The notes below the pieces were generated by a model. It was not told the DNA's origin, did no database searches, and saw nothing but the letters and a program-made list of their open reading frames with translations. Positions 1-64,000 of a stretch of 64,000 nt of DNA are shown piece after piece. Source of the DNA: Chlorobium sp. (lineage in GTDB: Bacteria; Bacteroidota; Chlorobiia; Chlorobiales; Chlorobiaceae); NCBI GenBank assembly GCA_013203905.1, contig JABMPC010000075.1, positions 43,483 to 107,482 of the forward strand, read 5' to 3'. Both the position numbers and the translations under genes were made by a program. Each line of letters begins with the position of its first letter. The first letter of the stretch is position 1.

Positions 1-1802
1 TGGCGGATGCAGTCGATTGCCTGAACTGATGCTTCGGCAGCCTCTATTGTGGTGACAAAGGGGACATTGCTGAGGACGGAGGCGGCACCGATTGCCTCTT
101 CGTCATGCAGCGCCTGTTCGCCCCGCGGGGTGTTGATGACAAAGTCTATTTTGCCGTGCTTGATGATGTCGAAAATGTTCGGGCGCCCTTCTTCGCCGAC
201 CTTGAATACTTTTTTGCACTCAATACCGTTTTCACAGAGGAACCGGTGTGTCCCTTCGGTGGCCACAAGGTCAAAGTCCATGCGGTAGAGCGAGCGGGCA
301 ATGTCGAGAATCCGGTGGTTCTTGTCCTGGTTGTTGACGCTGATGAACACCGACCCTGACAGGGGGAGATGCATGTTGGCTGCCTGATAGGCCTTTGCAA
401 AAGCTTCAGGGAACTTGTCGGCAAGACTCATTGCCTCTCCGGTCGAGCGCATTTCAGGACCAAGGTAGACGCCTGACTTGACAAATTTCGAGAAGGGGAA
501 TACCGGTTCTTTGATGGCCATGTGCTTCAGGCCGAGTTCATCGCAGTCCTTCAGGTCGAACTCGCGGCGCAGGTCGCTGAGTTTTTCTCCGAGCATGATG
601 CGGGTGGCTATCTTGACGACGGGAATGGCCGTTGCCTTCCCGACGAACGGAACAGTCCGGCTGGCTCTGGGGTTCACCTCAATCACATAGACACTGTTGT
701 TCTGCACTGCGTACTGCACATTCATCAGGCCCACCACCTTGAGGTTTTCCGCCATGATGCGGGTGTACTCCTTCATCTTGGCGATGACTTCGGGGCTGAT
801 GTTGTGGTAGGGGAGAATGGATGTCGAGTCGCCGCTGTGGATACCTGCAGCCTCCACATGCTGCATGATGCCGCTGATGACACAGTCGGTGGTGTCGGCC
901 AGGGCGTCGATGTCGAACTCAACGGCTGTTTCAAGAAAGCGGTCAATGAGGAGCGGGTATTTTTCGGTAATGAACAGGGCCTGATCGACATACTCTTTCA
1001 GGGAGTCGTCGCTGTAGATGATTTTCATTGCCCGCCCGCCAAGAACATAGCTGGGCCTTACCAGAACAGGATAGCCGATTCTTTTTGTGATCTGGCGGGC
1101 CTCCTCGAGGCAGACCGCCGTTCCGTAATCGGGGTGGGGAATGTTGAGGCGGTCGAGCAGCGCTCCGAATTTTTTCCGGTCTTCAGCAAGATCTATCCCT
1201 TCTGATGAGGTCCCGAGTATGGTGACTCCGGCTTCATGGAGTCTGGCGGAAAGTTTCAGCGGGGTCTGGCCGCCGAAGCTGACAATGACGCCGAGAGGGT
1301 TTTCGTGCTCAATGATTCGAATGGTGTCTTCAAAGGTCAGCGGTTCGAAATAGAGCTTGTCGGCAATGTCGTAGTCGGTCGAGACGGTTTCGGGGTTGCA
1401 GTTGACCATGATGGTTTCGTAGCCCGCTTCACGAAGGGCGAAAACGGCCTGGACGCAGCAGTAGTCAAACTCTATTCCCTGTCCAATGCGGTTAGGCCCT
1501 CCGCCGAGAATGATGACTTTTTTCCTGTCGGAGGATATCGATTCGTTTTCCTCGTCGTAGGTGGAGTAGTGGTAGGGGGTTTTCGCGTCGAATTCAGCAG
1601 CGCAGGTATCAACAGTCTTGAAGACTGAGTTGATGCCGTAATGTTTCCTGAGGCCCTGGACGGCGCTCTCGGTTGTGCTGAAAATATGAGCGATCTGGCA
1701 GTCGGAAAAACCGTGCTCTTTTGCTGTGATGAGACGGTCTGCAGGGAGGCGGCGGGAAAGGGCCAAAACCTCTTCGGCCGGTTCGGAAACTTGTGTGCTC
1801 AT
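1..1802 (-). CDS. carB: carbamoyl-phosphate synthase large subunit, C-terminal half, encoded as a stand-alone ORF. The 3' end runs off the window.
   Basis: The reverse-strand frame is open from the window edge to the ATG at 1802-1800, with an in-frame TAA six codons upstream. The translation MSTQVSEPAEE...KTVDTCAAEFDAKTPYHYSTYDEE...KKVIILGGGPNRIGQGIEFDYCCV...VNPRASRTVPF matches the second ATP-grasp half plus the MGS-like tail of CarB. It is absent from the ORF track because no stop lies in the window. Confidence 0.85.
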   Translation of the reverse strand, partial: MSTQVSEPAEEVLALSRRLPADRLITAKEHGFSDCQIAHIFSTTESAVQGLRKHYGINSVFKTVDTCAAEFDAKTPYHYSTYDEENESISSDRKKVIILGGGPNRIGQGIEFDYCCVQAVFALREAGYETIMVNCNPETVSTDYDIADKLYFEPLTFEDTIRIIEHENPLGVIVSFGGQTPLKLSARLHEAGVTILGTSSEGIDLAEDRKKFGALLDRLNIPHPDYGTAVCLEEARQITKRIGYPVLVRPSYVLGGRAMKIIYSDDSLKEYVDQALFITEKYPLLIDRFLETAVEFDIDALADTTDCVISGIMQHVEAAGIHSGDSTSILPYHNISPEVIAKMKEYTRIMAENLKVVGLMNVQYAVQNNSVYVIEVNPRASRTVPFVGKATAIPVVKIATRIMLGEKLSDLRREFDLKDCDELGLKHMAIKEPVFPFSKFVKSGVYLGPEMRSTGEAMSLADKFPEAFAKAYQAANMHLPLSGSVFISVNNQDKNHRILDIARSLYRMDFDLVATEGTHRFLCENGIECKKVFKVGEEGRPNIFDIIKHGKIDFVINTPRGEQALHDEEAIGAASVLSNVPFVTTIEAAEASVQAIDCIR

Positions 1803-2035
1803 GCAGTCTTGACAGGTTTAAATCAATTGAGTGTCGTGGCTTCATAAAGGTAATGATTCACCTCATGATATCATAAGCCCGAAGAGTATACAAAAATGTC
1901 TATCTCTATACAAAGAGGGATCGTCGCATGGTAGCGGCAGGGGGGAAAAGCCTTCTGGAAAATGGGCGGAGATTTTTTTTTGATTACATTTGAATTCGCG
2001 GTCACAAAGTTCTGCAATAAAGGTACTACTCAAAT

Positions 2036-3268
2036 ATGGAAAACAAGCGTTTTGATACTATAGAATCGGCTCTTGAGGATATCAGGCTGGGGAAGCTGGT
2101 CATCGTCATTGATGACGAGGACCGAGAGGATGAAGGTGATTTTATTGCCGCCGCCGACAAGGTGACGACAGAAATGGTCAATTTTATTACCAGAGAGGCC
2201 CGGGGGCTGCTCTGCGTGGCCGTAACCATGGAGCGGGCCAAAGAGCTGCAGCTCGACCCGATGGTGCAGCGAAATACCTCGCAGCATGAGACCAACTTCA
2301 CCGTATCGGTTGACGCCATTGCCGAGGGGGTGACAACCGGCATTTCCGCATATGATAGGGCGATGACCATAAAAATGCTTGGCGATGAAGCGACTCACGC
2401 CGACAGTTTTTCTCGCCCGGGACATATTTTCCCCCTGCGGGCGATGGATGGCGGTGTGCTTCGCCGGGTAGGCCATACTGAGGCGGCTGTTGATCTGGCA
2501 CGGCTTGCCGGGTGCAGTCCGGTGGGGTTGCTTTGTGAAATTCTCCATGAGGATGGAAGCATGGCCCGCCTGCCCGATCTCATGACCATAAAGGAGAAAT
2601 TTGGTCTGAAGCTGATTACCATCAAGGACCTTGTTGCCTATCAGATGCAACGCAGCAAGCTGGTACAGAGGGCTGTGGAATCAAAGCTTCCTACCGCATA
2701 CGGAGAGTTCCGCCTGATGGCATATGAGTCGTTTACCGACAGCCAGAACCACATGGCCTTTGTAAAGGGGGATGTGGAGACCGACGAACCGGTGCTGGTT
2801 CGTGTGCATTCTCAGTGCGCCACCGGCGACACCTTTGCGTCGCTGCGGTGCGACTGCGGCAACCAGTTGGCCGGAGCCCTCAGAATGATTGAGGCTGAGG
2901 GGCGTGGTGTGCTTGTCTACCTGATGCAGGAGGGTCGGGGGATTGGGCTTATCAATAAGCTCAAGGCTTATAATCTTCAGGACGATGGGCTTGATACCGT
3001 TGAGGCCAATGAAAAGCTGGGATTCAAGGCTGATCTGCGCGACTACGGCATCGGTGCCCAGATTCTTCAGGACCTCGGCGTCCGAAAGATGCGCCTCATG
3101 ACAAACAACCCGAAAAAGGTTGTCGGGCTTGAAGGATACGGTCTTGAAATAGTGGAGCGGGTACCTCTTGAAATCGAGCCCAATTGCATCAATAAAACCT
3201 ACCTTGAAACCAAACGGGACAAGATGGGCCATATGATCAGCTGCTCATGCAGCAGCGGAAGCCATTGA
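2036..3268 (+). CDS. ribBA: bifunctional 3,4-dihydroxy-2-butanone-4-phosphate synthase / GTP cyclohydrolase II
   Basis: 410-aa ORF. The N half matches DHBP synthase ([20 protein letters not shown]) and the C half matches GTP cyclohydrolase II ([29 protein letters not shown]). Confidence 0.95.
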
Positions 3269-3358
3269 TCAGGGCTGGCCGGAATGAGTTTTCCAGTGAA
3301 CAGCAGTGACAGCATAAACACTTAAACTTCCCTAAAGAGGAAAAAGGAACAAGAGACG

Positions 3359-4684
3359 ATGGAGACCGATATTCTGAAGATGCAGGACAGAGAGGTTTTT
3401 GACGCGATAGCTCTTGAGACGGGCCGTCAGATGGAAACCCTTGAGCTCATTGCCTCGGAGAATTTTACCAGTCGCGCGGTCATGCAGGCCTGCGGTTCGG
3501 TGATGACCAACAAATATGCGGAGGGTTATCCCGGAAAACGCTACTATGGCGGTTGTGAGTTCGTCGATATTGCCGAGGACCTTGCGCGCGACCGTGCAAA
3601 AAAACTTTTCGGATGCGAATATGTCAATGTTCAGCCGCACTCCGGTTCAAGCGCGAATATGGCTGTGCTCTTTTCGGTTCTCAAGCCCGGCGACTGCATC
3701 ATGGGCCTTGACCTTTCCCATGGTGGCCACCTGACCCACGGCAGTTCGGTCAACTTTTCCGGGCAGATGTACAAGGCCCATGCCTACGGAGTTGATCGTG
3801 AAACCGGCATCATTGATATGAACCAGGTGGAGAAAATGGCCCTTGAGGTCCGTCCCCGCCTTATCATCTGTGGCGCAAGCGCCTATTCTCAAGGGTTTGA
3901 TTTCAAGGCGTTCCGCGAGATTGCCGACAAGGTCGGGGCATTTCTGATGGCTGATATTGCGCACCCTGCAGGACTTATTGTCAGCGGCCTGCTCAGCGAC
4001 CCGATGCCGCACTGCCATTTTGTGACCACCACCACCCACAAGACTCTTCGCGGTCCCCGCGGCGGCATGATCATGATGGGCAAAGACTTTGAAAATCCGA
4101 TGGGGCTCACCATCAAAACCAAGAATGGACCACGCGTGAAGATGATGTCGGAAGTGATGGACGCTGAGGTGATGCCCGGTATTCAGGGCGGCCCTCTTAT
4201 GCACATCATCGCCGGCAAGGCTGTGGCTTTCGGTGAGGCTCTCCGTCCGGAATTCCGCGAGTACGCCATGCAGGTTCGCAAAAACGCAGCTGCAATGGCT
4301 GAACGGTTCCTCAGCCTCGGTTACAATATTGTGAGCGGCGGCACCAAGAACCACCTGATGCTCCTTGATCTCCGGAACAAGGATATTACCGGCAAGGTTG
4401 CAGAGAATACTCTGCATACAGCAGGCATCACCGTCAACAAGAACATGGTGCCGTTTGATGACAAATCTCCATTCGTGACCAGCGGTATCCGTATCGGTAC
4501 GGCCGCCATGTCAACCCGTGGTATGAATGAAGATGACAGCAGGCTGATTGCCGAGCTGATTGACAGGGTCATTCTGTCAGCGGCTTCGTCCGATGCGCCC
4601 GCAGTTTGCCGCTCCGTCAGGGAAGAGATCCGTTCGCTCTGCCTCAGCAATCCTCTTGAAGGGTATGGTGTCGCCTCCTCCTGA
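3359..4684 (+). CDS. glyA: serine hydroxymethyltransferase
   Basis: 441-aa ORF with SHMT motifs ([39 protein letters not shown]). Confidence 0.95.
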
Positions 4685-4717
4685 ACGGCATGGTTCTCCT
4701 TTTTTGCCGAGTTACTT

Positions 4718-4760
4718 CAGCCGTTCCATGTCATTACGAATGGGGCGGCTGTATCTTTTT
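4718..4760 (+). terminator. putative rho-independent terminator after glyA
   Basis: Imperfect hairpin CAGCCGTTCCAT / AATGGGGCGGCTG followed by TATCTTTTT, 34 nt after the glyA stop. Confidence 0.45.
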
Positions 4761-4796
4761 GGGCTGGAATTGCTTCGCAGTTTGAGGGGGAGGGTT

Positions 4797-6698
4797 TTAT
4801 GGCTGGCGACGGTCAAGGATGGAGGCTATCATGGTATTAAGCTCGGTCGCCGTTTTACGGATTTTCCTGTCCAGAGCGATTTTCTCTTTCGACAGTTCGA
4901 TTTCCCGTTCAGTTTCCGTTTCGGTCCGGATGCTTTCCGTCACCTGTTCCTTTTCGTGAAGGAGCGGGGCGAGAATCAGGTTTCTGAAAGCATCAAGAAA
5001 CATTGTCAGGCATCGTTTGGCGTTTTCTTCATGCTGATCGCCCTTTTCAAGCCATCGGCTACTGACCGGCTGCTCAATGAGGAGCCCTGTGGCAAGGTCC
5101 CGGGCTTCGGGGCTTTCAAGCATACTGACGGCCGATGCTATATCAATGCGGGCTTCGGGTTCATCGGAAATGCCACGGTAGCGGGTGATGAGGCGTGTAA
5201 AGATTTCCCGTGCGGCAGAACTCTGGAGTACCAGCATTGTTTCGTGGGATGCGGCGAATTCCAGGACGGTGTTGCCGTAAGCTGCGCTTTCAAGCAGAGC
5301 CTTGAGGAAGGTTTTTTCCAGGATTGAGACCTCTGCGGGTGGTGGGGCTGCTACGGGGTCGATTTTTTCTTTCCTCTCCGGGCGGTACTCCCGCAGAGCG
5401 TTTTTTTGTTCGCTTTCACAGAGTTCGTGCAGTGCCTGCAGGCTGATGCCGGTTTTTTCAGAGAGTTCTCCAAGATAGAGCTCCCGCCTGAGGGGATCGG
5501 GGACGAGGCTGATGGTGTGGACCATGGAGCGGATTGCATCGGCTTTCTGTTCGGGTTTTCCGAAATTCCCCGCTTCAGTATGGAAGAGAATCTGGAAATC
5601 GACAACACCGAGCCCTGCGGTGTCTGCCAGTTCAAGAAATTTTTCCCGCCCTTCCCGCTGCACAAAACTGTCAGGGTCGTCCCCTTGCGGGAGCAGGAGA
5701 ATCACCGGGGTGATGTTTTCGGCAAGGAGAACTTCAATGCCGCTCATCATGGACTTTCTTCCGGCAGGGTCGGCATCATAAATGAAGAGGACCTGTTTTG
5801 TGTATCGCTTCAGTATTTTCGCCTGATGACGGGTCAGCGATGTGCCGCACGATGCAACGGCGCTTTGGAGACCTGCCTGGTGCAGGGCGATCACATCCAT
5901 ATAGCCTTCAACCAGGATTGCTGTTTCGCTCTTCCGTATCACCTGCTTCGCTGCGTGCAGGCCGTAGAGAAGTTTTGATTTTTCAAATAGCGGGCTTTCG
6001 GGCGAGTTCAGGTATTTAGGTGCGTCGTCGCGTGTTTCCAGTGTTCGGCCGCCAAAGCCTACAACCTGGCCGCCGATGGAGAAAATCGGGAACATCACCC
6101 TGTTGCGGAAGGTGTCGTACCATGATTTTTTCTGGCGGTTTTCCGTGATAAGGCCGAGGAGCTGAAGATGGGTGTGGGGAATTCCATCTCTCTTTGCTGC
6201 TTTGAGAAGTTGGTCCCAGCCAGGGGGGGCGTAGCCAAGTCCGAAGCTGTTGATTGTTGCTGCCGTCAGGCCTCGACTGGCTGCCAGATAGGCATATCCT
6301 TCGTTTCCCTTGTCGGCATTGAGCGAACTGTGGAAAAGGCGTGCCGCCCAGCGAAGTGTTCTTGTTCTTGAGTCTTCTTCCTCGCTTTTCTTTCCGCTTT
6401 CGCCAAAGAGGCGGCTGATGTCAAGGCCGGCGCGTTTTGCCACCAGCTCAACTGCTTCAGGGAAGGGGACCTTTTCCATCTCCATGACAAAAGAGAATAC
6501 ATTGCCCCCTTTGCCCGTTGAGAAGCATTTGTAAATCTGTTTGTCTGTGGAGACAATGAAAGAGGGTGTTTTCTCGCGGGTAAAGGGAGAGAGCGCTTTG
6601 AAGTTCCTGCCTGAAGGCTGGAGGGTAAGATAATCGGATATGATGTCGACAATATCGGCCGACTGGCGGACTTCATCGATGGTTGCGTCAGGAATCAT
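4797..6698 (-). CDS. dnaG: DNA primase
   Basis: 633-aa ORF with the primase N-terminal region (REKTPSFIVSTDKQIYKCF), the RNA polymerase core and a TOPRIM domain (ILVEGYMDVIALHQAG, LFIYDADPAGRKS). The zinc-finger ligands are largely substituted (see findings). Confidence 0.9.
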   Translation of the reverse strand: MIPDATIDEVRQSADIVDIISDYLTLQPSGRNFKALSPFTREKTPSFIVSTDKQIYKCFSTGKGGNVFSFVMEMEKVPFPEAVELVAKRAGLDISRLFGESGKKSEEEDSRTRTLRWAARLFHSSLNADKGNEGYAYLAASRGLTAATINSFGLGYAPPGWDQLLKAAKRDGIPHTHLQLLGLITENRQKKSWYDTFRNRVMFPIFSIGGQVVGFGGRTLETRDDAPKYLNSPESPLFEKSKLLYGLHAAKQVIRKSETAILVEGYMDVIALHQAGLQSAVASCGTSLTRHQAKILKRYTKQVLFIYDADPAGRKSMMSGIEVLLAENITPVILLLPQGDDPDSFVQREGREKFLELADTAGLGVVDFQILFHTEAGNFGKPEQKADAIRSMVHTISLVPDPLRRELYLGELSEKTGISLQALHELCESEQKNALREYRPERKEKIDPVAAPPPAEVSILEKTFLKALLESAAYGNTVLEFAASHETMLVLQSSAAREIFTRLITRYRGISDEPEARIDIASAVSMLESPEARDLATGLLIEQPVSSRWLEKGDQHEENAKRCLTMFLDAFRNLILAPLLHEKEQVTESIRTETETEREIELSKEKIALDRKIRKTATELNTMIASILDRRQP

Positions 6699-6907
6699 CA
6701 GGTCGCGGATGGTGATTTACCTTCAGAACAGGTGGAGTATTGAAAAATCACGGTCGTATTTATTACCTTGATAAAATATTCTCGCTGCGGCCCGAAAATC
6801 AATGAGGTTTTCTGTGGGCAGTCAGCTTGACTCAAGTATAGTAAATTACCCGGTTGTTCATAACCACACAAATGCAATCAGGTCGATCCAACAAAGATTA
6901 ACAATCC

Positions 6908-7654
6908 ATGAAACAGGGTCTCTTTACCGGTCTTCTCATTCTGGCGGCCTATGTGGTCTCACTTGTCTTTTATCTCTGGATGGGCACCACCCCTCCAGGC
7001 TCAATGTTTCATGCGGTATCGCAAGGTGGCCCTGTTGTCTCCGTCCTGATGGCGCTGATTCTGATGGTTATTGCCTACGCTGTTGAACGGGTCATTGCGC
7101 TCAACAAGGCTGCCGGCCAGGGAAACATTCCAGAGTTCGTCCAGGCGATAAAGCAGGATATTGACGGGGGGGATGTGAACCGTGCCATAGCTCGATGCGA
7201 CGAGCACCAGAGTTCGCTGGGTGCGGTGATCCGTTCCGTTCTCGACCGCTACAACAGCATGACGGCCCTTCAGGTAACCGACCGTGACAAGATGATCAGC
7301 GAGATGGAGAAAGCTGTTGAAGAGGCAACGACCATGGAAATGCCGCTTCTTGAAAAAAACCTTGTCGCCATTTCCACCATTGCATCCATTTCCACCATGG
7401 TTGGTCTTCTCGGCACCACCCTTGGCATGATCCGTGCATTCCAGGCCATGGCTACAAGCGGGGCACCCGATGCGGTGCAGCTTTCCCTCGGTATTTCAGA
7501 GGCTCTCTTCAATACTGCGCTTGGCATTGTTGGCGGCATTCTTGGCATTGTGACCTACAATATTTTTACCAGCCGGGTTGACCGGTTCAGCTACCTGATT
7601 GATGAAGCGGCGTTTTACATCATACAGACTCTTGGAACGGGCAGGACCCGTTAA
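6908..7654 (+). CDS. exbB: MotA/TolQ/ExbB family proton channel
   Basis: 248-aa protein with three hydrophobic segments and the family signature region (STMVGLLGTTLGMIRAFQAM). It is followed by two ExbD genes and tonB. Confidence 0.85.
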   Translation: MKQGLFTGLLILAAYVVSLVFYLWMGTTPPGSMFHAVSQGGPVVSVLMALILMVIAYAVERVIALNKAAGQGNIPEFVQAIKQDIDGGDVNRAIARCDEHQSSLGAVIRSVLDRYNSMTALQVTDRDKMISEMEKAVEEATTMEMPLLEKNLVAISTIASISTMVGLLGTTLGMIRAFQAMATSGAPDAVQLSLGISEALFNTALGIVGGILGIVTYNIFTSRVDRFSYLIDEAAFYIIQTLGTGRTR

Positions 7655-7662
7655 GTATCGCA

Positions 7663-8196
7663 ATGGCAAGGATCAAGGCAAAAAGAGTCGGGTTTCGTCT
7701 GGATATGACGCCGATGGTTGATGTGGCATTTCTGCTGCTCACCTTCTTTATGCTCACAACCAAGTTCCGTCCACCCGAACCGGTGGTGATTGACTTGCCT
7801 TCGTCCCATTCAGAGCAGAAACTTCCTGAATCGTCCGTTTTGACGGTAATGGTGAGCAGTACTGACGCCCTGTTTATGGGAATCTCTTCCCAGTCGTCAC
7901 GGGAGGTACTCTTCAATGCCGCAATCCGTCCAAAACTGGAGGCTGCAGGTTATTCCGGAAAGGCCGTGACTGATTCGCTTGTCCATTTCAGACTTGCCGA
8001 AACTTTTCCCGTTCAGCGCGAAGAGCTCAGCCGTTTTGTGACGATGGCCCGCTATGCCGACCATGGCCTGCGCCCTGTTGTGCGGGCTGACGCCAATGCC
8101 GGATTCGAGGCGGTCAACTATGTCATTTCCGTTTATAAGGATGCCAATCTGCTGACATTCAACCTTGTGACTATGATGGAAAAGGGGGTTCGCTGA
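7663..8196 (+). CDS. exbD: ExbD/TolR family biopolymer transport protein (copy 1)
   Basis: 177 aa with an N-terminal anchor [18 protein letters not shown] typical of ExbD/TolR. The position follows exbB. Confidence 0.85.
7705..7754 (+). repeat. 50-nt segment identical to 8282-8331 (copy A, inside exbD copy 1)
   Basis: I compared atgacgccgatggttgatgtggcatttctgctgctcaccttctttatgct letter by letter in both copies. The flanks diverge immediately. Confidence 0.95.
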
Positions 8197-8197
8197 T

Positions 8198-8722
8198 ATG
8201 GGTATGGTTGAGGGGCCGGGGGAAAGCCGCGGCGCGAAAAAAAAACAGAGGCGCCGTCGCCGTATCGGCTTCAGTCTCGACATGACGCCGATGGTTGATG
8301 TGGCATTTCTGCTGCTCACCTTCTTTATGCTGACGACGACCTTTTCAAAAGCCAATACCATGGAGATCAACATTCCTCCCGCAACCGGAGAGGTGAGGGT
8401 GGCGGGTTCCAATGTCATGACGCTCCGCATTACTGACGACGGTGTTGCCTACTGCTCACTGGGTGATGAACGACCGCTCCGTATTCCGCTCTATGACGGG
8501 GGTGACCCGCGAAGACTCTCTCTTTCCGCTGACCTCCGCAGTATGCTGCGTCGTGAAACCACAGCCAACAGCAAGCTGGTGATTGTGGTGAAAATCAGCG
8601 ACAGGGCGCGGTACCGTAACCTTGTTGATATCATTGATGAACTCAACCTGATGAAGATAGACCGGTTCAGTCTCGATGATTACACTCCTGAGGATGACCT
8701 TTTCATAAAGAAAGCCGTGTAG
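8198..8722 (+). CDS. exbD: ExbD/TolR family biopolymer transport protein (copy 2)
   Basis: 174 aa with the same N-terminal anchor motif. The start lies 1 nt after the stop of copy 1. Confidence 0.85.
8282..8331 (+). repeat. 50-nt segment identical to 7705-7754 (copy B, inside exbD copy 2)
   Basis: See copy A. Confidence 0.95.
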
Positions 8723-8751
8723 TAGGGGCGGGTTCCCTGAACCAGAGAGAT

Positions 8752-9540
8752 ATGCAGTCAAAGCTTGACAAAATACATGCCGGCATTAATGCCGCAGACA
8801 AGGCTGGTCGCTGGTCTATGGAGGAGGAGTTTCTCGATACCGACCGTTTGCGGGGTTTCAGTTACGGCAATCTTGCCCTTCGGCGTCAGGCCCATATTTT
8901 TTTGAGCCATGGAGTGATTGCCGCCGTTCTGCTTCTTTTGCTGTTCTGGGCCGCAGCGGCCAACTGGCAGCGTATTTCTTCGCTCTTTGGCGGCAACTCA
9001 CCCCATAGTGCCCATGCCCTTGAGTATTACGAGGTGGTGAGCTGTGTGACCCAGCTGCCTCCTCCTCCACCTCTCCATGCGCCTCCTGCTGCGCCAGTCA
9101 AAGCTGTAGAGCCCTCCCCGGTCGTTCCCAATGTGGGGAAGATCAAAAAAGTCAAAGAGAGCGAGGTGCCAGCCGACCAGACTATGGCTACACAAAAAGA
9201 AATCCGTCAGGCTATTCAGGCAGGGGAGGGTGCTGGAGATGATGTGCCCTCGTTCGTGGCGTGCGATAAAATGCCGGGTTTTCTTGACCAGAAAAAGCCC
9301 CGTTATCCTGAAATGGCTCGAATTGCCGGTATTGAGGGGAAGGTGTTTGTCAGCGTTCTTGTCTGTGAGGATGGCCGCCCTCTGAAAGCAAAGGTGATGA
9401 AGCGAATTCCGGCTGACTGCACGGTGTTTGATGAGGTTGCCATCCGTTCAGTCATGGAGTCTCGCTATTATCCTGCCGTGCAGGACAGCCGGCCCATCCG
9501 GGTCTGGTTTACCATTCCGATACGCTTCAAGATCGATTAA
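8752..9540 (+). CDS. tonB: energy transducer TonB
   Basis: 262 aa with a TM anchor, a Pro-rich spacer (LPPPPPLHAPPAAPVKAVEPSPVVP) and a TonB C-terminal domain (PRYPEMARIAGIEGKVFVSVLV...RFKID). The exact start is uncertain. Confidence 0.85.
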   Translation: MQSKLDKIHAGINAADKAGRWSMEEEFLDTDRLRGFSYGNLALRRQAHIFLSHGVIAAVLLLLLFWAAAANWQRISSLFGGNSPHSAHALEYYEVVSCVTQLPPPPPLHAPPAAPVKAVEPSPVVPNVGKIKKVKESEVPADQTMATQKEIRQAIQAGEGAGDDVPSFVACDKMPGFLDQKKPRYPEMARIAGIEGKVFVSVLVCEDGRPLKAKVMKRIPADCTVFDEVAIRSVMESRYYPAVQDSRPIRVWFTIPIRFKID

Positions 9541-9733
9541 CGGCTCTCTGCTCCCGGGGGCGATAGAGGACGCCGAATCCTATGGCCAGATAAGCCCCGA
9601 TGATGAGGAACGGGGCTACATTGAGCGCGAAGAATCCATCGACCTCCCCTTCGATTGACATTCCCCAGAAGCTGCCCGCAATCATCAGCGCCCCTGCGCC
9701 GATAATGAGATAGTTGGTTTTGCGTAGAGGCAT
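9527..9733 (-). CDS. small two-TM membrane protein, DUF3098-like
   Basis: The track ORF is 9527-9799. I prefer the internal ATG at 9733 (MPLRKTNYLIIGAGALMIAG...APFLIIGAYLAIGFGVLYRP), which removes the overlap with argD. The architecture matches the DUF3098 family of Bacteroidetes/Chlorobi as I recall it. Confidence 0.5.
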   Translation of the reverse strand: MPLRKTNYLIIGAGALMIAGSFWGMSIEGEVDGFFALNVAPFLIIGAYLAIGFGVLYRPREQRAVNRS

Positions 9734-9755
9734 GTCGTGCGCTTTTCCCGCGGCG

Positions 9756-10961
9756 TTATGTGCCGGCGGTTTCTTCCGTGAAGATTTCATCGAGTGCATT
9801 GATGCATTGTTGCCCCTGTTCGGGCGTTAAGATGAGCGGGGGCAGCAGTCGTATGACATTCTGGCTTGTGGCATTAATGAGAATATGGCGCTTGAGAGCA
9901 GCCTCCACATAATATTTTGCCTCCCTTTCCACCGTCACTCCTATCATCAGCCCGTACTGGCGGATTTCGCGGATCTGCGGGTGTTTTGCTGCGAGCAGTT
10001 CAAACTGCCGGCGCATGTGGTCTCCGGTTTTGAGCGCGTTCTCCATCAGCTGGTCGTCCATGATGGACTCTATCATCGCCAGACCTGCAGCACAGGCGAC
10101 AGGGTTGCCTCCAAAGGTGGTTCCATGGCTGCCGTAGGTGAGCACATCGGCTACCTTTTCGCTTCCGATGACGGCCGCAAGAGGGAGGCCGCCTCCGAGT
10201 GGTTTTGCCAGACAGACCATGTCGGGCTGAAGGGCGGTGTGGCCGTAGCTGAAAAACTTTCCTGTCCGACCGCAGCCGGCCTGGATTTCATCGGCAACAA
10301 TAAGGAATCCGTACTCCTCCCGCAACTCCATAAGGCGGTTAATGAATTCGGGCGATACCCTGTGGATCCCCCCTTCGCCCTGAATCGCTTCAAGAAAGAC
10401 AGCTGCAGTTCTCCCGGAAACCCTTTTCTCCAGATCCTCCATGTCGTTGAAGGCTATCATGCCGGTACTGGGCAACAGGGGTTCGAATCCACCAACATAC
10501 TGGGGCTTTGCTGTCAGCGACATGGCACCATAGGTTCTCCCATGGAAGCAGTTGCTGAGCGAGAGGACTTCGTTTTTCTCAGCATTGTCCTTATCTGCAG
10601 CCCATTTTCTGGCCATTTTGATGGCAGCTTCAATCGCTTCTGTACCGCTGTTGGCAAAAAAGACCTTGGAGAGTCCGCTGAGTTCAAGCAGTTTTGCCGC
10701 AAGCTCAAACTGGGGGCGGAGCATAAAAAGGTTTGATGCGTGAATGAGTGCTTTTGCCTGTGTGGCAATGGCCTCCTCCAGCCTCCTGTCGCCATAGCCG
10801 AGGGCATTGACGCCGATGCCGGCAATCATGTCGAGATATCGGGTTCCATCATCACCAATAAGCCAGACGCCTTCGCCATGAGTTGGGGCAATGGGGAGGC
10901 GGGAATAATTGTGGAAGAAAAGATTCTGTTCACTCTCCCGGTTGACAGGCAGTTGTTTCAT
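9756..10961 (-). CDS. argD: acetylornithine aminotransferase (class III PLP aminotransferase)
   Basis: The track ORF extends to 11423, but the homologous part starts at [23 protein letters not shown] (ATG at 10961). Motifs: [39 protein letters not shown]. Confidence 0.9.
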
Positions 10962-10975
10962 GCTTTTTGCGGAGT

Positions 10976-11206
10976 TCAATGGTATTGTTTCTTCAGGAAT
11001 TTTAGGGTACCCTTTTTCAGCTGCATTACCGACTTGACTATTCTCCAGAGGCCGTATGCGCCCGTCAGCGCACTGAAGACTCTGATCTCTTCCGCCGTGG
11101 AAGAGGTTCCACTTCCGACGGTAAAAAACAGCCAGAGGGAAACGCCGGTGAATGATGCTCCGACGATGACTCCTACAGCTGCTGGTAGAGAGACGGAAAA
11201 CTTCAC
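10976..11206 (-). CDS. hypothetical small membrane protein (about 76 aa), weakly supported
   Basis: The ORF fills the 241-nt ndh-argD spacer. Its GTG start overlaps the ndh TGA (GTGA). Two hydrophobic segments are present ([39 protein letters not shown]). There is no clear Shine-Dalgarno and I recognise no family. Confidence 0.3.
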
Positions 11207-12519
11207 AGTGGAGGATCTTTCGGGCAGGTACTGCTGTCCGGATAGAAGCGCCACTCACGATTGACGATGAGTCGGGCGCCGAAACCGAAGGTGAAGTAGG
11301 ACCAGCCCCACTGCAACAAGACGAAGACGCGGTGTTTGAAACTGGTGAGGTAGTAGATATGCACCAGCAGCCAGGTGAACCAGGCGGGTGCGCCATCAAA
11401 CTGGATGTTGCCGATTTCGACAATAGCGCGGTTTTTGCCGATGGTGGCCATCTGCCCCTTATCGGTGTAGCGGAACGGTTTTCTTTCCTTTCCTTTCAGG
11501 TCGCGCAGTATGGTTTTCCCGATGAAGTGCCCCTCCTGAATTGCTACGGGGGCCATGCCGGGAAGCGGTTTTCCTGCTTCATTGAGAAGACATGCCTGAT
11601 CGCCGCCAACAAAGATTTCCGGGTGGCCGGGGACGCTGAGGTCGCCCTCAACCACAACTCGGCCAATTCGGTCGGTTTCTGCTCCCATGTCGTTGGGGAT
11701 TGCTATGGCCGTCACGCCGGCAGCCCAGAGGACTGTTGCTGCCTCAATGCGTTCGTTGCCAATCTGCACACCGTTTTCATCAACATCGCTTACCATGCTG
11801 TTCGTCCATATCTGGACGCCGAGCTGTTCAAGCGAGCGGGTCGCTTTACTTGCGAGGTCCTTGTCAAAGGTACCGAGAATTCTCGGGGCGGCTTCGACAA
11901 TGAAAATCCGTGTCAGTTTCGGGTCGATCTGGCGGTAGAGTTTTGAAAGGGTGTAGCGGCTCATTTCGCCGATTGAGCCGGCAAGTTCGACGCCGGTCGG
12001 TCCTCCACCCACAATGACAAAGGTGAGCAGTTTCTTGCGCTCCACCGGATCGCTGGTCCGTTCAGCAGCCTCGTAAGCCTCCAGTACCCGGCGACGGATC
12101 TCCTTGGCCTGTGATATGGTTTTTAGTCCCGGTGCATACTGCTCCCACTGATTGTTGCCGAAATAGTGGTGACGGACGCCACAGGCAAGAATCAGATAGT
12201 CGTATGGAACTTCACCGAAATCGGTGGTGAGGGTTTTGCTTTCAGCGTTGACCCTCTCGGCAATGCCCTTGTAGACTGTGATGTTATCGTAGTTGGCAAG
12301 CATGTTCCTCAGAGGTGCGGCAATATCACCCTCATCAAGCGCCGACATGGCAACCTGATAGAGAAGCGGCTGAAAGAGATGGTAGTTCCGGCGGTCGATG
12401 AGGACGATATCGAGATCATTCCTGTTGCCCAGTACCCTTGCTGCCCTCAGGCCTGTGAATCCGCCGCCGACAATGACGACGCGTTTTTTTCCAGTTCCTT
12501 CTCTGTATTGATCAGACAT
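11203..12519 (-). CDS. ndh: type II NADH dehydrogenase (NDH-2), FAD-dependent pyridine nucleotide-disulfide oxidoreductase
   Basis: 438 aa with two dinucleotide-binding folds ([26 protein letters not shown]) and a C-terminal membrane-anchoring region. Confidence 0.85.
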
Positions 12520-12596
12520 GTCGTTCGGGGTGCGTTTTCGTTTGAGTTTTTACTGCATACAATATATAAGAATATCACTATATGCGAATGTTTCGT

Positions 12597-13100
12597 TCAG
12601 GTGAGGTTTTCAATTATAGCCCGATGGAGAGGAAAGCGGGCTGTGAGCTCATCTCTTTTTGCAAATGAAAAGTCCCGGAACTCAAAACCCGGTGCCACCA
12701 CACAGCTGACAAGGGTGTAGCCCGAACGGCCCCGCGAGGGGGCGGCGGCTCCGAACCAGTCGCCCGCCGCAACAACCCCTTGCAATTTGTTGCCATTCTG
12801 AAGGTCGGGACCAAGAGTAAAGGAGGATGGTGTTCCCTCGCCGCCGGGGAATACCGATACCTTCAAAGGGTCTCCTGCATGCCAGAGCCAGAGCTCTTCC
12901 GAGCGGATTCGGTGCAGCGCTGAACGGTCACCGGCTTCAAGCAGGTAATAAATGGCGGTCGCGCATGATCGGGGGCTTGTAAAAGTGCTCCCGTCACTGA
13001 ACGGGAAGGATTCCGCCGTTCTCCATGTTTCTCGGAACCAGCCCCCTTCGGGGTGTCGTACAAGCTGCAGGTGCTCTCTCCAGAACTCAGCTCTCTTCAT
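12597..13100 (-). CDS. cupin-fold protein, DUF985 family
   Basis: The start is trimmed to [26 protein letters not shown]. That HPEGGWF N-terminus and the length are typical of DUF985 cupins. It overlaps the purE stop by 14 nt. Confidence 0.6.
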
Positions 13101-13614
13101 GGAGCCGCTGTCGGATTTTTGCTGTTTTCTGCCGCGACGCATCTGCCAGTTTTTCGCGGAAGGCAACCAGCGCTGCCATCAGTTTGTCGTCTGAAAGAGC
13201 CATAATCTGGACAGCGAGGAGAGCCGCATTGCGGGCATTGTCGATGCCGACGGTTGCTACCGGAATGCCGGCCGGCATCTGTACAATTGCGTAGAGCGCG
13301 TCTTGTCCGCTGAGTTTTTTGTTGAAGATCGGTACACCGATGACCGGCAGTTCGGTCATGGCAGCCGTGACCCCCGGAAGGTGTGCTGCGCCGCCCGCTC
13401 CGGCGATGATTGCCTTGAGCCCCCGTTCTCTGGCTGAGGAGGCATATGCTTCAAGGTCGCGCGGAGTGCGATGTGCTGAAATGACAGAAATTTCCGAGGC
13501 TATCGAGAACTCGTCAAACACCCTTACCGCCTCTTTCATGATATCAAAATCCGAATCTGAGCCCATGATGATGCCGATCAATGGTGCTGGAGAGGAATTG
13601 GCTGTTATAGTCAT
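13087..13614 (-). CDS. purE: 5-(carboxyamino)imidazole ribonucleotide mutase
   Basis: 175 aa with motifs [18 protein letters not shown] and [10 protein letters not shown]. Confidence 0.92.
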
Positions 13615-13744
13615 AGAAAAAATGTTGTCTTTATCCCGGCATAGAGAGTGCGGCAGGAGTGCCGGGGTTTATGAAATTGCGCTGGTTTTATGTATTTTCT
13701 CAAGTGTGAATTTATAAAATAATTACCTGTAGAGGAAGAGCTCA

Positions 13745-15163
13745 ATGGCAACAAATCTCGCCGAAAAGTACAGCAATCCCGGACCCCGTTACACCAGTTA
13801 CCCCACCATTCCTTCATGGAGTACTGACGGCGTTTCAGAGGAGCAGTGGAAAGAGGCCATGATCAAGGGTTTCAACGACAGCAACGAAACCAGCGGCATC
13901 AGCATGTACATTCACATCCCCTACTGTGAGAACTACTGCTATTTCTGTGGATGCAACGCCCATCGCACCCAGGACCACTCCTTTGAGGAGCCCTATCTTG
14001 AAGCGCTGCTCAAAGAGTGGCAGATGTACCTTGATGTGTTTCCCGGCACGCTCAATGTGAAGGAGATGCATATCGGCGGAGGCACTCCGACCTTTTTCAG
14101 CCCGGAAAACCTAACCCGCCTTATCGAAGGTCTCTATAGCCATGTCAACCGCATGGAGGGATATGTTTTCAGTTTTGAGACCAATCCCCGCTCCACAACC
14201 AAAGAGCATCTTGTGGCGCTCTACAATGCCGGCTTCCGTCGACTGAGCTTCGGAATCCAGGATTTTGACCCCATTGTCCAGAAAGAGATCAATCGTCTCC
14301 AGTCATTCGAACTGGTGAAGGAAAAAGTTGACCTTGCCCGTGAAATTGGATTCACCTCAGTCAATTTCGATCTTGTGTACGGCCTGCCCAAACAGACGCT
14401 TGCAACCATTACTGATACCATAGATAAAGTAATGCAGCTGCGCCCCGACCGTCTGGCATTTTATGCCTACGGCCACAACCCGCACATGTATGAGGGGCAG
14501 CGCAAGTTCAAGGAGGAGGATCTGCCGGTCGGAGACGCCAAGCAGGAGCTTTACGACAAGGGCAGCGCAATGCTCGAGTCCATCGGCTACCATGAAATCG
14601 GCATGGACCATTTTGCAATAGAGGGTGACTCGCTCTACACAGCAGCCAAAAACAGCACCCTGCATCGCAACTTCATGGGCTATACAGAGAACACCACCCA
14701 GATGATGCTGGCGCTTGGTTCTTCATCCATCAGCGACACCTGGTATGCATTCGCCCAGAACGAAAGGACAGACGGTGCATACATCAAAGCCGTCAACGAG
14801 GGGCGTTTCCCGCTTCACCGGGGCCACCTGCTTACCGACGAAGATCTTGTTCTGCGTCGCCACATTCTCAACCTCATGTGCCGTCAGGAGACCTCATGGG
14901 CCGATCCGAAGCTCTACACTGAAGAGCTCGATGTGGCGCGTTACCGTCTTGAGGATATGGAAAATGACGGGCTGGTGGTTCTTGGCGACAAAAGCGTCAG
15001 GGTCACCGACGAGGGGATTCCCTATCTCCGCAACATCTGCATGGCCTTTGATGCGCTGCTCTGGCGTTCAGACAGTCTTTCCAGGGCCTACAATGTATCA
15101 CGCGACATCCAGAAGGGTTATATTGAAAAGGCCCGTCTCGCAAAAGAACAGCAGGCCGGCTGA
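13745..15163 (+). CDS. hemN: oxygen-independent coproporphyrinogen III oxidase (radical SAM)
   Basis: 472 aa with [16 protein letters not shown] (CxxxCxxC) and HemN-type N- and C-terminal regions. Confidence 0.9.
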
Positions 15164-15187
15164 ATGCGGCGTTCTGCAACTGAAAAA

Positions 15188-15212
15188 GGGTGACGCCGGT
15201 CACCCTTTTTTT
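15188..15212 (+). terminator. rho-independent terminator after hemN
   Basis: GGGTGAC-GCCG-GTCACCC followed by TTTTTTT, 25 nt after the hemN stop. Confidence 0.8.
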
Positions 15213-15223
15213 ATGTTCAGCCA

Positions 15224-16360
15224 ATGAAAAAAAAAGTAAGGATCGGATTTCTCGGAAGCGGCTGGGCCCGTATTGCCCAGGCTCCGGCATTTTCCCTGAT
15301 GGATGATGTCACTCTTGCTGCCGTGGCTAGCCCCACCGAGGCGCACCGCACGAAATTCATTGAGCGGTTCGGCATCGAGAAAGGGTATGCCGACTGGCGG
15401 GCGCTTCTTGAAGAGGACCTCGATCTTGTCTGCGTGACCACTCCGCCCTTTCTGCATCGTGATATGGTGACTGCTCTCCTCGGTAGCGGTAAAAGCGTCA
15501 TCTGCGAAAAACCATTTGCCCTCAATGTTGGAGAAGCCGAGGCGATGTTCAATGCATCACTTGCATCTCGCGGTCTTGCAGTGCTCGACCATCAGCTCCG
15601 GTTCCACCCGGCGGTGCGCACCATGAAGCAAATGATTGAGAGCGGGGAGATAGGCCGGCTTCATGATGTACGCAGCATTGTTAACCTTGCCAGCCGGAAC
15701 CGGCCGGACCAGCCATGGTCGTGGTGGAGTGACAGCGGACGGGGCGGCGGCGCCCTCGGCGCCATCGGCTCGCACCTGATAGACCTCAACCGCTTTCTCG
15801 TTGGGGAGATAAAAGAGGTTTCCTGCAGTCTGACCACCAGCATTCCGAGGCGGCCCGATAGTGAGGGGCAGCAGCGCCCCGTCACCTCCGACGACAGCTT
15901 TGCCATGATGATGCGCTTCGGCCCCTCAAGCATGGCACTTTCTGCCCCTTCCCTGATGCATGTGACAACCGTCGGCGCCTACACCTGGTTCTCTTTCGAG
16001 GTTTCCGGCAGCCTGAAAACCATCCGGCTCGACGGCGCCGGTCGGCTCTGGGAAATCACCCCCGACAAAGCCAAAGGGGGAAGGAGTCTGATTGAGGCGC
16101 CACGCTGGAAGCAGGTGGAGCCCATCCTGCCATGGGACGAACTTGTTCTGCAGGAAAAAATTCGCCACTCCTCCCTCGCAGTCCACGGCATTTTCGCTGT
16201 CGGCTTCGCTTTTCTTGCTCACCGCATGCTCAAAGCCCTCCGGAACGGTGACACCCGAATACCCGACGCCGCAGGATTTGCCGATGGCCTCGTTATCCAG
16301 AAAATCATTCGCGCTGCCCGCGACTCCAACGATACCGGGAGCTGGGCTAAACCGTTATAA
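15224..16360 (+). CDS. Gfo/Idh/MocA family oxidoreductase
   Basis: 378 aa with an N-terminal Rossmann fold ([19 protein letters not shown]), an EKP motif (VICEKPFAL) and a family-typical C-terminal alpha/beta domain. Confidence 0.75.
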
Positions 16361-16396
16361 AACTGTGGTTTCGAAAGAAACTTCACAGAGGAGAAA

Positions 16397-16428
16397 CTGC
16401 CTGATTTGGTGATTAAGGCAGGGTTTTG
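16397..16428 (+). terminator. weak candidate terminator after the oxidoreductase gene
   Basis: CTGCC-N15-GGCAG followed by GGTTTTGT. The stem is short and the loop is long. Confidence 0.3.
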
Positions 16429-16447
16429 TATGTTAATGCAGAATTGT

Positions 16448-16473
16448 TTCGTGTACGAATATTTGTGTACGAA
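16448..16473. promoter_or_regulatory. tandem operator-like palindromes upstream of marR
   Basis: TTCGTgtACGAA (16448-16459) and TTTGTgtACGAA (16462-16473) repeat with a 14-bp period, 40-60 nt upstream of the marR ATG in an AT-rich spacer. Confidence 0.4.
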
Positions 16474-16511
16474 AGAATAAGTTTTTTTATCAATCAGATT
16501 TCCGTTGCAGT

Positions 16512-16994
16512 ATGGAGCAGGAAGGGGTTTCAGGTGTTGGTGTGGGGGTGCGCGGGTTTCAGGCCTTGCGCCGGATAGTGCGCGCCCTTGATGTCCATTC
16601 CCGAAAACTCTATCGGGAGTGCAACATTACTTCCCCTCAGCTGCTCTGTCTGCACAGTCTGGAGAAAAACAGAGACCAGACGCTTTCCAGAATGGCGGAG
16701 GAGCTCAATTTGAGCGTCAGCACGATGAATGGCATTGTTGATCGTCTTGAGGCCCGTGGGCTGGTGCTCCGGTCTCGCTCAGAGAAGGATCACCGGAAGG
16801 TGCATCTCAGCATTACCGCTGAGGGAACGCTGCTGCTCTCTTCAGTTCCCGAACTGATGCGCGACTCCTATGCCCGTGCGTTCGGCTCTCTTTCAGATGG
16901 AGAACAGGAGCTTCTGACCGGGCTGCTGGTTAAACTGGCAGACCGCTTTGACCCTGTGCACAGAAGCACGGGCGGTTCTTCGGAAATCATATAA
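16512..16994 (+). CDS. MarR family transcriptional regulator
   Basis: 160 aa with a winged-HTH region ([14 protein letters not shown]...[40 protein letters not shown]). Confidence 0.8.
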
Positions 16995-17003
16995 TCCCTC
17001 TTT

Positions 17004-18329
17004 ATGACTTTATCACAAGTACAGAAAAAGATTCTCACTACCATTGATCCCCATGCAGGAGTAGCGCAGTGGACTGACTGGAAATGGCAGATGCGCAACA
17101 GCATCCGCGACCTTGAAACCTATGAGTCCCTTCTTGGACTGGAGCTTTCCCATGAGCAGCGAAAGGCGTTCACCCAAACGGCCGCTAAATTCCCGATGTC
17201 GATCACCCCGTATTATCTCTCGCTCATCAATACCGCCGACATGGAGAATGATCCGGTGTTTCTGCAGAGCGTGCCCTCGCCTCGCGAACTGCATATCATG
17301 CCGGGCGACATGGCCGATCCTCTCCACGAGGACCGCGACAGCCCCGCACCTTGCGTGACCCACCGCTATCCGGATCGGGTTCTCCTGCTTGTCAGCAACA
17401 CTTGCCCTATGTACTGCCGGCACTGCACCCGGAAACGGAAGGTTGGCGATCAGGATACCATTCCCTCCCGTTCGGCGATTTCAGCCGGGATTGACTATAT
17501 CCGCCAGACTCCACGCGTGCGCGATGTTCTGCTGAGCGGCGGCGATCCGTTTCTGCTTTCGGACGAGTACCTCGACTGGATTCTCACGGAGCTTCGCTCA
17601 ATTGAGCATGTGGAGATTATCAGAATCGGAACACGAACTCCTGTTGTCCTTCCACAGCGTATTACTCCGGAGCTGGTTGCCATGCTGAAAAAGCACCAGC
17701 CGGTCTGGGTCAACACCCATTTCAACCATCCACGGGAGCTTACACAGTCGTCCAAAAACGCTCTGGCGATGCTTGCCGACGGCGGTTTGCCGCTCGGAAA
17801 CCAGACGGTGCTGCTCTCGGGCATCAACGACTGCCCTCGAATCATGAAGGCGCTCGTGCATAAGCTGGTTCGTAACCGTGTGCGCCCCTATTACCTCTAC
17901 CAGTGTGATCTGTCTGAGGGTCTCTCTCACTTCAGGACCCCGGTGGGCAAGGGAATTGAGATTCTTGAAAGCCTGATCGGCCATACCAGTGGGTTCTCGG
18001 TGCCAACCTATGTGATTGACGCTCCCGGCGGGGGAGGAAAAATTCCGGTAATGCCAAACTATCTGATTTCATGGTCAACCAACAAGGTTGTGCTGAGAAA
18101 TTATGAGGGAGTTATTACAACCTACAAGGAGCCGGATTCCTACGAGCCGACTTTCTGCGACCGGAACTGCGACCGCTGCGACCTTCAGCTGAACCTGAAC
18201 GATGCGGATGAGGGTGAATCGATAGGCATCCAGCAGCTGCTGAGTGACCATGATGAAACCATTTCGCTTGTGCCTGCCTCCAATGAGCGCTTTTCCAGAC
18301 GCAAGGATGAAGGACAGCCGGACGAATGA
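17004..18329 (+). CDS. ablA: lysine 2,3-aminomutase (radical SAM/PLP, KamA family)
   Basis: 441 aa with motifs [19 protein letters not shown] and [15 protein letters not shown]. It sits in an operon with a beta-lysine acetyltransferase-like GNAT. Confidence 0.88.
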
Positions 18330-19765
18330 GCTGGGTTGATTATCTGATATTCGGGGCATATATGGCGGCAGTGCTCGGTATCGGCGTCTACCATTTCCGG
18401 CGCAACGGCGATGCTGAGGATTACTATGTTGGAGGGAGGAGCATCAGCCCCGGCCATGTCGGTCTGTCGATTGTGGCAACAGATGTTGGCGGAGGCTTTT
18501 CCATAGGTCTCGGGGGTGTGGGCTTCATGATGGGGCTTTCGGGTAGCTGGCTACTCTTTACCGGTCTTGCGGGAGCATGGCTGACGGCGGTTTTTGTGAT
18601 TCCGAAAATCAAGCGCATTGATGCGAGCAAAGGGTTTATGACCTATCCCGATTTCCTCAGGGAGCGCTATGACGGTCGGGTCGCCCTCTTTGCTGCCATC
18701 ATTTCCGGGCTGGGGTATCTGGGCTTTACAGCGGCACAGTTGCTTGCCGGTGCCAAGCTCGCTTCAGCCACAATCATACCAGCCAATCCCTTCGGCATGG
18801 AGCCGCTGTTTTTTGCACTGGTGGTGATAGCCTGTGCTACTGTGCTCTACACGGTCATTGGCGGTCTGAAAGCGGTCATCTATACCGATACGGTGCAGTG
18901 GATCATTCTGCTCAGCGGACTCCTGCTGATCACTGTCCCCTTCACCCTTGCCCGTATCGGCGGATTCGGTGCACTCAGGGTTGCCCTACCTGACCATTTT
19001 TTCTCCCTCACGGCCATAACTCCCGTTCTCTTCATCAACTGGATGGTTACCATCATTCCCATCTGGTTTGTAGGGATGACCCTCTATCAGCGGATGTATG
19101 CCTGTCGTGATGAAGCGGACGCCAGGAAAGCCTGGTACATTGCCGGTTTTTTCGAGTACCCCGTGATGGCTTTTACCGGTGTCTTTCTCGGCATGTGCGC
19201 ACGAGTCGTTTTTCCTGAAGCTGAGGCTGAAATGGCCATGCCGATGCTGATTCGCGACATTCTGCCTGTCGGGGTGACAGGTATTGTTATAGCCTCCTAT
19301 TTTTCGGCTATCATGTCAACGGCTGACAGCTGCATGATGGCCTCATCGGGGAATTTTACCAATGACATCATCAGCCGCTTCATTCCAGCTTCACGAGCCA
19401 GCGACCGTCGTCTTGTCAGGATTTCCATGTTCGTCACCCTTGTGGTTGGCCTGCTCGCCTTTTTGCTTGCCGTCAGGTTTACGACTGTGCTTGGTGCTAT
19501 TCTGCAGGCCTATGCCTTCATGGTCTCCGGACTCTTTATCCCGACTCTCGGAGCATTTTTCTGGAAACGGGCTTCATCTGCGGGTGCGCTTGCCGGAATG
19601 GCCGGCGGAGGTTCCCTGACGCTGCTTTTGATTGCCGGAGTGCTCCAGCTTCCCGATGGGCTCCAGGCTCTTGGGTTGGACCCTGCGCTCTATGGCATCA
19701 TTTTTTCTGCTCTGCTTTTTGTTCCTGTTTCTCTCACCTTTCCCGATACCCAGGCGAACCAATGA
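18326..19765 (+). CDS. sodium:solute symporter family (SSF) transporter
   Basis: 479 aa, polytopic (about 12-13 TM), with an SSF-like N-terminal region ([24 protein letters not shown]). ATGA overlaps occur at both ends. The substrate is unknown. Confidence 0.75.
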
Positions 19766-20595
19766 AGAACGATACCATAGAGCGCCGCCACGGCGCACTT
19801 ATCCAGCACGGGCCGAAAAGTGCGAGAATTTATGTTATGGAGTGTGCCGGCGCCGATCCCGAAACCCTTGTGCCGGAGCTTTTAGCGCTTGGCGCGGAGA
19901 GAGGATATGGAAAAATATTTGCGAAGGTTCCTGAACCGGCTTCCGCCGCATTCCTTCGGGCAGGATTTCACGAAGAGGCCCGTATCCCTGGATTTTTTGC
20001 CGGTGGAGAGACCGCCCTTTTCCTTGCCCTCTTTATTGATGCCCGGCGCGCCCACACCGCTGACGCAGTGGAGATTGAACGCATTGCCACCCTTGCCCGG
20101 AATGCGGAGGTCCGTTTCCCCGGTCCGCTTCCCGATGGCTGTTCGCTCCGCATCTGCACTCCCGATGACATTGCCGTGATGAGCGACATCTATCGCGAGG
20201 TATTTCCTACCTATCCGTTTCCAATTGAGGATCCGGCCTGGCTGCTTGAGAGTATGCGCACCCATGTAGACTATTACGGTGTGAGCCATCTGGGGCGGCT
20301 GGTGGCTCTTGCCTCTTCTGAAATGGACTTGCAGGGAGGAAGTGTGGAGATGACTGATTTTGCGACCCTTCCCGGCTGGCGGGGCAATGCTCTTGCCCTC
20401 CATCTGCTTCTGGTGATGGAGGAGGGAATGCGCCGCAAGCATATGCGTACCGCCTTTACCATTGCGCGCTCTCTTTCAGCCGGCATGAACATCTCCTTTG
20501 CCCGCGCCGGCTATTGGTTCAGCGGCACTCTTGTGAACAATACCAATATTTCCGGCGGGATTGAGTCCATGAATGTATGGTACAAGCCGCTCTAA
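19762..20595 (+). CDS. ablB: beta-lysine N6-acetyltransferase-like GNAT
   Basis: 277 aa. The C-terminal GNAT fold ([24 protein letters not shown]), the length and the linkage to ablA match the AblB family as I recall it. Confidence 0.7.
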
Positions 20596-20601
20596 GAGTG
20601 A

Positions 20602-21399
20602 TCAGCTTTGCTGATAGGTGTGTACGCTGTTAGCCGCTGTCGGCAGGTAGTTGACCCCGAACCAGCTGACCAGCAGCACAAGAAACGCCAGAGCAAGATA
20701 CCACTGCAGCTTCAGTCGATTGATTTTATAGCTGACAGCATGCAGATATCCAAGATAGATGAGCCAGGCAATGAATGCCCAGGTCTCTTTCGGATCCCAT
20801 GACCAGTAGTTTCCCCAGGCATCTTTTGCCCAAAGAGCTCCAAACACCAGGCCGAAGGTGAGGAAGACGAACCCCAGCAGCGCAAGGTAGTGGGCAAGAG
20901 CATCATTGCTTTTGAGGTCTTTCATTCTGTAGGTCAGGAAAATGTTATGCCATCCGGCAACAGACGAAGCCGCAAGCAACACATAGCCAACCAGATAGAC
21001 CACCACATGAGGGATGAACCATGGGCTCTGGAGTGCGGGCATCAGGGCCTTGTCGAACACCTCGGGGTGGAGCAGATTGATGGTGAGGAAAAAGGCTGCC
21101 AGCCCCATGCAGTAGTACTTCAGCCATGAAATTTTCCACCGGTATTCAACCAGCAGGCCGACGAGCGGGATAAGCGCGGCATACCAGAGCCGGGTTTCGC
21201 CAAGTGTTCTGAGTGGCGGGCGCTCCAGAGCATGCCAGTAGATGGCAATGAAGGCTATCATGATCAGCGAGCCGCCAAGGTTCAGTGCGGTTGCAGTTTT
21301 TCTGAGGGCGGTGCTGCTTTTTGCGGCAATGCCGAGCATGGAGCCCAATGCCCAGAAGGCTATCGAGAGATATGCCGCTGTGGTAAAATCAATGATCAT
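20602..21399 (-). CDS. ccsA: cytochrome c biogenesis protein CcsA (System II)
   Basis: 265 aa, polytopic, with the Trp-rich heme-handling motif AWGNYWSWDPKETWAF. Confidence 0.88.
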   Translation of the reverse strand: MIIDFTTAAYLSIAFWALGSMLGIAAKSSTALRKTATALNLGGSLIMIAFIAIYWHALERPPLRTLGETRLWYAALIPLVGLLVEYRWKISWLKYYCMGLAAFFLTINLLHPEVFDKALMPALQSPWFIPHVVVYLVGYVLLAASSVAGWHNIFLTYRMKDLKSNDALAHYLALLGFVFLTFGLVFGALWAKDAWGNYWSWDPKETWAFIAWLIYLGYLHAVSYKINRLKLQWYLALAFLVLLVSWFGVNYLPTAANSVHTYQQS

Positions 21400-22631
21400 A
21401 ATGAAGCCCCCGATTTTTTGATGCCGTTCCAGAAAAACAGTGCGTTTGCTCCAAGCATCATGAAAAATCCAAGGTAGACCGCCGGGAGCCAGGGGTCGCG
21501 GATGACTTCAAGCAGGCTTAGCGTCGAGAACTTCCCGGACTCTTCGTCATAGCCCATCTGGTAGATTTTCCATCCTTTGAAGTTGACCGGCTTGTTGACT
21601 TCAAGATTGGCGATTGTTTCAAGCCCGTTTTCGTCGCGCAGGGTGACTGCTGAACGGAATGATTTGGGTGATCCCGGCACCATGAAGAGAAAGAGCCCGT
21701 CCAGATCTACAGCTCCTGGTTTGAGCATCGGGCCACCGGTGCTGAGCCATAGTTCCCCCTTACCGGCAGCTCCGCTTATCCGGACTTTTGCAAAAGGAAT
21801 GCCGATCGCCGGGTCTGCCGGAACGGGAGTGCCCTCTTTGCCCGGCAGTCCGGAGGGGATGAAGTCGGTGACCTTCACGCTGATGCCTTTCCATTCAGCA
21901 GTTGCGCCTGCGCGAACTTCCGGAATTGCCTGCGAACTGTTCATGATGAGCCGGTCGTTCTTCGGGTCGTAGAGCATGAGCTGGGGAGGGTACTCCTCAA
22001 TGGAGAAATCATGCAGGAACACTGAAAAGGGGATCTCCTGCGCCTGCTTGCTTTTCATGATGTATCCCTGATTGCTCGCCTGGCCCTCCTGAACGGGAAG
22101 AACAAGGCGCTGGAGATCGGAACTTCCGAAAATTCCGCATGAGAGGGCTATCCAGAACCCGGCATGAAACAAGATGAACTGCAGGTTTTTAAGGCTGAAC
22201 GGTACCAGTTTCCATGAAAGGGAGAGTCCCAGATTCCAGAGAAACAGGCTGACAATGAGAGCAAACGGCCAGCTTGAAAAAATGCTGTGCAGTCCAAGCC
22301 GGAGAGCCGTGGGGTTGCCTGCAGTTCCTTGGGGCACCATGCCGCCAATGAAGGAGAGAGCGGCAAGCGTGAGAATCAGCGAGAGGCCGAGGGGGATGCC
22401 CCCGAGCCAGGCAATAAAGGGGTTATGGCGGTAGCTGAGGCCGACTGCCAGAATGAGACATGCTGAAAGGAGCAGTGTTATTGCGTTCATCGGCCACTCC
22501 GGCATGGTAATGCCCGTACCGCCCAGAGAGTATTGTATGGCGAATCCTGCGGCGTTCAACAGGATTGCTATCAGTGCGGCCTCCCTGAATTCCCAGGGCT
22601 TTTGAAACAGTGTTCGTCGGTCAGCTTTCAT
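21396..22631 (-). CDS. ccsB: cytochrome c biogenesis protein, ResB/CcsB family
   Basis: 411 aa with an N-terminal TM bundle, a large loop and a C-terminal TM (WLPAVYLGFFMMLGA). It is coupled by ATGA to ccsA. Confidence 0.7.
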   Translation of the reverse strand: MKADRRTLFQKPWEFREAALIAILLNAAGFAIQYSLGGTGITMPEWPMNAITLLLSACLILAVGLSYRHNPFIAWLGGIPLGLSLILTLAALSFIGGMVPQGTAGNPTALRLGLHSIFSSWPFALIVSLFLWNLGLSLSWKLVPFSLKNLQFILFHAGFWIALSCGIFGSSDLQRLVLPVQEGQASNQGYIMKSKQAQEIPFSVFLHDFSIEEYPPQLMLYDPKNDRLIMNSSQAIPEVRAGATAEWKGISVKVTDFIPSGLPGKEGTPVPADPAIGIPFAKVRISGAAGKGELWLSTGGPMLKPGAVDLDGLFLFMVPGSPKSFRSAVTLRDENGLETIANLEVNKPVNFKGWKIYQMGYDEESGKFSTLSLLEVIRDPWLPAVYLGFFMMLGANALFFWNGIKKSGASL

Positions 22632-23404
22632 GCTTCATTGTTGGGTGTACATTGCTGAATGTCTGGGGTACCGCACACCGGGCAGCGCGGATCGCGCCGG
22701 ACAGGTACTTTTCTGAACTCCATGGTGAGTGTATCGCAGGTGAGGAGCGTGTCATACAAGGGAGTGCCAATAGTGAGCAGCACCTTGAGAGCTTCAGTGG
22801 CCTGCACCGATCCGATCACTCCGGCAAGGGCTCCGATAGGGCCTTCGCCCGAAGCGATTGGGGGATCGTCGTCTTCATGGAAAAGACAGTGGCAGCAGGC
22901 GGTTCTGCCAGGATTGACGGTCATTGCCTGCCCGGAGAACTGCTGAATGCCTCCGTGGGAGTATGGCTTTGCTGCCGCATGGCAGGCTCTGGAAATGAGG
23001 AATTTTGAGCTGAATGAATCCGTTGCATCTACCACGAAGTCGTACGCTTCTATGATTTTGGGAGAATTATCGGCGGTGAGCCGGAACGGGTACGAATGAA
23101 CGGTGAGAGAGGGGCGGAGTGCCAGCAATCGTTCTTGTGCCGAATCAACCTTTTTCGTGCCGATGGCAAGGGTGGTATGAAGAATTTGCCGCTGCAGGTT
23201 GCTGCATTCGACGGTGTCATCATCCATGATGCCGATGGTGCCGATGCCGGCTGCGGCAAGGTAGAGTGCTGCCGGGGAGCCGAGGCCTCCGGCACCGACA
23301 ATGAGAACACTGGAGGAAAGAAGTTTTTCCTGTCCCGCTTCGCCGATTTCAGAAAGAGCAAGATGGCGGCTGTAGCGCTCCCTCTCTTCCCTTTTCAGCT
23401 GCAT
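22628..23404 (-). CDS. thiF: ThiF/MoeB-type sulfur-carrier adenylyltransferase
   Basis: 258 aa with motifs RYSRHLAL, VLIVGAGGLGSPAALYLAAAGIG and a C-terminal CxxC pair (CCHC...CPVCG). Confidence 0.85.
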   Translation of the reverse strand: MQLKREERERYSRHLALSEIGEAGQEKLLSSSVLIVGAGGLGSPAALYLAAAGIGTIGIMDDDTVECSNLQRQILHTTLAIGTKKVDSAQERLLALRPSLTVHSYPFRLTADNSPKIIEAYDFVVDATDSFSSKFLISRACHAAAKPYSHGGIQQFSGQAMTVNPGRTACCHCLFHEDDDPPIASGEGPIGALAGVIGSVQATEALKVLLTIGTPLYDTLLTCDTLTMEFRKVPVRRDPRCPVCGTPDIQQCTPNNEA

Positions 23405-24465
23405 CCGGGGATTTCGCCTGACGGCCCGTTGTATGCCGGTTCCCAGTTTTTAAAGACCGGTTCAATCCTGCGGTTTCTGAGCGCCTGGCAGAACTCTTCA
23501 GCCGTACGGCTGTCTGAAATTTCAAACTGCCCCTCCTCAGGGCTCTCTCCTTCACGGTATCCGCCAACGGTGGTGCGGCTTGCAATGCTCATGCGGGTGA
23601 TGGCAAGCCCTGCCATACCGTCCCTGAACGATGGTTTTTCGCGGGTGGAGAGCACCAGTTCAACATCCGGCATGGCTATGCGGAATGCAAGGATAATGCG
23701 GGCGAGCAGGTGGTCGTCAACGGGGTAGGTTGGCTCATATCCTCCCGTTTGCGGCCGTAAGCGGGGGAATGAGACGGATATGCCACCGCGCCAGTATGTT
23801 TTTTCAAGATGGCGGGCGTGGCGGTAGAGCATGAGAGCGTCCGTTACCGGATCGGAGAGGCCGAACAGGACTCCGAGGCCAACGGTTTTTATTCCCCCCT
23901 CAAGTGCCCGTTCTGGTGTTTCAAGCCGGTAGAGGTAATCCTTTTTTGGCCCCCAGCGGTGGAGAGCTTCGTACTGCAGGGGGTCGTAGGTTTCCTGATA
24001 GATGGTAATGCCGGTGCATCCTCCCATGGCCAGCTCACGGTACTCTTCAACACTCATCGGGAAGGCCTCAACGGTTACCCGCTGCATTGATTCAGCTGCA
24101 ATTTCCACTGCGCGCTGTAGGTATTCAAAGCCGACCGTAGCGGTTCTCTCTCCGGTGAGGAGAAGGATATCCTGTATGCCGAGCTGCTTCATGGCGGCAA
24201 TTTCACGACGGATCTCCTCCTCTGAAAGCTTGCGGCGGGGGGTGGTTCTGTCGGAGGCGAAACCGCAGTAAGCGCAGCCGCTGGAGCAGTAGTTTGAAAG
24301 ATAGAGCGGTGCGTAAAGGGGCATGGTGCGTCCGAACCGCCTGAGCGTCATTGCACGGGAACGGGCCGCCATGGTTTCAAGGCTTTCGGGCGACCGGTTG
24401 CGAAGCATTGCCTCAAGCTCCCGGCAGTCATTGTTGTGTGTCAGCCAGTCGGGCAGGAGGGTCAT
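23395..24465 (-). CDS. thiH: 2-iminoacetate synthase (radical SAM)
   Basis: 356 aa with the radical-SAM cluster motif [15 protein letters not shown]. The context is thiG-thiH-thiF. Confidence 0.88.
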
Positions 24466-25241
24466 GACTGTTCTCCAAGAAAGGATGTGAGGGGGCTGGT
24501 AGCAACGGCTTCCGAGCTTTCTCTCATCAGTCCCGCCTTGAACGCCCGACGACCTGCGTCAGTTGCGTCCCGGAAAGCGGCAGCCATTTCTGCGGGGTTG
24601 TCGGAGGCAGCTATGGCACTGTTGACGAGCACAGCGCTGCATCCCATTTCCATTGCCCGGGCAGCTTCGGACGGGGCCCTGAGGCCGGCATCCACAATGA
24701 CGGGAATGGAGCTTTCACGGATGATGATGCTGAGCATGGCGGCGGAGGCAAGCCCCTGGCCGCTGCCGATTGCTGAACCGAGCGGCATGACTGAAGCACA
24801 TCCCACATCTTCAAGCCGTTTGGCAAGAACAGGATCGGGGGAGATGTATGGCATGACAAGAAACCCTTCGGAGGCAAGGACTCTTGCGGCCTCCATTGTT
24901 TCAATCGGATCGGGCATCAGGTGCTGCGGGTTCGGATGGATCTCCACCTTGATAAAGGGGCTCCCGGAGAGTTCACGGCTGATATGTGCCGCCTTGATTG
25001 CTTCCGCAGCTGTTGAGGCGCCTGAAGTGTTTGGCATGAGGGTAATGCCCGGCATCTCAGAAAGAGGGCCGAAAAGGTCATCCTCAAGCTGTTCGCGGTT
25101 GAACCGCCGAAGTGCGACGGTGACAAGCTGTGCGCCAGAAGCTTTCACGGCCTCCAGCATGAGGGCTGCGCTGCTGAATTTTCCTGTTCCGAGAATCAGG
25201 CGGGAAGAAAAAGTATGTGCTGCTAACTGCAAGTGGTCCAT
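24462..25241 (-). CDS. thiG: thiazole synthase
   Basis: 259 aa with motifs [23 protein letters not shown] and [13 protein letters not shown]. Confidence 0.93.
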
Positions 25242-25268
25242 AAGTAGGGTTTCATTCTCTTTGGTTAC

Positions 25269-25472
25269 TCATCCCCCGCCGGCAAACACAAGGATTTCAA
25301 CCCGGTCACCTTCCCTGAGAATGTGTGCCGTGCGTTCAGGGGGGCGGACAACCTGATCGTTGACAAGGGTTGCGAGGGTTTTCCCGTCGGAACCGATATG
25401 AGCCAGAAGATCGCTGAGGGCTGAGGCTTCCGGAAGGGATTCGGGTTCTCCGTTGAGTTGAATTGTAATCAT
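25269..25472 (-). CDS. thiS: sulfur carrier protein ThiS
   Basis: The start is trimmed to MITIQLNGEPE (ATG at 25472). The protein is 67 aa and ends in ...VFAGGG with the diagnostic C-terminal Gly-Gly. Confidence 0.85.
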   Translation of the reverse strand: MITIQLNGEPESLPEASALSDLLAHIGSDGKTLATLVNDQVVRPPERTAHILREGDRVEILVFAGGG

Positions 25473-25510
25473 TTTGAGTGATTTCTGCACGATTTCTTTG
25501 GCTCTCTTTT

Positions 25511-26656
25511 TCAATTGCACCCTTCAATAGCCTGTTCCAGGTCAGCCTGAAGGTCATCGGGGTGTTCAAGACCGACGGAGATTCTAACGAGACCCTCACC
25601 GCACCCCCTTTTCCGGCGCTCTTCTGGCGAGAGTGCCCAGAGTGTCATTCTTGCCGGTGAGGCGATAAGCGATTCAACGCCTCCGAGGCTGTCAGCAAGG
25701 AGAAACAGCTTTACCCCTGAAATAAGTTTCTCAACTGCCTCCATTCCTCCTTTCAGCTCTATGGTGAGCATGCCGCCGAATCCGCTCATCTGGCTTTGTG
25801 CCAGATTGTGCTGCGGATGTGAGGAGAGACCGGGGTAGAGAACCCTCTTGACTGCGGGGTGCCCTTCGAGGAATCGGGCGAGCTGCATGGCGTTGGCTTC
25901 ATGCTCCTTCATGCGGATTTTGAGGGTTTTCAGCCCCCGCATGACAAGCCAGCAGTCCCAGGGCGCGGGAATGGCTCCGGCCGCAGCCTGGTATGTTTTA
26001 ACTGTTTCGTGCAGTTTTTCCCCGTTCGTAATGACTGCCCCACCCAGCACATCGCTGTGGCCGGCGAGGTATTTGGTGGTGCTGTGAATAACAATGTCGG
26101 CGCCGCACTCGAGCGGGCGCTGGAAATAGGGGGAGAGAAATGTGTTGTCTACAGCCAGAAGTGCGCCCCGTTCATGGGCCGCCTCCGCCAGCGCCCTGAT
26201 GTCTGCGAGACGCATCAGCGGGTTGCTCGGGCTTTCCACCCATATCATTTTGGTAGTGGGAGTGAAAGCATCCAGATAGCTTTTTGTCGTGCTGCCTTCC
26301 GCATAGGAAGTGGTGATGCCCATGGGGCGAAGAAGCTCTTCAAAGATTCTGTAGGTGCCGCCATAGATGTCAATGCCGGAGACAATATGGTCGCCGGGTC
26401 GGAGAAGATGGAGCGCAGCCATGGTTGCTGCCGCTCCGGAAGCGAAGGCGAGTCCGTACCGGCCGTTTTCCAGAAGGGCGAGTGCTTCTTCAAGGGCCTG
26501 GCGTGTCGGGTTGCCGATTCTGGAATAGACAAATCCCCCTTTGTACTCAAGCTGTTCGCGTGCAAAGGTTGATGTCTGGTAGATGGGTACCGTAACCGAC
26601 CCTGTTTGAGGGTCGGGCGCCTGTCCGTCATGAATGGCGAGGGTTTCAAAATGCAT
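25511..26656 (-). CDS. Cys/Met-metabolism PLP enzyme (cystathionine gamma-synthase / beta-lyase type)
   Basis: 381 aa with motifs YSRIGNPT and IVIHSTTKYLAGHSDVLGG (PLP lysine). The exact activity cannot be called from sequence alone. Confidence 0.8.
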   Translation of the reverse strand: MHFETLAIHDGQAPDPQTGSVTVPIYQTSTFAREQLEYKGGFVYSRIGNPTRQALEEALALLENGRYGLAFASGAAATMAALHLLRPGDHIVSGIDIYGGTYRIFEELLRPMGITTSYAEGSTTKSYLDAFTPTTKMIWVESPSNPLMRLADIRALAEAAHERGALLAVDNTFLSPYFQRPLECGADIVIHSTTKYLAGHSDVLGGAVITNGEKLHETVKTYQAAAGAIPAPWDCWLVMRGLKTLKIRMKEHEANAMQLARFLEGHPAVKRVLYPGLSSHPQHNLAQSQMSGFGGMLTIELKGGMEAVEKLISGVKLFLLADSLGGVESLIASPARMTLWALSPEERRKRGCGEGLVRISVGLEHPDDLQADLEQAIEGCN

Positions 26657-26711
26657 GGGCGGTCTTTTTTTTCTACAAGGTAGTGAGATTCCGGGAAAAA
26701 CCGCCCCGCCT

Positions 26712-28001
26712 TCAGCTGTTTTTCAATGCCCGATCAAGGGCCTCGATAAGGTCAAGAGGATGTTCCAGACCGATAGAAAGCCTGATGAGCTCCCTTGAAA
26801 GGCCGCTTGCCCTCTGTTGTTCCTCTGTCATCTGACTGTGCGAGGTGCTTGCCGGATGGAGGATGAGGCTCTTTGCGTCACCCACATTGGCTACATGGGA
26901 GAAAATTTTGATGGTGTCGATGATCTTTATCGCCGTATCGTATCCTCCCTTCGCTCCGAAGACCACCATGCCGCCGAACCCGTTGTTCAAATCCTTTGAG
27001 GCGGCAGGGTAGGAGGGGTCGCCCTCAAGGCCGGGATAGCGTACCCAGGCTACTTCAGGGTGCTTCTGGAGGTGCCTGGCTACCAGCATTGCATTTTCAG
27101 AATGGCGGGTCATTCTCAGTGGCAGGGTTTCAAGCCCCTGAATGAATATCCATGCATTGTCGGGGGAGATGCAGGCCCCAATGTTACGGAGGGGAACAGT
27201 CCGTACCCTCAGGGCAAATGCTATGGGTGCGAGTGGTTCGGGCAGGTCGAGTGCCCAGCGGAGGCCATGATAGTTGGCGTCGGGTTCGGTAAAGAGAGGA
27301 TGGCGCCCTTTGGCCCAGTTGAATGTGCCCGCGTCCGTAATGCAGCCGCCGATAGCCGAGCCGTGTCCGCCGATCCATTTGGTCAGGGAATTGATGACAA
27401 TGTCAGCCCCGTGTTCAATCGGGCGAAGGAGGAACGGAGTGGTGAAGGTTGCGTCAACCACCAGCGGCAGACCATTCCGGTGGGCGACATCGGCAATGGC
27501 GCTGATGGGGGTGTAGTTGAGCGTCGGGTTGCTGATGGTCTCAATGTAGAGAGCCCTGGTTCGCTCATTGATGGCTTGTTCGAATTCCTCCGGTTTAAAG
27601 GGGTCGACAAAGGTGACCGTGATGCCAAGCTTGGGAAGGATGGCGTCAAACTGAGTGTAGGTGCCGCCATAGAGGTTTCTGGATGCAACGATGTTGTCCC
27701 CAGCTTCGGCGAGCGTGATGATGGTGTTGAAAATTGCCGCTGTGCCCGAGGCCACAGCCACCGATGCAGCCCCGCCTTCAAGTTCGCTCATGCGCGCTTC
27801 AAGCACTTCGGTTGTGGGGTTCATCAGCCGGGTATAGATGTTTCCAAGTTCTTTGAGGGCGAAGAGGTTGGACGCATGCTCCGTGTTTTTGAAGAGGTAG
27901 GAAGCGGTCCGGTAGACAGGAACTCCCCGTGAGAGAGTGTTGTCGACGCTTTGACCTGCATGGAGGGCCAAAGTTTCAAAGCGGTGTGCTGCTGTACTCA
28001 T
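26712..28001 (-). CDS. metY: O-acetylhomoserine sulfhydrylase
   Basis: The start is trimmed to MSTAAHRFETLALHAG (ATG at 28001). Motifs: YTRLMNPT and IVINSLTKWIGGHGSAIGG. The length and C-terminus are typical of MetY/OAH sulfhydrylases. Confidence 0.85.
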   Translation of the reverse strand: MSTAAHRFETLALHAGQSVDNTLSRGVPVYRTASYLFKNTEHASNLFALKELGNIYTRLMNPTTEVLEARMSELEGGAASVAVASGTAAIFNTIITLAEAGDNIVASRNLYGGTYTQFDAILPKLGITVTFVDPFKPEEFEQAINERTRALYIETISNPTLNYTPISAIADVAHRNGLPLVVDATFTTPFLLRPIEHGADIVINSLTKWIGGHGSAIGGCITDAGTFNWAKGRHPLFTEPDANYHGLRWALDLPEPLAPIAFALRVRTVPLRNIGACISPDNAWIFIQGLETLPLRMTRHSENAMLVARHLQKHPEVAWVRYPGLEGDPSYPAASKDLNNGFGGMVVFGAKGGYDTAIKIIDTIKIFSHVANVGDAKSLILHPASTSHSQMTEEQQRASGLSRELIRLSIGLEHPLDLIEALDRALKNS

Positions 28002-28153
28002 TGGAGCGATGGTTATTTTGTTGCCAGTTGCTGTCGTGTTTGTTGTATTAACAATTGTTACTATAATTCTGTGTGTTTTCCAAAAAAACATTCTGTTTAT
28101 TGTTCTTTTTGATGGCTGAATGGAATCATCTTTTTAGCGGGAGAGGAAGGATT

Positions 28154-28591
28154 ATGGGATATATCGAGGCGGTCTGCATCAGCAGGGAGAAGGGTGAGTT
28201 GAAACTGGCGGTGCAGGAAATTGCACTGAAAGCTGACTGGGGGATTGATGGCGATGCTCATGCAGGCGACTGGCACCGCCAGGTGTCATTGCTTGCGGGC
28301 GAGAGCGTGGACCGGATGCGCTTGAAAATGCCGGAGCTTGCCCATGGCATGTTCGCCGAAAACATGGTGACCCGCGGGATTGACCTTTCTGCCCTCAAGG
28401 TTGGAGACCGGTTGGAGATTGCGGGTAATGCGGTGCTGGAAATCACTCAGATTGGCAAGGAGTGCCATAATGGGGCGTGTCCCATTCAAGTGGCAACGGG
28501 GGAGTGCATCATGCCCACCGAGGGTCTGTTCTGCAGGGTGAAGCGGGGTGGAACCGTTCGGCCGGGGATGGCCGTGGGGCTGATGGCGTGA
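28154..28591 (+). CDS. MOSC domain-containing protein
   Basis: The start is trimmed to MGYIEAVCIS, preceded by GAGAGGAAGG. It is about 145 aa with a MOSC-like beta-barrel region (GDAHAGDWHRQVSLL...ENMVTRGIDL...ITQIGKECH). Confidence 0.7.
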   Translation: MGYIEAVCISREKGELKLAVQEIALKADWGIDGDAHAGDWHRQVSLLAGESVDRMRLKMPELAHGMFAENMVTRGIDLSALKVGDRLEIAGNAVLEITQIGKECHNGACPIQVATGECIMPTEGLFCRVKRGGTVRPGMAVGLMA

Positions 28592-28593
28592 GG

Positions 28594-29604
28594 TCAGCCG
28601 CCGATTTCTGACATGCTTGTGCCCATGGAGCTTTCGCCCCGGTCCGTTGTTTTACCGTCTTCTGGTTTCAGGCGTACCGACTGCCTGACAAGCTCAAGCA
28701 ACTGTTCCCGGCTTTGGCCATTGCGGATGGCGGTGAGCAGGTCAATTCCTTTCTTTTCATACAGACAGCTGACAAGATGCCCGTCTGCCCGTACGCGGAG
28801 ACGGTTGCACCTGCTGCAGAAATTTCGGGTGTAGGCGGGTATGATTGCCCATGAGCCTCTGTGGCCGGGAAGGGTGAAACTGAAATATTCGGTGCCCGAC
28901 CCCTGCAGCTCCTCCATTTCGGGATGAGCGGACTGAAGCAGTTCGCGAATCTTGTCCATTCCGAGAAATTTTCCCGTTCTCCATATCTGGTGGTCGTCAA
29001 AGGGCTGAAGCTCCATGAAGCGGACACTGATGGGGTGCTCTTTTGTGAGAGCGGTGAATGCTTCAATTTCATCGTCATTGATTCCCCGAAGCATCACGAC
29101 ATTGATTTTCAGAGGGATGTTGCCGAGTGCGAGAAGCCTGTCAAGGTTGGCTTTGACGCGCTCGAATTCATTGCGCCGGGTAATGGCAAGGAACCGGTCG
29201 GCACGAAGGCTGTCAATGCTCATATTGACTGCGTCAATGCCGGCAGAAAGAAGTGCGTCCAGATGGCGGTCGAGCAGAAGGCCGTTGGTGGTAATGCTTA
29301 CGGTTTTTATGCCTGGGGTGTTTTTAGCCGTGGTAACAAGGTCGGCAATGTCACTTCGGAGGAGGGGCTCACCTCCGGTGAGGCGAATTTTGGTGATGCC
29401 TGCTTCGGCCAGGATGCTTATGAGGGTGGAGAGTTCGGTGAAGCTCATCCGGGAGATGCCGGAACTATCAGTTTCATGCTCTTCGCGCATGCAGTAGGCG
29501 CAGCGAAGGTTGCACGAGCCTGTTACAGCAATGCGCGCATAGCTTACCTGCCGGTGAAAGGTGTCGGACAGCGGGGGTGTGTTGTTCGGGGTACTGCTAC
29601 TCAA
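28594..29604 (-). CDS. moaA: GTP 3',8-cyclase (molybdenum cofactor biosynthesis protein A)
   Basis: 336 aa with motifs YARIAVTGSCNLRCAYCM and RLTGGEPLLR, plus a C-terminal CSRCNRLR cluster. The only available start is TTG at 29604. Confidence 0.9.
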   Translation of the reverse strand: MSSSTPNNTPPLSDTFHRQVSYARIAVTGSCNLRCAYCMREEHETDSSGISRMSFTELSTLISILAEAGITKIRLTGGEPLLRSDIADLVTTAKNTPGIKTVSITTNGLLLDRHLDALLSAGIDAVNMSIDSLRADRFLAITRRNEFERVKANLDRLLALGNIPLKINVVMLRGINDDEIEAFTALTKEHPISVRFMELQPFDDHQIWRTGKFLGMDKIRELLQSAHPEMEELQGSGTEYFSFTLPGHRGSWAIIPAYTRNFCSRCNRLRVRADGHLVSCLYEKKGIDLLTAIRNGQSREQLLELVRQSVRLKPEDGKTTDRGESSMGTSMSEIGG

Positions 29605-29700
29605 TGGCTGGTGCGTCAGGGTTCTTGCCTTCAGGACTGAAAAGGCAAGATATCCCTTCTTTGGCTGTCTGCAAACAGAAACCGCCGTGGTCCAGTTCCC

Positions 29701-30513
29701 TTAATTGACCCCGAGGATGACGCTTGATGCCTTGAACGCCGTACAGGCGTGGCCGCCCTCTTTGAGGCCGAGTTTTTCTGAACTTCCGTGGGTAATGATG
29801 GCCGAGATGACATTGCCGCCACCTATTTCCACATCGACTTCGGTGCTGACAGGACCTTCAATCAGTTTTGAAATGGTGCCGCACATGAGGTTGCGGGTGC
29901 TCAGGTGTGCGTCGTGCAGATCCTGACCAATGATGATGGAGCTTGCCTTGATGATGGCGTAGGCGCTCATGCCCTCTTTCAGTCCGAGGTTTTTGACCGC
30001 TCCGTTTGTGATAATGGAGGTGATGCGGGCTCCACCGGAAAGCTTGATGACAACTTCGGCGTTGACCGCGCCAAGGGTGATCTGTTCGACGGTGCCGGAA
30101 AAGACATTTCGTGCACTGATTTTCATTGAGATCATTTTTAGGAATTGATGGAGCTGTGTTGTGTTGCCGAGTCGTTGTTCCAGATTGTGGAGGTATTTCC
30201 GATGCTCTTCCTGCACCACCCGGAACTGTTCGAGCACTTTTTTCCCCTCACGGGTGAGAATGGTGCCGCCTCCCCCCTTGCCCCCGGCGGTTCTCTCCAC
30301 CAAAGGCTTTTCGGAAAGGTTGTTCATCATGTTGACGAGGTGCCATGCGGTTTTATAGCTGATGCCGACCGCTTTGGCTGCGCTGTTGATGGAGCCGAGC
30401 TTCTCAATCTGCTCAAGCAGCACAATCCTGTCGCCCCCGAGAAACCGGTTCTGGTCTTTCTGGAACCAGATGTCGCCTTCAAGTCCGATCTCCTCATTCA
30501 TGCATTTTGCCAT
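29701..30513 (-). CDS. modE: ModE-like molybdate-responsive transcriptional regulator (HTH plus two Mop/TOBE domains)
   Basis: 270 aa with a ModE-type N-terminal HTH (GSINSAAKAVGISYKTAWHLVNMMN) followed by two TOBE repeats (SARNVFSGTV...IIKASSIIIG and STRNLMCGTI...AFKASSVILG). Confidence 0.85.
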   Translation of the reverse strand: MAKCMNEEIGLEGDIWFQKDQNRFLGGDRIVLLEQIEKLGSINSAAKAVGISYKTAWHLVNMMNNLSEKPLVERTAGGKGGGGTILTREGKKVLEQFRVVQEEHRKYLHNLEQRLGNTTQLHQFLKMISMKISARNVFSGTVEQITLGAVNAEVVIKLSGGARITSIITNGAVKNLGLKEGMSAYAIIKASSIIIGQDLHDAHLSTRNLMCGTISKLIEGPVSTEVDVEIGGGNVISAIITHGSSEKLGLKEGGHACTAFKASSVILGVN

Positions 30514-30649
30514 TGTTCGGGTGTTGATTGTTGGTCCGCTGTTTATCCTTTAATATAGGCTAATTGCTTCTCAACGGCGCTTTCTGGACACCGCTCTTTA
30601 TCTGTTGTGCATCGAACCATTTGCGGCTGATTGAGACGGGGGCGGGGCT

Positions 30650-30677
30650 GTCGTTATGTATTTTATAATATAACGAT
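30650..30677. promoter_or_regulatory. Mo-box-like palindrome (candidate ModE operator)
   Basis: GTCGTTATGTA-TTTTAT-AATATAACGAT is an AT-rich inverted repeat with CGTTAT/ATAACG outer arms. It lies about 137 nt upstream of the ModE-like gene and just downstream of the nif operon terminator. Confidence 0.5.
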
Positions 30678-30682
30678 AAAGC

Positions 30683-30717
30683 AAAAAAATGCTGTCTTTC
30701 CATCATGAAAAGACAGC
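30683..30717 (-). terminator. rho-independent terminator ending the nifH...ferredoxin operon
   Basis: On the minus strand, GCTGTCTTT-loop-AAAGACAGC is followed by a U-run (plus-strand A-run 30683-30689), 20 nt after the ferredoxin stop. An A-run on the other side makes it potentially bidirectional. Confidence 0.75.
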
Positions 30718-30736
30718 GCGAAAAAAAAAATCAGAA

Positions 30737-31045
30737 TCAGTGGATGATATGCGCTTCGCACGCTTCGCCTTCTTCAAGTGCATCAAGGATTTCATCGACT
30801 TTCTCTTCGCTGTCGACCTCTCCATACCAGAAGTTTTCAGGGTAGATGACCGCAATCGGGCCCTTCTCGCAGAGGTTAAGGCAGGCGGTGGCTGATACGG
30901 CTACATCGCTCATGCCGCGGTCGGCAAGTTCACTTTCAAAGTAGGGAATCAGGCTGAGCGACTCTTTTTTATGGCAGATGCCCTGTGGAGCTCCCTGGGC
31001 GCGGAAGCTTGCGCAGACGAAAATGTGGTGTTTTGGCTTATCCAT
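30737..31045 (-). CDS. thioredoxin-like [2Fe-2S] ferredoxin
   Basis: The start is trimmed to MDKPKHHIFVCASFRAQGAPQGICHKK...ACLNLCEKGPIAVIYP, giving 102 aa. The four-Cys pattern matches thioredoxin-like 2Fe-2S ferredoxins. It is the last gene of the nif operon. Confidence 0.75.
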   Translation of the reverse strand: MDKPKHHIFVCASFRAQGAPQGICHKKESLSLIPYFESELADRGMSDVAVSATACLNLCEKGPIAVIYPENFWYGEVDSEEKVDEILDALEEGEACEAHIIH

Positions 31046-31103
31046 TGTGGTGTTGTTTAATGGTTGTTCATTACTTCTGCTGTTCTGTTTCTCTCTTGGG
31101 TAG

Positions 31104-32366
31104 CTATCCGCAGCCACCTCCGGTGCCGCTGCAGGCATGGCGGCTGGTGTTTTTGCTCATGTGGCGTATGTCTTCTCCCCTGAAGAGCCCTCCGATGGCG
31201 TCTTCAATTACCCCTTCGAGTACCATGACTTCCACTCCTGAGGCGTTGAGCACTTTTGTGGGTGAGCCTCCGGCTCCGCTGGAGAGAACTCCTCTGCAGT
31301 CGCTGAAGAGTTCGGCAAGGGCCTCCCAGCGATCATTGCCTCCGCCCGGAGGGGGTGCTGGACGCGATTCAACGAACCTGCAGGTGTTGCTTTCGGGCTC
31401 AAACCCGTAAATGAGAAAACGGTCTGCTTCGCCGAGGTGCTGGTTAACGAGAACCCCCTCCATACTTGCAACTGCGAGGTAGGGACGGTTATCATCGGGG
31501 TTTTTCGGCAACTTGGAGGCTTCGCTGAGCTTCTCCATCATGGCATCGCTGTTCATTTCTCCAATGATACCGACCGCATCGGCGCGGCAGCGGGCGCAGT
31601 GTTTCATTTGAGGGAGGTATTCTGCGGTGGTTTTCTGGATTGCAGCCACCAATGTGGGGGTTGGCTCCTCAATGTTTTCAAACACGGTCTCCTTTGTGTT
31701 ATAGTAAGGCAGAGAGTTGAGAATGTCGGCGCCAAGTGAGGCTACGGTGCGGGCAACGGTTTCAACATGGTGGTCGTTGATGCCGGGGATGATGATGGTG
31801 TTTACCTTTGCTGTAATGCCACGAGCCTTGAGTTCTTTGAGCCCTTCAAGCTGTTTTCCGATGAGCAGTTCGGCGGCTTCAATGTCGCGGTACATTTTTT
31901 TCTCGTGGCGGACCCAGGCGTAGATTTCTGCTCCGATTGCGGGGTCGATGGCGTTGATGGTGATGGTGACATGGCTGACCTCAAGCTCTGAGAGTTCATC
32001 AATATAGGGGAGCAGGTTCAGTCCATTGGTTGCAACGCAGAGCAGCATTTCCGGGTACTCCTTACGCACAAGCCGCAGGGTTTCCATTGTCTCGTCGGGG
32101 TTGGCAAAGGGGTCGCCCGGGCCGGCGATGCCGACTACGGAGATGTTGGGCGAGAGTTCTACCGCACCTTTCAGGTAGTGGAGCGCCTGACCGGGGGAGA
32201 GCAGTTTGCTTGATACTCCGGGGCGGTTCTCGTTCATGCAGTCGAACTTCCTGTTGCAGTAGTTGCACTGGATGTTGCACTTCGGGGCAACAGGGAGGTG
32301 GATACGGCCGAAGGTGTGGCGCGATGCATCGTTAAAGCAGGGATGATTTTCCAGTGTAAGTGCCAT
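31104..32366 (-). CDS. nifB: nitrogenase FeMo-cofactor biosynthesis radical SAM protein NifB (with C-terminal NifX-like domain)
   Basis: 420 aa with motifs HPCFNDASRHTFGRIHLPVAPKCNIQCNYCNRKFDC and AGPGDP, plus a C-terminal NifX/NafY-like domain (LAVASMEGVLVNQHLGEA). Confidence 0.93.
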   Translation of the reverse strand: MALTLENHPCFNDASRHTFGRIHLPVAPKCNIQCNYCNRKFDCMNENRPGVSSKLLSPGQALHYLKGAVELSPNISVVGIAGPGDPFANPDETMETLRLVRKEYPEMLLCVATNGLNLLPYIDELSELEVSHVTITINAIDPAIGAEIYAWVRHEKKMYRDIEAAELLIGKQLEGLKELKARGITAKVNTIIIPGINDHHVETVARTVASLGADILNSLPYYNTKETVFENIEEPTPTLVAAIQKTTAEYLPQMKHCARCRADAVGIIGEMNSDAMMEKLSEASKLPKNPDDNRPYLAVASMEGVLVNQHLGEADRFLIYGFEPESNTCRFVESRPAPPPGGGNDRWEALAELFSDCRGVLSSGAGGSPTKVLNASGVEVMVLEGVIEDAIGGLFRGEDIRHMSKNTSRHACSGTGGGCG

Positions 32367-32380
32367 TGTTTTGCTCCCGT

Positions 32381-33733
32381 TTACAGATAAGTGTAGCCGA
32401 TTTCAGAATCATCCTGTCGCTGCTGCAGCACCATGTTGACGATGCGGTCGAAGAGTTCAAGCGTGCCGCGGTATCCAAGATGGTGCAGCCGCTGTCCGCC
32501 GAACCGGTCGTGAATCGGGAATCCGATCCGCAGTAGCGGGATATTGTTTTTTCGTGACATTGTATAGCCTTTGCTGTTGCCGATGAGGAAGTCGGGGGCG
32601 AGGAGTTTGGCTTCGTCCTCAATGTCGACGAAGTCAACGCCGTCGCGTACCTTGATCCCCGCTTCTTCAAGGTCGGGTACCAGCTCCTGCAGCTTTTTCT
32701 TCAGCAGCCCGCTTTTGCCTCCCGAGGCAACCAGAACGGGAACCATACCGATTTCACGGAGGAAGGCCGTCATGGAGATGACCAGATCTTCCTCGCCGTA
32801 GACGATGACCTTTTTGTCGAACACATATTTGTGTCCATCAGCGTAGGCATCTACCAGACGGCGGCGTTCGTCATCGTATTTTTCGGGTTGCGCCTTCTGG
32901 CTGATTGTTTCGAGCAGGCCGAAAAAACGGTCTGTTTCGCGGATGCCGATGGGCATGGGCAACTGGTGGCGGGGTACGCCGAACTTCTCCTCCAGCCATG
33001 CTGCAGGTGACTTTGCATCGGCGAGGGTTGAGGTGAATTCAACACTGCCAATGGCGCTGCCGGAAAGCGAGATGGCGCTTGCGGGGGTGCCGCCTGGGGG
33101 AATGCGGTGGTACTCTGCCCAGGGGCCGCCGTCAAGTGTTTTGGAGTAGTCGGGCAGCATCATGCAGGGGAGGCTGAAGTCGTCAAAAATCTCCCTAAGG
33201 TGGCGCAGGTCGGCCGGCGAAACCATGTTGGCAAAGAGGTTGACCAGTTGCTGCGGGGTTCCCTGCTCGGCAAGGGTTTCAACGGCTGCGCGCACTGCAC
33301 CGTGGAATCCATCGATGTGGCTGCCCTGATAGCTTGGGGTCGAGGCGTGAATCATCAGCGGCATCGGGACACCGTTCATCTGCTCTTTTTTGTATTCGCG
33401 GAGAATCCCTTTGACATCGTCACCGATGGTTTCCGAGAGGCAGGTTGTGGCCAGCCCGATAACTTCCGGCCGGTACTGCTGGGTCACATTCTGTAGTCCG
33501 AGCTTCAGATTGTGGCTTCCTCCAAATACGGCTGTATCTTCATTGAAGTTTGACGACGCAATGTCGATAGGCTCTTTGTAGTGACTGATCAGGTATCGGC
33601 GGATATAGGTTGCACACCCTTGGGAACCATGCAGGAAAGGGACGCAGTTTTCAATGCCTCTGAATGCAAGGCACGCACCAAGAGGGTTGCAGAGCTTGCA
33701 TGCGTTCTGGGTTGCGGTTTTTGCGTGTTTCAT
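32381..33733 (-). CDS. nifN: nitrogenase FeMo-cofactor biosynthesis scaffold NifN
   Basis: I prefer the ATG at 33733, which forms an ATGA overlap with the nifE stop and is preceded by GGGGGA. The track start is 33766. The protein is NifK-like (ACKLCNPLGACLAFRGIENCVPFLHGSQGC) and follows nifE. Confidence 0.9.
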   Translation of the reverse strand: MKHAKTATQNACKLCNPLGACLAFRGIENCVPFLHGSQGCATYIRRYLISHYKEPIDIASSNFNEDTAVFGGSHNLKLGLQNVTQQYRPEVIGLATTCLSETIGDDVKGILREYKKEQMNGVPMPLMIHASTPSYQGSHIDGFHGAVRAAVETLAEQGTPQQLVNLFANMVSPADLRHLREIFDDFSLPCMMLPDYSKTLDGGPWAEYHRIPPGGTPASAISLSGSAIGSVEFTSTLADAKSPAAWLEEKFGVPRHQLPMPIGIRETDRFFGLLETISQKAQPEKYDDERRRLVDAYADGHKYVFDKKVIVYGEEDLVISMTAFLREIGMVPVLVASGGKSGLLKKKLQELVPDLEEAGIKVRDGVDFVDIEDEAKLLAPDFLIGNSKGYTMSRKNNIPLLRIGFPIHDRFGGQRLHHLGYRGTLELFDRIVNMVLQQRQDDSEIGYTYL

Positions 33734-35091
33734 TTCAGTCCCCCTTTTCTCGGAGCGAACTGCCATACCGGGCTCATGACTGACTGGTACACTTCAAGGG
33801 CGAAGTTGTACATGCCGATAAAGCCGGCCAGCGGAATTTTCCGTTCGTGGTTGTGGTCACAGAAGGCCACCCCGAGCTTGAAGGCAATGGGGCGTTCCTT
33901 GACGCCGCCTATGAGAAGGTCGGCTTCTTTTTCAAGAATGAATTTCGACAGTTCCACCGGGTTTGAATCGTCAACAATGACGGTTCCCTCGTCGCACATC
34001 TCTTTGAGGTTGCCGTAATCGTCACTGTTTCCGGTCTGTGAGCCGGCCAGCACCACCGACATGCCCAGCGAACGAAGCGCCTTGATGAGCGAGAAAGTTT
34101 TGAATGCACCGCCTACATAGATTGCTGCTTTTTTGCCACTCAGAGCTGCCTTGAATTTTTGCAGCTGTGGGTAGAGCCTCTCCACTTCGCTTTTAACAAT
34201 CTCCCTCGCCTTTTCCATGATGTCGGGCCTGTCGGGAAAATGTTTTGCCACATCATACAGGGCGCTTGCCATATCTTCAATACCGAAGTAGGAGACCCGT
34301 ATGAAGGGTATGGCGTATTTCTCCTCCATATCCTTGGCCAGAGAGGTCATGGAGCCAGAGCACTGAACCACATTGAGCGTGGCTCCATGGGCTTTTCGCA
34401 CTGCATCTACCCGGCCGTCGCCGGTCATGGTGGAGACGACCTGGATCCCCATTTTTTCATAGTATTCACGGATGATCCAGGCTTCGCCGGCAAGGTTGAA
34501 CTCGCCGAGAATGTTGATGCTATAAGGGCTTATGTCATTCGTTTCAGCAGTTCCTACCAGTTTCATCAGGGAAATGCAGGCGGCCCGGTAGCCGTCTTTC
34601 TTGGTTCCCTTGAACCCTTCTGAATGGACGGGAAGAACGGGTATCGAGGTCTCTTTAGCCACCTTTCTGCACACGGCATCAATGTCGTCGCCGATAATGC
34701 CGATAATGCAGGTTGAGTAGATGAATGCCGCTTTGGGCTGGTACTGCTCTATAAGTTCAATAAGCGAAGCGTAAAGCTTTTTCTCACCTCCGAAGATGAC
34801 ATCGGTTTCCTGGAGGTCGGTGGAAAAACTGAGGCGATGGAGTTCGGGGCCCGAAGAAACCGAGCCGCGTATGTCCCATGTGTAGGCTGCACAGCCGATA
34901 GGGCCGTGAACCAGATGCAGGGCATCGGCCACAGGGTAGAGAACGACCCGTGAACCGCAGAAGACGCAAGCCCTCTGGCTGACGGATCCTGAAAGACTGG
35001 TGGTTTCGCAGGAGATGTCAAACGCCGCGCCGCCATCCTTTTTTTCAAAGATCTGTTTCTCCCTCTCTTTGAGAATCTGAATCTGTTCCAT
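33730..35091 (-). CDS. nifE: nitrogenase FeMo-cofactor biosynthesis scaffold NifE
   Basis: 453 aa and NifD-like (CVFCGSRVVLYPVADALHLVHGPIGCAAYTWDIRGS). It lies between nifK and nifN. Confidence 0.92.
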   Translation of the reverse strand: MEQIQILKEREKQIFEKKDGGAAFDISCETTSLSGSVSQRACVFCGSRVVLYPVADALHLVHGPIGCAAYTWDIRGSVSSGPELHRLSFSTDLQETDVIFGGEKKLYASLIELIEQYQPKAAFIYSTCIIGIIGDDIDAVCRKVAKETSIPVLPVHSEGFKGTKKDGYRAACISLMKLVGTAETNDISPYSINILGEFNLAGEAWIIREYYEKMGIQVVSTMTGDGRVDAVRKAHGATLNVVQCSGSMTSLAKDMEEKYAIPFIRVSYFGIEDMASALYDVAKHFPDRPDIMEKAREIVKSEVERLYPQLQKFKAALSGKKAAIYVGGAFKTFSLIKALRSLGMSVVLAGSQTGNSDDYGNLKEMCDEGTVIVDDSNPVELSKFILEKEADLLIGGVKERPIAFKLGVAFCDHNHERKIPLAGFIGMYNFALEVYQSVMSPVWQFAPRKGGLK

Positions 35092-35185
35092 GGCAGGCGT
35101 TCCTTTTTATAAATGGTTTCTTTCAACTCCTTTCGTGCCCTTCAAGGTGCCCCCGCGCTTCGGAGGCACACTTTGGGGGAAGGTG

Positions 35186-36565
35186 TTACATGACCAGTTC
35201 GAATTTCTCTTCAGGTGCTTCACGGTCCTGACGGTCCATGAAGACGCCGAGGATCTTTTCAACCAGCCTGAGGCCGCCGCTGTACCCGACAGAGGGGAAG
35301 TAGCTGTGGCCGATGCGGTCGACAATCGGGAACCCGAAACGGATGAAGGGAATGTTTTCATCGCGGGCAATGTATTTCCCGTAGCTGTTTCCGATCAGCA
35401 GATCAACCGGCTCATTCTTCATCCACTGGTGGAGCAGGAATGTGTCGGCACCAAGGCCGTTCTTGAAGTTTGCGCCGGGCGAGCGCTCGAGGATTTCCGC
35501 CATCCGCTTTTCAAATCGTTTGCCCGGGGTGCCGCTGACAATGTGAAGGGGCAGCATGCCGAGGTCGAGCAGGAACTCGGTGAGCGGTATGACCTGGTCA
35601 GGGTCGCCGAATAGAGCTACCTTTTTGCCGTAAAAGTACTGGTCCATATCGGTCATGGCGTCAAGCAGGCGGCCGCGCTCGCTGGTGATTTCATCGGGAA
35701 CCGAAACACTGGCCGCTTTTGAAAGCGCCATGATGAAGCGGTCGGTTGCCGAGATGCCGATGGGCATGTCGACCGTTTCGAACGGTACGCCACATTTCTT
35801 GTCGAGCGCAACAGCTGCGGGTTCAGCGCTGATGCAACCAAGAGCAATTGAGGAGAGGCTGTCGCCGGTGCTTTTGAGCTCCGGGATGGTGACGCCGCCT
35901 TTCGGATAGAACTCGTGTTTTCCGGTCTGCGGAGCATCGAGCACATCGGAAGTGTCGGGGAAGAGAACAATTTTCGCGCCGAGCTCTTTCGATAGTTTCT
36001 TGATTTCGCGCATGTCGGAAGGTTCCATCCATCCGGCAATCAGGTTGACCTGTTCTTTCTTCTCGCCTGTCGATTCGGCAAACTGCTCGGCCATGCCGAC
36101 TACCATATTGGCGTAGCCGGTGACATGCGAACCCACAAAGCTCGGGGTGCTTGCATAGATGACATGCTTGCCCTCGGGGATCTTCCCGTCATCGGCAGCC
36201 TTCTTTGTGATCTGCTGAAGATCGTCACCAATGGTTTCCGACAGGCAGGTGGAGTGCACCGCGATGATGTCGGGGTCGTACACCGAAAATATGGTGTCTA
36301 TGGAGGCCAGCAGGTTGGCCTGTCCTCCGAACACCGAAGCTCCTTCGGTAAACGAGCTGGTGGCAGCCATCACCGGTTCTTTATAGTGACGGGTGAGCAT
36401 GCTGCGGTGGTAGGCGCAGCAGCCCTGTGAACCATGGCTGTGAGGCAGGCAGCCATGAATGCCGAGTGCTGCATAGAGGGCTCCGACCGGCTGGCATGTT
36501 TTTGCCGGGTTGATCGTCAGCCCCTCGCGCACTTTAACCTCTTTTGTGGTGTGTCGTAATAGCAT
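35186..36565 (-). CDS. nifK: nitrogenase MoFe protein beta chain
   Basis: 459 aa with TINPAKTCQPVGALYAALGIHGCLPHSHGSQGCCAYHR and the P-cluster Cys pattern. It follows nifD. Confidence 0.93.
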   Translation of the reverse strand: MLLRHTTKEVKVREGLTINPAKTCQPVGALYAALGIHGCLPHSHGSQGCCAYHRSMLTRHYKEPVMAATSSFTEGASVFGGQANLLASIDTIFSVYDPDIIAVHSTCLSETIGDDLQQITKKAADDGKIPEGKHVIYASTPSFVGSHVTGYANMVVGMAEQFAESTGEKKEQVNLIAGWMEPSDMREIKKLSKELGAKIVLFPDTSDVLDAPQTGKHEFYPKGGVTIPELKSTGDSLSSIALGCISAEPAAVALDKKCGVPFETVDMPIGISATDRFIMALSKAASVSVPDEITSERGRLLDAMTDMDQYFYGKKVALFGDPDQVIPLTEFLLDLGMLPLHIVSGTPGKRFEKRMAEILERSPGANFKNGLGADTFLLHQWMKNEPVDLLIGNSYGKYIARDENIPFIRFGFPIVDRIGHSYFPSVGYSGGLRLVEKILGVFMDRQDREAPEEKFELVM

Positions 36566-36591
36566 AATGGAATAGTCTCCGTTTTCCTGGG

Positions 36592-38238
36592 TTACTGGGT
36601 GACATACGAGGCGCTGAGCGACTCTTTTTCACTATCTGCAGTTTTCTGCCATGGTGCCTTGATGAGTTTCCATACAGGATTGTTCACCATGCGGTCGATG
36701 TCGCGATAGAAGTTTACCGCACCTTCAAATCCGGTGTAGGGGCCGCCGTAATCGTAGCTGTGAAGTTGCTTGAGAGGGACGCCCATTTTCTGCACCACAT
36801 ATTTTTCTTTGACGCCTGCGCAGAAGATGTCGGGCTTGTAGATCTCAATGAGCTTTTCTGATTCATAGTGGCTGATGTCGTCAACGACTAGCGACTTTTT
36901 CATCATCTGCTTCATCATTCCTTCGTAGGTGTTGATTTCAAGCCCTTTTGCTTTCAGCTCCTCCAGTTCCGCTTCGGTTTTGCGTGGTTTGTAGAGTTCC
37001 GGATCTGCCACAATCTTCAGCTCCTCAATGTTTTTGCTGTCGGCGTCAACCTTGATGTTGGGCAGTACTTCACGGCCTTCGTAATCGTCGCGGTGGGCAA
37101 ACTCGTATCCAGCCGCAACCGTTGTCATGCCGAGCTCGCTGAAGAGATCCTGATAGTGGTGAGCGCGCGATCCTCCAACAAACAACATGGCAGTTTTGCC
37201 GCTGGTTCTGGGAAGGATTTCATCAATCACCTCTTTGACCTTCGGCATCTCCTCCTTGATGACCTCCTCAACTCTCGCTTTCAGTTCAGCATCGCCGAAG
37301 TATTCGGCAATTTTGCGCAGCGACTTGGCACTCGACTCAGCCCCGATAAAGTTGATTTTCATCCAGGGTATGCCGTATTTGGTCTCGAGCATATCACCCA
37401 TGTAGTTGATGGAGCGATGGCACATGATCGCATTCAAGTCGGCCATATGGGCGTTCTCAAGCTGACTGACCGTGGAGTTGCCGCTGAACGAGGAGTTGAT
37501 TGTGATGCCGCACTTATCGAAAATGCGCTCAATTTCAAATGCATCGCCGCCGATGTTGTACTCACCGAGCAGATTGAGCTTGAATTTGCCCTCTTTTATC
37601 TCGTTGTTCCTGCCGACCATGTGCTTGAAGATGCCATTGTTGGCAATGTGATGGCCTGCTGACTGGCTGACCCCGCGGTAGCCTTCGCAACTGAATCCGA
37701 ACACATTGCAATCGCCGAACTTCTCCTTCATCTCCCGTGAGGCGGCGTGCACATCATCACCAATCAGCCCTACCGGGCAGGTGGAGAAGATTGCTATGGC
37801 TTTGGGGTGGAAGAGGTCATAGGCCTCCTGAATTGCCACCTTCAGCTTTTTTTCACCGCCGAACACAATGTTCTCCTCCTGCATGTCGGTAGAGAAGCAG
37901 TAGGGGATGAAGTTTGCGTCTGCATCAGTTTCCGGCCTTGTCTGGTTCCGCCGTGTCAGCCAGCTGTAGAAACCGCATCCGATGGGGCCGTGTGTGATGT
38001 TGACAACATCGCGGGTTGGTCCGAGCACAACACCCTTGCAGCCTGCATAAGAGCATCCCCGCTGGGTGATGATGCCCGGTACGGTACGCACATTGGCCTG
38101 AACCTCAGGGACGGTTTCCGGGTCATTGATGATGATGGACTTGTTGCGCTTTTTGGCAACCTTGGCCGGGTATTTTTCAATCAGTTCCTCCCTGACCTGG
38201 GAAGGATCCGGGAATTGGGTTTTCGACTCCATGTACAT
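36592..38238 (-). CDS. nifD: nitrogenase MoFe protein alpha chain (long anaerobe-type form)
   Basis: 548 aa with RGCSYAGCKGVVLGPTRDVVNITHGPIGCGFYSW and LKQLHSYDYGGPY (FeMo-co His region). A second ATG lies at codon 3. Confidence 0.93.
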   Translation of the reverse strand: MYMESKTQFPDPSQVREELIEKYPAKVAKKRNKSIIINDPETVPEVQANVRTVPGIITQRGCSYAGCKGVVLGPTRDVVNITHGPIGCGFYSWLTRRNQTRPETDADANFIPYCFSTDMQEENIVFGGEKKLKVAIQEAYDLFHPKAIAIFSTCPVGLIGDDVHAASREMKEKFGDCNVFGFSCEGYRGVSQSAGHHIANNGIFKHMVGRNNEIKEGKFKLNLLGEYNIGGDAFEIERIFDKCGITINSSFSGNSTVSQLENAHMADLNAIMCHRSINYMGDMLETKYGIPWMKINFIGAESSAKSLRKIAEYFGDAELKARVEEVIKEEMPKVKEVIDEILPRTSGKTAMLFVGGSRAHHYQDLFSELGMTTVAAGYEFAHRDDYEGREVLPNIKVDADSKNIEELKIVADPELYKPRKTEAELEELKAKGLEINTYEGMMKQMMKKSLVVDDISHYESEKLIEIYKPDIFCAGVKEKYVVQKMGVPLKQLHSYDYGGPYTGFEGAVNFYRDIDRMVNNPVWKLIKAPWQKTADSEKESLSASYVTQ

Positions 38239-38271
38239 TTCTCCGTTTACACCTGTGTTGATGATAGTTCT

Positions 38272-38649
38272 TCAGTTCAGGGCAATGTCGCCCGCTTCGC
38301 CTGTTCGTACCCTGATTGTTTCTGTTATCGGGGTGACGAAGATTTTTCCGTCTCCGGGCTTTCCTGTCTGATTTGTCTTTATGATGGTGTCGATGGCCGT
38401 CTGGCACTGCTCATCGGGGACGACAACGGTCAGAATCCGCTTTGCCACAAGCCTCGGTGCATTGCCAAGCTGCTCGATAGCTTCGGGATGACCCTCTTCG
38501 GCTCCATGAAGAATGTCGAAATGAACCTGTCCCTTGCCCCGGCCCATAACCCGTCCGGTTGCAGTGAAGCCCGGTATGCCGGCTTCTATGAGCGCCTTCT
38601 TGGTCTCGTTCACCTTGTTGATCCGTATGACTGAAATGATTTCTTTCAT
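38272..38649 (-). CDS. nifI2: PII-family nitrogenase regulator NifI2
   Basis: 125 aa, GlnB-like (MKEIISVIRINKVNETKKALIEAGIPGFT...GDGKIFVTPI). It is the second PII gene between nifH and nifD. Confidence 0.85.
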   Translation of the reverse strand: MKEIISVIRINKVNETKKALIEAGIPGFTATGRVMGRGKGQVHFDILHGAEEGHPEAIEQLGNAPRLVAKRILTVVVPDEQCQTAIDTIIKTNQTGKPGDGKIFVTPITETIRVRTGEAGDIALN

Positions 38650-39006
38650 TCAAGCCTCCTTTGCTGCTGCCAGCGTCGGTTCACTTTCCTGCATGCCGGT
38701 GCTGATGGTGTAGACCTCTTCAACGGCTGAGACGAAGATTTTTCCGTCACCGAACTTGCCCTCGCCTGTGCTTTTGGCATTGTCGAGAATTGACTGGATT
38801 ACAAAGCTCTTGTCGGCGTCGGGCACAACAGTGAACAACATCTCTTTTGGGAGTTCATCGTAGACGACATCACCCACCCTCAGTCCGCGCTGTTTGCCTC
38901 GTCCCACAACCGAGATTTTCGTGATTGCCGGGTAGCCTGCATCGAGCAGTCCCTGCATAACCTCGTGTACTTTTTCGGGTCTGACGATTGTTCTGATCAT
39001 TAACAT
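38650..39006 (-). CDS. nifI1: PII-family nitrogenase regulator NifI1
   Basis: 118 aa, GlnB-like (MLMIRTIVRPEKVHEVMQGLLDAGYPAITK...GDGKIFVSAV). It lies directly after nifH. Confidence 0.85.
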   Translation of the reverse strand: MLMIRTIVRPEKVHEVMQGLLDAGYPAITKISVVGRGKQRGLRVGDVVYDELPKEMLFTVVPDADKSFVIQSILDNAKSTGEGKFGDGKIFVSAVEEVYTISTGMQESEPTLAAAKEA

Positions 39007-39026
39007 ATCTGTATACTCCCTTGTTA

Positions 39027-39863
<837 letters not shown>

Positions 39864-39939
39864 TTAAGGTTATTGTTGCCTTTTCTTTCAACTATTGAGG
39901 CAATTTTGTCTTCGCACCTAAATAGTTATGCCATTTAAC

Positions 39940-39955
39940 AGCAACATGTGTGCCA
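39940..39955 (-). promoter_or_regulatory. sigma-54 (-24/-12) promoter of the nifH operon
   Basis: The minus strand reads TGGCAC-ACATG-TTGCT, about 89 nt upstream of the nifH ATG. Confidence 0.85.
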
Positions 39956-40110
39956 AACTTTGTGAATTGCATGCCGCAAAGGGTTAGGGGGATAAAGAAG
40001 CGGTGGAAATGCCTATGAGGAAAAGGGTCTTGGCGTTTTTGTAAACATTGTTTTTTTTGGGGCGAGCGCTCTTTCCATACTCATTGCGTTTCGGTTTGCG
40101 GGTTTTCCTC

Positions 40111-40154
40111 CCTACCATTTCGTAGGAAAGCCCTTTTTTCTACGAAATGGTAGG
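40111..40154. repeat. perfect 15-bp inverted repeat with 14-nt spacer in the nifA-nifH spacer
   Basis: CCTACCATTTCGTAG (40111-40125) and CTACGAAATGGTAGG (40140-40154), checked letter by letter. No U-tract follows on either strand. Confidence 0.9.
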
Positions 40155-40351
40155 TATTGGTATCGCTGAAGTGCTGGCGCGGTTGTTTGGCAGGTTGTCG
40201 ATGTCGGGGTTCAGAAGGGGAAAAGAGGGTGTGGAAGATGAAGAGATCGGCTTGCAGGGCGGGGGATTGCGGTGCGCTGCCAGGGAAAACTACAATTTTG
40301 TAGGTCTCCGGCTGTTTCGGCCCCTTTGGCAGTGAAGGGCTGAGGCTGGGG

Positions 40352-41980
40352 TTATGGGCGGAACTTACGGTAGTTGATGCAGAATTTTTTGACGCGCAGC
40401 CCCATGATGCGTTCTGAGAGGCCAAGTTCTGCAGCGGCTCGCGACATGTTTCCCCGTGTGCGCTTGAGGGCTTCGATAATCATCTCTTTTTCAATGGACT
40501 CAAGTTTCTGCTGGAGCGAGCCGGTGTAGGGCGTGCCGCTGGATTCGGCCGTCTGCAGGCTGGGTGGGAGATGGTAGCCGTGGATGACATTGTCTTCACT
40601 GAGAATGACGGCGCGCTCCATGCAGTTTTCAAGTTCCCGCACATTTCCCGGCCAGTGGTAGCGCATCAGCATGTCGATGGAGGTTGTTGATATGCGCCGG
40701 ATCCCTTTCTGGTTCTGCTGGTTGAATTTTTCCACAAAGTAATCGGCAAGCAGCAGAATGTCGGTTTTGCGCTCGCGGAGCGGGGGAACGGTAATGGGAA
40801 AAATGTTCAGCCGGTAGTAAAGGTCTTCACGGAACTGACCCTCAAGGATAAGATTTTCAAGACTGCGGTTTGTGGCGGCAATGATACGGACATCAACCTT
40901 GATTGTTTTGGAACCACCTACCCGTTCAAACTCCTTTTCCTGGAGGATTCTCAGCAGCTTGGCCTGAATGGGAAGGCTGAGCTCACCGATTTCGTCAAGA
41001 AAGATTGTGCCGCCGGCAGCAAGTTCGAACCGACCCTGGCGGGTTGCAACGGCTCCTGTGAAAGAGCCTTTTTCATGGCCGAAGAGTTCACTTTCCACAA
41101 TGCTTTCGGGGAGAGCCGCGCAGTTGAATTTGATGAAAGGTTTCTCGGCTCTCCGGCTTTTGAAGTGGATTGCGCTTGCCACCAGTTCCTTGCCGACGCC
41201 ACTTTCACCCAGAACCAGAGCGGTGGCGCTGGTACCGGCTATTTTGTCGATCAGCTTGAAGAGGCTGATCATCGGCTTGGTATTGCCGATGATGTTTTTT
41301 GGCCGCTTTTCTTCGGGTATGCTTTCTTCAGTCTCCTGTTCTGCGTTTATCGCCGTGGGAGGCGGTGCAAGCTGATCGTGCCGGTCGCTCTCGTGGGCAA
41401 GCTGTTTGAGGCGGACGGCCTGAGAGATCATTGCAGCAATAATGGAGAGCTGGTCTACATGGTGCTGGAGTGCATCGTTGTCTTTCCTGCCTCCTTTTTC
41501 TTTCTTGTTTTCCTTTTCGGTCGGGCCGCCAAGTCTCCGGTCGGCGCTTATGGTGCCAATGATTTCGGAGCCTGCCCGTATGGGTATGCAGATGAAACAG
41601 AGCCCCTCTTTGGTTTCATGTTTCCTTGATCGGGTCCGGTTGAGAAAGAGCGGCTCGTCATTGATGTTGGGGACGATGACATTTCGCCCTGTTTTGACCA
41701 CCTTCCCGACAATGCCCTCTCCAATCCGGTATCGTCCCCGTTCTTTTTCCTCTTCCGACAGTCCGAAGGATTCTTTGATGACAATCTCTCCGGTCTCACG
41801 GTTTACAATAGTGATCATCCCGCGCAGCATGTCCATATGTTCCGACATGATGAAGAGTACGAGGGTCAGCACTTTGCTGATGTCGTTCTCTGCGGTTACG
41901 GTTCTGCTCACTTCCGCGAGCAGACTGATGCTCCTGTTGGCCTGTTCCTGTGGTATAAGCATGGCAGTTCTTTTTTTCAC
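40352..41980 (-). CDS. nifA: sigma-54-dependent nif transcriptional activator NifA (GAF - AAA+ - Fis HTH)
   Basis: 542 aa with an N-terminal GAF domain, the AAA+ core ([28 protein letters not shown]) and a C-terminal HTH (GNMSRAAAELGLSERIMGLRVKKF). The track start is a GTG abutting the nifV stop. The first ATG is at 41962. Confidence 0.9.
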   Translation of the reverse strand: MKKRTAMLIPQEQANRSISLLAEVSRTVTAENDISKVLTLVLFIMSEHMDMLRGMITIVNRETGEIVIKESFGLSEEEKERGRYRIGEGIVGKVVKTGRNVIVPNINDEPLFLNRTRSRKHETKEGLCFICIPIRAGSEIIGTISADRRLGGPTEKENKKEKGGRKDNDALQHHVDQLSIIAAMISQAVRLKQLAHESDRHDQLAPPPTAINAEQETEESIPEEKRPKNIIGNTKPMISLFKLIDKIAGTSATALVLGESGVGKELVASAIHFKSRRAEKPFIKFNCAALPESIVESELFGHEKGSFTGAVATRQGRFELAAGGTIFLDEIGELSLPIQAKLLRILQEKEFERVGGSKTIKVDVRIIAATNRSLENLILEGQFREDLYYRLNIFPITVPPLRERKTDILLLADYFVEKFNQQNQKGIRRISTTSIDMLMRYHWPGNVRELENCMERAVILSEDNVIHGYHLPPSLQTAESSGTPYTGSLQQKLESIEKEMIIEALKRTRGNMSRAAAELGLSERIMGLRVKKFCINYRKFRP

Positions 41981-43141
41981 TCAGCCCTCTTTTTGAAGGC
42001 GGCGGTGGAGGGTTTCGAGTTCGTCGGGAGTGAGGGCCCGTTTTTTTTCGCTTGAGGCTCGCCTTACGCCTATAAGCATCTTCAGGGCTTCCTGGCGGCT
42101 CAGATCAACCCCCTTTCGCCAGAAGTAGTCCTGAATGGATGCACTGCCAGAGTGCTTGCCTATGATTAGCGCATGTTCAGCACCCCCTGCCAGTGCGGGC
42201 AGAAACGGCTGGTAGGAGAGCGGATCCTTGAGGAGGGCTGCGCAATGAATGCCGGATTCATGCTGGAAGGCAGCCTCGCCGACCACCGCTTTCTGCGGCT
42301 GTATGGTTCTTCCGGAAGCCCTGCTGACAGCAAGGGCGATGCGGGTGAGGGCGGTGGTGTCGATGAGGGTTTCATAGGTACCGGAAAGCTTCAGGGCAAT
42401 AGCAAGCTCCTCAAGGGCGGCATTACCCGCCCGCTCTCCAAGGCCTGTGACTGAAACGCTGACGGCGTCGCATCCGTTGGCAATGGCGGTGAAAGCGTTA
42501 GCTGTGGCCATGCCAAGGTCGTTATGCGCGTGAAATTCCAAAAACGGCCCTCCTGTCGGGAGCAGCTCCCTGAAGAGCTCCGTGAGCATCGGGGGGGTGG
42601 CAATGCCAACCGTGTCGGCGATGCGCACCCGCTCTGCTCCGCAGGAAGCGGCATCGGCAATGAACTGGCGGATGGAGTCTGTACCGGCTCTGGTTGAGTC
42701 CTGTGCTCCGACGCTGACAAAACGGAAATAGCGCTTCGCCCTGCTTACCAGTTCCATCATCTGGTCCTGCACCCATGAGTAATTCCTTCCCATAAGCTCC
42801 AGATAGAGGGGGGAGAGGGGGAAGCTTATGTGCACCCCTTCCGTTCCGCTACGCAGAACCGCTTCAATGTCTTCCCATTTTGCCCGTGCCCAGCCGGTGA
42901 GGGCAAGAGGTAGATGGAGGGCAGCAATGCTGCGAATGGAGTTTTCCTCTTCTGGGCTGATTGCCGGATAGCCGATTTCAAGTTCATCAACTCCGCATTC
43001 CCCGAGAAGCATTGCGAGCTCTTTTTTTTCAGCGGCACTGAACACCACTCCGGGGGCCTGTTCGCCATCCCTGAGGGTGGTGTCAATAATCCATGGCCTT
43101 CTTGCCGGGTTTCTGGCGGGATGCGTTGCTGTGATGGGCAT
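41981..43141 (-). CDS. nifV: homocitrate synthase
   Basis: 386 aa of the HMGL-like/IPMS family (IIDTTLRDGEQAPGVVF, EFHAHNDLGMATANA), adjacent to nifA and the nif operon. Confidence 0.88.
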   Translation of the reverse strand: MPITATHPARNPARRPWIIDTTLRDGEQAPGVVFSAAEKKELAMLLGECGVDELEIGYPAISPEEENSIRSIAALHLPLALTGWARAKWEDIEAVLRSGTEGVHISFPLSPLYLELMGRNYSWVQDQMMELVSRAKRYFRFVSVGAQDSTRAGTDSIRQFIADAASCGAERVRIADTVGIATPPMLTELFRELLPTGGPFLEFHAHNDLGMATANAFTAIANGCDAVSVSVTGLGERAGNAALEELAIALKLSGTYETLIDTTALTRIALAVSRASGRTIQPQKAVVGEAAFQHESGIHCAALLKDPLSYQPFLPALAGGAEHALIIGKHSGSASIQDYFWRKGVDLSRQEALKMLIGVRRASSEKKRALTPDELETLHRRLQKEG

Positions 43142-43387
43142 GCTTGCCTTTTATTTCGATATTTAATTAAGCGGCATATTGTGCCTTAATAAATAAGGGC
43201 TTCCGTTAAATATATAATAAATATTCAGACAATAATGTATTTTTGTTTCTCTTTTTGGTAAGATGCCCGGCAGCGAAATATTTTCCATGCCGTAACCTGC
43301 TCGTGGCTTCGCGGTTATGCGGTTTCAGGAAATCTTTCTGTAGCTTTCAGAAAGCGGGACATTTTCTCTCTAAGGGTCAGTGTGTTC

Positions 43388-44515
43388 ATGAAAAAAAGCA
43401 AAAAGAGCGTCCGTGAAATCCGGTCGGGCGGTGCAGTGAAGAGACCGATGAAAAAGGCGATGAAGGATATGGCGGGCACGGTTGGCCGGGCTCCCGGTAC
43501 GCTGTTCCATACCGGGGGGCAGAAAACCGGGCGTCCGGTCATCACCTTGTTCAGTTATGATGCGGCATCCGCAGAGCACCGTACCCTTAAGGGTCTTGAA
43601 GAGTGCCGTCCGTTCATTGGAGGGGAGAGGGTGCTCTGGCTCAACATTGACGGGCTGCATGATTTGAAGCTTCTTGAGAAGGCGGGTGCCATGTTCAATC
43701 TGCATCCACTGACACTGGAGGATATTCTCCATACTGGACTGCGGCCCAAAATTGAGGATTTCGGACGATATCTTTTTGTGGTGCTGAAAACGCTGGAGCT
43801 GGACCCACTGTCGGGAGATATCAGTGAAGAACAGCTCAGCATGGTGATAGGCGAGGGGTTTGTGCTCAGTTTCCGTGAAAAACCCGGGCCTCTCTTCGAT
43901 CCTGTCATTGCCAGGCTCGACAATCCTGGCACCAATGTCCGTCAGCGCAGGGCGGATTATCTCGCCTATGCGCTCACAGACTCGGTGGTCGACAATTATT
44001 TCACAATTCTTGAGCAGTTCGAGAGTCGCATTGAGGCCCTTGACGAAGAGCTGAGCGATTCGGTAGCCCGGGATGCACTTCCGGCAATGTATCTCCTTAA
44101 AAAGGAGCTTATCATGCTGCGCAAGTCGGTCTGGCCACTTCGGGAAATAATCAACAGTATCAGCCGATCGAAATACCGGGTTATTGACGATGAGGCGACA
44201 AGGCCCTTTTTCCGGGACATTTATGACAACATTGTGCTGGTCATTGAAACAGTTGAAACCTATCGTGAGATTGTCATCGGTATGTATGACACCTGGCTTG
44301 CACTGGCTAACAACAGGATGAACGATATCATGAAGGTGCTCACGATTATTGCCACGGTGTTCATGCCTCTCTCATTCATAGCCGGTGTCTACGGCATGAA
44401 CTTTCATTATATGCCTGAGCTGGAGTTTCCTTTTGGATACTATGCGGTGCTTGGCCTGATGGTCTCGATTTTTGTTGGGATGATCGTCTTTTTCAGGACG
44501 AGAAAGTGGTTTTAG
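43388..44515 (+). CDS. corA: CorA family magnesium/cobalt transporter
   Basis: The C-terminal GVYGMNF motif is followed by a TM helix. The track start at 43382 is GTG and the first ATG is at 43388. Confidence 0.88.
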   Translation: MKKSKKSVREIRSGGAVKRPMKKAMKDMAGTVGRAPGTLFHTGGQKTGRPVITLFSYDAASAEHRTLKGLEECRPFIGGERVLWLNIDGLHDLKLLEKAGAMFNLHPLTLEDILHTGLRPKIEDFGRYLFVVLKTLELDPLSGDISEEQLSMVIGEGFVLSFREKPGPLFDPVIARLDNPGTNVRQRRADYLAYALTDSVVDNYFTILEQFESRIEALDEELSDSVARDALPAMYLLKKELIMLRKSVWPLREIINSISRSKYRVIDDEATRPFFRDIYDNIVLVIETVETYREIVIGMYDTWLALANNRMNDIMKVLTIIATVFMPLSFIAGVYGMNFHYMPELEFPFGYYAVLGLMVSIFVGMIVFFRTRKWF

Positions 44516-44534
44516 GCCTGTAAGAGAAGGCCGG

Positions 44535-45014
44535 TTACTTCTGTGGCTCTTTTTTCTTTTTCTGGCCGGTGAACAGCGCCAGACTTGCAATGACTGCAGC
44601 GATTGCTCCCCCTATGAAGAGGATGCCGATCTCTCCGTGCCATGTTGCTGCATGGCCGAGGAAGACGACTGCCAGCACCACAACGATGACTCCGACCAGT
44701 TTGTCTTTGAGGTCGTCAATCGTATGGATTTGCAGCCAAGGGGGGAGGGGGACGCTGTCGTCAATAAAGAGCTCATAGAGGCCAAGCGCCATAATGTAGA
44801 GTGCGGTTGCAACCAGAAAGAGGTCGGCATTTTCAATAAACCCGAGCAGAAGGCTTTTTGCCCCCTTTGGCGACAGAATGCCCGAAGTTGCCGAATCGAG
44901 TATGAGCCACCCGACCGAGATGGTTCCGTAGATGATGAGGGTTATAGTTGCAGCGAAGAGCGCCAGTACGGCGAGAAGGATGAGGTAACGGCTTGCGGTA
45001 AGGAGTCGGTGCAT
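44535..45014 (-). CDS. YqhA-like (UPF0114) integral membrane protein
   Basis: 159 aa with four hydrophobic segments. The overall architecture and the YELFID region resemble YqhA-family proteins. This assignment is from memory only. Confidence 0.45.
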   Translation of the reverse strand: MHRLLTASRYLILLAVLALFAATITLIIYGTISVGWLILDSATSGILSPKGAKSLLLGFIENADLFLVATALYIMALGLYELFIDDSVPLPPWLQIHTIDDLKDKLVGVIVVVLAVVFLGHAATWHGEIGILFIGGAIAAVIASLALFTGQKKKKEPQK

Positions 45015-45121
45015 GGTGGGGAGGGGGTTTGCCGGGCATTTCTGGTTGTATATTATTACAATTATACAATCACAGATCGTAATTTTCGAATAGTTTTCTT
45101 GAACAGGGAGCTCTGAATGGA

Positions 45122-45682
45122 ATGGTTATGGCAGAACTAAATAAACATAGCGGTGGTGTGCCGGATCGTGTGATCTGTGATTTTACCCGACAGGATTGTC
45201 AGCAGTGGTTCAGTGTGAGCGACAAAGTGATGGGCGGGGTGTCAGAAAGCCTTTTTTTCCGCCGTGATGACGGCATTGGTGTTTTTCAGGGAGTGCTGTC
45301 GACAGCTAATGGCGGCGGGTTTGCAGCTGTACGGACCCTGCTGGGGGAGCGCGATTTCAGCGGGTTTAGCGGTATTGGCCTTCGGGTGAAAGGGGACGGG
45401 CGTCGCTACAGCTTCCGGATCCGTAACGATGACCAGTATGATGGTATTGTGTACCGGTATGAGTTTGATACAGTTGCAGGTCGGTGGCTGGAGATCGATC
45501 TGCCGTTTTCAGGTTTCACTGCTTCGTTCAGGGGACGGACTATTGACGATGCAGCCCCTCTCGATCTCTCCTCAATCGTGCAGATAGGGTTTATGGTATC
45601 AAAGGAAAAGAGTGGCGCTTATTTGCTGGAGGTACAGTCAATCAAAGCCTGCCCGGCGCCTCAGGATGCTTTCAGAGCCTGA
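45122..45682 (+). CDS. CIA30-like (complex I intermediate-associated protein 30 family) protein
   Basis: 186 aa with WFSVSDKVMGGVSES...GGGFAAVRT and a later SFRIRNDDQYDGIVYRYEF segment, typical of the CIA30 fold. Confidence 0.7.
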   Translation: MVMAELNKHSGGVPDRVICDFTRQDCQQWFSVSDKVMGGVSESLFFRRDDGIGVFQGVLSTANGGGFAAVRTLLGERDFSGFSGIGLRVKGDGRRYSFRIRNDDQYDGIVYRYEFDTVAGRWLEIDLPFSGFTASFRGRTIDDAAPLDLSSIVQIGFMVSKEKSGAYLLEVQSIKACPAPQDAFRA

Positions 45683-46427
45683 CGGCGATGCCTCTGTCGC
45701 AAAGGTACTGCTTGGCTTCGCGGATGGAGTGCTGGCGGAAATGGAATATTGAAGCGGCAAGGGCTGCATCAGCATGGCCTTTGGTGAATCCGTCGTAGAG
45801 GTGCTCAAGGGAGCCTGCTCCTCCCGAGGCTATCACAGGGATATGGACTGAGGTTGAAATCAGTGCGAGGCTTTCGTTGTCGTAGCCTTCCTTTGTTCCG
45901 TCGCGGTCCATGCTGGTCAAAAGGATTTCTCCTGCGCCGAGTTCCTGCACCTTCAGTGCCCATTCAAGCGCTTCATACTGCGTTGGGCGCTTTCCCGAGT
46001 GGGTGTGGACGATGTAGCGATCACCGATTTTCTTGATGTCAACTGCCACAACCACTGCCTGTGAACCGTATTTTTCTGCAATGCGGGAGATGAGCTCAGG
46101 CTCCTTCACGGCTGCGGTGTTGACGGAAACCTTGTCGGCACCGTGCAGGAAAACCTCTTTCGCCCGTTCAACAGAGCTGATTCCTCCACCGACCGTAAGG
46201 GGAATAAAGACTTCGCCTGAAACTTTCAGGACCTCTTCAAGGGTTGTTTTTCGTGATTCCAGAGAGGCCGAAATATCAAGAAAAACAAGCTCATCGGCCA
46301 GTTCGTCGTTGTAAAACCGCGCCTGTTCAAGAATGGAGCCTGCATCGCGAAGCCCTTCAAAGTTGATTCCCTTGACGACCCTGCCGTCGCGAACATCGAG
46401 ACAGGGGATGATTCGTTTTGCCAGCAT
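45672..46427 (-). CDS. hisF: imidazole glycerol phosphate synthase cyclase subunit
   Basis: 251 aa with motifs [34 protein letters not shown] and ASGGAGS. Confidence 0.95.
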
Positions 46428-46570
46428 CCGTTACATTCCAATTCACTTCAGTTGAAGAAACCCGTCTACAGGAAAACCTCGGTGTTTGAGACCTGCGACA
46501 GTAAAAAAAGCAATGTAAATATTATATTTGCTGGCACCATAGTCCAGCTGAAAAAAAGAACGAATGAGCC

Positions 46571-46918
46571 ATGAAATTTCCTGTCTGTGAATTTGCCGAA
46601 GCTGAAGAGGGTTTTTATTCCCAGTGTGCCTCCTGTCCAATTGCCGCGGGCTCCGCGGGCTGTGCGCTGAGTGAACTTGAGGATGGGAACTACATCTTTG
46701 AAGGGACAACTCCCCATGGCGGCGTTGTGGCGATGTTTTATTTTCGTGACAATGAAGGCAATCAGGTGGCAAAAAGCGATGCGGAGCATGTGGAAATACA
46801 TGAGCTGGACGAGGGCGGCCATCTGATTACGATCCTCTACGGTATGGTTGACCCTGAGGGCATCATGTACCTCAAGAGGTCGCAGGCTGGAGAAGCCGAT
46901 GGAGACCGCAATCAGTAA
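46571..46918 (+). CDS. hypothetical acidic protein with an N-terminal four-Cys cluster
   Basis: 115 aa with coding-like codon usage. The N-terminal 31 residues carry Cys at positions 6, 19, 22 and 31. It ends 16 nt upstream of the FNR gene. I recognise no family. Confidence 0.55.
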   Translation: MKFPVCEFAEAEEGFYSQCASCPIAAGSAGCALSELEDGNYIFEGTTPHGGVVAMFYFRDNEGNQVAKSDAEHVEIHELDEGGHLITILYGMVDPEGIMYLKRSQAGEADGDRNQ

Positions 46919-46925
46919 CCCTTAA

Positions 46926-48861
<1,936 letters not shown>

Positions 48862-48879
48862 CCCTTCCCCTCCGAAGTC

Positions 48880-49752
48880 ATGAATCAGGAAGCTGTTGCC
48901 ATAGCCCTTGTGCAGACCTCCTGCAGTGAGGACAGCGCCCGCAATCTGGCAAAAACCATTGAAAAAATACGGGAGGCTGCCGAATCGGGCGCAAAGATCA
49001 TCTGCACGCAGGAATTGTTTACGAGCACCTATTTCTGCCAGACGGAAGACTATGCCCCTTTTGCCCTTGCCGAGCCGGTTCCCGGCCCCACGACCCTCGT
49101 GCTGCAGGATCTGGCCAGAGAGCTTGAGGTGGTGATTGTGGCCTCGCTGTTTGAAATGCGTGCGCCGGGTCTCTACCACAATACGGCCATTGTTGTTGAC
49201 GCTGACGGGCGGTATCTTGGACGGTACCGCAAAATGCATATTCCCGACGATCCGGGTTTTTACGAGAAGTTCTATTTCACACCGGGTGATCTTGGTTACA
49301 GGGTGTTCAAAACGCGCTATGCCACCATCGGTGTGCTGATATGCTGGGATCAGTGGTATCCCGAAGCGGCACGGCTGACAGCACTCATGGGTGCGGAAAT
49401 CCTGTTCTACCCGACGGCCATAGGCTGGGCTTCGAATGAGCACTCAGACGAGGTGCGCTGTTCACAGCTCGCAGCATGGAAAACAATACAGCAGAGCCAT
49501 GCAATTGCCAACGGTGTCTATGTGGCCGCCGCCAACAGGATGGGCCGTGAGAATGAGCTTGAGTTCTGGGGGAGCAGTTTTGTGGCAGGGCCGTTTGGTC
49601 AACTGGAAGCCGAGGCTTCCAGTGATAAAGAGAGCATTCTTCATGCCAGCTGCGACCTCGGCAAGATAGGGTATTACCGTAGCCATTGGCCGTTTCTTCG
49701 TGATAGGAGGGTGGAGAGCTACGAGGCGCTCCAGAAGCGTTTTATTGATTAA
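48880..49752 (+). CDS. aguB: N-carbamoylputrescine amidase (carbon-nitrogen hydrolase)
   Basis: 290 aa with motifs TQELF, YRKMHIPDDPGFYEKFYFTPG and ICWDQWYPE (catalytic Cys). Confidence 0.85.
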   Translation: MNQEAVAIALVQTSCSEDSARNLAKTIEKIREAAESGAKIICTQELFTSTYFCQTEDYAPFALAEPVPGPTTLVLQDLARELEVVIVASLFEMRAPGLYHNTAIVVDADGRYLGRYRKMHIPDDPGFYEKFYFTPGDLGYRVFKTRYATIGVLICWDQWYPEAARLTALMGAEILFYPTAIGWASNEHSDEVRCSQLAAWKTIQQSHAIANGVYVAAANRMGRENELEFWGSSFVAGPFGQLEAEASSDKESILHASCDLGKIGYYRSHWPFLRDRRVESYEALQKRFID

Positions 49753-49776
49753 CATAACAATCATTCTGCAGCGAGC

Positions 49777-51027
49777 ATGAATATTTTCGGTTCCGTTATT
49801 GCCGGTACCCTTGTCACCGTCTTTCTCATCACCCTCGTTTCCTCGCTCCTCAATCTGAAGGCTTCGCATGCTCCGCTGCCGGCTGAGTTCAGAGATCTGT
49901 ACACCGATGAGGCTTACGGAAAGTCGCAGGCCTATCTCCGGGAAACCAGCCAGCTGTCGCTTTTTGGCGGTGCGCTTGATCTTGTTCTGCTGTTCGTGTT
50001 CTGGTTTTCGGGTGGCTTCAATCTGCTCGACCAGTTTCTGAGGGGGTTGGGTTTCAGCTCAATCATGACAGGGGTTTTCTATATCGGCTCTCTTTTGCTT
50101 CTCCAGTCGGTACTCTCCCTTCCCTTTACATTGTACCGGACATTTGTGATAGAGGAACGGTTCGGCTTCAACAGGACAACCCCTGTCGTATTTATGGGTG
50201 ATCTCCTGAAAACCCTTCTGCTTTCAGTGGTTATTGGTGCACCTCTTCTTGCGCTTCTCCTCTGGTTTTTTGAATCAGCAGGAAGCATGGCCTGGCTGTT
50301 GGCATGGGGCGGGATCACCCTTGTCAGCCTTCTGCTCCAGTATGTGGCCCCTGCGTGGATCATGCCGCTCTTCAACCGATTTGTGCCGCTTGAGGATGGG
50401 GAGCTGAAATCAGCCATCACCGACTATGCAGCCGGAGTAGGGTTCCCGCTTTCGGGCATTTATGTCATTGACGGTTCAAAACGCTCCTCCAAAGCAAACG
50501 CCTTTTTTACCGGATTCGGAAAACGAAAGAGAATTGCTCTGTTCGATACCCTCATCAAAAGCCATTCGACAGAGGAACTGGTTGCTGTTCTTGCACATGA
50601 AATTGGCCATTATACTAAAAAACACATCCTTATCGGGATGGTTGTCAGTATTGTGAACATGGGGGTGCTCTTTTTTCTGCTCTCGCTCTTCATCGGCAAC
50701 GCACAGCTCTTTGAAGCATTTTCTATGGAGAATATCTCGGTCTATGGGAGCCTGGTGTTCTTCATGCTGCTCTATACCCCCGTGGAGTTCATTCTCTCCA
50801 TAGTCCTGCAGATGCTCTCAAGAAAGCATGAGTATGAGGCTGATCATTTTGCCCTTACCACATACAGCCGAGGGGAGGCGCTCATTACCGCCCTCAGGAA
50901 TCTTTCGCGAAGCAACCTGACCAACCTGACGCCTCATCCTCTCCATGTTTTCATGACCTATTCCCACCCTCCGGTCAGTATGCGTATCGGGCGGTTGAAA
51001 AGAACTCTTGAGTCCTCTAAGAGCTGA
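49777..51027 (+). CDS. M48 family (Ste24/CAAX prenyl protease-like) zinc metalloprotease
   Basis: 416 aa, polytopic, with the HEIGH zinc motif (VLAHEIGHYTKKH) and a downstream EYEAD. Confidence 0.8.
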   Translation: MNIFGSVIAGTLVTVFLITLVSSLLNLKASHAPLPAEFRDLYTDEAYGKSQAYLRETSQLSLFGGALDLVLLFVFWFSGGFNLLDQFLRGLGFSSIMTGVFYIGSLLLLQSVLSLPFTLYRTFVIEERFGFNRTTPVVFMGDLLKTLLLSVVIGAPLLALLLWFFESAGSMAWLLAWGGITLVSLLLQYVAPAWIMPLFNRFVPLEDGELKSAITDYAAGVGFPLSGIYVIDGSKRSSKANAFFTGFGKRKRIALFDTLIKSHSTEELVAVLAHEIGHYTKKHILIGMVVSIVNMGVLFFLLSLFIGNAQLFEAFSMENISVYGSLVFFMLLYTPVEFILSIVLQMLSRKHEYEADHFALTTYSRGEALITALRNLSRSNLTNLTPHPLHVFMTYSHPPVSMRIGRLKRTLESSKS

Positions 51028-51051
51028 TTTATCCACCATACCACCCTCCCT

Positions 51052-52122
51052 ATGGATGCACCACTCTACAGGATGCCCCCTGAATGGGCACCCCACAAAG
51101 CAACCTGGCTTTCATGGCCGCACAAGCGTGAGTCGTGGCCCGGGAAATTTGAGCCGGTTCCAGCTGTGTTTGCTGAACTTGCCTCCTGGCTGAGCTCTTC
51201 GGAAGAGGTTCACATCAATGTGCTTGACGGGGCGATGGAAGCCGATGCCAGAAAGCTCATTGTGGATATTGCTCATCGTGAACTCCGCATGGAGCGGATA
51301 TTTTTCCATTGCATTCCAACCAATGACGCATGGTGCCGTGATCACGGTCCCAATTATGTCTGCAGTGTATCAGGGGGGACGGCTGAAAAGGTTATTCTCG
51401 ACTGGGATTTTAATGCCTGGGGCGGCAAGTATGAGCCTTATGATGATGACAATGCCGTGCCCTCAAGGGTTGCAGCCCTTTCCGGCCTGCCTGTGGCGAA
51501 CCCTGCAATGGTGCTTGAGGGAGGCGCAATCGATGTGAACGGTGCGGGCCTGCTCCTGACAACGGAAGCATGCCTTCTGAACCCGAACCGCAATCCATCA
51601 ATGAGCCGCCGAGAGATTGAGGAGAGTCTTGGTCGGTGGCTCGGGGCTGAAAAGGTGCTTTGGCTCGGTGAGGGTATAGCCGGTGACGATACCGACGGCC
51701 ATGTTGACGATATGGCACGATTTGTCAATGAGACAACGGTGGTTATAGCCGTTGAGGATGATCCGCAGGATGAGAACCATCTGCCGCTAAAGCACAACTG
51801 CCGGCTTCTTGAAAGCTTTACCGATACTTGTGGCGAGCCGCTCACTGTGGTAAAGTTGCCCATGCCCGAGCCGTTGTACCACGATGGGGAACGCCTTCCG
51901 GCAAGTTATGCCAATTTCTACATCGCCAACACCGTGGTGCTTGTGCCCGTCTACGGGTGCAGTCGAGACCGTGAGGCGCTTGCAGTTCTCCAAAGCTGTT
52001 TCCCCGAAAGGCGGGTAGTGGGGGTTGACTGCAGGGATCTTGTCTGGGGGTTAGGAGCTATTCACTGTGTTACTCATGAAGAGCCGCTCACATCGGCCTG
52101 TTCTGCACCAGTTGTGCCATAA
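51052..52122 (+). CDS. aguA: agmatine deiminase
   Basis: 356 aa with motifs MPPEWAPHKATWLSWPH, AWCRDHGP and a C-terminal GAIHCVT catalytic Cys. Confidence 0.88.
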   Translation: MDAPLYRMPPEWAPHKATWLSWPHKRESWPGKFEPVPAVFAELASWLSSSEEVHINVLDGAMEADARKLIVDIAHRELRMERIFFHCIPTNDAWCRDHGPNYVCSVSGGTAEKVILDWDFNAWGGKYEPYDDDNAVPSRVAALSGLPVANPAMVLEGGAIDVNGAGLLLTTEACLLNPNRNPSMSRREIEESLGRWLGAEKVLWLGEGIAGDDTDGHVDDMARFVNETTVVIAVEDDPQDENHLPLKHNCRLLESFTDTCGEPLTVVKLPMPEPLYHDGERLPASYANFYIANTVVLVPVYGCSRDREALAVLQSCFPERRVVGVDCRDLVWGLGAIHCVTHEEPLTSACSAPVVP

Positions 52123-52160
52123 TCGCACGCAGTGTATCGATTCACTTGTGTCAGTAGAGT

Positions 52161-52197
52161 CGCCCGGAGGATGGTATTTCTTCCGGGCGTTTTTTTT
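52161..52197 (+). terminator. rho-independent terminator after aguA
   Basis: CGCCCGGA-N13-TCCGGGCG followed by TTTTTTTT, 39 nt after the aguA stop. Confidence 0.75.
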
Positions 52198-52260
52198 GTT
52201 TTTCTGTAACTCCTTTTCAGGTAATACTCTATGATGTAAGAGCTGCTTTTTGCCAGAGTT

Positions 52261-52276
52261 TGGCACGGTGGTTGCA
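52261..52276 (+). promoter_or_regulatory. orphan sigma-54 (-24/-12) promoter
   Basis: TGGCAC-GGTGG-TTGCA is a perfect match to the conserved core. It is intergenic, downstream of the aguA terminator, and no ORF follows. Confidence 0.6.
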
Positions 52277-52286
52277 TAGCTGTTTG

Positions 52287-52374
52287 TGAAATACCTCACG
52301 CCCGTGGGGTTGAGTAGATGTAATGGGGGACATCTGCTCACAAAAAAAGCGGCTGAAAAGCCGCTTTTTTTTTT
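52287..52374 (+). ncRNA. candidate sigma-54-dependent small RNA (about 88 nt; ends predicted, not measured)
   Basis: The start is inferred about 12 nt downstream of the -12 GC. Three predicted stem-loops are present: a weak hairpin around 52295-52314, AGAUGU-AAUGGGGG-ACAUCU at 52316-52335, and the terminator hairpin plus U-run at 52348-52374. The only ATG is followed directly by TAA. Confidence 0.4.
52342..52374. terminator. bidirectional rho-independent terminator (mdh on the minus strand, candidate sRNA on the plus strand)
   Basis: AGCGGCT-GAAA-AGCCGCT is flanked by an A-run upstream and a T-run downstream. It lies about 20 nt after the mdh stop on the minus strand. Confidence 0.8.
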
Positions 52375-52392
52375 ATCTCTTTTTTCATTTCC

Positions 52393-53328
<936 letters not shown>

Positions 53329-53402
53329 TCAGATTTTAATGGTGTGTAAGCATAGATTTCGGCGGTGTTCGGAGTGGTTCTGGCCACAACTGGAAATTTC
53401 AT

Positions 53403-53432
53403 AAAAAAAGCCGTCTTATCAGGTAAGACGGC
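53403..53432 (-). terminator. rho-independent terminator after rplU-rpmA
   Basis: On the minus strand, GCCGTCTTA-CCTGA-TAAGACGGC is followed by a U-run (plus-strand A-run 53403-53409), about 40 nt after the rpmA stop. Confidence 0.75.
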
Positions 53433-53470
53433 TAATGAAAATATAACCTTATTTTTTGGGCAACCCAAAC

Positions 53471-53725
53471 TCAGGGAGCGATGATGTCCACCTGTTTTTT
53501 GTTGTTGCGGCCATTACGGAAGGTCACGACTCCGTCTTCAAGTGCAAAAATGGTATGGTCGCGTCCAATTCCGGCATTGACGCCCGGTTTGATGACGGTG
53601 CCTCTCTGGCGGAGAATGATAGTGCCTGCGGCTACGGTTGAGCCTCCGGCAGCTTTGACGCCGAGATATTTAGGGTTGCTGTCGCGGCCGTTTTTTGTTG
53701 ATCCGCCGCCTTTTTTATGTGCCAT
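53471..53725 (-). CDS. rpmA: 50S ribosomal protein L27
   Basis: 84 aa starting [24 protein letters not shown]. Confidence 0.96.
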
Positions 53726-53767
53726 GGGAAAAGATAAATTTTCGTTAAAAAATCCGTACAGCCCTCT

Positions 53768-54058
53768 TCAGAGCGAAACCACCTCAATCTGCGTCATCTG
53801 CTGACGGTGGCCGTTTCTTGACTGGTAGCGTTTCCTGCGTTTTTTCTTGAACACCACCACCTTGTCGTCCTTGACATGTCCAAGAACTTTTGCGGTAACG
53901 GTTTCGGCAGGATTCAGCACGGTGTTCGCGCCGTCAATGCGTGCCATGGAGGCAATTTCCATGGTGCCGCCAATGTCGGTTTTCTGTCTGGGCACGAAGA
54001 GCGTATCGCCTTTCTGCACCAGGTACTGCTTGTCGGAAATCTTGATCAGCGCCTGCAT
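53768..54058 (-). CDS. rplU: 50S ribosomal protein L21
   Basis: 96 aa ([22 protein letters not shown]...[10 protein letters not shown]), directly upstream of rpmA. Confidence 0.93.
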
Positions 54059-54312
54059 CTTGCTCGTATTATGATATTAATGATAAAGGTCTCAAATATA
54101 GTATTCTTTGCCTGAAGTTCAAATATCTTATCAACAAATTCACCCTCTAAAAGTAGAGTGCGGCAAAGAGGGTCATCAAGCCTTTCACGGGTTTGGTTAT
54201 TTGGGGGCGCGGCAGTAGTTTCATATTCTGCGCTTTTACACCCGTTTCCTCCTTTGCGGTATGCAGGGGGCGGGTTTGCGGGTTTTTTTCATCAACAGGG
54301 TCTGTTCGGGCA

Positions 54313-56937
54313 ATGGCAGCAAAAAAAAACGGGGCACCCAAAGAGCTCTCTCCCATGATGCGCCAGTATCTTGAGGTGAAGGAGCACTATGCCGATTACC
54401 TGCTGCTTTTCAGGGTCGGCGATTTTTACGAGACTTTTTTTGACGATGCGGCCACCATTTCTTCGGCCGTCAACATTGTTCTGACCCGCCGTTCAAACGG
54501 TTCGGCGCCGGACATTCCCATGGCGGGGTTTCCCTACCATGCCAGTGAGGGATACATTGCGCGCCTTGTCCGCAAGGGATTCAAGGTTGCGGTCTGTGAG
54601 CAGGTTGAGGATCCGGCTGAAGCCAAGGGCATTGTGCGGCGGGAGATTACCGATATTGTCACCCCGGGGGTAGCCTACAGTGACTCCATTCTTGAAGACC
54701 GCCACAACAACTATCTTGCTGCGGCTGCTTTTCTCAAAGAGGGGCGTACAATGGTTGCCGGCATCGCCTATCTTGATGTAACCACCGCTGAGTTCAAAAT
54801 AGCCTCGCTTTCTCCCGAATCACTTCGCGACACCATCCTCTCTCTCGGCCCTGCTGAGCTGCTTGTTGCAGCTTCTGAAAAGAGCCGTCTTGAAGCACTT
54901 GTACAGGGGTATTCATCGGGAATGCTCATTACCGGTCTTGATGATTGGATGTTCAGCGAAGAGCAGGCCGAAACGGTGCTTGCTCGCCAGTTCAAGACCC
55001 ATTCGCTCAAGGGTTTCGGCATTGAGGGCAACCGGGCCGGACGGGTAGCTGCCGGGGTTGTCCTGCAGTATCTCGATGAAACCCGCCAGAGCCGTAGGGC
55101 ATACATTACCCGGATTGCCGAGATGCAGGGCGGGGAGTTCATGACGCTGGACCTGCAAACAAAGCGCAATCTTGAGATTGTCTCATCAATGCAGGATGGT
55201 TCTGCGTATGGAAGTCTGCTGCAGGTGATGGACCGGACAGTCAACCCCATGGGCGCACGACTCATCCGACGCTGGCTGCAGCGGCCGCTGCGGGTTTTGG
55301 AAGCGATTGCTGAACGCCATGACGGTGTTGAAGAGTTGCTTCAGAGTCAGTCGCTTGCCGAGGGTGTACGAGGCTCTCTCTCTGAAATCAATGATCTTGA
55401 GCGCTCTCTGGCCCGGATTGCAACCTTCCGTACCACGCCCCGCGAAATGCTGCAGATGGGCCGTTCGCTGGCCCTTCTCCCGGTGCTCCGCGACATTCTT
55501 CTCCCGGCTCTTTCCGTTCGTCTCCGCTCTCTTGCAAACGCGCTTATGCCCCTGCCGGAACTGGTCTCGGAAATTGAACGGGCGGTCGACCCCGGGTGCG
55601 GGGCGGCAATGCGCGAGGGAGGTTATATCCGTTCGGGTTACCATGAGGAGCTTGATTTGCTCCGCGGTGTTTCTTCAACGGCAAAGGAGCGGCTGATGGA
55701 GATACAGCGCGAAGAGAGGGAACGGACTGGCATCTCTTCACTCAAAGTCCAGTACAACCGTGTATTCGGCTACTATATTGAAATAAGCCGGGCCAATATT
55801 GACCGCGTGCCAGAAGGGTATGAAAAAAAACAGACGCTGGTCAATGCGGAGCGTTATACCATACCTGCTCTGAAAGCGTATGAAGAGAAAATTCTCAATG
55901 CCGAGGAGAGAAGCGTCCGGATTGAAGCTGAGCTTTTTCAGGGGCTCTGTGCCGCCATAGCGGAGCAAGCCACCGCCATTCAGGAAAGTGCCCTTGCTCT
56001 TGCAGAAATCGATACACTCGCCTCTTTCGCCCTTTCAGCAAAGGAGTACGGGTACTGCAAGCCGGAGATGAAGGAGCATGAGGGACTTTTGATTACGGGC
56101 GGACGCCATCCGGTGCTTGAGCGCATCATGAAGCCCGACGAGCAGTTTGTGAAGAATGACTGTCATTTTGACGATCATCAGCGTATGCTGATGATAACAG
56201 GCCCGAATATGGCGGGTAAGAGCTCCTATCTCCGCCAGACGGGATTGATTGTGCTGCTTGCGCAGGCTGGCAGTTTCGTGCCGGCTGAACGGGCTGAAAT
56301 TGGAATGGTCGACCGCATTTTTACACGCGTCGGCGCTTCCGACAACCTTGCATCGGGCGAGAGCACTTTTCTTGTTGAAATGAACGAGGCTGCCAGCATT
56401 CTCAACAACGCCACCTCCTCAAGCCTGATTCTTCTGGATGAAATAGGGCGTGGAACCAGCACTTTTGATGGCATGTCGATTGCCTGGTCTATGTGTGAGT
56501 ACATTATTACCCGTCTTGGCGCCCGGACCCTGTTCGCCACCCATTATCATGAGCTCAGCGAGCTTGAAGAGCGTCTGCCGGGCGTGGTCAATTACAACGC
56601 CACCGTTGTTGAGAGCAAAGAGCGGGTGATTTTCCTCCGCAAAATTGTCAGGGGTTCAACCGACAACAGCTATGGTATAGAGGTTGCCAGAATGGCCGGT
56701 ATGCCGAATGAGGTTATTTGCCGGGCGCGCGAAATCATGTCGGGGCTTGAAAAGAAGGATGTTTCCTTCGCTGACCGTTCACTCTCTGTTCAGGAAAGCA
56801 TGCAGATCAGCCTGTTTGATGAAGTTGAGTCGCGGCTGCAGAAAGCGCTGAAGAATATCGATCTGGAACGGCTCACTCCCATTGAAGCGTTGCTTGAGCT
56901 TGATAAACTTCAGAAGCTGCTTGGCGGGCGAAGCTGA
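54313..56937 (+). CDS. mutS: DNA mismatch repair protein MutS
   Basis: The start is trimmed to [24 protein letters not shown] (ATG at 54313). Motifs: GDFYETF and Walker [16 protein letters not shown], then [12 protein letters not shown]. Confidence 0.93.
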
Positions 56938-56975
56938 GCCGGTACCCTATGGAGTTGCAGGGAAGTCGGTGGCTC

Positions 56976-58733
56976 TCAGTTCATTGAAAGAATTTCCTCT
57001 TCGAGAAGCTGCTGGTTGTAGAGCTCCAGATAGAGCTCTCCCCTGGCAAGAAGTTCTTCGTGGGTTCCGCTTTCGGCAATGCTGCCCTCACTCAGCACCA
57101 TGATGCGGTCGCAGTTTTTGACGGTGGAAATCCTGTGGCTTATGAGGATGACCGTTGTGTCGGGGAGACGGTTGAGCAGAGCATCAAACAGGCGGGCTTC
57201 GGTGCCGGTGTCGACTGCCGAGAGAGCGTCGTCGAGCACAAGAATGCGGGGGGCCCATGCAATTGCCCTGGCAATGCAGGCGCGTTGTTTCTGGCCTCCG
57301 GAGAGATTTATCCCTTTTTCGCCCAGCATGGTTTCAAAAGCGTCCGGGAACTCCTCTATTTCCTCGTGGAGCATTGCCGAACGACTTGCGGCAATGACCT
57401 CGTCAAGTGTGCTTTCACGGCTTCCCCAGCCGATGTTGTTTGCGATGGTGTCGGAGAAAAGAAAGTTGATTTGCGGGACAAATCCGATGAGTTCCCGGAG
57501 GGCTCCTATCGGCATGCTGCGAATGTCTTTTCCGTCGAGAAGTATGGCGCCCCCCGTGGGTTCATACAGCCGCGGGATGAGGTTGACCAGAGAGGTTTTT
57601 CCGGAACCGGTTGCGCCGACAATCGCAGTTTTGGAGCCAGCCTCTATCGTGAAGGATACATCGCTCAAAATCTCTCCGCTATCGGCTCCGGGATAGCTGA
57701 AGCTGATATGTTCAAAAGCAAGGGTGCCCCGGAAGTCTGCTGATTGGCTCTTGGCGCTCTCTGCGTTTTGTTCGTTTTCGTCTGGTTTCATGGCGAAAAT
57801 TTCATCAATCCTTGCCTGTGCTGACGAAGCTTTCTGGATGATGCTGGTTACCCAGCCTATGGAGATTATGGGCCAGCTCAGCATGGTGACATACACAATG
57901 AACTGCGCTATGCCCCCGATGCTCATACTTCCTTCAATCACATTGATTCCGCCTATCCAGACGACCGGGAGGAGGGAGAAGGCGGTCAGGGCTGTAAGAA
58001 AAGCAAAAAAAAGTGCCTGCAGTTTCCCGAGTGAGAGATTTTTGGTGTAATATTGTTGGTTGAGCTTTTCGAATCGGCTGATTTCAAAGAGTTCGCGGGT
58101 ATAACTTTTGACTATCCGTATGCCTGAAAGGTTTTCCTGTACAAGATTGGTTATTCCTGCGTAGCTCTCCTGAATGCTTTTGGTCCGCTTCTGCATCGAC
58201 TGACCTATCCTGTAGACCGACCAGCTCAGAAGCGGTGCGGGAAGGAGGGCAAAGAAGGTGAGTTTTGGTGAAAGGGCGATCATGGCCACAAGGGCAAAGA
58301 GAAGCCGAAAGAAAGTGTTGAGGGAGTACATAATGCCCGGACCGAGAAAATCCCGTACGGCATTCAGGTCATTGGTTCCGCGGGAGATGAGTTCGCCGGT
58401 GCTGGTTGTGTTGTAAAAGCGCCGTGGGAGTTTCTCGAGGTGGCGGAAGTAGTCGTTTTTCAGGTCATACTCAATATGGCGGGAGGCCACGATGATATTC
58501 TGGCGGACGAGAAAGAGAAAAAATCCGCTCACAAGAGCAAAGAGAACATAGAGTCCGGCGTTCAGGGCAACATCCTCAATGAGGAACGGTCCGGTCATGG
58601 TGTCTATGGCAATGCGGATATAACGGGGTCCGGCAACAGCAAAAAAGTTGGTGAGGATGATGAAGAAAAATCCGGCAAGCAGATTTTTCCAATACCTGAA
58701 GAGGTAGGGTTTCAGGCTGAGTAAATTTTTCAT
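56976..58733 (-). CDS. ABC transporter, fused permease/ATP-binding protein (MsbA/exporter type)
   Basis: 585 aa with a six-TM N-domain, Walker A GATGSGKTS, signature LSGGQKQR and Walker B ILVLDDA. Confidence 0.85.
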   Translation of the reverse strand: MKNLLSLKPYLFRYWKNLLAGFFFIILTNFFAVAGPRYIRIAIDTMTGPFLIEDVALNAGLYVLFALVSGFFLFLVRQNIIVASRHIEYDLKNDYFRHLEKLPRRFYNTTSTGELISRGTNDLNAVRDFLGPGIMYSLNTFFRLLFALVAMIALSPKLTFFALLPAPLLSWSVYRIGQSMQKRTKSIQESYAGITNLVQENLSGIRIVKSYTRELFEISRFEKLNQQYYTKNLSLGKLQALFFAFLTALTAFSLLPVVWIGGINVIEGSMSIGGIAQFIVYVTMLSWPIISIGWVTSIIQKASSAQARIDEIFAMKPDENEQNAESAKSQSADFRGTLAFEHISFSYPGADSGEILSDVSFTIEAGSKTAIVGATGSGKTSLVNLIPRLYEPTGGAILLDGKDIRSMPIGALRELIGFVPQINFLFSDTIANNIGWGSRESTLDEVIAASRSAMLHEEIEEFPDAFETMLGEKGINLSGGQKQRACIARAIAWAPRILVLDDALSAVDTGTEARLFDALLNRLPDTTVILISHRISTVKNCDRIMVLSEGSIAESGTHEELLARGELYLELYNQQLLEEEILSMN

Positions 58734-58814
58734 CCGTCAAGGGTTTTTGATGTGACGGTTGTAATGTATAATAAGTAACAGGAAATCAAAATACCCTCAT
58801 ATTCCGGGAGGCTT

Positions 58815-59216
58815 ATGGTGTTTGAAACAACAAAAAACTATTACTCCATCGGCGAAGTGTCGAGAATTGCGGGGGTTCCCGCTTATCTGCTCCGCTACTG
58901 GGAGACCTTTTTCACCGAACTCCGACCGGCACGCGATACCCGTGGAAATCGCCGGTACACGAACCGCGACATGGCGTTGGTGCTTAAAATCAAGGAACTT
59001 GTTCATGAGCAGGGATACCGGCTGAAGAAGGCAGGCAATATTCTTAAAGGGGAGGAGCCTTCACGGGAGGACGATCATAAAACCGCACAGATTCTGAGGC
59101 TTCAGAAGGAGATGGGGCAGACTCAGAAAGAGAATCGGCTCGTGGGGCAGCGCCGTGAGGGTCTGCTGCGGGAGATAAAGTCGGAAATTGAGGATATTCT
59201 CCAGCTGCTCGGATAG
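58815..59216 (+). CDS. MerR family transcriptional regulator
   Basis: 133 aa with YYSIGEVSRIAGVPAYLLRYWETFF...RGNRRYTNRDMALVLKIKELV, then a charged coiled-coil tail. Confidence 0.8.
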   Translation: MVFETTKNYYSIGEVSRIAGVPAYLLRYWETFFTELRPARDTRGNRRYTNRDMALVLKIKELVHEQGYRLKKAGNILKGEEPSREDDHKTAQILRLQKEMGQTQKENRLVGQRREGLLREIKSEIEDILQLLG

Positions 59217-59239
59217 TCTGGGGTTTTGGGTGGGGGAAC

Positions 59240-59270
59240 AAAAAAAGACCGGCTTTCACCGGTCTTTTTT
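59240..59270. terminator. bidirectional rho-independent terminator between the MerR gene and fmoA
   Basis: GACCGG-CTTTCA-CCGGTC is flanked by an A-run and a T-run. It lies 24 nt after the MerR stop and 22 nt after the fmoA stop. Confidence 0.8.
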
Positions 59271-59291
59271 ATGGTCTTTTTTCAGCCAGTC

Positions 59292-60392
59292 TTACTGAGC
59301 ATAGAGGACTTCAAACTGTCCTGTTCCGCCTTTGCATACATGCTCAACCCAACGGGCATATGCGCCACCGCTCCAGCGGTACTCTTCAAGATTCTGTGAG
59401 CGGAACTGAGGTGCCGCATAACGGATCTTGTAGCCTTTCGGGAGAACAATCTTGAGCTGCGTGTCTACCGTAAAGTCGTTGAATTTTCCGACCATGCCGT
59501 GGTGAACCAGCGGAATGAGCGGATGGTTGAGGATTCTGCGGAGTCCGCCGCCTGCGTCTACAGAAACGCCGGGGAAGTCGCCGTCAACCTTGACTTCGAT
59601 GCCCTGTGAGTCTGAGCGGAATGCCGCCTCAACAGAAGCAGGACGATTCAGTTTGTCGGCAGGGAAAAGCTCGGCCCAGCGGGCGATGGAGTCAACAATA
59701 CCGGAGCCGCCATGGGAGAAGCGCCAGCGAGTTACGCCGACAGGGCCTTTTTCTCCACTCTGTGTGCCGATGCTGTTGACTTCGATCTTGGAAATTCTCT
59801 GGCCGCCTTCGTTCAGTGCGGTAAAGGCAGGTCCGATGAACCAGAACTCACGGATCCAGTCATTGAAAGCGCCTGTTGTCTGCATGGAACGCATGGTGCC
59901 TTCCCAGGTGTCGATGACATCGGGGTTGTCGAGAGGCACTTTCATGATGATGTCGTGGAACTGACGCCCCTGCATGTAAATGGGGTTGGGGACATTGCGT
60001 TTGACCGCGTCTGAGCGGTAGTAGAACAGATTGACTACCGAACCTTCAAAAGAGAAGGAGTGGGAGAAATCACCAACGGTCACGGAACCCTCGCCGACAC
60101 AGATCCGTCTTTCGCTGGTTTCATTGGCTATGTCAGCCTCAACCACCAGCTTGTTCTTGGTGCTGTCCACTATGGACTCAATAACTGCCGAGAACCGTAC
60201 GAAACCTTTTGCGGGATCCAGAGGTTTCACATTGATCTTGACATTACAGTCAGCAGGCAACAGGGGAAGAGCCGGCGGAACATTCACTTTTGCCCTGGCT
60301 TTGACCTTGCCCCACGAGCTGGCACCGCCTTCGAGTACGATTTCGTAGTCGGAGTGTGCGGTGGTTGCGTCTTTAGTGCCGAAAAGAGCCAT
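59292..60392 (-). CDS. fmoA: bacteriochlorophyll a protein (Fenna-Matthews-Olson protein)
   Basis: 366 aa. From MALFGTKDATTAHSDYEIVLEGG to WSGGAYARWVEHVCKGGTGQFEVLYAQ it is colinear with the FMO sequences of Chlorobaculum and Prosthecochloris as I remember them. Confidence 0.97.
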   Translation of the reverse strand: MALFGTKDATTAHSDYEIVLEGGASSWGKVKARAKVNVPPALPLLPADCNVKINVKPLDPAKGFVRFSAVIESIVDSTKNKLVVEADIANETSERRICVGEGSVTVGDFSHSFSFEGSVVNLFYYRSDAVKRNVPNPIYMQGRQFHDIIMKVPLDNPDVIDTWEGTMRSMQTTGAFNDWIREFWFIGPAFTALNEGGQRISKIEVNSIGTQSGEKGPVGVTRWRFSHGGSGIVDSIARWAELFPADKLNRPASVEAAFRSDSQGIEVKVDGDFPGVSVDAGGGLRRILNHPLIPLVHHGMVGKFNDFTVDTQLKIVLPKGYKIRYAAPQFRSQNLEEYRWSGGAYARWVEHVCKGGTGQFEVLYAQ

Positions 60393-60626
60393 AATGATTT
60401 CTCCTTTTTCTGATGGCGTTGAAATTGGATATTTTCAGGAGTCGGGAACTTCTTTCGCATACTCCTGTTAAATAACAGCTTGAAAGAAATTTAAAGAATA
60501 TTATTCAATATATAAAGCAAAATATCTTCGGCTTGTTTATCTCTTCCTCTTGACTATTGTATAATTTTCCCTGGGTTTCCTTTGTTTCTGCTGTGTTCGG
60601 CTTTCCGCAATGCTCATATTTTTGTG

Positions 60627-62249
60627 ATGTCCCTTTTCTTTCAGACCGTTGGCGGGTTCCGTAGCTCGGCTCAGAGGGCGCCTCTTTTGAGTGGTCTGCT
60701 TCTTGGAGCCTCCTTCCCTTCCTATCCCTTCGTTCGCCTTGAAATGCTTGCCTGGGTTGCTCTGGTTCCTCTTCTCCTTTCTCTGGTGGATGTCCGCCGG
60801 GCGGGCGATTTTTTCAGGAGGGTTTATGCCGCCATGGTTCTTTACTGCATCATTTCCCTTTGGTGGGTCTCTTTGGCGACCCTCCCCGGGGGAATACTGA
60901 CCATTCTGGCCCAGGCTTTTTTTCTCACCGTGCCCTTCATGCTCTTTTTTGCATTCAGCAGGATGGCCGGTTTTTTCTATGCTCTCTTTGCCCTTCCATT
61001 CGTTCAGGTCGGGTGGGAGTGGCTCTACATGGAGCAGGAGCTCTCTCTCGGGTGGCTGACATTCGGCAATTCACAGGCGCTGCTTACCCCGATGGTGCAG
61101 TATGCCGATATGACGGGAGTCTGGGGAGTGAGTTTTTGGCTCTACTGTTTCAATGCGCTGGCCGTTGCCGCCCTCTATGCCCCGAAGGGTCGCCGGCTCC
61201 GCTATCTCGTGCCGCTACCTGTTATGGTGGCATTGCCGCTCCTCTATGGCGTAATGGTCATGAATGCTGAAAACGAAGTGCCGGGGAACTCCGTGCGCAT
61301 CAGTCTGGTACAGCCAAACCTCAACCCTGTGGACAAATGGGAGAGACTTGGCGCAGTTGAAACCCTTGCTCTTCACTCGCAGATGACGGAGGAGGTTGCT
61401 GAAGTGGAGCATCCCGATCTGGTTATCTGGCCGGAAACCGCCATATCCTTTCCACTCCTTGAGGCTCACAACAGTGAGTATTACCGTTTTCTTTCTCGCT
61501 CTACAGGCGCTTGGAACGCGGCCCTTCTCTCTGGATTTACCGATATTGTCCGGGTGCCTTCCGGGGGCACTCTCCCTTCTGGCGGGCCGGGGAAACAGGA
61601 TCCCCTCACCGGAATGGCAGTTGAGTCGTACAATGCCGCCCTCATGCTTTCACCCCGCAGTGACAGTGTGCAGGTGTACAGGAAGGCCCGGCTCGTGCCG
61701 TTTGCCGAACGGGTTCCCTATTCGGGACAGCTGCCCTGGCTTGAGAATCTGAGTTTCTCGCTCACCGGAGCCGGGAGTTGGGGACGCGGACCCGGAGCCA
61801 CCCTGATGACAATGCAGACTGAAGAAGGAGAGAGTGTGGCGTTGGCCAATATTATCTGTTATGAATCCATTTTTCCCGGGTTTGTGTCACTGTTTGTTAA
61901 GCAGGGCGCCGGGCTGTTGACGCTGGTGACCAATGACGGCTGGTATGGAACTTCCTATGGCCCATGGCAGCATCTTGCTATCGGACGGTTCCGCTGCATT
62001 GAAAACCGGAGGGCGATGGCGCGTTGCGCCAATACGGGAGTGAGCGCCTTTATTGACCGGTTCGGCCGCATTACGGGTGAGCTGCCCTGGTGGAAGAGGG
62101 GGGTGCTGACTCGGGATGTGCCTTTGGAGCGGGAGCTCAGCTTCTATTCCCGATGGCCGGATCTTCTGCCGAAAGCCTCGCTTCTCATGACGGTGGTTCT
62201 CTTTGCTATTGCTTTCCGGAGAAGGGTTCTTAGAGGCCGTAGCGTTTGA
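60627..62249 (+). CDS. lnt: apolipoprotein N-acyltransferase
   Basis: The first ATG in frame is at 60627; the track start at 60582 is TTG. The protein has a polytopic N-domain plus a CN-hydrolase domain ([28 protein letters not shown]). Confidence 0.85.
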
Positions 62250-63369
62250 TTTTTCGGTAGAGAGTCCTCTCTGTAGTGCCGAGTGCCGCAGCCGCCTTTT
62301 TTTTATTTCCTCCACAACTGTTGATGGCCTCCATGATGGTCTTTTTTTCCGCATCGTCAAGTGAGGGTGGCGCAGCTGCAGGTGCCGGGTCGGGTTCGGC
62401 AATCGAAGGGGGGACAGGGCGCTGCGAGGGGTCGGGCAGGAGAAACTTGGCTGGTTGTGGCTGTTGGCCCGCTTCGGCAAGCTGCTGGACCATGTGCCGT
62501 ATGTCGCTTACCTCCTGGCGAAGCTGAATAAGGCTGCTGTAGAGAAGCTGCAGCTCATTTTTTTCAGAGCGGACGGGGTCGTGCACCAGACTTTTGAATC
62601 GGCTGCGCTGGACAAGGTGTTTGTCAAGAATTCCCGAAGTTATCTCCTGTCCTTTTTCAAGAACCAGAAGCGATTCGACAAGGTTGCGCAGTTCGCGTAC
62701 ATTGCCCGGCCATGGGTAGCGCAGCAGCATTTCCGTGGCATCGGGAGTGAATCCTTCAAAGGGAATAGTGTGTTTCTGCTGGAACTCTAGGACGAAGTGC
62801 TCAATGAGCAACAGAATGTCGCGGCCGCGTTCCCTGAGCGGGGGAATCTGGAGTTCCACGCTACGCAACCGGTAATAGAGATCCTCACGGAAATTACGGT
62901 CCGCAACCGCCTGCATGAGGTTTTTGTTGGTGGCCGCGATGATGCGGGTGTCGGAGTAGATGGTTGATGAGGCCCCTACCCTCTGGAACTCTCCGTTCTC
63001 AATGACGCGGAGGAATTTGACCTGGGTTTCAAGTGACATCTCCCCGATTTCGTCAAGAAAAATCGAGCCTCTGTCGGCAGTTTCGAAATAGCCTTTCCTT
63101 CCCTGAACGGCTCCGGTAAAGGCTCCTTTTTCATGACCGAAGAGCTCTGATTCAAGAATGCCCGTGGGGATGGCTCCGCAGTTGACGGGGATGAAGCTTT
63201 TTTCTGCCCGTCGGCTGTGCTTGTGGATGAATCGTGCGAGGACCTCTTTTCCCGATCCGGTTTCCCCTGTAATAAGGACGGTGATGTCAGTTTCTGCCAC
63301 CTGAAGTGCAAACTGACGGAGTCGCTCCATTACATCGCTTGCGCCAATGATATCTATGTCCGGTTTCAT
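62230..63369 (-). CDS. sigma-54-dependent transcriptional activator lacking an N-terminal sensory/receiver domain
   Basis: 379 aa. The AAA+ core begins about 25 residues from the N-terminus ([30 protein letters not shown]). A Pro-rich linker and a Fis-type HTH follow ([27 protein letters not shown]). Confidence 0.85.
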
Positions 63370-64000
63370 CGGCTGGCGGGAAGGACAATGGAACCGAAGG
63401 GGATTGCCTTGCCGGCTTGTTTTGCCTTATCCTCAGAGCTGAATGAGCTGCTGAGGCGTACCTTGTGCATCTGGTTTTCAGGCACAATCACGACAGGACC
63501 GTAGGGGGCAATTCTTGCTGCGAGAGTTTCGGCGTTGGCTCTGGCACCGAAGCTTCCGAACTGGAGCCTAAAGCCTTCCCTGGATTGACTGGTATCGGAT
63601 GAGGCATTCTTTTTCAGTGTCTCAAGCGCTGACTGGAGAGGCGTCATCTGCACTGCCGGAACGGCAGTCTTTGCTGAAAGGGGTGCGGCCCTTGCCAGCA
63701 GGGGTTTGGAGAGTTTCGGCAGCGGCGGTTCTGCTGCAACAGCACTCTTGTAGTCAGCAAGCCTTGTTTTGCTGACTCTGTCCATTGCCTCGTCGGGGTA
63801 GAGGGTGAGCTGCTTTTTGAAAAGCTCAGCGGCTTTGGGGCCGTCGTCGGTCAGGAGGGCTTCTATGACTGTTTTTTCGGAGTTGATGGTGGCTTTTTGA
63901 CGGATATTTTCCAGTAAATAAATTTTATCTTCATTGACAGATTGCTCTATGAGCCTGCTGTAGGATACAGCTTCTGCACTGTGTGCGGATGAAGGCGACA
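63366..64000 (-). CDS. SPOR-domain protein (5' end beyond the window)
   Basis: The reverse frame stays open from 63366 to the window edge, so the track ATG at 63785 is probably internal. The C-terminal about 70 aa look like a SPOR peptidoglycan-binding domain ([22 protein letters not shown]...[18 protein letters not shown]). Confidence 0.6.

Follow-up and report, generated by a model that had tools for sequence, protein, structure and literature searches.

The spacer between an aguA-like gene and mdh in the 64-kb stretch of DNA analyzed here (hereafter, the window) holds a small non-coding RNA gene that, judging from its full-length match to Rfam RF01696, is a Chlorobi-1 RNA, and the -24/-12 box that precedes it recurs upstream of nearly all assessable copies of this RNA in other Chlorobiaceae. 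Chlorobi-1 is a known RNA family, present in multiple copies in related genomes, that on the sequence of its upstream regions is probably sigma-54-dependent. We consider it likely that the window element is a sigma-54-driven sRNA gene, its product most plausibly being a regulatory RNA that acts in trans. The Chlorobi-1 motif was described by Weinberg et al. (2010, Genome Biol 11:R31; PMC2864571) as two hairpins with downstream terminators and a probable sRNA; the window RNA resembles it in its hairpins, conserved terminal loops, terminator and Chlorobi host, and does not differ from it in the RNA itself. An earlier reading of the same DNA (the sequence-only reading) had proposed a terminator-bounded, non-coding RNA of about 90 nt with a sigma-54 promoter at this position, a proposal supported by the structure, box conservation and terminator tests alike, and had named as checks an Rfam search of the element, conservation of the -24/-12 boxes in relatives and compensatory changes in the stems. 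The features of the locus are as follows.

51052-52122, + strand: aguA-like gene of the agmatine deiminase family (Pfam PAD_porph, 4e-125), the conserved left neighbour, outside the RNA gene
52113-52129, no strand assigned: dyad TGTGCCATAATCGCACG (TGT-N11-ACG), weak and degenerate, which overlaps the stop codon of aguA (alignment of aguA-adjacent copies and TGT-N11-AC[AG] search)
52161-52197, + strand: predicted intrinsic terminator of aguA, 11-bp stem (hairpin 52161-52189) followed by T8 (terminator scan and sequence)
52261-52276, + strand: putative sigma-54 (-24/-12) promoter TGGCAC-GGTGG-TTGCA, perfect 11/11 match to TGGCAC-N5-TTGCW
52287-52288, + strand: predicted start of transcription, 12-13 nt beyond the C in the GC of the -12 element
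52288-52354, + strand: match to RF01696, Chlorobi-1
52293-52310, + strand: hairpin P1, ACCUCAC-GCCC-GUGGGGU (fold and pair counts)
52311-52340, + strand: hairpin P2, with the 8-nt loop AAUGGGGG at 52322-52329 (fold and pair counts)
52342-52374, both strands: predicted bidirectional intrinsic terminator, A7 + GCGGCU-GAAA-AGCCGC + T10 (terminator scan and fold)
52393-53322, - strand: mdh, malate dehydrogenase, convergent, the conserved right neighbour (Pfam Ldh_1_N and Ldh_1_C; NCBIfam TIGR01763, 486.7 bits, above cut-off)

Identity, structure and boundaries of the RNA

The Rfam search matched the element to Chlorobi-1 over the full model (1-67 of 67) at 86.2 bits (gathering score 50; E = 2.7e-25), which overturns the earlier statement that the element ties to no named RNA family. 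It is the one Chlorobi-1 copy in the window. By sequence, the nearest copy is one that lies next to mdh in Chlorobium phaeovibrioides (NC_009337/1489337; L021). Proteins encoded in the window have identical counterparts among entries under the names Chlorobium sp. and Chlorobium phaeovibrioides, and the presence of FmoA and nif genes fits a Chlorobi host. The comparative set comprised 71 Chlorobi-1 copies in 52 loci (8 kb each) plus the window. Related genomes carry two to four near-identical copies, and where these stand in tandem each has its own promoter and terminator.

The segment 52287-52380 folds into three hairpins with a minimum free energy of -42.6 kcal/mol (z = -7.5 versus shuffles), in keeping with the three stem-loops of the sequence-only reading. 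Among 69 distinct copies, helix 1 is paired in 92.4% of cases, with compensatory changes in 5 of its 8 pairs; its outer two pairs vary most, and the outermost is unpaired in 32 of the 69 sequences. Helix 2 is 98% paired and shows compensatory changes in 9 of 10 pairs. Taken together, 95.5% of cells in both helices are paired, versus 36-48% when the partners are slid, and compensatory changes affect 14 of the 18 pairs, the observed values being reached in 0 of 500 shuffles. The covariation sought by the sequence-only reading is thus present in both stems.

Conservation in these 69 distinct copies also extends to positions and sequence beyond pairing. The P1 stem core (CCUCAC/GUGRGG) is nearly invariant, and UGGGGG of the P2 loop is invariant; conserved terminal loops are a trait of the family, represented in the window by GCCC (family GCCM) and AAUGGGGG, the latter being a candidate seed or recognition element. 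A conserved stem core combined with an invariant UGGGGG is what protein recognition predicts, and G-rich loops are atypical as seeds of sRNAs that block ribosome-binding sites. The sigma-54-dependent RNA might hence serve as a protein-binding decoy through the AAUGGGGG loop and P1, and not by base pairing. We regard this as unlikely, and hold in the same low esteem the extension that tandem amplification (up to four copies) supplies the many sites that sponges of the CsrB/RsmZ type carry on one molecule. A base-pairing seed, however, equally predicts an invariant loop, and no candidate protein came to light. Each RNA holds a single GGA, and since this reads GGC in several copies (L013, L039, L041, L045, L053) a CsrA-type motif is not conserved. 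A protein-binding motif common to Chlorobi-1 and the Chlorobi-RRM leader was considered and rejected, as one alignment row of the leader showed no similar loop.

Both ends of the RNA gene are marked by intrinsic terminators. The aguA terminator is, as read from its sequence, what separates aguA transcription from the RNA gene, and the terminator-like hairpin with its T8 bears out the claim that aguA ends upstream of the promoter; the aguA-like ORF itself matches the NCBIfam agmatine deiminase model below the equivalog cut-off. At the other end, the hairpin at 52349-52364 is followed by T10 at 52365-52374 and, because A7 precedes the stem, should be able to terminate on both strands. This terminator is, on its sequence, predicted to be the end of the sRNA on the + strand and of mdh on the - strand, the mdh ORF ending 19 nt from the T10, and the terminator scan agrees with the strong hairpin plus U10, common to mdh on the other strand, that the earlier reading had described. 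A downstream terminator is conserved in the family as well: 67 of the 71 Chlorobi-1 copies have a T-run of at least 5 whose end lies 65-87 nt past the first position of P1.

The neighbourhood raises the question of whether the element acts in cis. In a survey of neighbours that included the window, 34 loci have mdh convergent to Chlorobi-1 and 26 have an aguA homologue immediately upstream; combined with the bidirectional terminator common to mdh in the window, this would fit a model in which convergent sigma-54 transcription or read-through antisense modulates mdh and the hairpins serve mainly as a terminator or insulator between aguA and mdh. Several observations make such a model improbable. 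The RNA is found downstream of aguA on loci that carry no mdh (e.g. L005, L016, L033, L035, L036), non-adjacent aguA and mdh each retain their own Chlorobi-1 copy, and the copies in L007, L051, L053 and L057 are near neither gene. Tandem copies that each bring a promoter and a terminator are likewise not expected of it, transcriptional interference needs no invariant loop or covarying stems, and complementarity to mdh and aguA 5' regions does not go beyond shuffled controls.

The description of the element as devoid of ORFs and containing a single ATG was right in its first part, the RNA being non-coding, and wrong in its second: two ATGs are present, at 52318-52320 (with TAA next) and at 52323-52325. 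Mechanical ORFs of 45 aa, from the ATG at 52323-52325, and of 54 aa, from the GTG at 52286, can be drawn, and the loop AUG is conserved, so the possibility that the region encodes a small protein from one of these starts was considered. It was rejected, with a probability that we put close to nil. Both ORFs continue through the intrinsic terminator, and the AUG occupies the loop of a stable helix and has no free ribosome-binding site before it. In 67 copies the loop-AUG frame yields lengths of 4-200 aa and peptides that diverge after about 6 residues; the frame is therefore not conserved, and the non-coding assignment stands.

The -24/-12 box in the window and in other Chlorobiaceae

The box at 52261-52276 is composed of TGGCAC (52261-52266), GGTGG (52267-52271) and TTGCA (52272-52276) on the + strand, with the promoter dinucleotides GG (52262-52263) and GC (52274-52275) 10 bp apart. 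The perfect -24/-12 core reported by the sequence-only reading was thereby confirmed by sequence and by pattern scan, as was its claim that the nifH promoter is the sole other such site: exact TGGCAC-N5-TTGCW occurs twice in the window, the second instance (39940-39955, - strand) lying about 90 nt upstream of nifH (39027-39851). By dinucleotide shuffling, 0.10 exact boxes are expected, a value of the same order as the roughly 0.03 estimated earlier, and 2 were reached in 0 of 100 shuffles. A chance match is ruled out by this excess together with the conservation of the box at 66 of 70 homologous sites. By the rule of thumb for sigma-54 promoters, which places the start about 12 nt past the GC (as in PMC6606865), and given that the Rfam model begins at 52288, transcription is predicted to start at 52287-52288.

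Of the 71 copies, 70 had sufficient upstream DNA for conservation to be assessed; they come from the window and from 36 other Chlorobiaceae genomes. Any match of at least 9/11 to TGGCAC-N5-TTGCW within 80 nt upstream was scored as a box. Boxes are present upstream of 66 of the 70 copies, 24 of them perfect, and one or more boxed copies occur in 35 of the 37 genomes; the -24/-12 conservation in relatives that the sequence-only reading had set as a check was accordingly found. Across all 992,160 positions scanned there are 250 sites with at least 9/11 matches, of which 66 are the Chlorobi-1 boxes, although the copies are related by descent and enrichment statistics overstate their independence. 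One apparent exception, L003, has a 10/11 box at -165. Since L007 and L051 lack a box within 300 nt and the best score in L053 is 8/11, sigma-54 is not obligatory for every copy.

The logo of the 66 boxes reads ttTGGCAyG-N4-TTGCa, with T0, G1, G2, T12 and G13 invariant, and agrees with YTGGCACG-N4-TTGCW, the extended sigma-54 consensus, down to the G that follows TGGCAC; TTGT replaces TTGC at -12 in 22% of boxes. Variation among copies affects the N4 spacer, the DNA upstream of the box and the gap to P1 (14-35 nt, most commonly 17 nt, in 26 of 66 copies), which indicates that it is the boxes, rather than the neighbourhood, that are conserved. Eight chance matches to the RNA core pattern outside the Chlorobi have no box. 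The same box-bearing flanks are visible in the 2010 supplementary alignment. In Chlorobaculum the pattern scan found no Chlorobi-1 copy, and C. tepidum, the only green sulfur bacterium with dRNA-seq, figures neither among the 15 copies of the 2010 list nor among the pattern hits. Chloroherpeton, too, appears to lack the RNA. The gene for sigma-54 itself, rpoN, is absent from the 64-kb window and has been reported for Chlorobaculum tepidum (CT1193).

It could be argued that something other than sigma-54 keeps the box conserved, for instance a role as the operator of a different DNA-binding protein, and that the RNA arises from an unrecognised sigma-70-type promoter or from aguA read-through. 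The start site at 52287-52288 is a prediction, and the Pseudomonas stutzeri sRNA NfiR starts 29 bp, not 12, past its predicted sigma-54 site (PMC6606865), so that such site predictions can mislead. Moreover, L007, L051 and L053 keep the RNA and terminator despite an absent or weak box, which implies that another promoter type can serve. Against this, the invariant positions are the GG and TTG(C) contacted by sigma-54, at fixed spacing and within the extended consensus, and the window's nifH promoter carries such a box as well. A sigma-70 scan of 52198-52290 found no promoter, aguA has a strong terminator of its own, and copies away from aguA are boxed too. We therefore judge such an explanation to be, if anything, slightly less probable than the already improbable action in cis, and retain a sigma-54 promoter as the reading favoured by the box.

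Upstream dyads, candidate activators and targets

In the regions upstream of the boxes, the most enriched 6-mer is GTCTCA/TGAGAC, found in 35 of 63 regions versus 4 expected, and the corresponding dyad TCTCA-N3-TGAGA, with up to 2 mismatches allowed, is present in 38 of 63 versus 5.2 expected. In many lineages the dyads are paired and lie about 85-185 nt upstream of the box, and where at least two sites are present neighbouring dyad centres are commonly 18-20 bp apart. Among strong dyad-matrix hits in 432 kb, 41 of 45 fall 40-260 nt upstream of a Chlorobi-1 box, a figure that is partly circular because the matrix was built from sites in the same upstream regions. A de novo search for perfect 5+5 palindromes found none in at least 6 sequences, and the dyad surfaced only when mismatches were allowed. 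By their position and recurrence, the TCTCA-N3-TGAGA dyads are a candidate enhancer. No dyad-matrix site scoring at least 8 lies near the window locus. The degenerate dyad TGTGCCATAATCGCACG at 52113-52129 aligns, with several mismatches, with the position of the TGTCTCA-N3-TGAGACA-type dyad of other lineages and is a possible remnant of the enhancer.

The window encodes two enhancer-binding proteins, NifA (40352-41980) and a PspF-like, sensor-less one (62230-63369). The sequence-only reading had suggested that either could drive the RNA, a link that stays conjectural. NifA is unsupported as an activator of Chlorobi-1 by the upstream sequences: no NifA-type TGT-N10-ACA lies within 200 nt upstream in the window, this motif is barely enriched upstream of the relatives' copies (4 of 63 versus 1.6 expected), and the inverted repeat upstream of nifH (40112-40125, 40140-40153) is unrelated to the Chlorobi-1 dyads. 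NtrC half-sites, GlrR sites and LuxO sites are not enriched upstream of the copies either. The PspF-like activator has 67-75% identity in most of the Chlorobiaceae matches listed, including Chlorobaculum, and 91% in the closest relatives, and the SPOR-activator-lnt-fmoA gene order is also kept in Chlorobaculum; because the protein is conserved there, where the scan found no Chlorobi-1 copy, its distribution is uninformative. Its operon has no dyad or sigma-54 box nearby. In a tblastn search with both window activators, none of the 52 loci of 8 kb has an activator gene beside the sRNA, an arrangement of the kind seen in luxO-qrr1 and glrR-glmY.

A search for targets gave no signal. The complements of the loop, taken as 7-mers, occur 23 times in the window without a pattern, and when the 5' regions of mdh, aguA, M48 and L27 were compared with the RNA by RNAduplex across loci, z ranged from -0.1 to -1.1, in a test that ignores accessibility and is a weak method.

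Proposed mechanism and relation to known systems

Sigma-54 promoters stay closed until an ATP-hydrolysing enhancer-binding protein remodels them. In the mechanism that we favour, sigma-54 RNA polymerase would bind the -24/-12 boxes at 52261-52276, and the need for an activated enhancer-binding protein means that Chlorobi-1 RNA should appear only on a specific signal. The transcript would run from about 52287-52288 to the end of the terminator at 52374, about 86 nt, and would be made up of a 5' tail GAAAUA, P1 (CCUCAC/GUGGGG, loop GCCC), P2 (AAUGGGGG), an A-rich linker, the terminator hairpin and a U tail. Regulation in trans, which we infer to proceed by base pairing, would be exerted through the invariant G-rich loop and perhaps also through the conserved P1 sequence. 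Since relatives hold two to four near-identical copies, several copies could act together as Qrr1-5 do. Whether Chlorobi-1 is the output of an unrecognised sigma-54 pathway, in which a dedicated activator on paired dyads switches on one to four redundant sRNA genes that act via the AAUGGGGG loop, we regard as an evenly balanced question; if so, the Chlorobi would have arrived independently at a multi-copy sRNA circuit resembling that of Qrr, and an RNA family orphaned since 2010 would have its first function-linked handle.

Chlorobi-1 has stood in Rfam since 2010 as a probable sRNA without a promoter, regulator, condition or target. Neither sigma-54 nor RpoN is mentioned in the main text of Weinberg et al. 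(2010; PMC2864571) or in 200 of its 438 supplementary files, and the word promoter, used six times in that main text, never refers to Chlorobi-1. The searchable literature yielded no report of a conserved sigma-54 box or of upstream dyads for Chlorobi-1, and no RNA-seq, 5' end mapping or genetics on any copy; the conserved box and the dyads hence appear to be new, for an RNA family known since 2010. A conserved sigma-54 promoter would mark Chlorobi-1 as an independent, tightly switched gene that needs one of these bacteria's enhancer-binding proteins. Such a gene probably yields no RNA in standard cultures, and this would account for the RNA having gone unseen; the promoter gives a way to find what switches it on, making the question of function tractable. 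The few sRNAs known to depend on sigma-54 would also gain a representative in a lineage distant from the Proteobacteria. Given that the RNA family and sigma-54-driven sRNAs as a kind were both known, the advance is incremental rather than conceptual.

Three groups of known RNAs bear comparison with Chlorobi-1. The CsrB/RsmZ type resembles it in having G-rich motifs in hairpin loops and several copies or sites, but each Chlorobi-1 RNA has a single G-rich loop, its GGA is not conserved and multiple GGA motifs are absent; an Rfam scan of the 701-nt region returned no family of this type at E <= 10. GlmY of enterobacteria is a sigma-54-dependent sRNA. Like NfiS, it is a non-coding RNA driven by an orphan sigma-54 promoter, as is proposed for the window element, but neither is homologous to Chlorobi-1. 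NfiS of Pseudomonas stutzeri belongs to the nitrogen-fixation network and its expression is abolished in an rpoN mutant (PMC6606865); the window also carries nif genes. No evidence ties Chlorobi-1 to nitrogen fixation, the nifH repeat (40112-40153) being unlike the dyads and TGT-N10-ACA barely enriched.

The closest parallel is offered by Qrr1-5 of Vibrio, quorum-regulatory sRNAs that depend on sigma-54 and LuxO (PMC3730234). As in Qrr, Chlorobi-1 genes encode small terminator-bounded sRNAs with putative sigma-54 promoters, near-identical paralogues and a strongly conserved core. This core is single-stranded in Qrr, whereas in Chlorobi-1 it is a G-rich hairpin loop; Chlorobi-1 copies often stand in tandem, whereas Qrr genes are dispersed. 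There is no sequence or structural homology between the two, no Qrr match was obtained in Rfam at E <= 10, and the LuxO site TTGCA-N3-TGCAA occurs upstream in 0 of 63 Chlorobi-1 regions. By analogy, then, Chlorobi-1 would work like Qrr but is not a member of that family.

Chlorobi-1 RNA at the aguA-mdh locus

The segment at 52288-52354, which the sequence-only reading had been unable to link to any named RNA family, was matched by Rfam over the whole model of Chlorobi-1 (RF01696; 86.2 bits, gathering score 50, E = 2.7e-25), with no other copy in the window. The RNA itself is an already known family, first described from 15 sequences by Weinberg et al. 2010 (PMC2864571) as a probable sRNA and not a cis-regulatory element. 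Proteins of the window have identical counterparts in databases under the names Chlorobium sp. or Chlorobium phaeovibrioides. At the aguA-mdh locus the source genome has one copy, and the following features were located there.

51052-52122, + strand: agmatine-deiminase-family gene (aguA), the upstream neighbour
52161-52197, + strand: terminator-like hairpin plus T8 after aguA, from a terminator scan
52261-52266 (TGGCAC) and 52272-52276 (TTGCA), + strand: sigma-54 box TGGCAC-GGTGG-TTGCA, from the sequence
52349-52364: hairpin GCGGCU-GAAA-AGCCGC, flanked by A7 and T10 and able to terminate both strands
52393-53322, - strand: malate dehydrogenase gene (mdh), ending 19 nt past the shared terminator hairpin

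The local architecture proposed earlier is borne out: the -24/-12 sequence lies on the + strand (52261-52276), aguA is ended by its own hairpin before it, the sRNA and mdh have a terminator hairpin in common, and the three stem-loops are recovered when 52287-52380 is folded (-42.6 kcal/mol, z = -7.5). The element had also been called non-coding, with one ATG; the first part stands, but there are two ATGs, and mechanical ORFs start from GTG 52286 and ATG 52323. Since both ORFs cross the terminator, and the loop-AUG frame followed across 67 copies yields peptides between 4 and 200 aa long, no longer alike beyond about 6 residues, a coding reading of the region was rejected.

Directly upstream of the sRNA gene, CN_hydrolase, M48 peptidase and agmatine-deiminase-family genes stand in a row (48880-52122, +) with gaps of 24 nt, which suggests a polyamine-synthesis cluster in which the CN_hydrolase product is possibly N-carbamoylputrescine amidase; the M48-aguA pair was found again in about 23 of 26 aguA loci. 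Elsewhere in the window, another Weinberg-2010 motif, Lnt RNA (Rfam RF01711; 60436-60501, +; 65.8 bits, gathering score 55), lies in its expected context directly upstream of the apolipoprotein N-acyltransferase gene (60582-62249).

Copies, structure and context in the Chlorobiaceae

A core-pattern scan using one genome per species returned 60 loci, 52 of them from 36 Chlorobiaceae genomes (Chlorobium, Pelodictyon, Prosthecochloris and MAGs); the other eight, from unrelated phyla and with different spacer lengths, are chance matches, and none of them has a sigma-54 box. A profile search of the Chlorobiaceae loci plus the window identified 71 copies, with 1-4 seen per genome. The published structure fits the 69 distinct sequences very well, with 95.5% of cells paired versus 36-48% for slid partners and compensatory change in 14 of 18 pairs, values reached by none of 500 shuffles. 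The stem of the second hairpin (P2) covaries freely, and the core of the first (P1; CCUCAC/GUGRGG) and the loop UGGGGG are kept as sequence. The T-run ends 65-87 nt past the P1 start in 67/71 copies.

Twelve loci (L009, L012, L017, L018, L022, L031, L034, L040, L041, L048, L054, L060) hold two to four copies in tandem at intervals of 230-510 bp, including four consecutive copies adjoining mdh in Chlorobium sp. N1 (L012); most members of an array come with a separate sigma-54 box and terminator, and L022 and L031 each hold one copy without a terminator T-run. Counting the window, Chlorobi-1 lies downstream of aguA in 26 loci and convergent with mdh in 34, some being both. Where aguA and mdh are on separate loci, one copy is kept at each, and a few copies are found elsewhere. 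Such a distribution points to an ancestral order aguA-[Chlorobi-1]n-mdh and away from a function in cis. No complementarity to the 5' ends of adjacent genes emerged from a crude duplex comparison.

Sigma-54 boxes upstream of Chlorobi-1

The window contains two exact matches to TGGCAC-N5-TTGCW, where 0.10 would be expected and 0/100 dinucleotide shuffles contain two. The second, as noted before, is the nifH promoter (39940-39955, - strand), about 90 nt upstream of nifH (39027-39851; Fer4_NifH, 1e-128), and provides an internal positive control for the appearance of sigma-54 promoters in the source organism. A 10/11 match, TGGCACAACTGGTGCA (52104-52119, - strand), lies within the last aguA codons; its + strand reading, TGCACCAGTTGTGCCA, includes TGCACC, which resembles an NtrC half-site. 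Chance is the probable explanation of this match, as a window should hold about 3 sites with a single mismatch.

The sequence-only reading had proposed examining relatives for conservation of the -24/-12 boxes, whose absence there would have counted against it; the sigma-54 hypothesis withstood this comparison. Among the 70 copies whose upstream DNA was long enough, a box (at least 9/11 match to TGGCAC-N5-TTGCW within 80 nt upstream) was present for 66, 24 of them perfect, and one or more boxed copies are present in 35 of the 37 genomes. Across all loci, 250 such boxes occur in 992,160 positions, 66 being those of Chlorobi-1. An apparent exception, L003, has a 10/11 box at -165, and L053 a weaker one (TGGCAT-N5-TTGTC). 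The copies in L007 and L051 lack a sigma-54 box in the 300 nt upstream and may use another promoter or be decaying; both L007 (2545-2610 = NC_009337/146066), with a divergent P1 loop, GCAAA, and L051 (2163-2230) retain RNA and terminator. The logo of 65 distinct promoters, ttTGGCAyG-N4-TTGCa, has invariant T, GG and TTG and so recovers the extended sigma-54 consensus. Conservation does not extend to the spacer, to the DNA further upstream or to the box-to-P1 gap (mode 17 nt, range 14-35). Combining the 17-nt gap in the window with the rule that transcription starts about 12 nt from the -12 GC (PMC6606865), the start is predicted at 52287-52288, coinciding with the beginning of the Rfam model.

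These sequence comparisons support a putative sigma-54 promoter for Chlorobi-1, apparently unreported so far. Boxes are recognisable in the sequences that flank the RNA in the supplementary alignment of 2010; sigma-54 or RpoN is not mentioned in the main text (PMC2864571) or in the 200 of 438 supplementary files searched, and no published link with Chlorobi-1 was found in the searchable literature. A dRNA-seq study of Chlorobaculum tepidum placed RpoN motifs only at nifH and an hsp20 gene. This species is neither among the 15 original copies nor among the core-pattern matches.

Candidate enhancers and activators, and a proposed mode of action

Sigma-54 promoters require an upstream-bound activator. 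Of all 6-mers in the 200 nt preceding the boxes, GTCTCA/TGAGAC is the most enriched (35/63 regions versus 4 expected), and the dyad TCTCA-N3-TGAGA, allowing at most 2 mismatches, occurs in 38 of 63 regions versus 5.2 expected, other spacings being far less enriched (at most 16/63). Most dyad centres are found 82-147 nt ahead of the -24 box and a few as far out as -183; when a region has two or more, an interval of 18-20 bp between adjacent centres is common. Within L001-L060 the dyad is almost exclusive to regions upstream of Chlorobi-1 promoters: 41 of 45 strong matrix matches in 432 kb fall 40-260 nt upstream of a Chlorobi-1 box. Because the matrix was built from the same regions and the copies share ancestry, all of these numbers, the enrichments included, overstate independence. 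The 13-bp dyad is often extended to TGTCTCA...TGAGACA (e.g. L018, ~4338-4350), and site pairs are seen, for instance, in L010, L024, L027, L032, L033 and L047.

The dyad is a candidate binding site for an enhancer-binding protein; we know of no regulator with such a site. Sites for NifA, NtrC, GlrR and LuxO are not, or barely, enriched upstream of the boxes. No clear dyad precedes the window copy; in an alignment of aguA-adjacent copies, the homologous position reads TGTGCCATAATCGCACG (52113-52129) and overlaps the stop codon of aguA. Between nifA and the nifH box, ~160-200 bp upstream of the latter, lies a perfect inverted repeat of 14 bp, CTACCATTTCGTAG ... CTACGAAATGGTAG (40112-40125 and 40140-40153), which is unrelated to these dyads and may be a nifH enhancer or nifA terminator.

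Two activators are encoded in the window: NifA (GAF plus AAA+ plus HTH) and a 379-aa protein with no sensor domain, PspF-like in layout and under every NCBIfam equivalog cut-off. The PspF-like gene is co-oriented with a SPOR-domain gene, with a 4-nt overlap (62230-63785, -; 9196-11128 in the further comparison locus L061). Its distribution is uninformative, since gene and neighbourhood are conserved across the Chlorobiaceae, with the order SPOR-activator-lnt-fmoA kept in Chlorobaculum. Searched by tblastn with both window activators, none of the 8-kb Chlorobi-1 loci contains an activator gene.

In the best-supported reading, an activator-gated sigma-54 promoter would fire on a signal to produce a trans-acting RNA of about 86 nt, comprising a 5' tail, P1, P2 with its AAUGGGGG loop, an A-rich linker and a terminator with U tail. 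Several paralogues may act additively, like Qrr1-5, which add up under LuxO and sigma-54 (PMC3730234). Such an RNA could act by pairing with C-rich targets or by binding a protein; against protein binding of the CsrA type, the GGA motif is not conserved across the copies. The predicted promoter offers a way into experiments on an orphan RNA family and introduces no new principle. GlmY is another sigma-54-dependent sRNA. Chlorobi-1 would fit this known kind, alongside Qrr (PMC3730234) and NfiS (PMC6606865).
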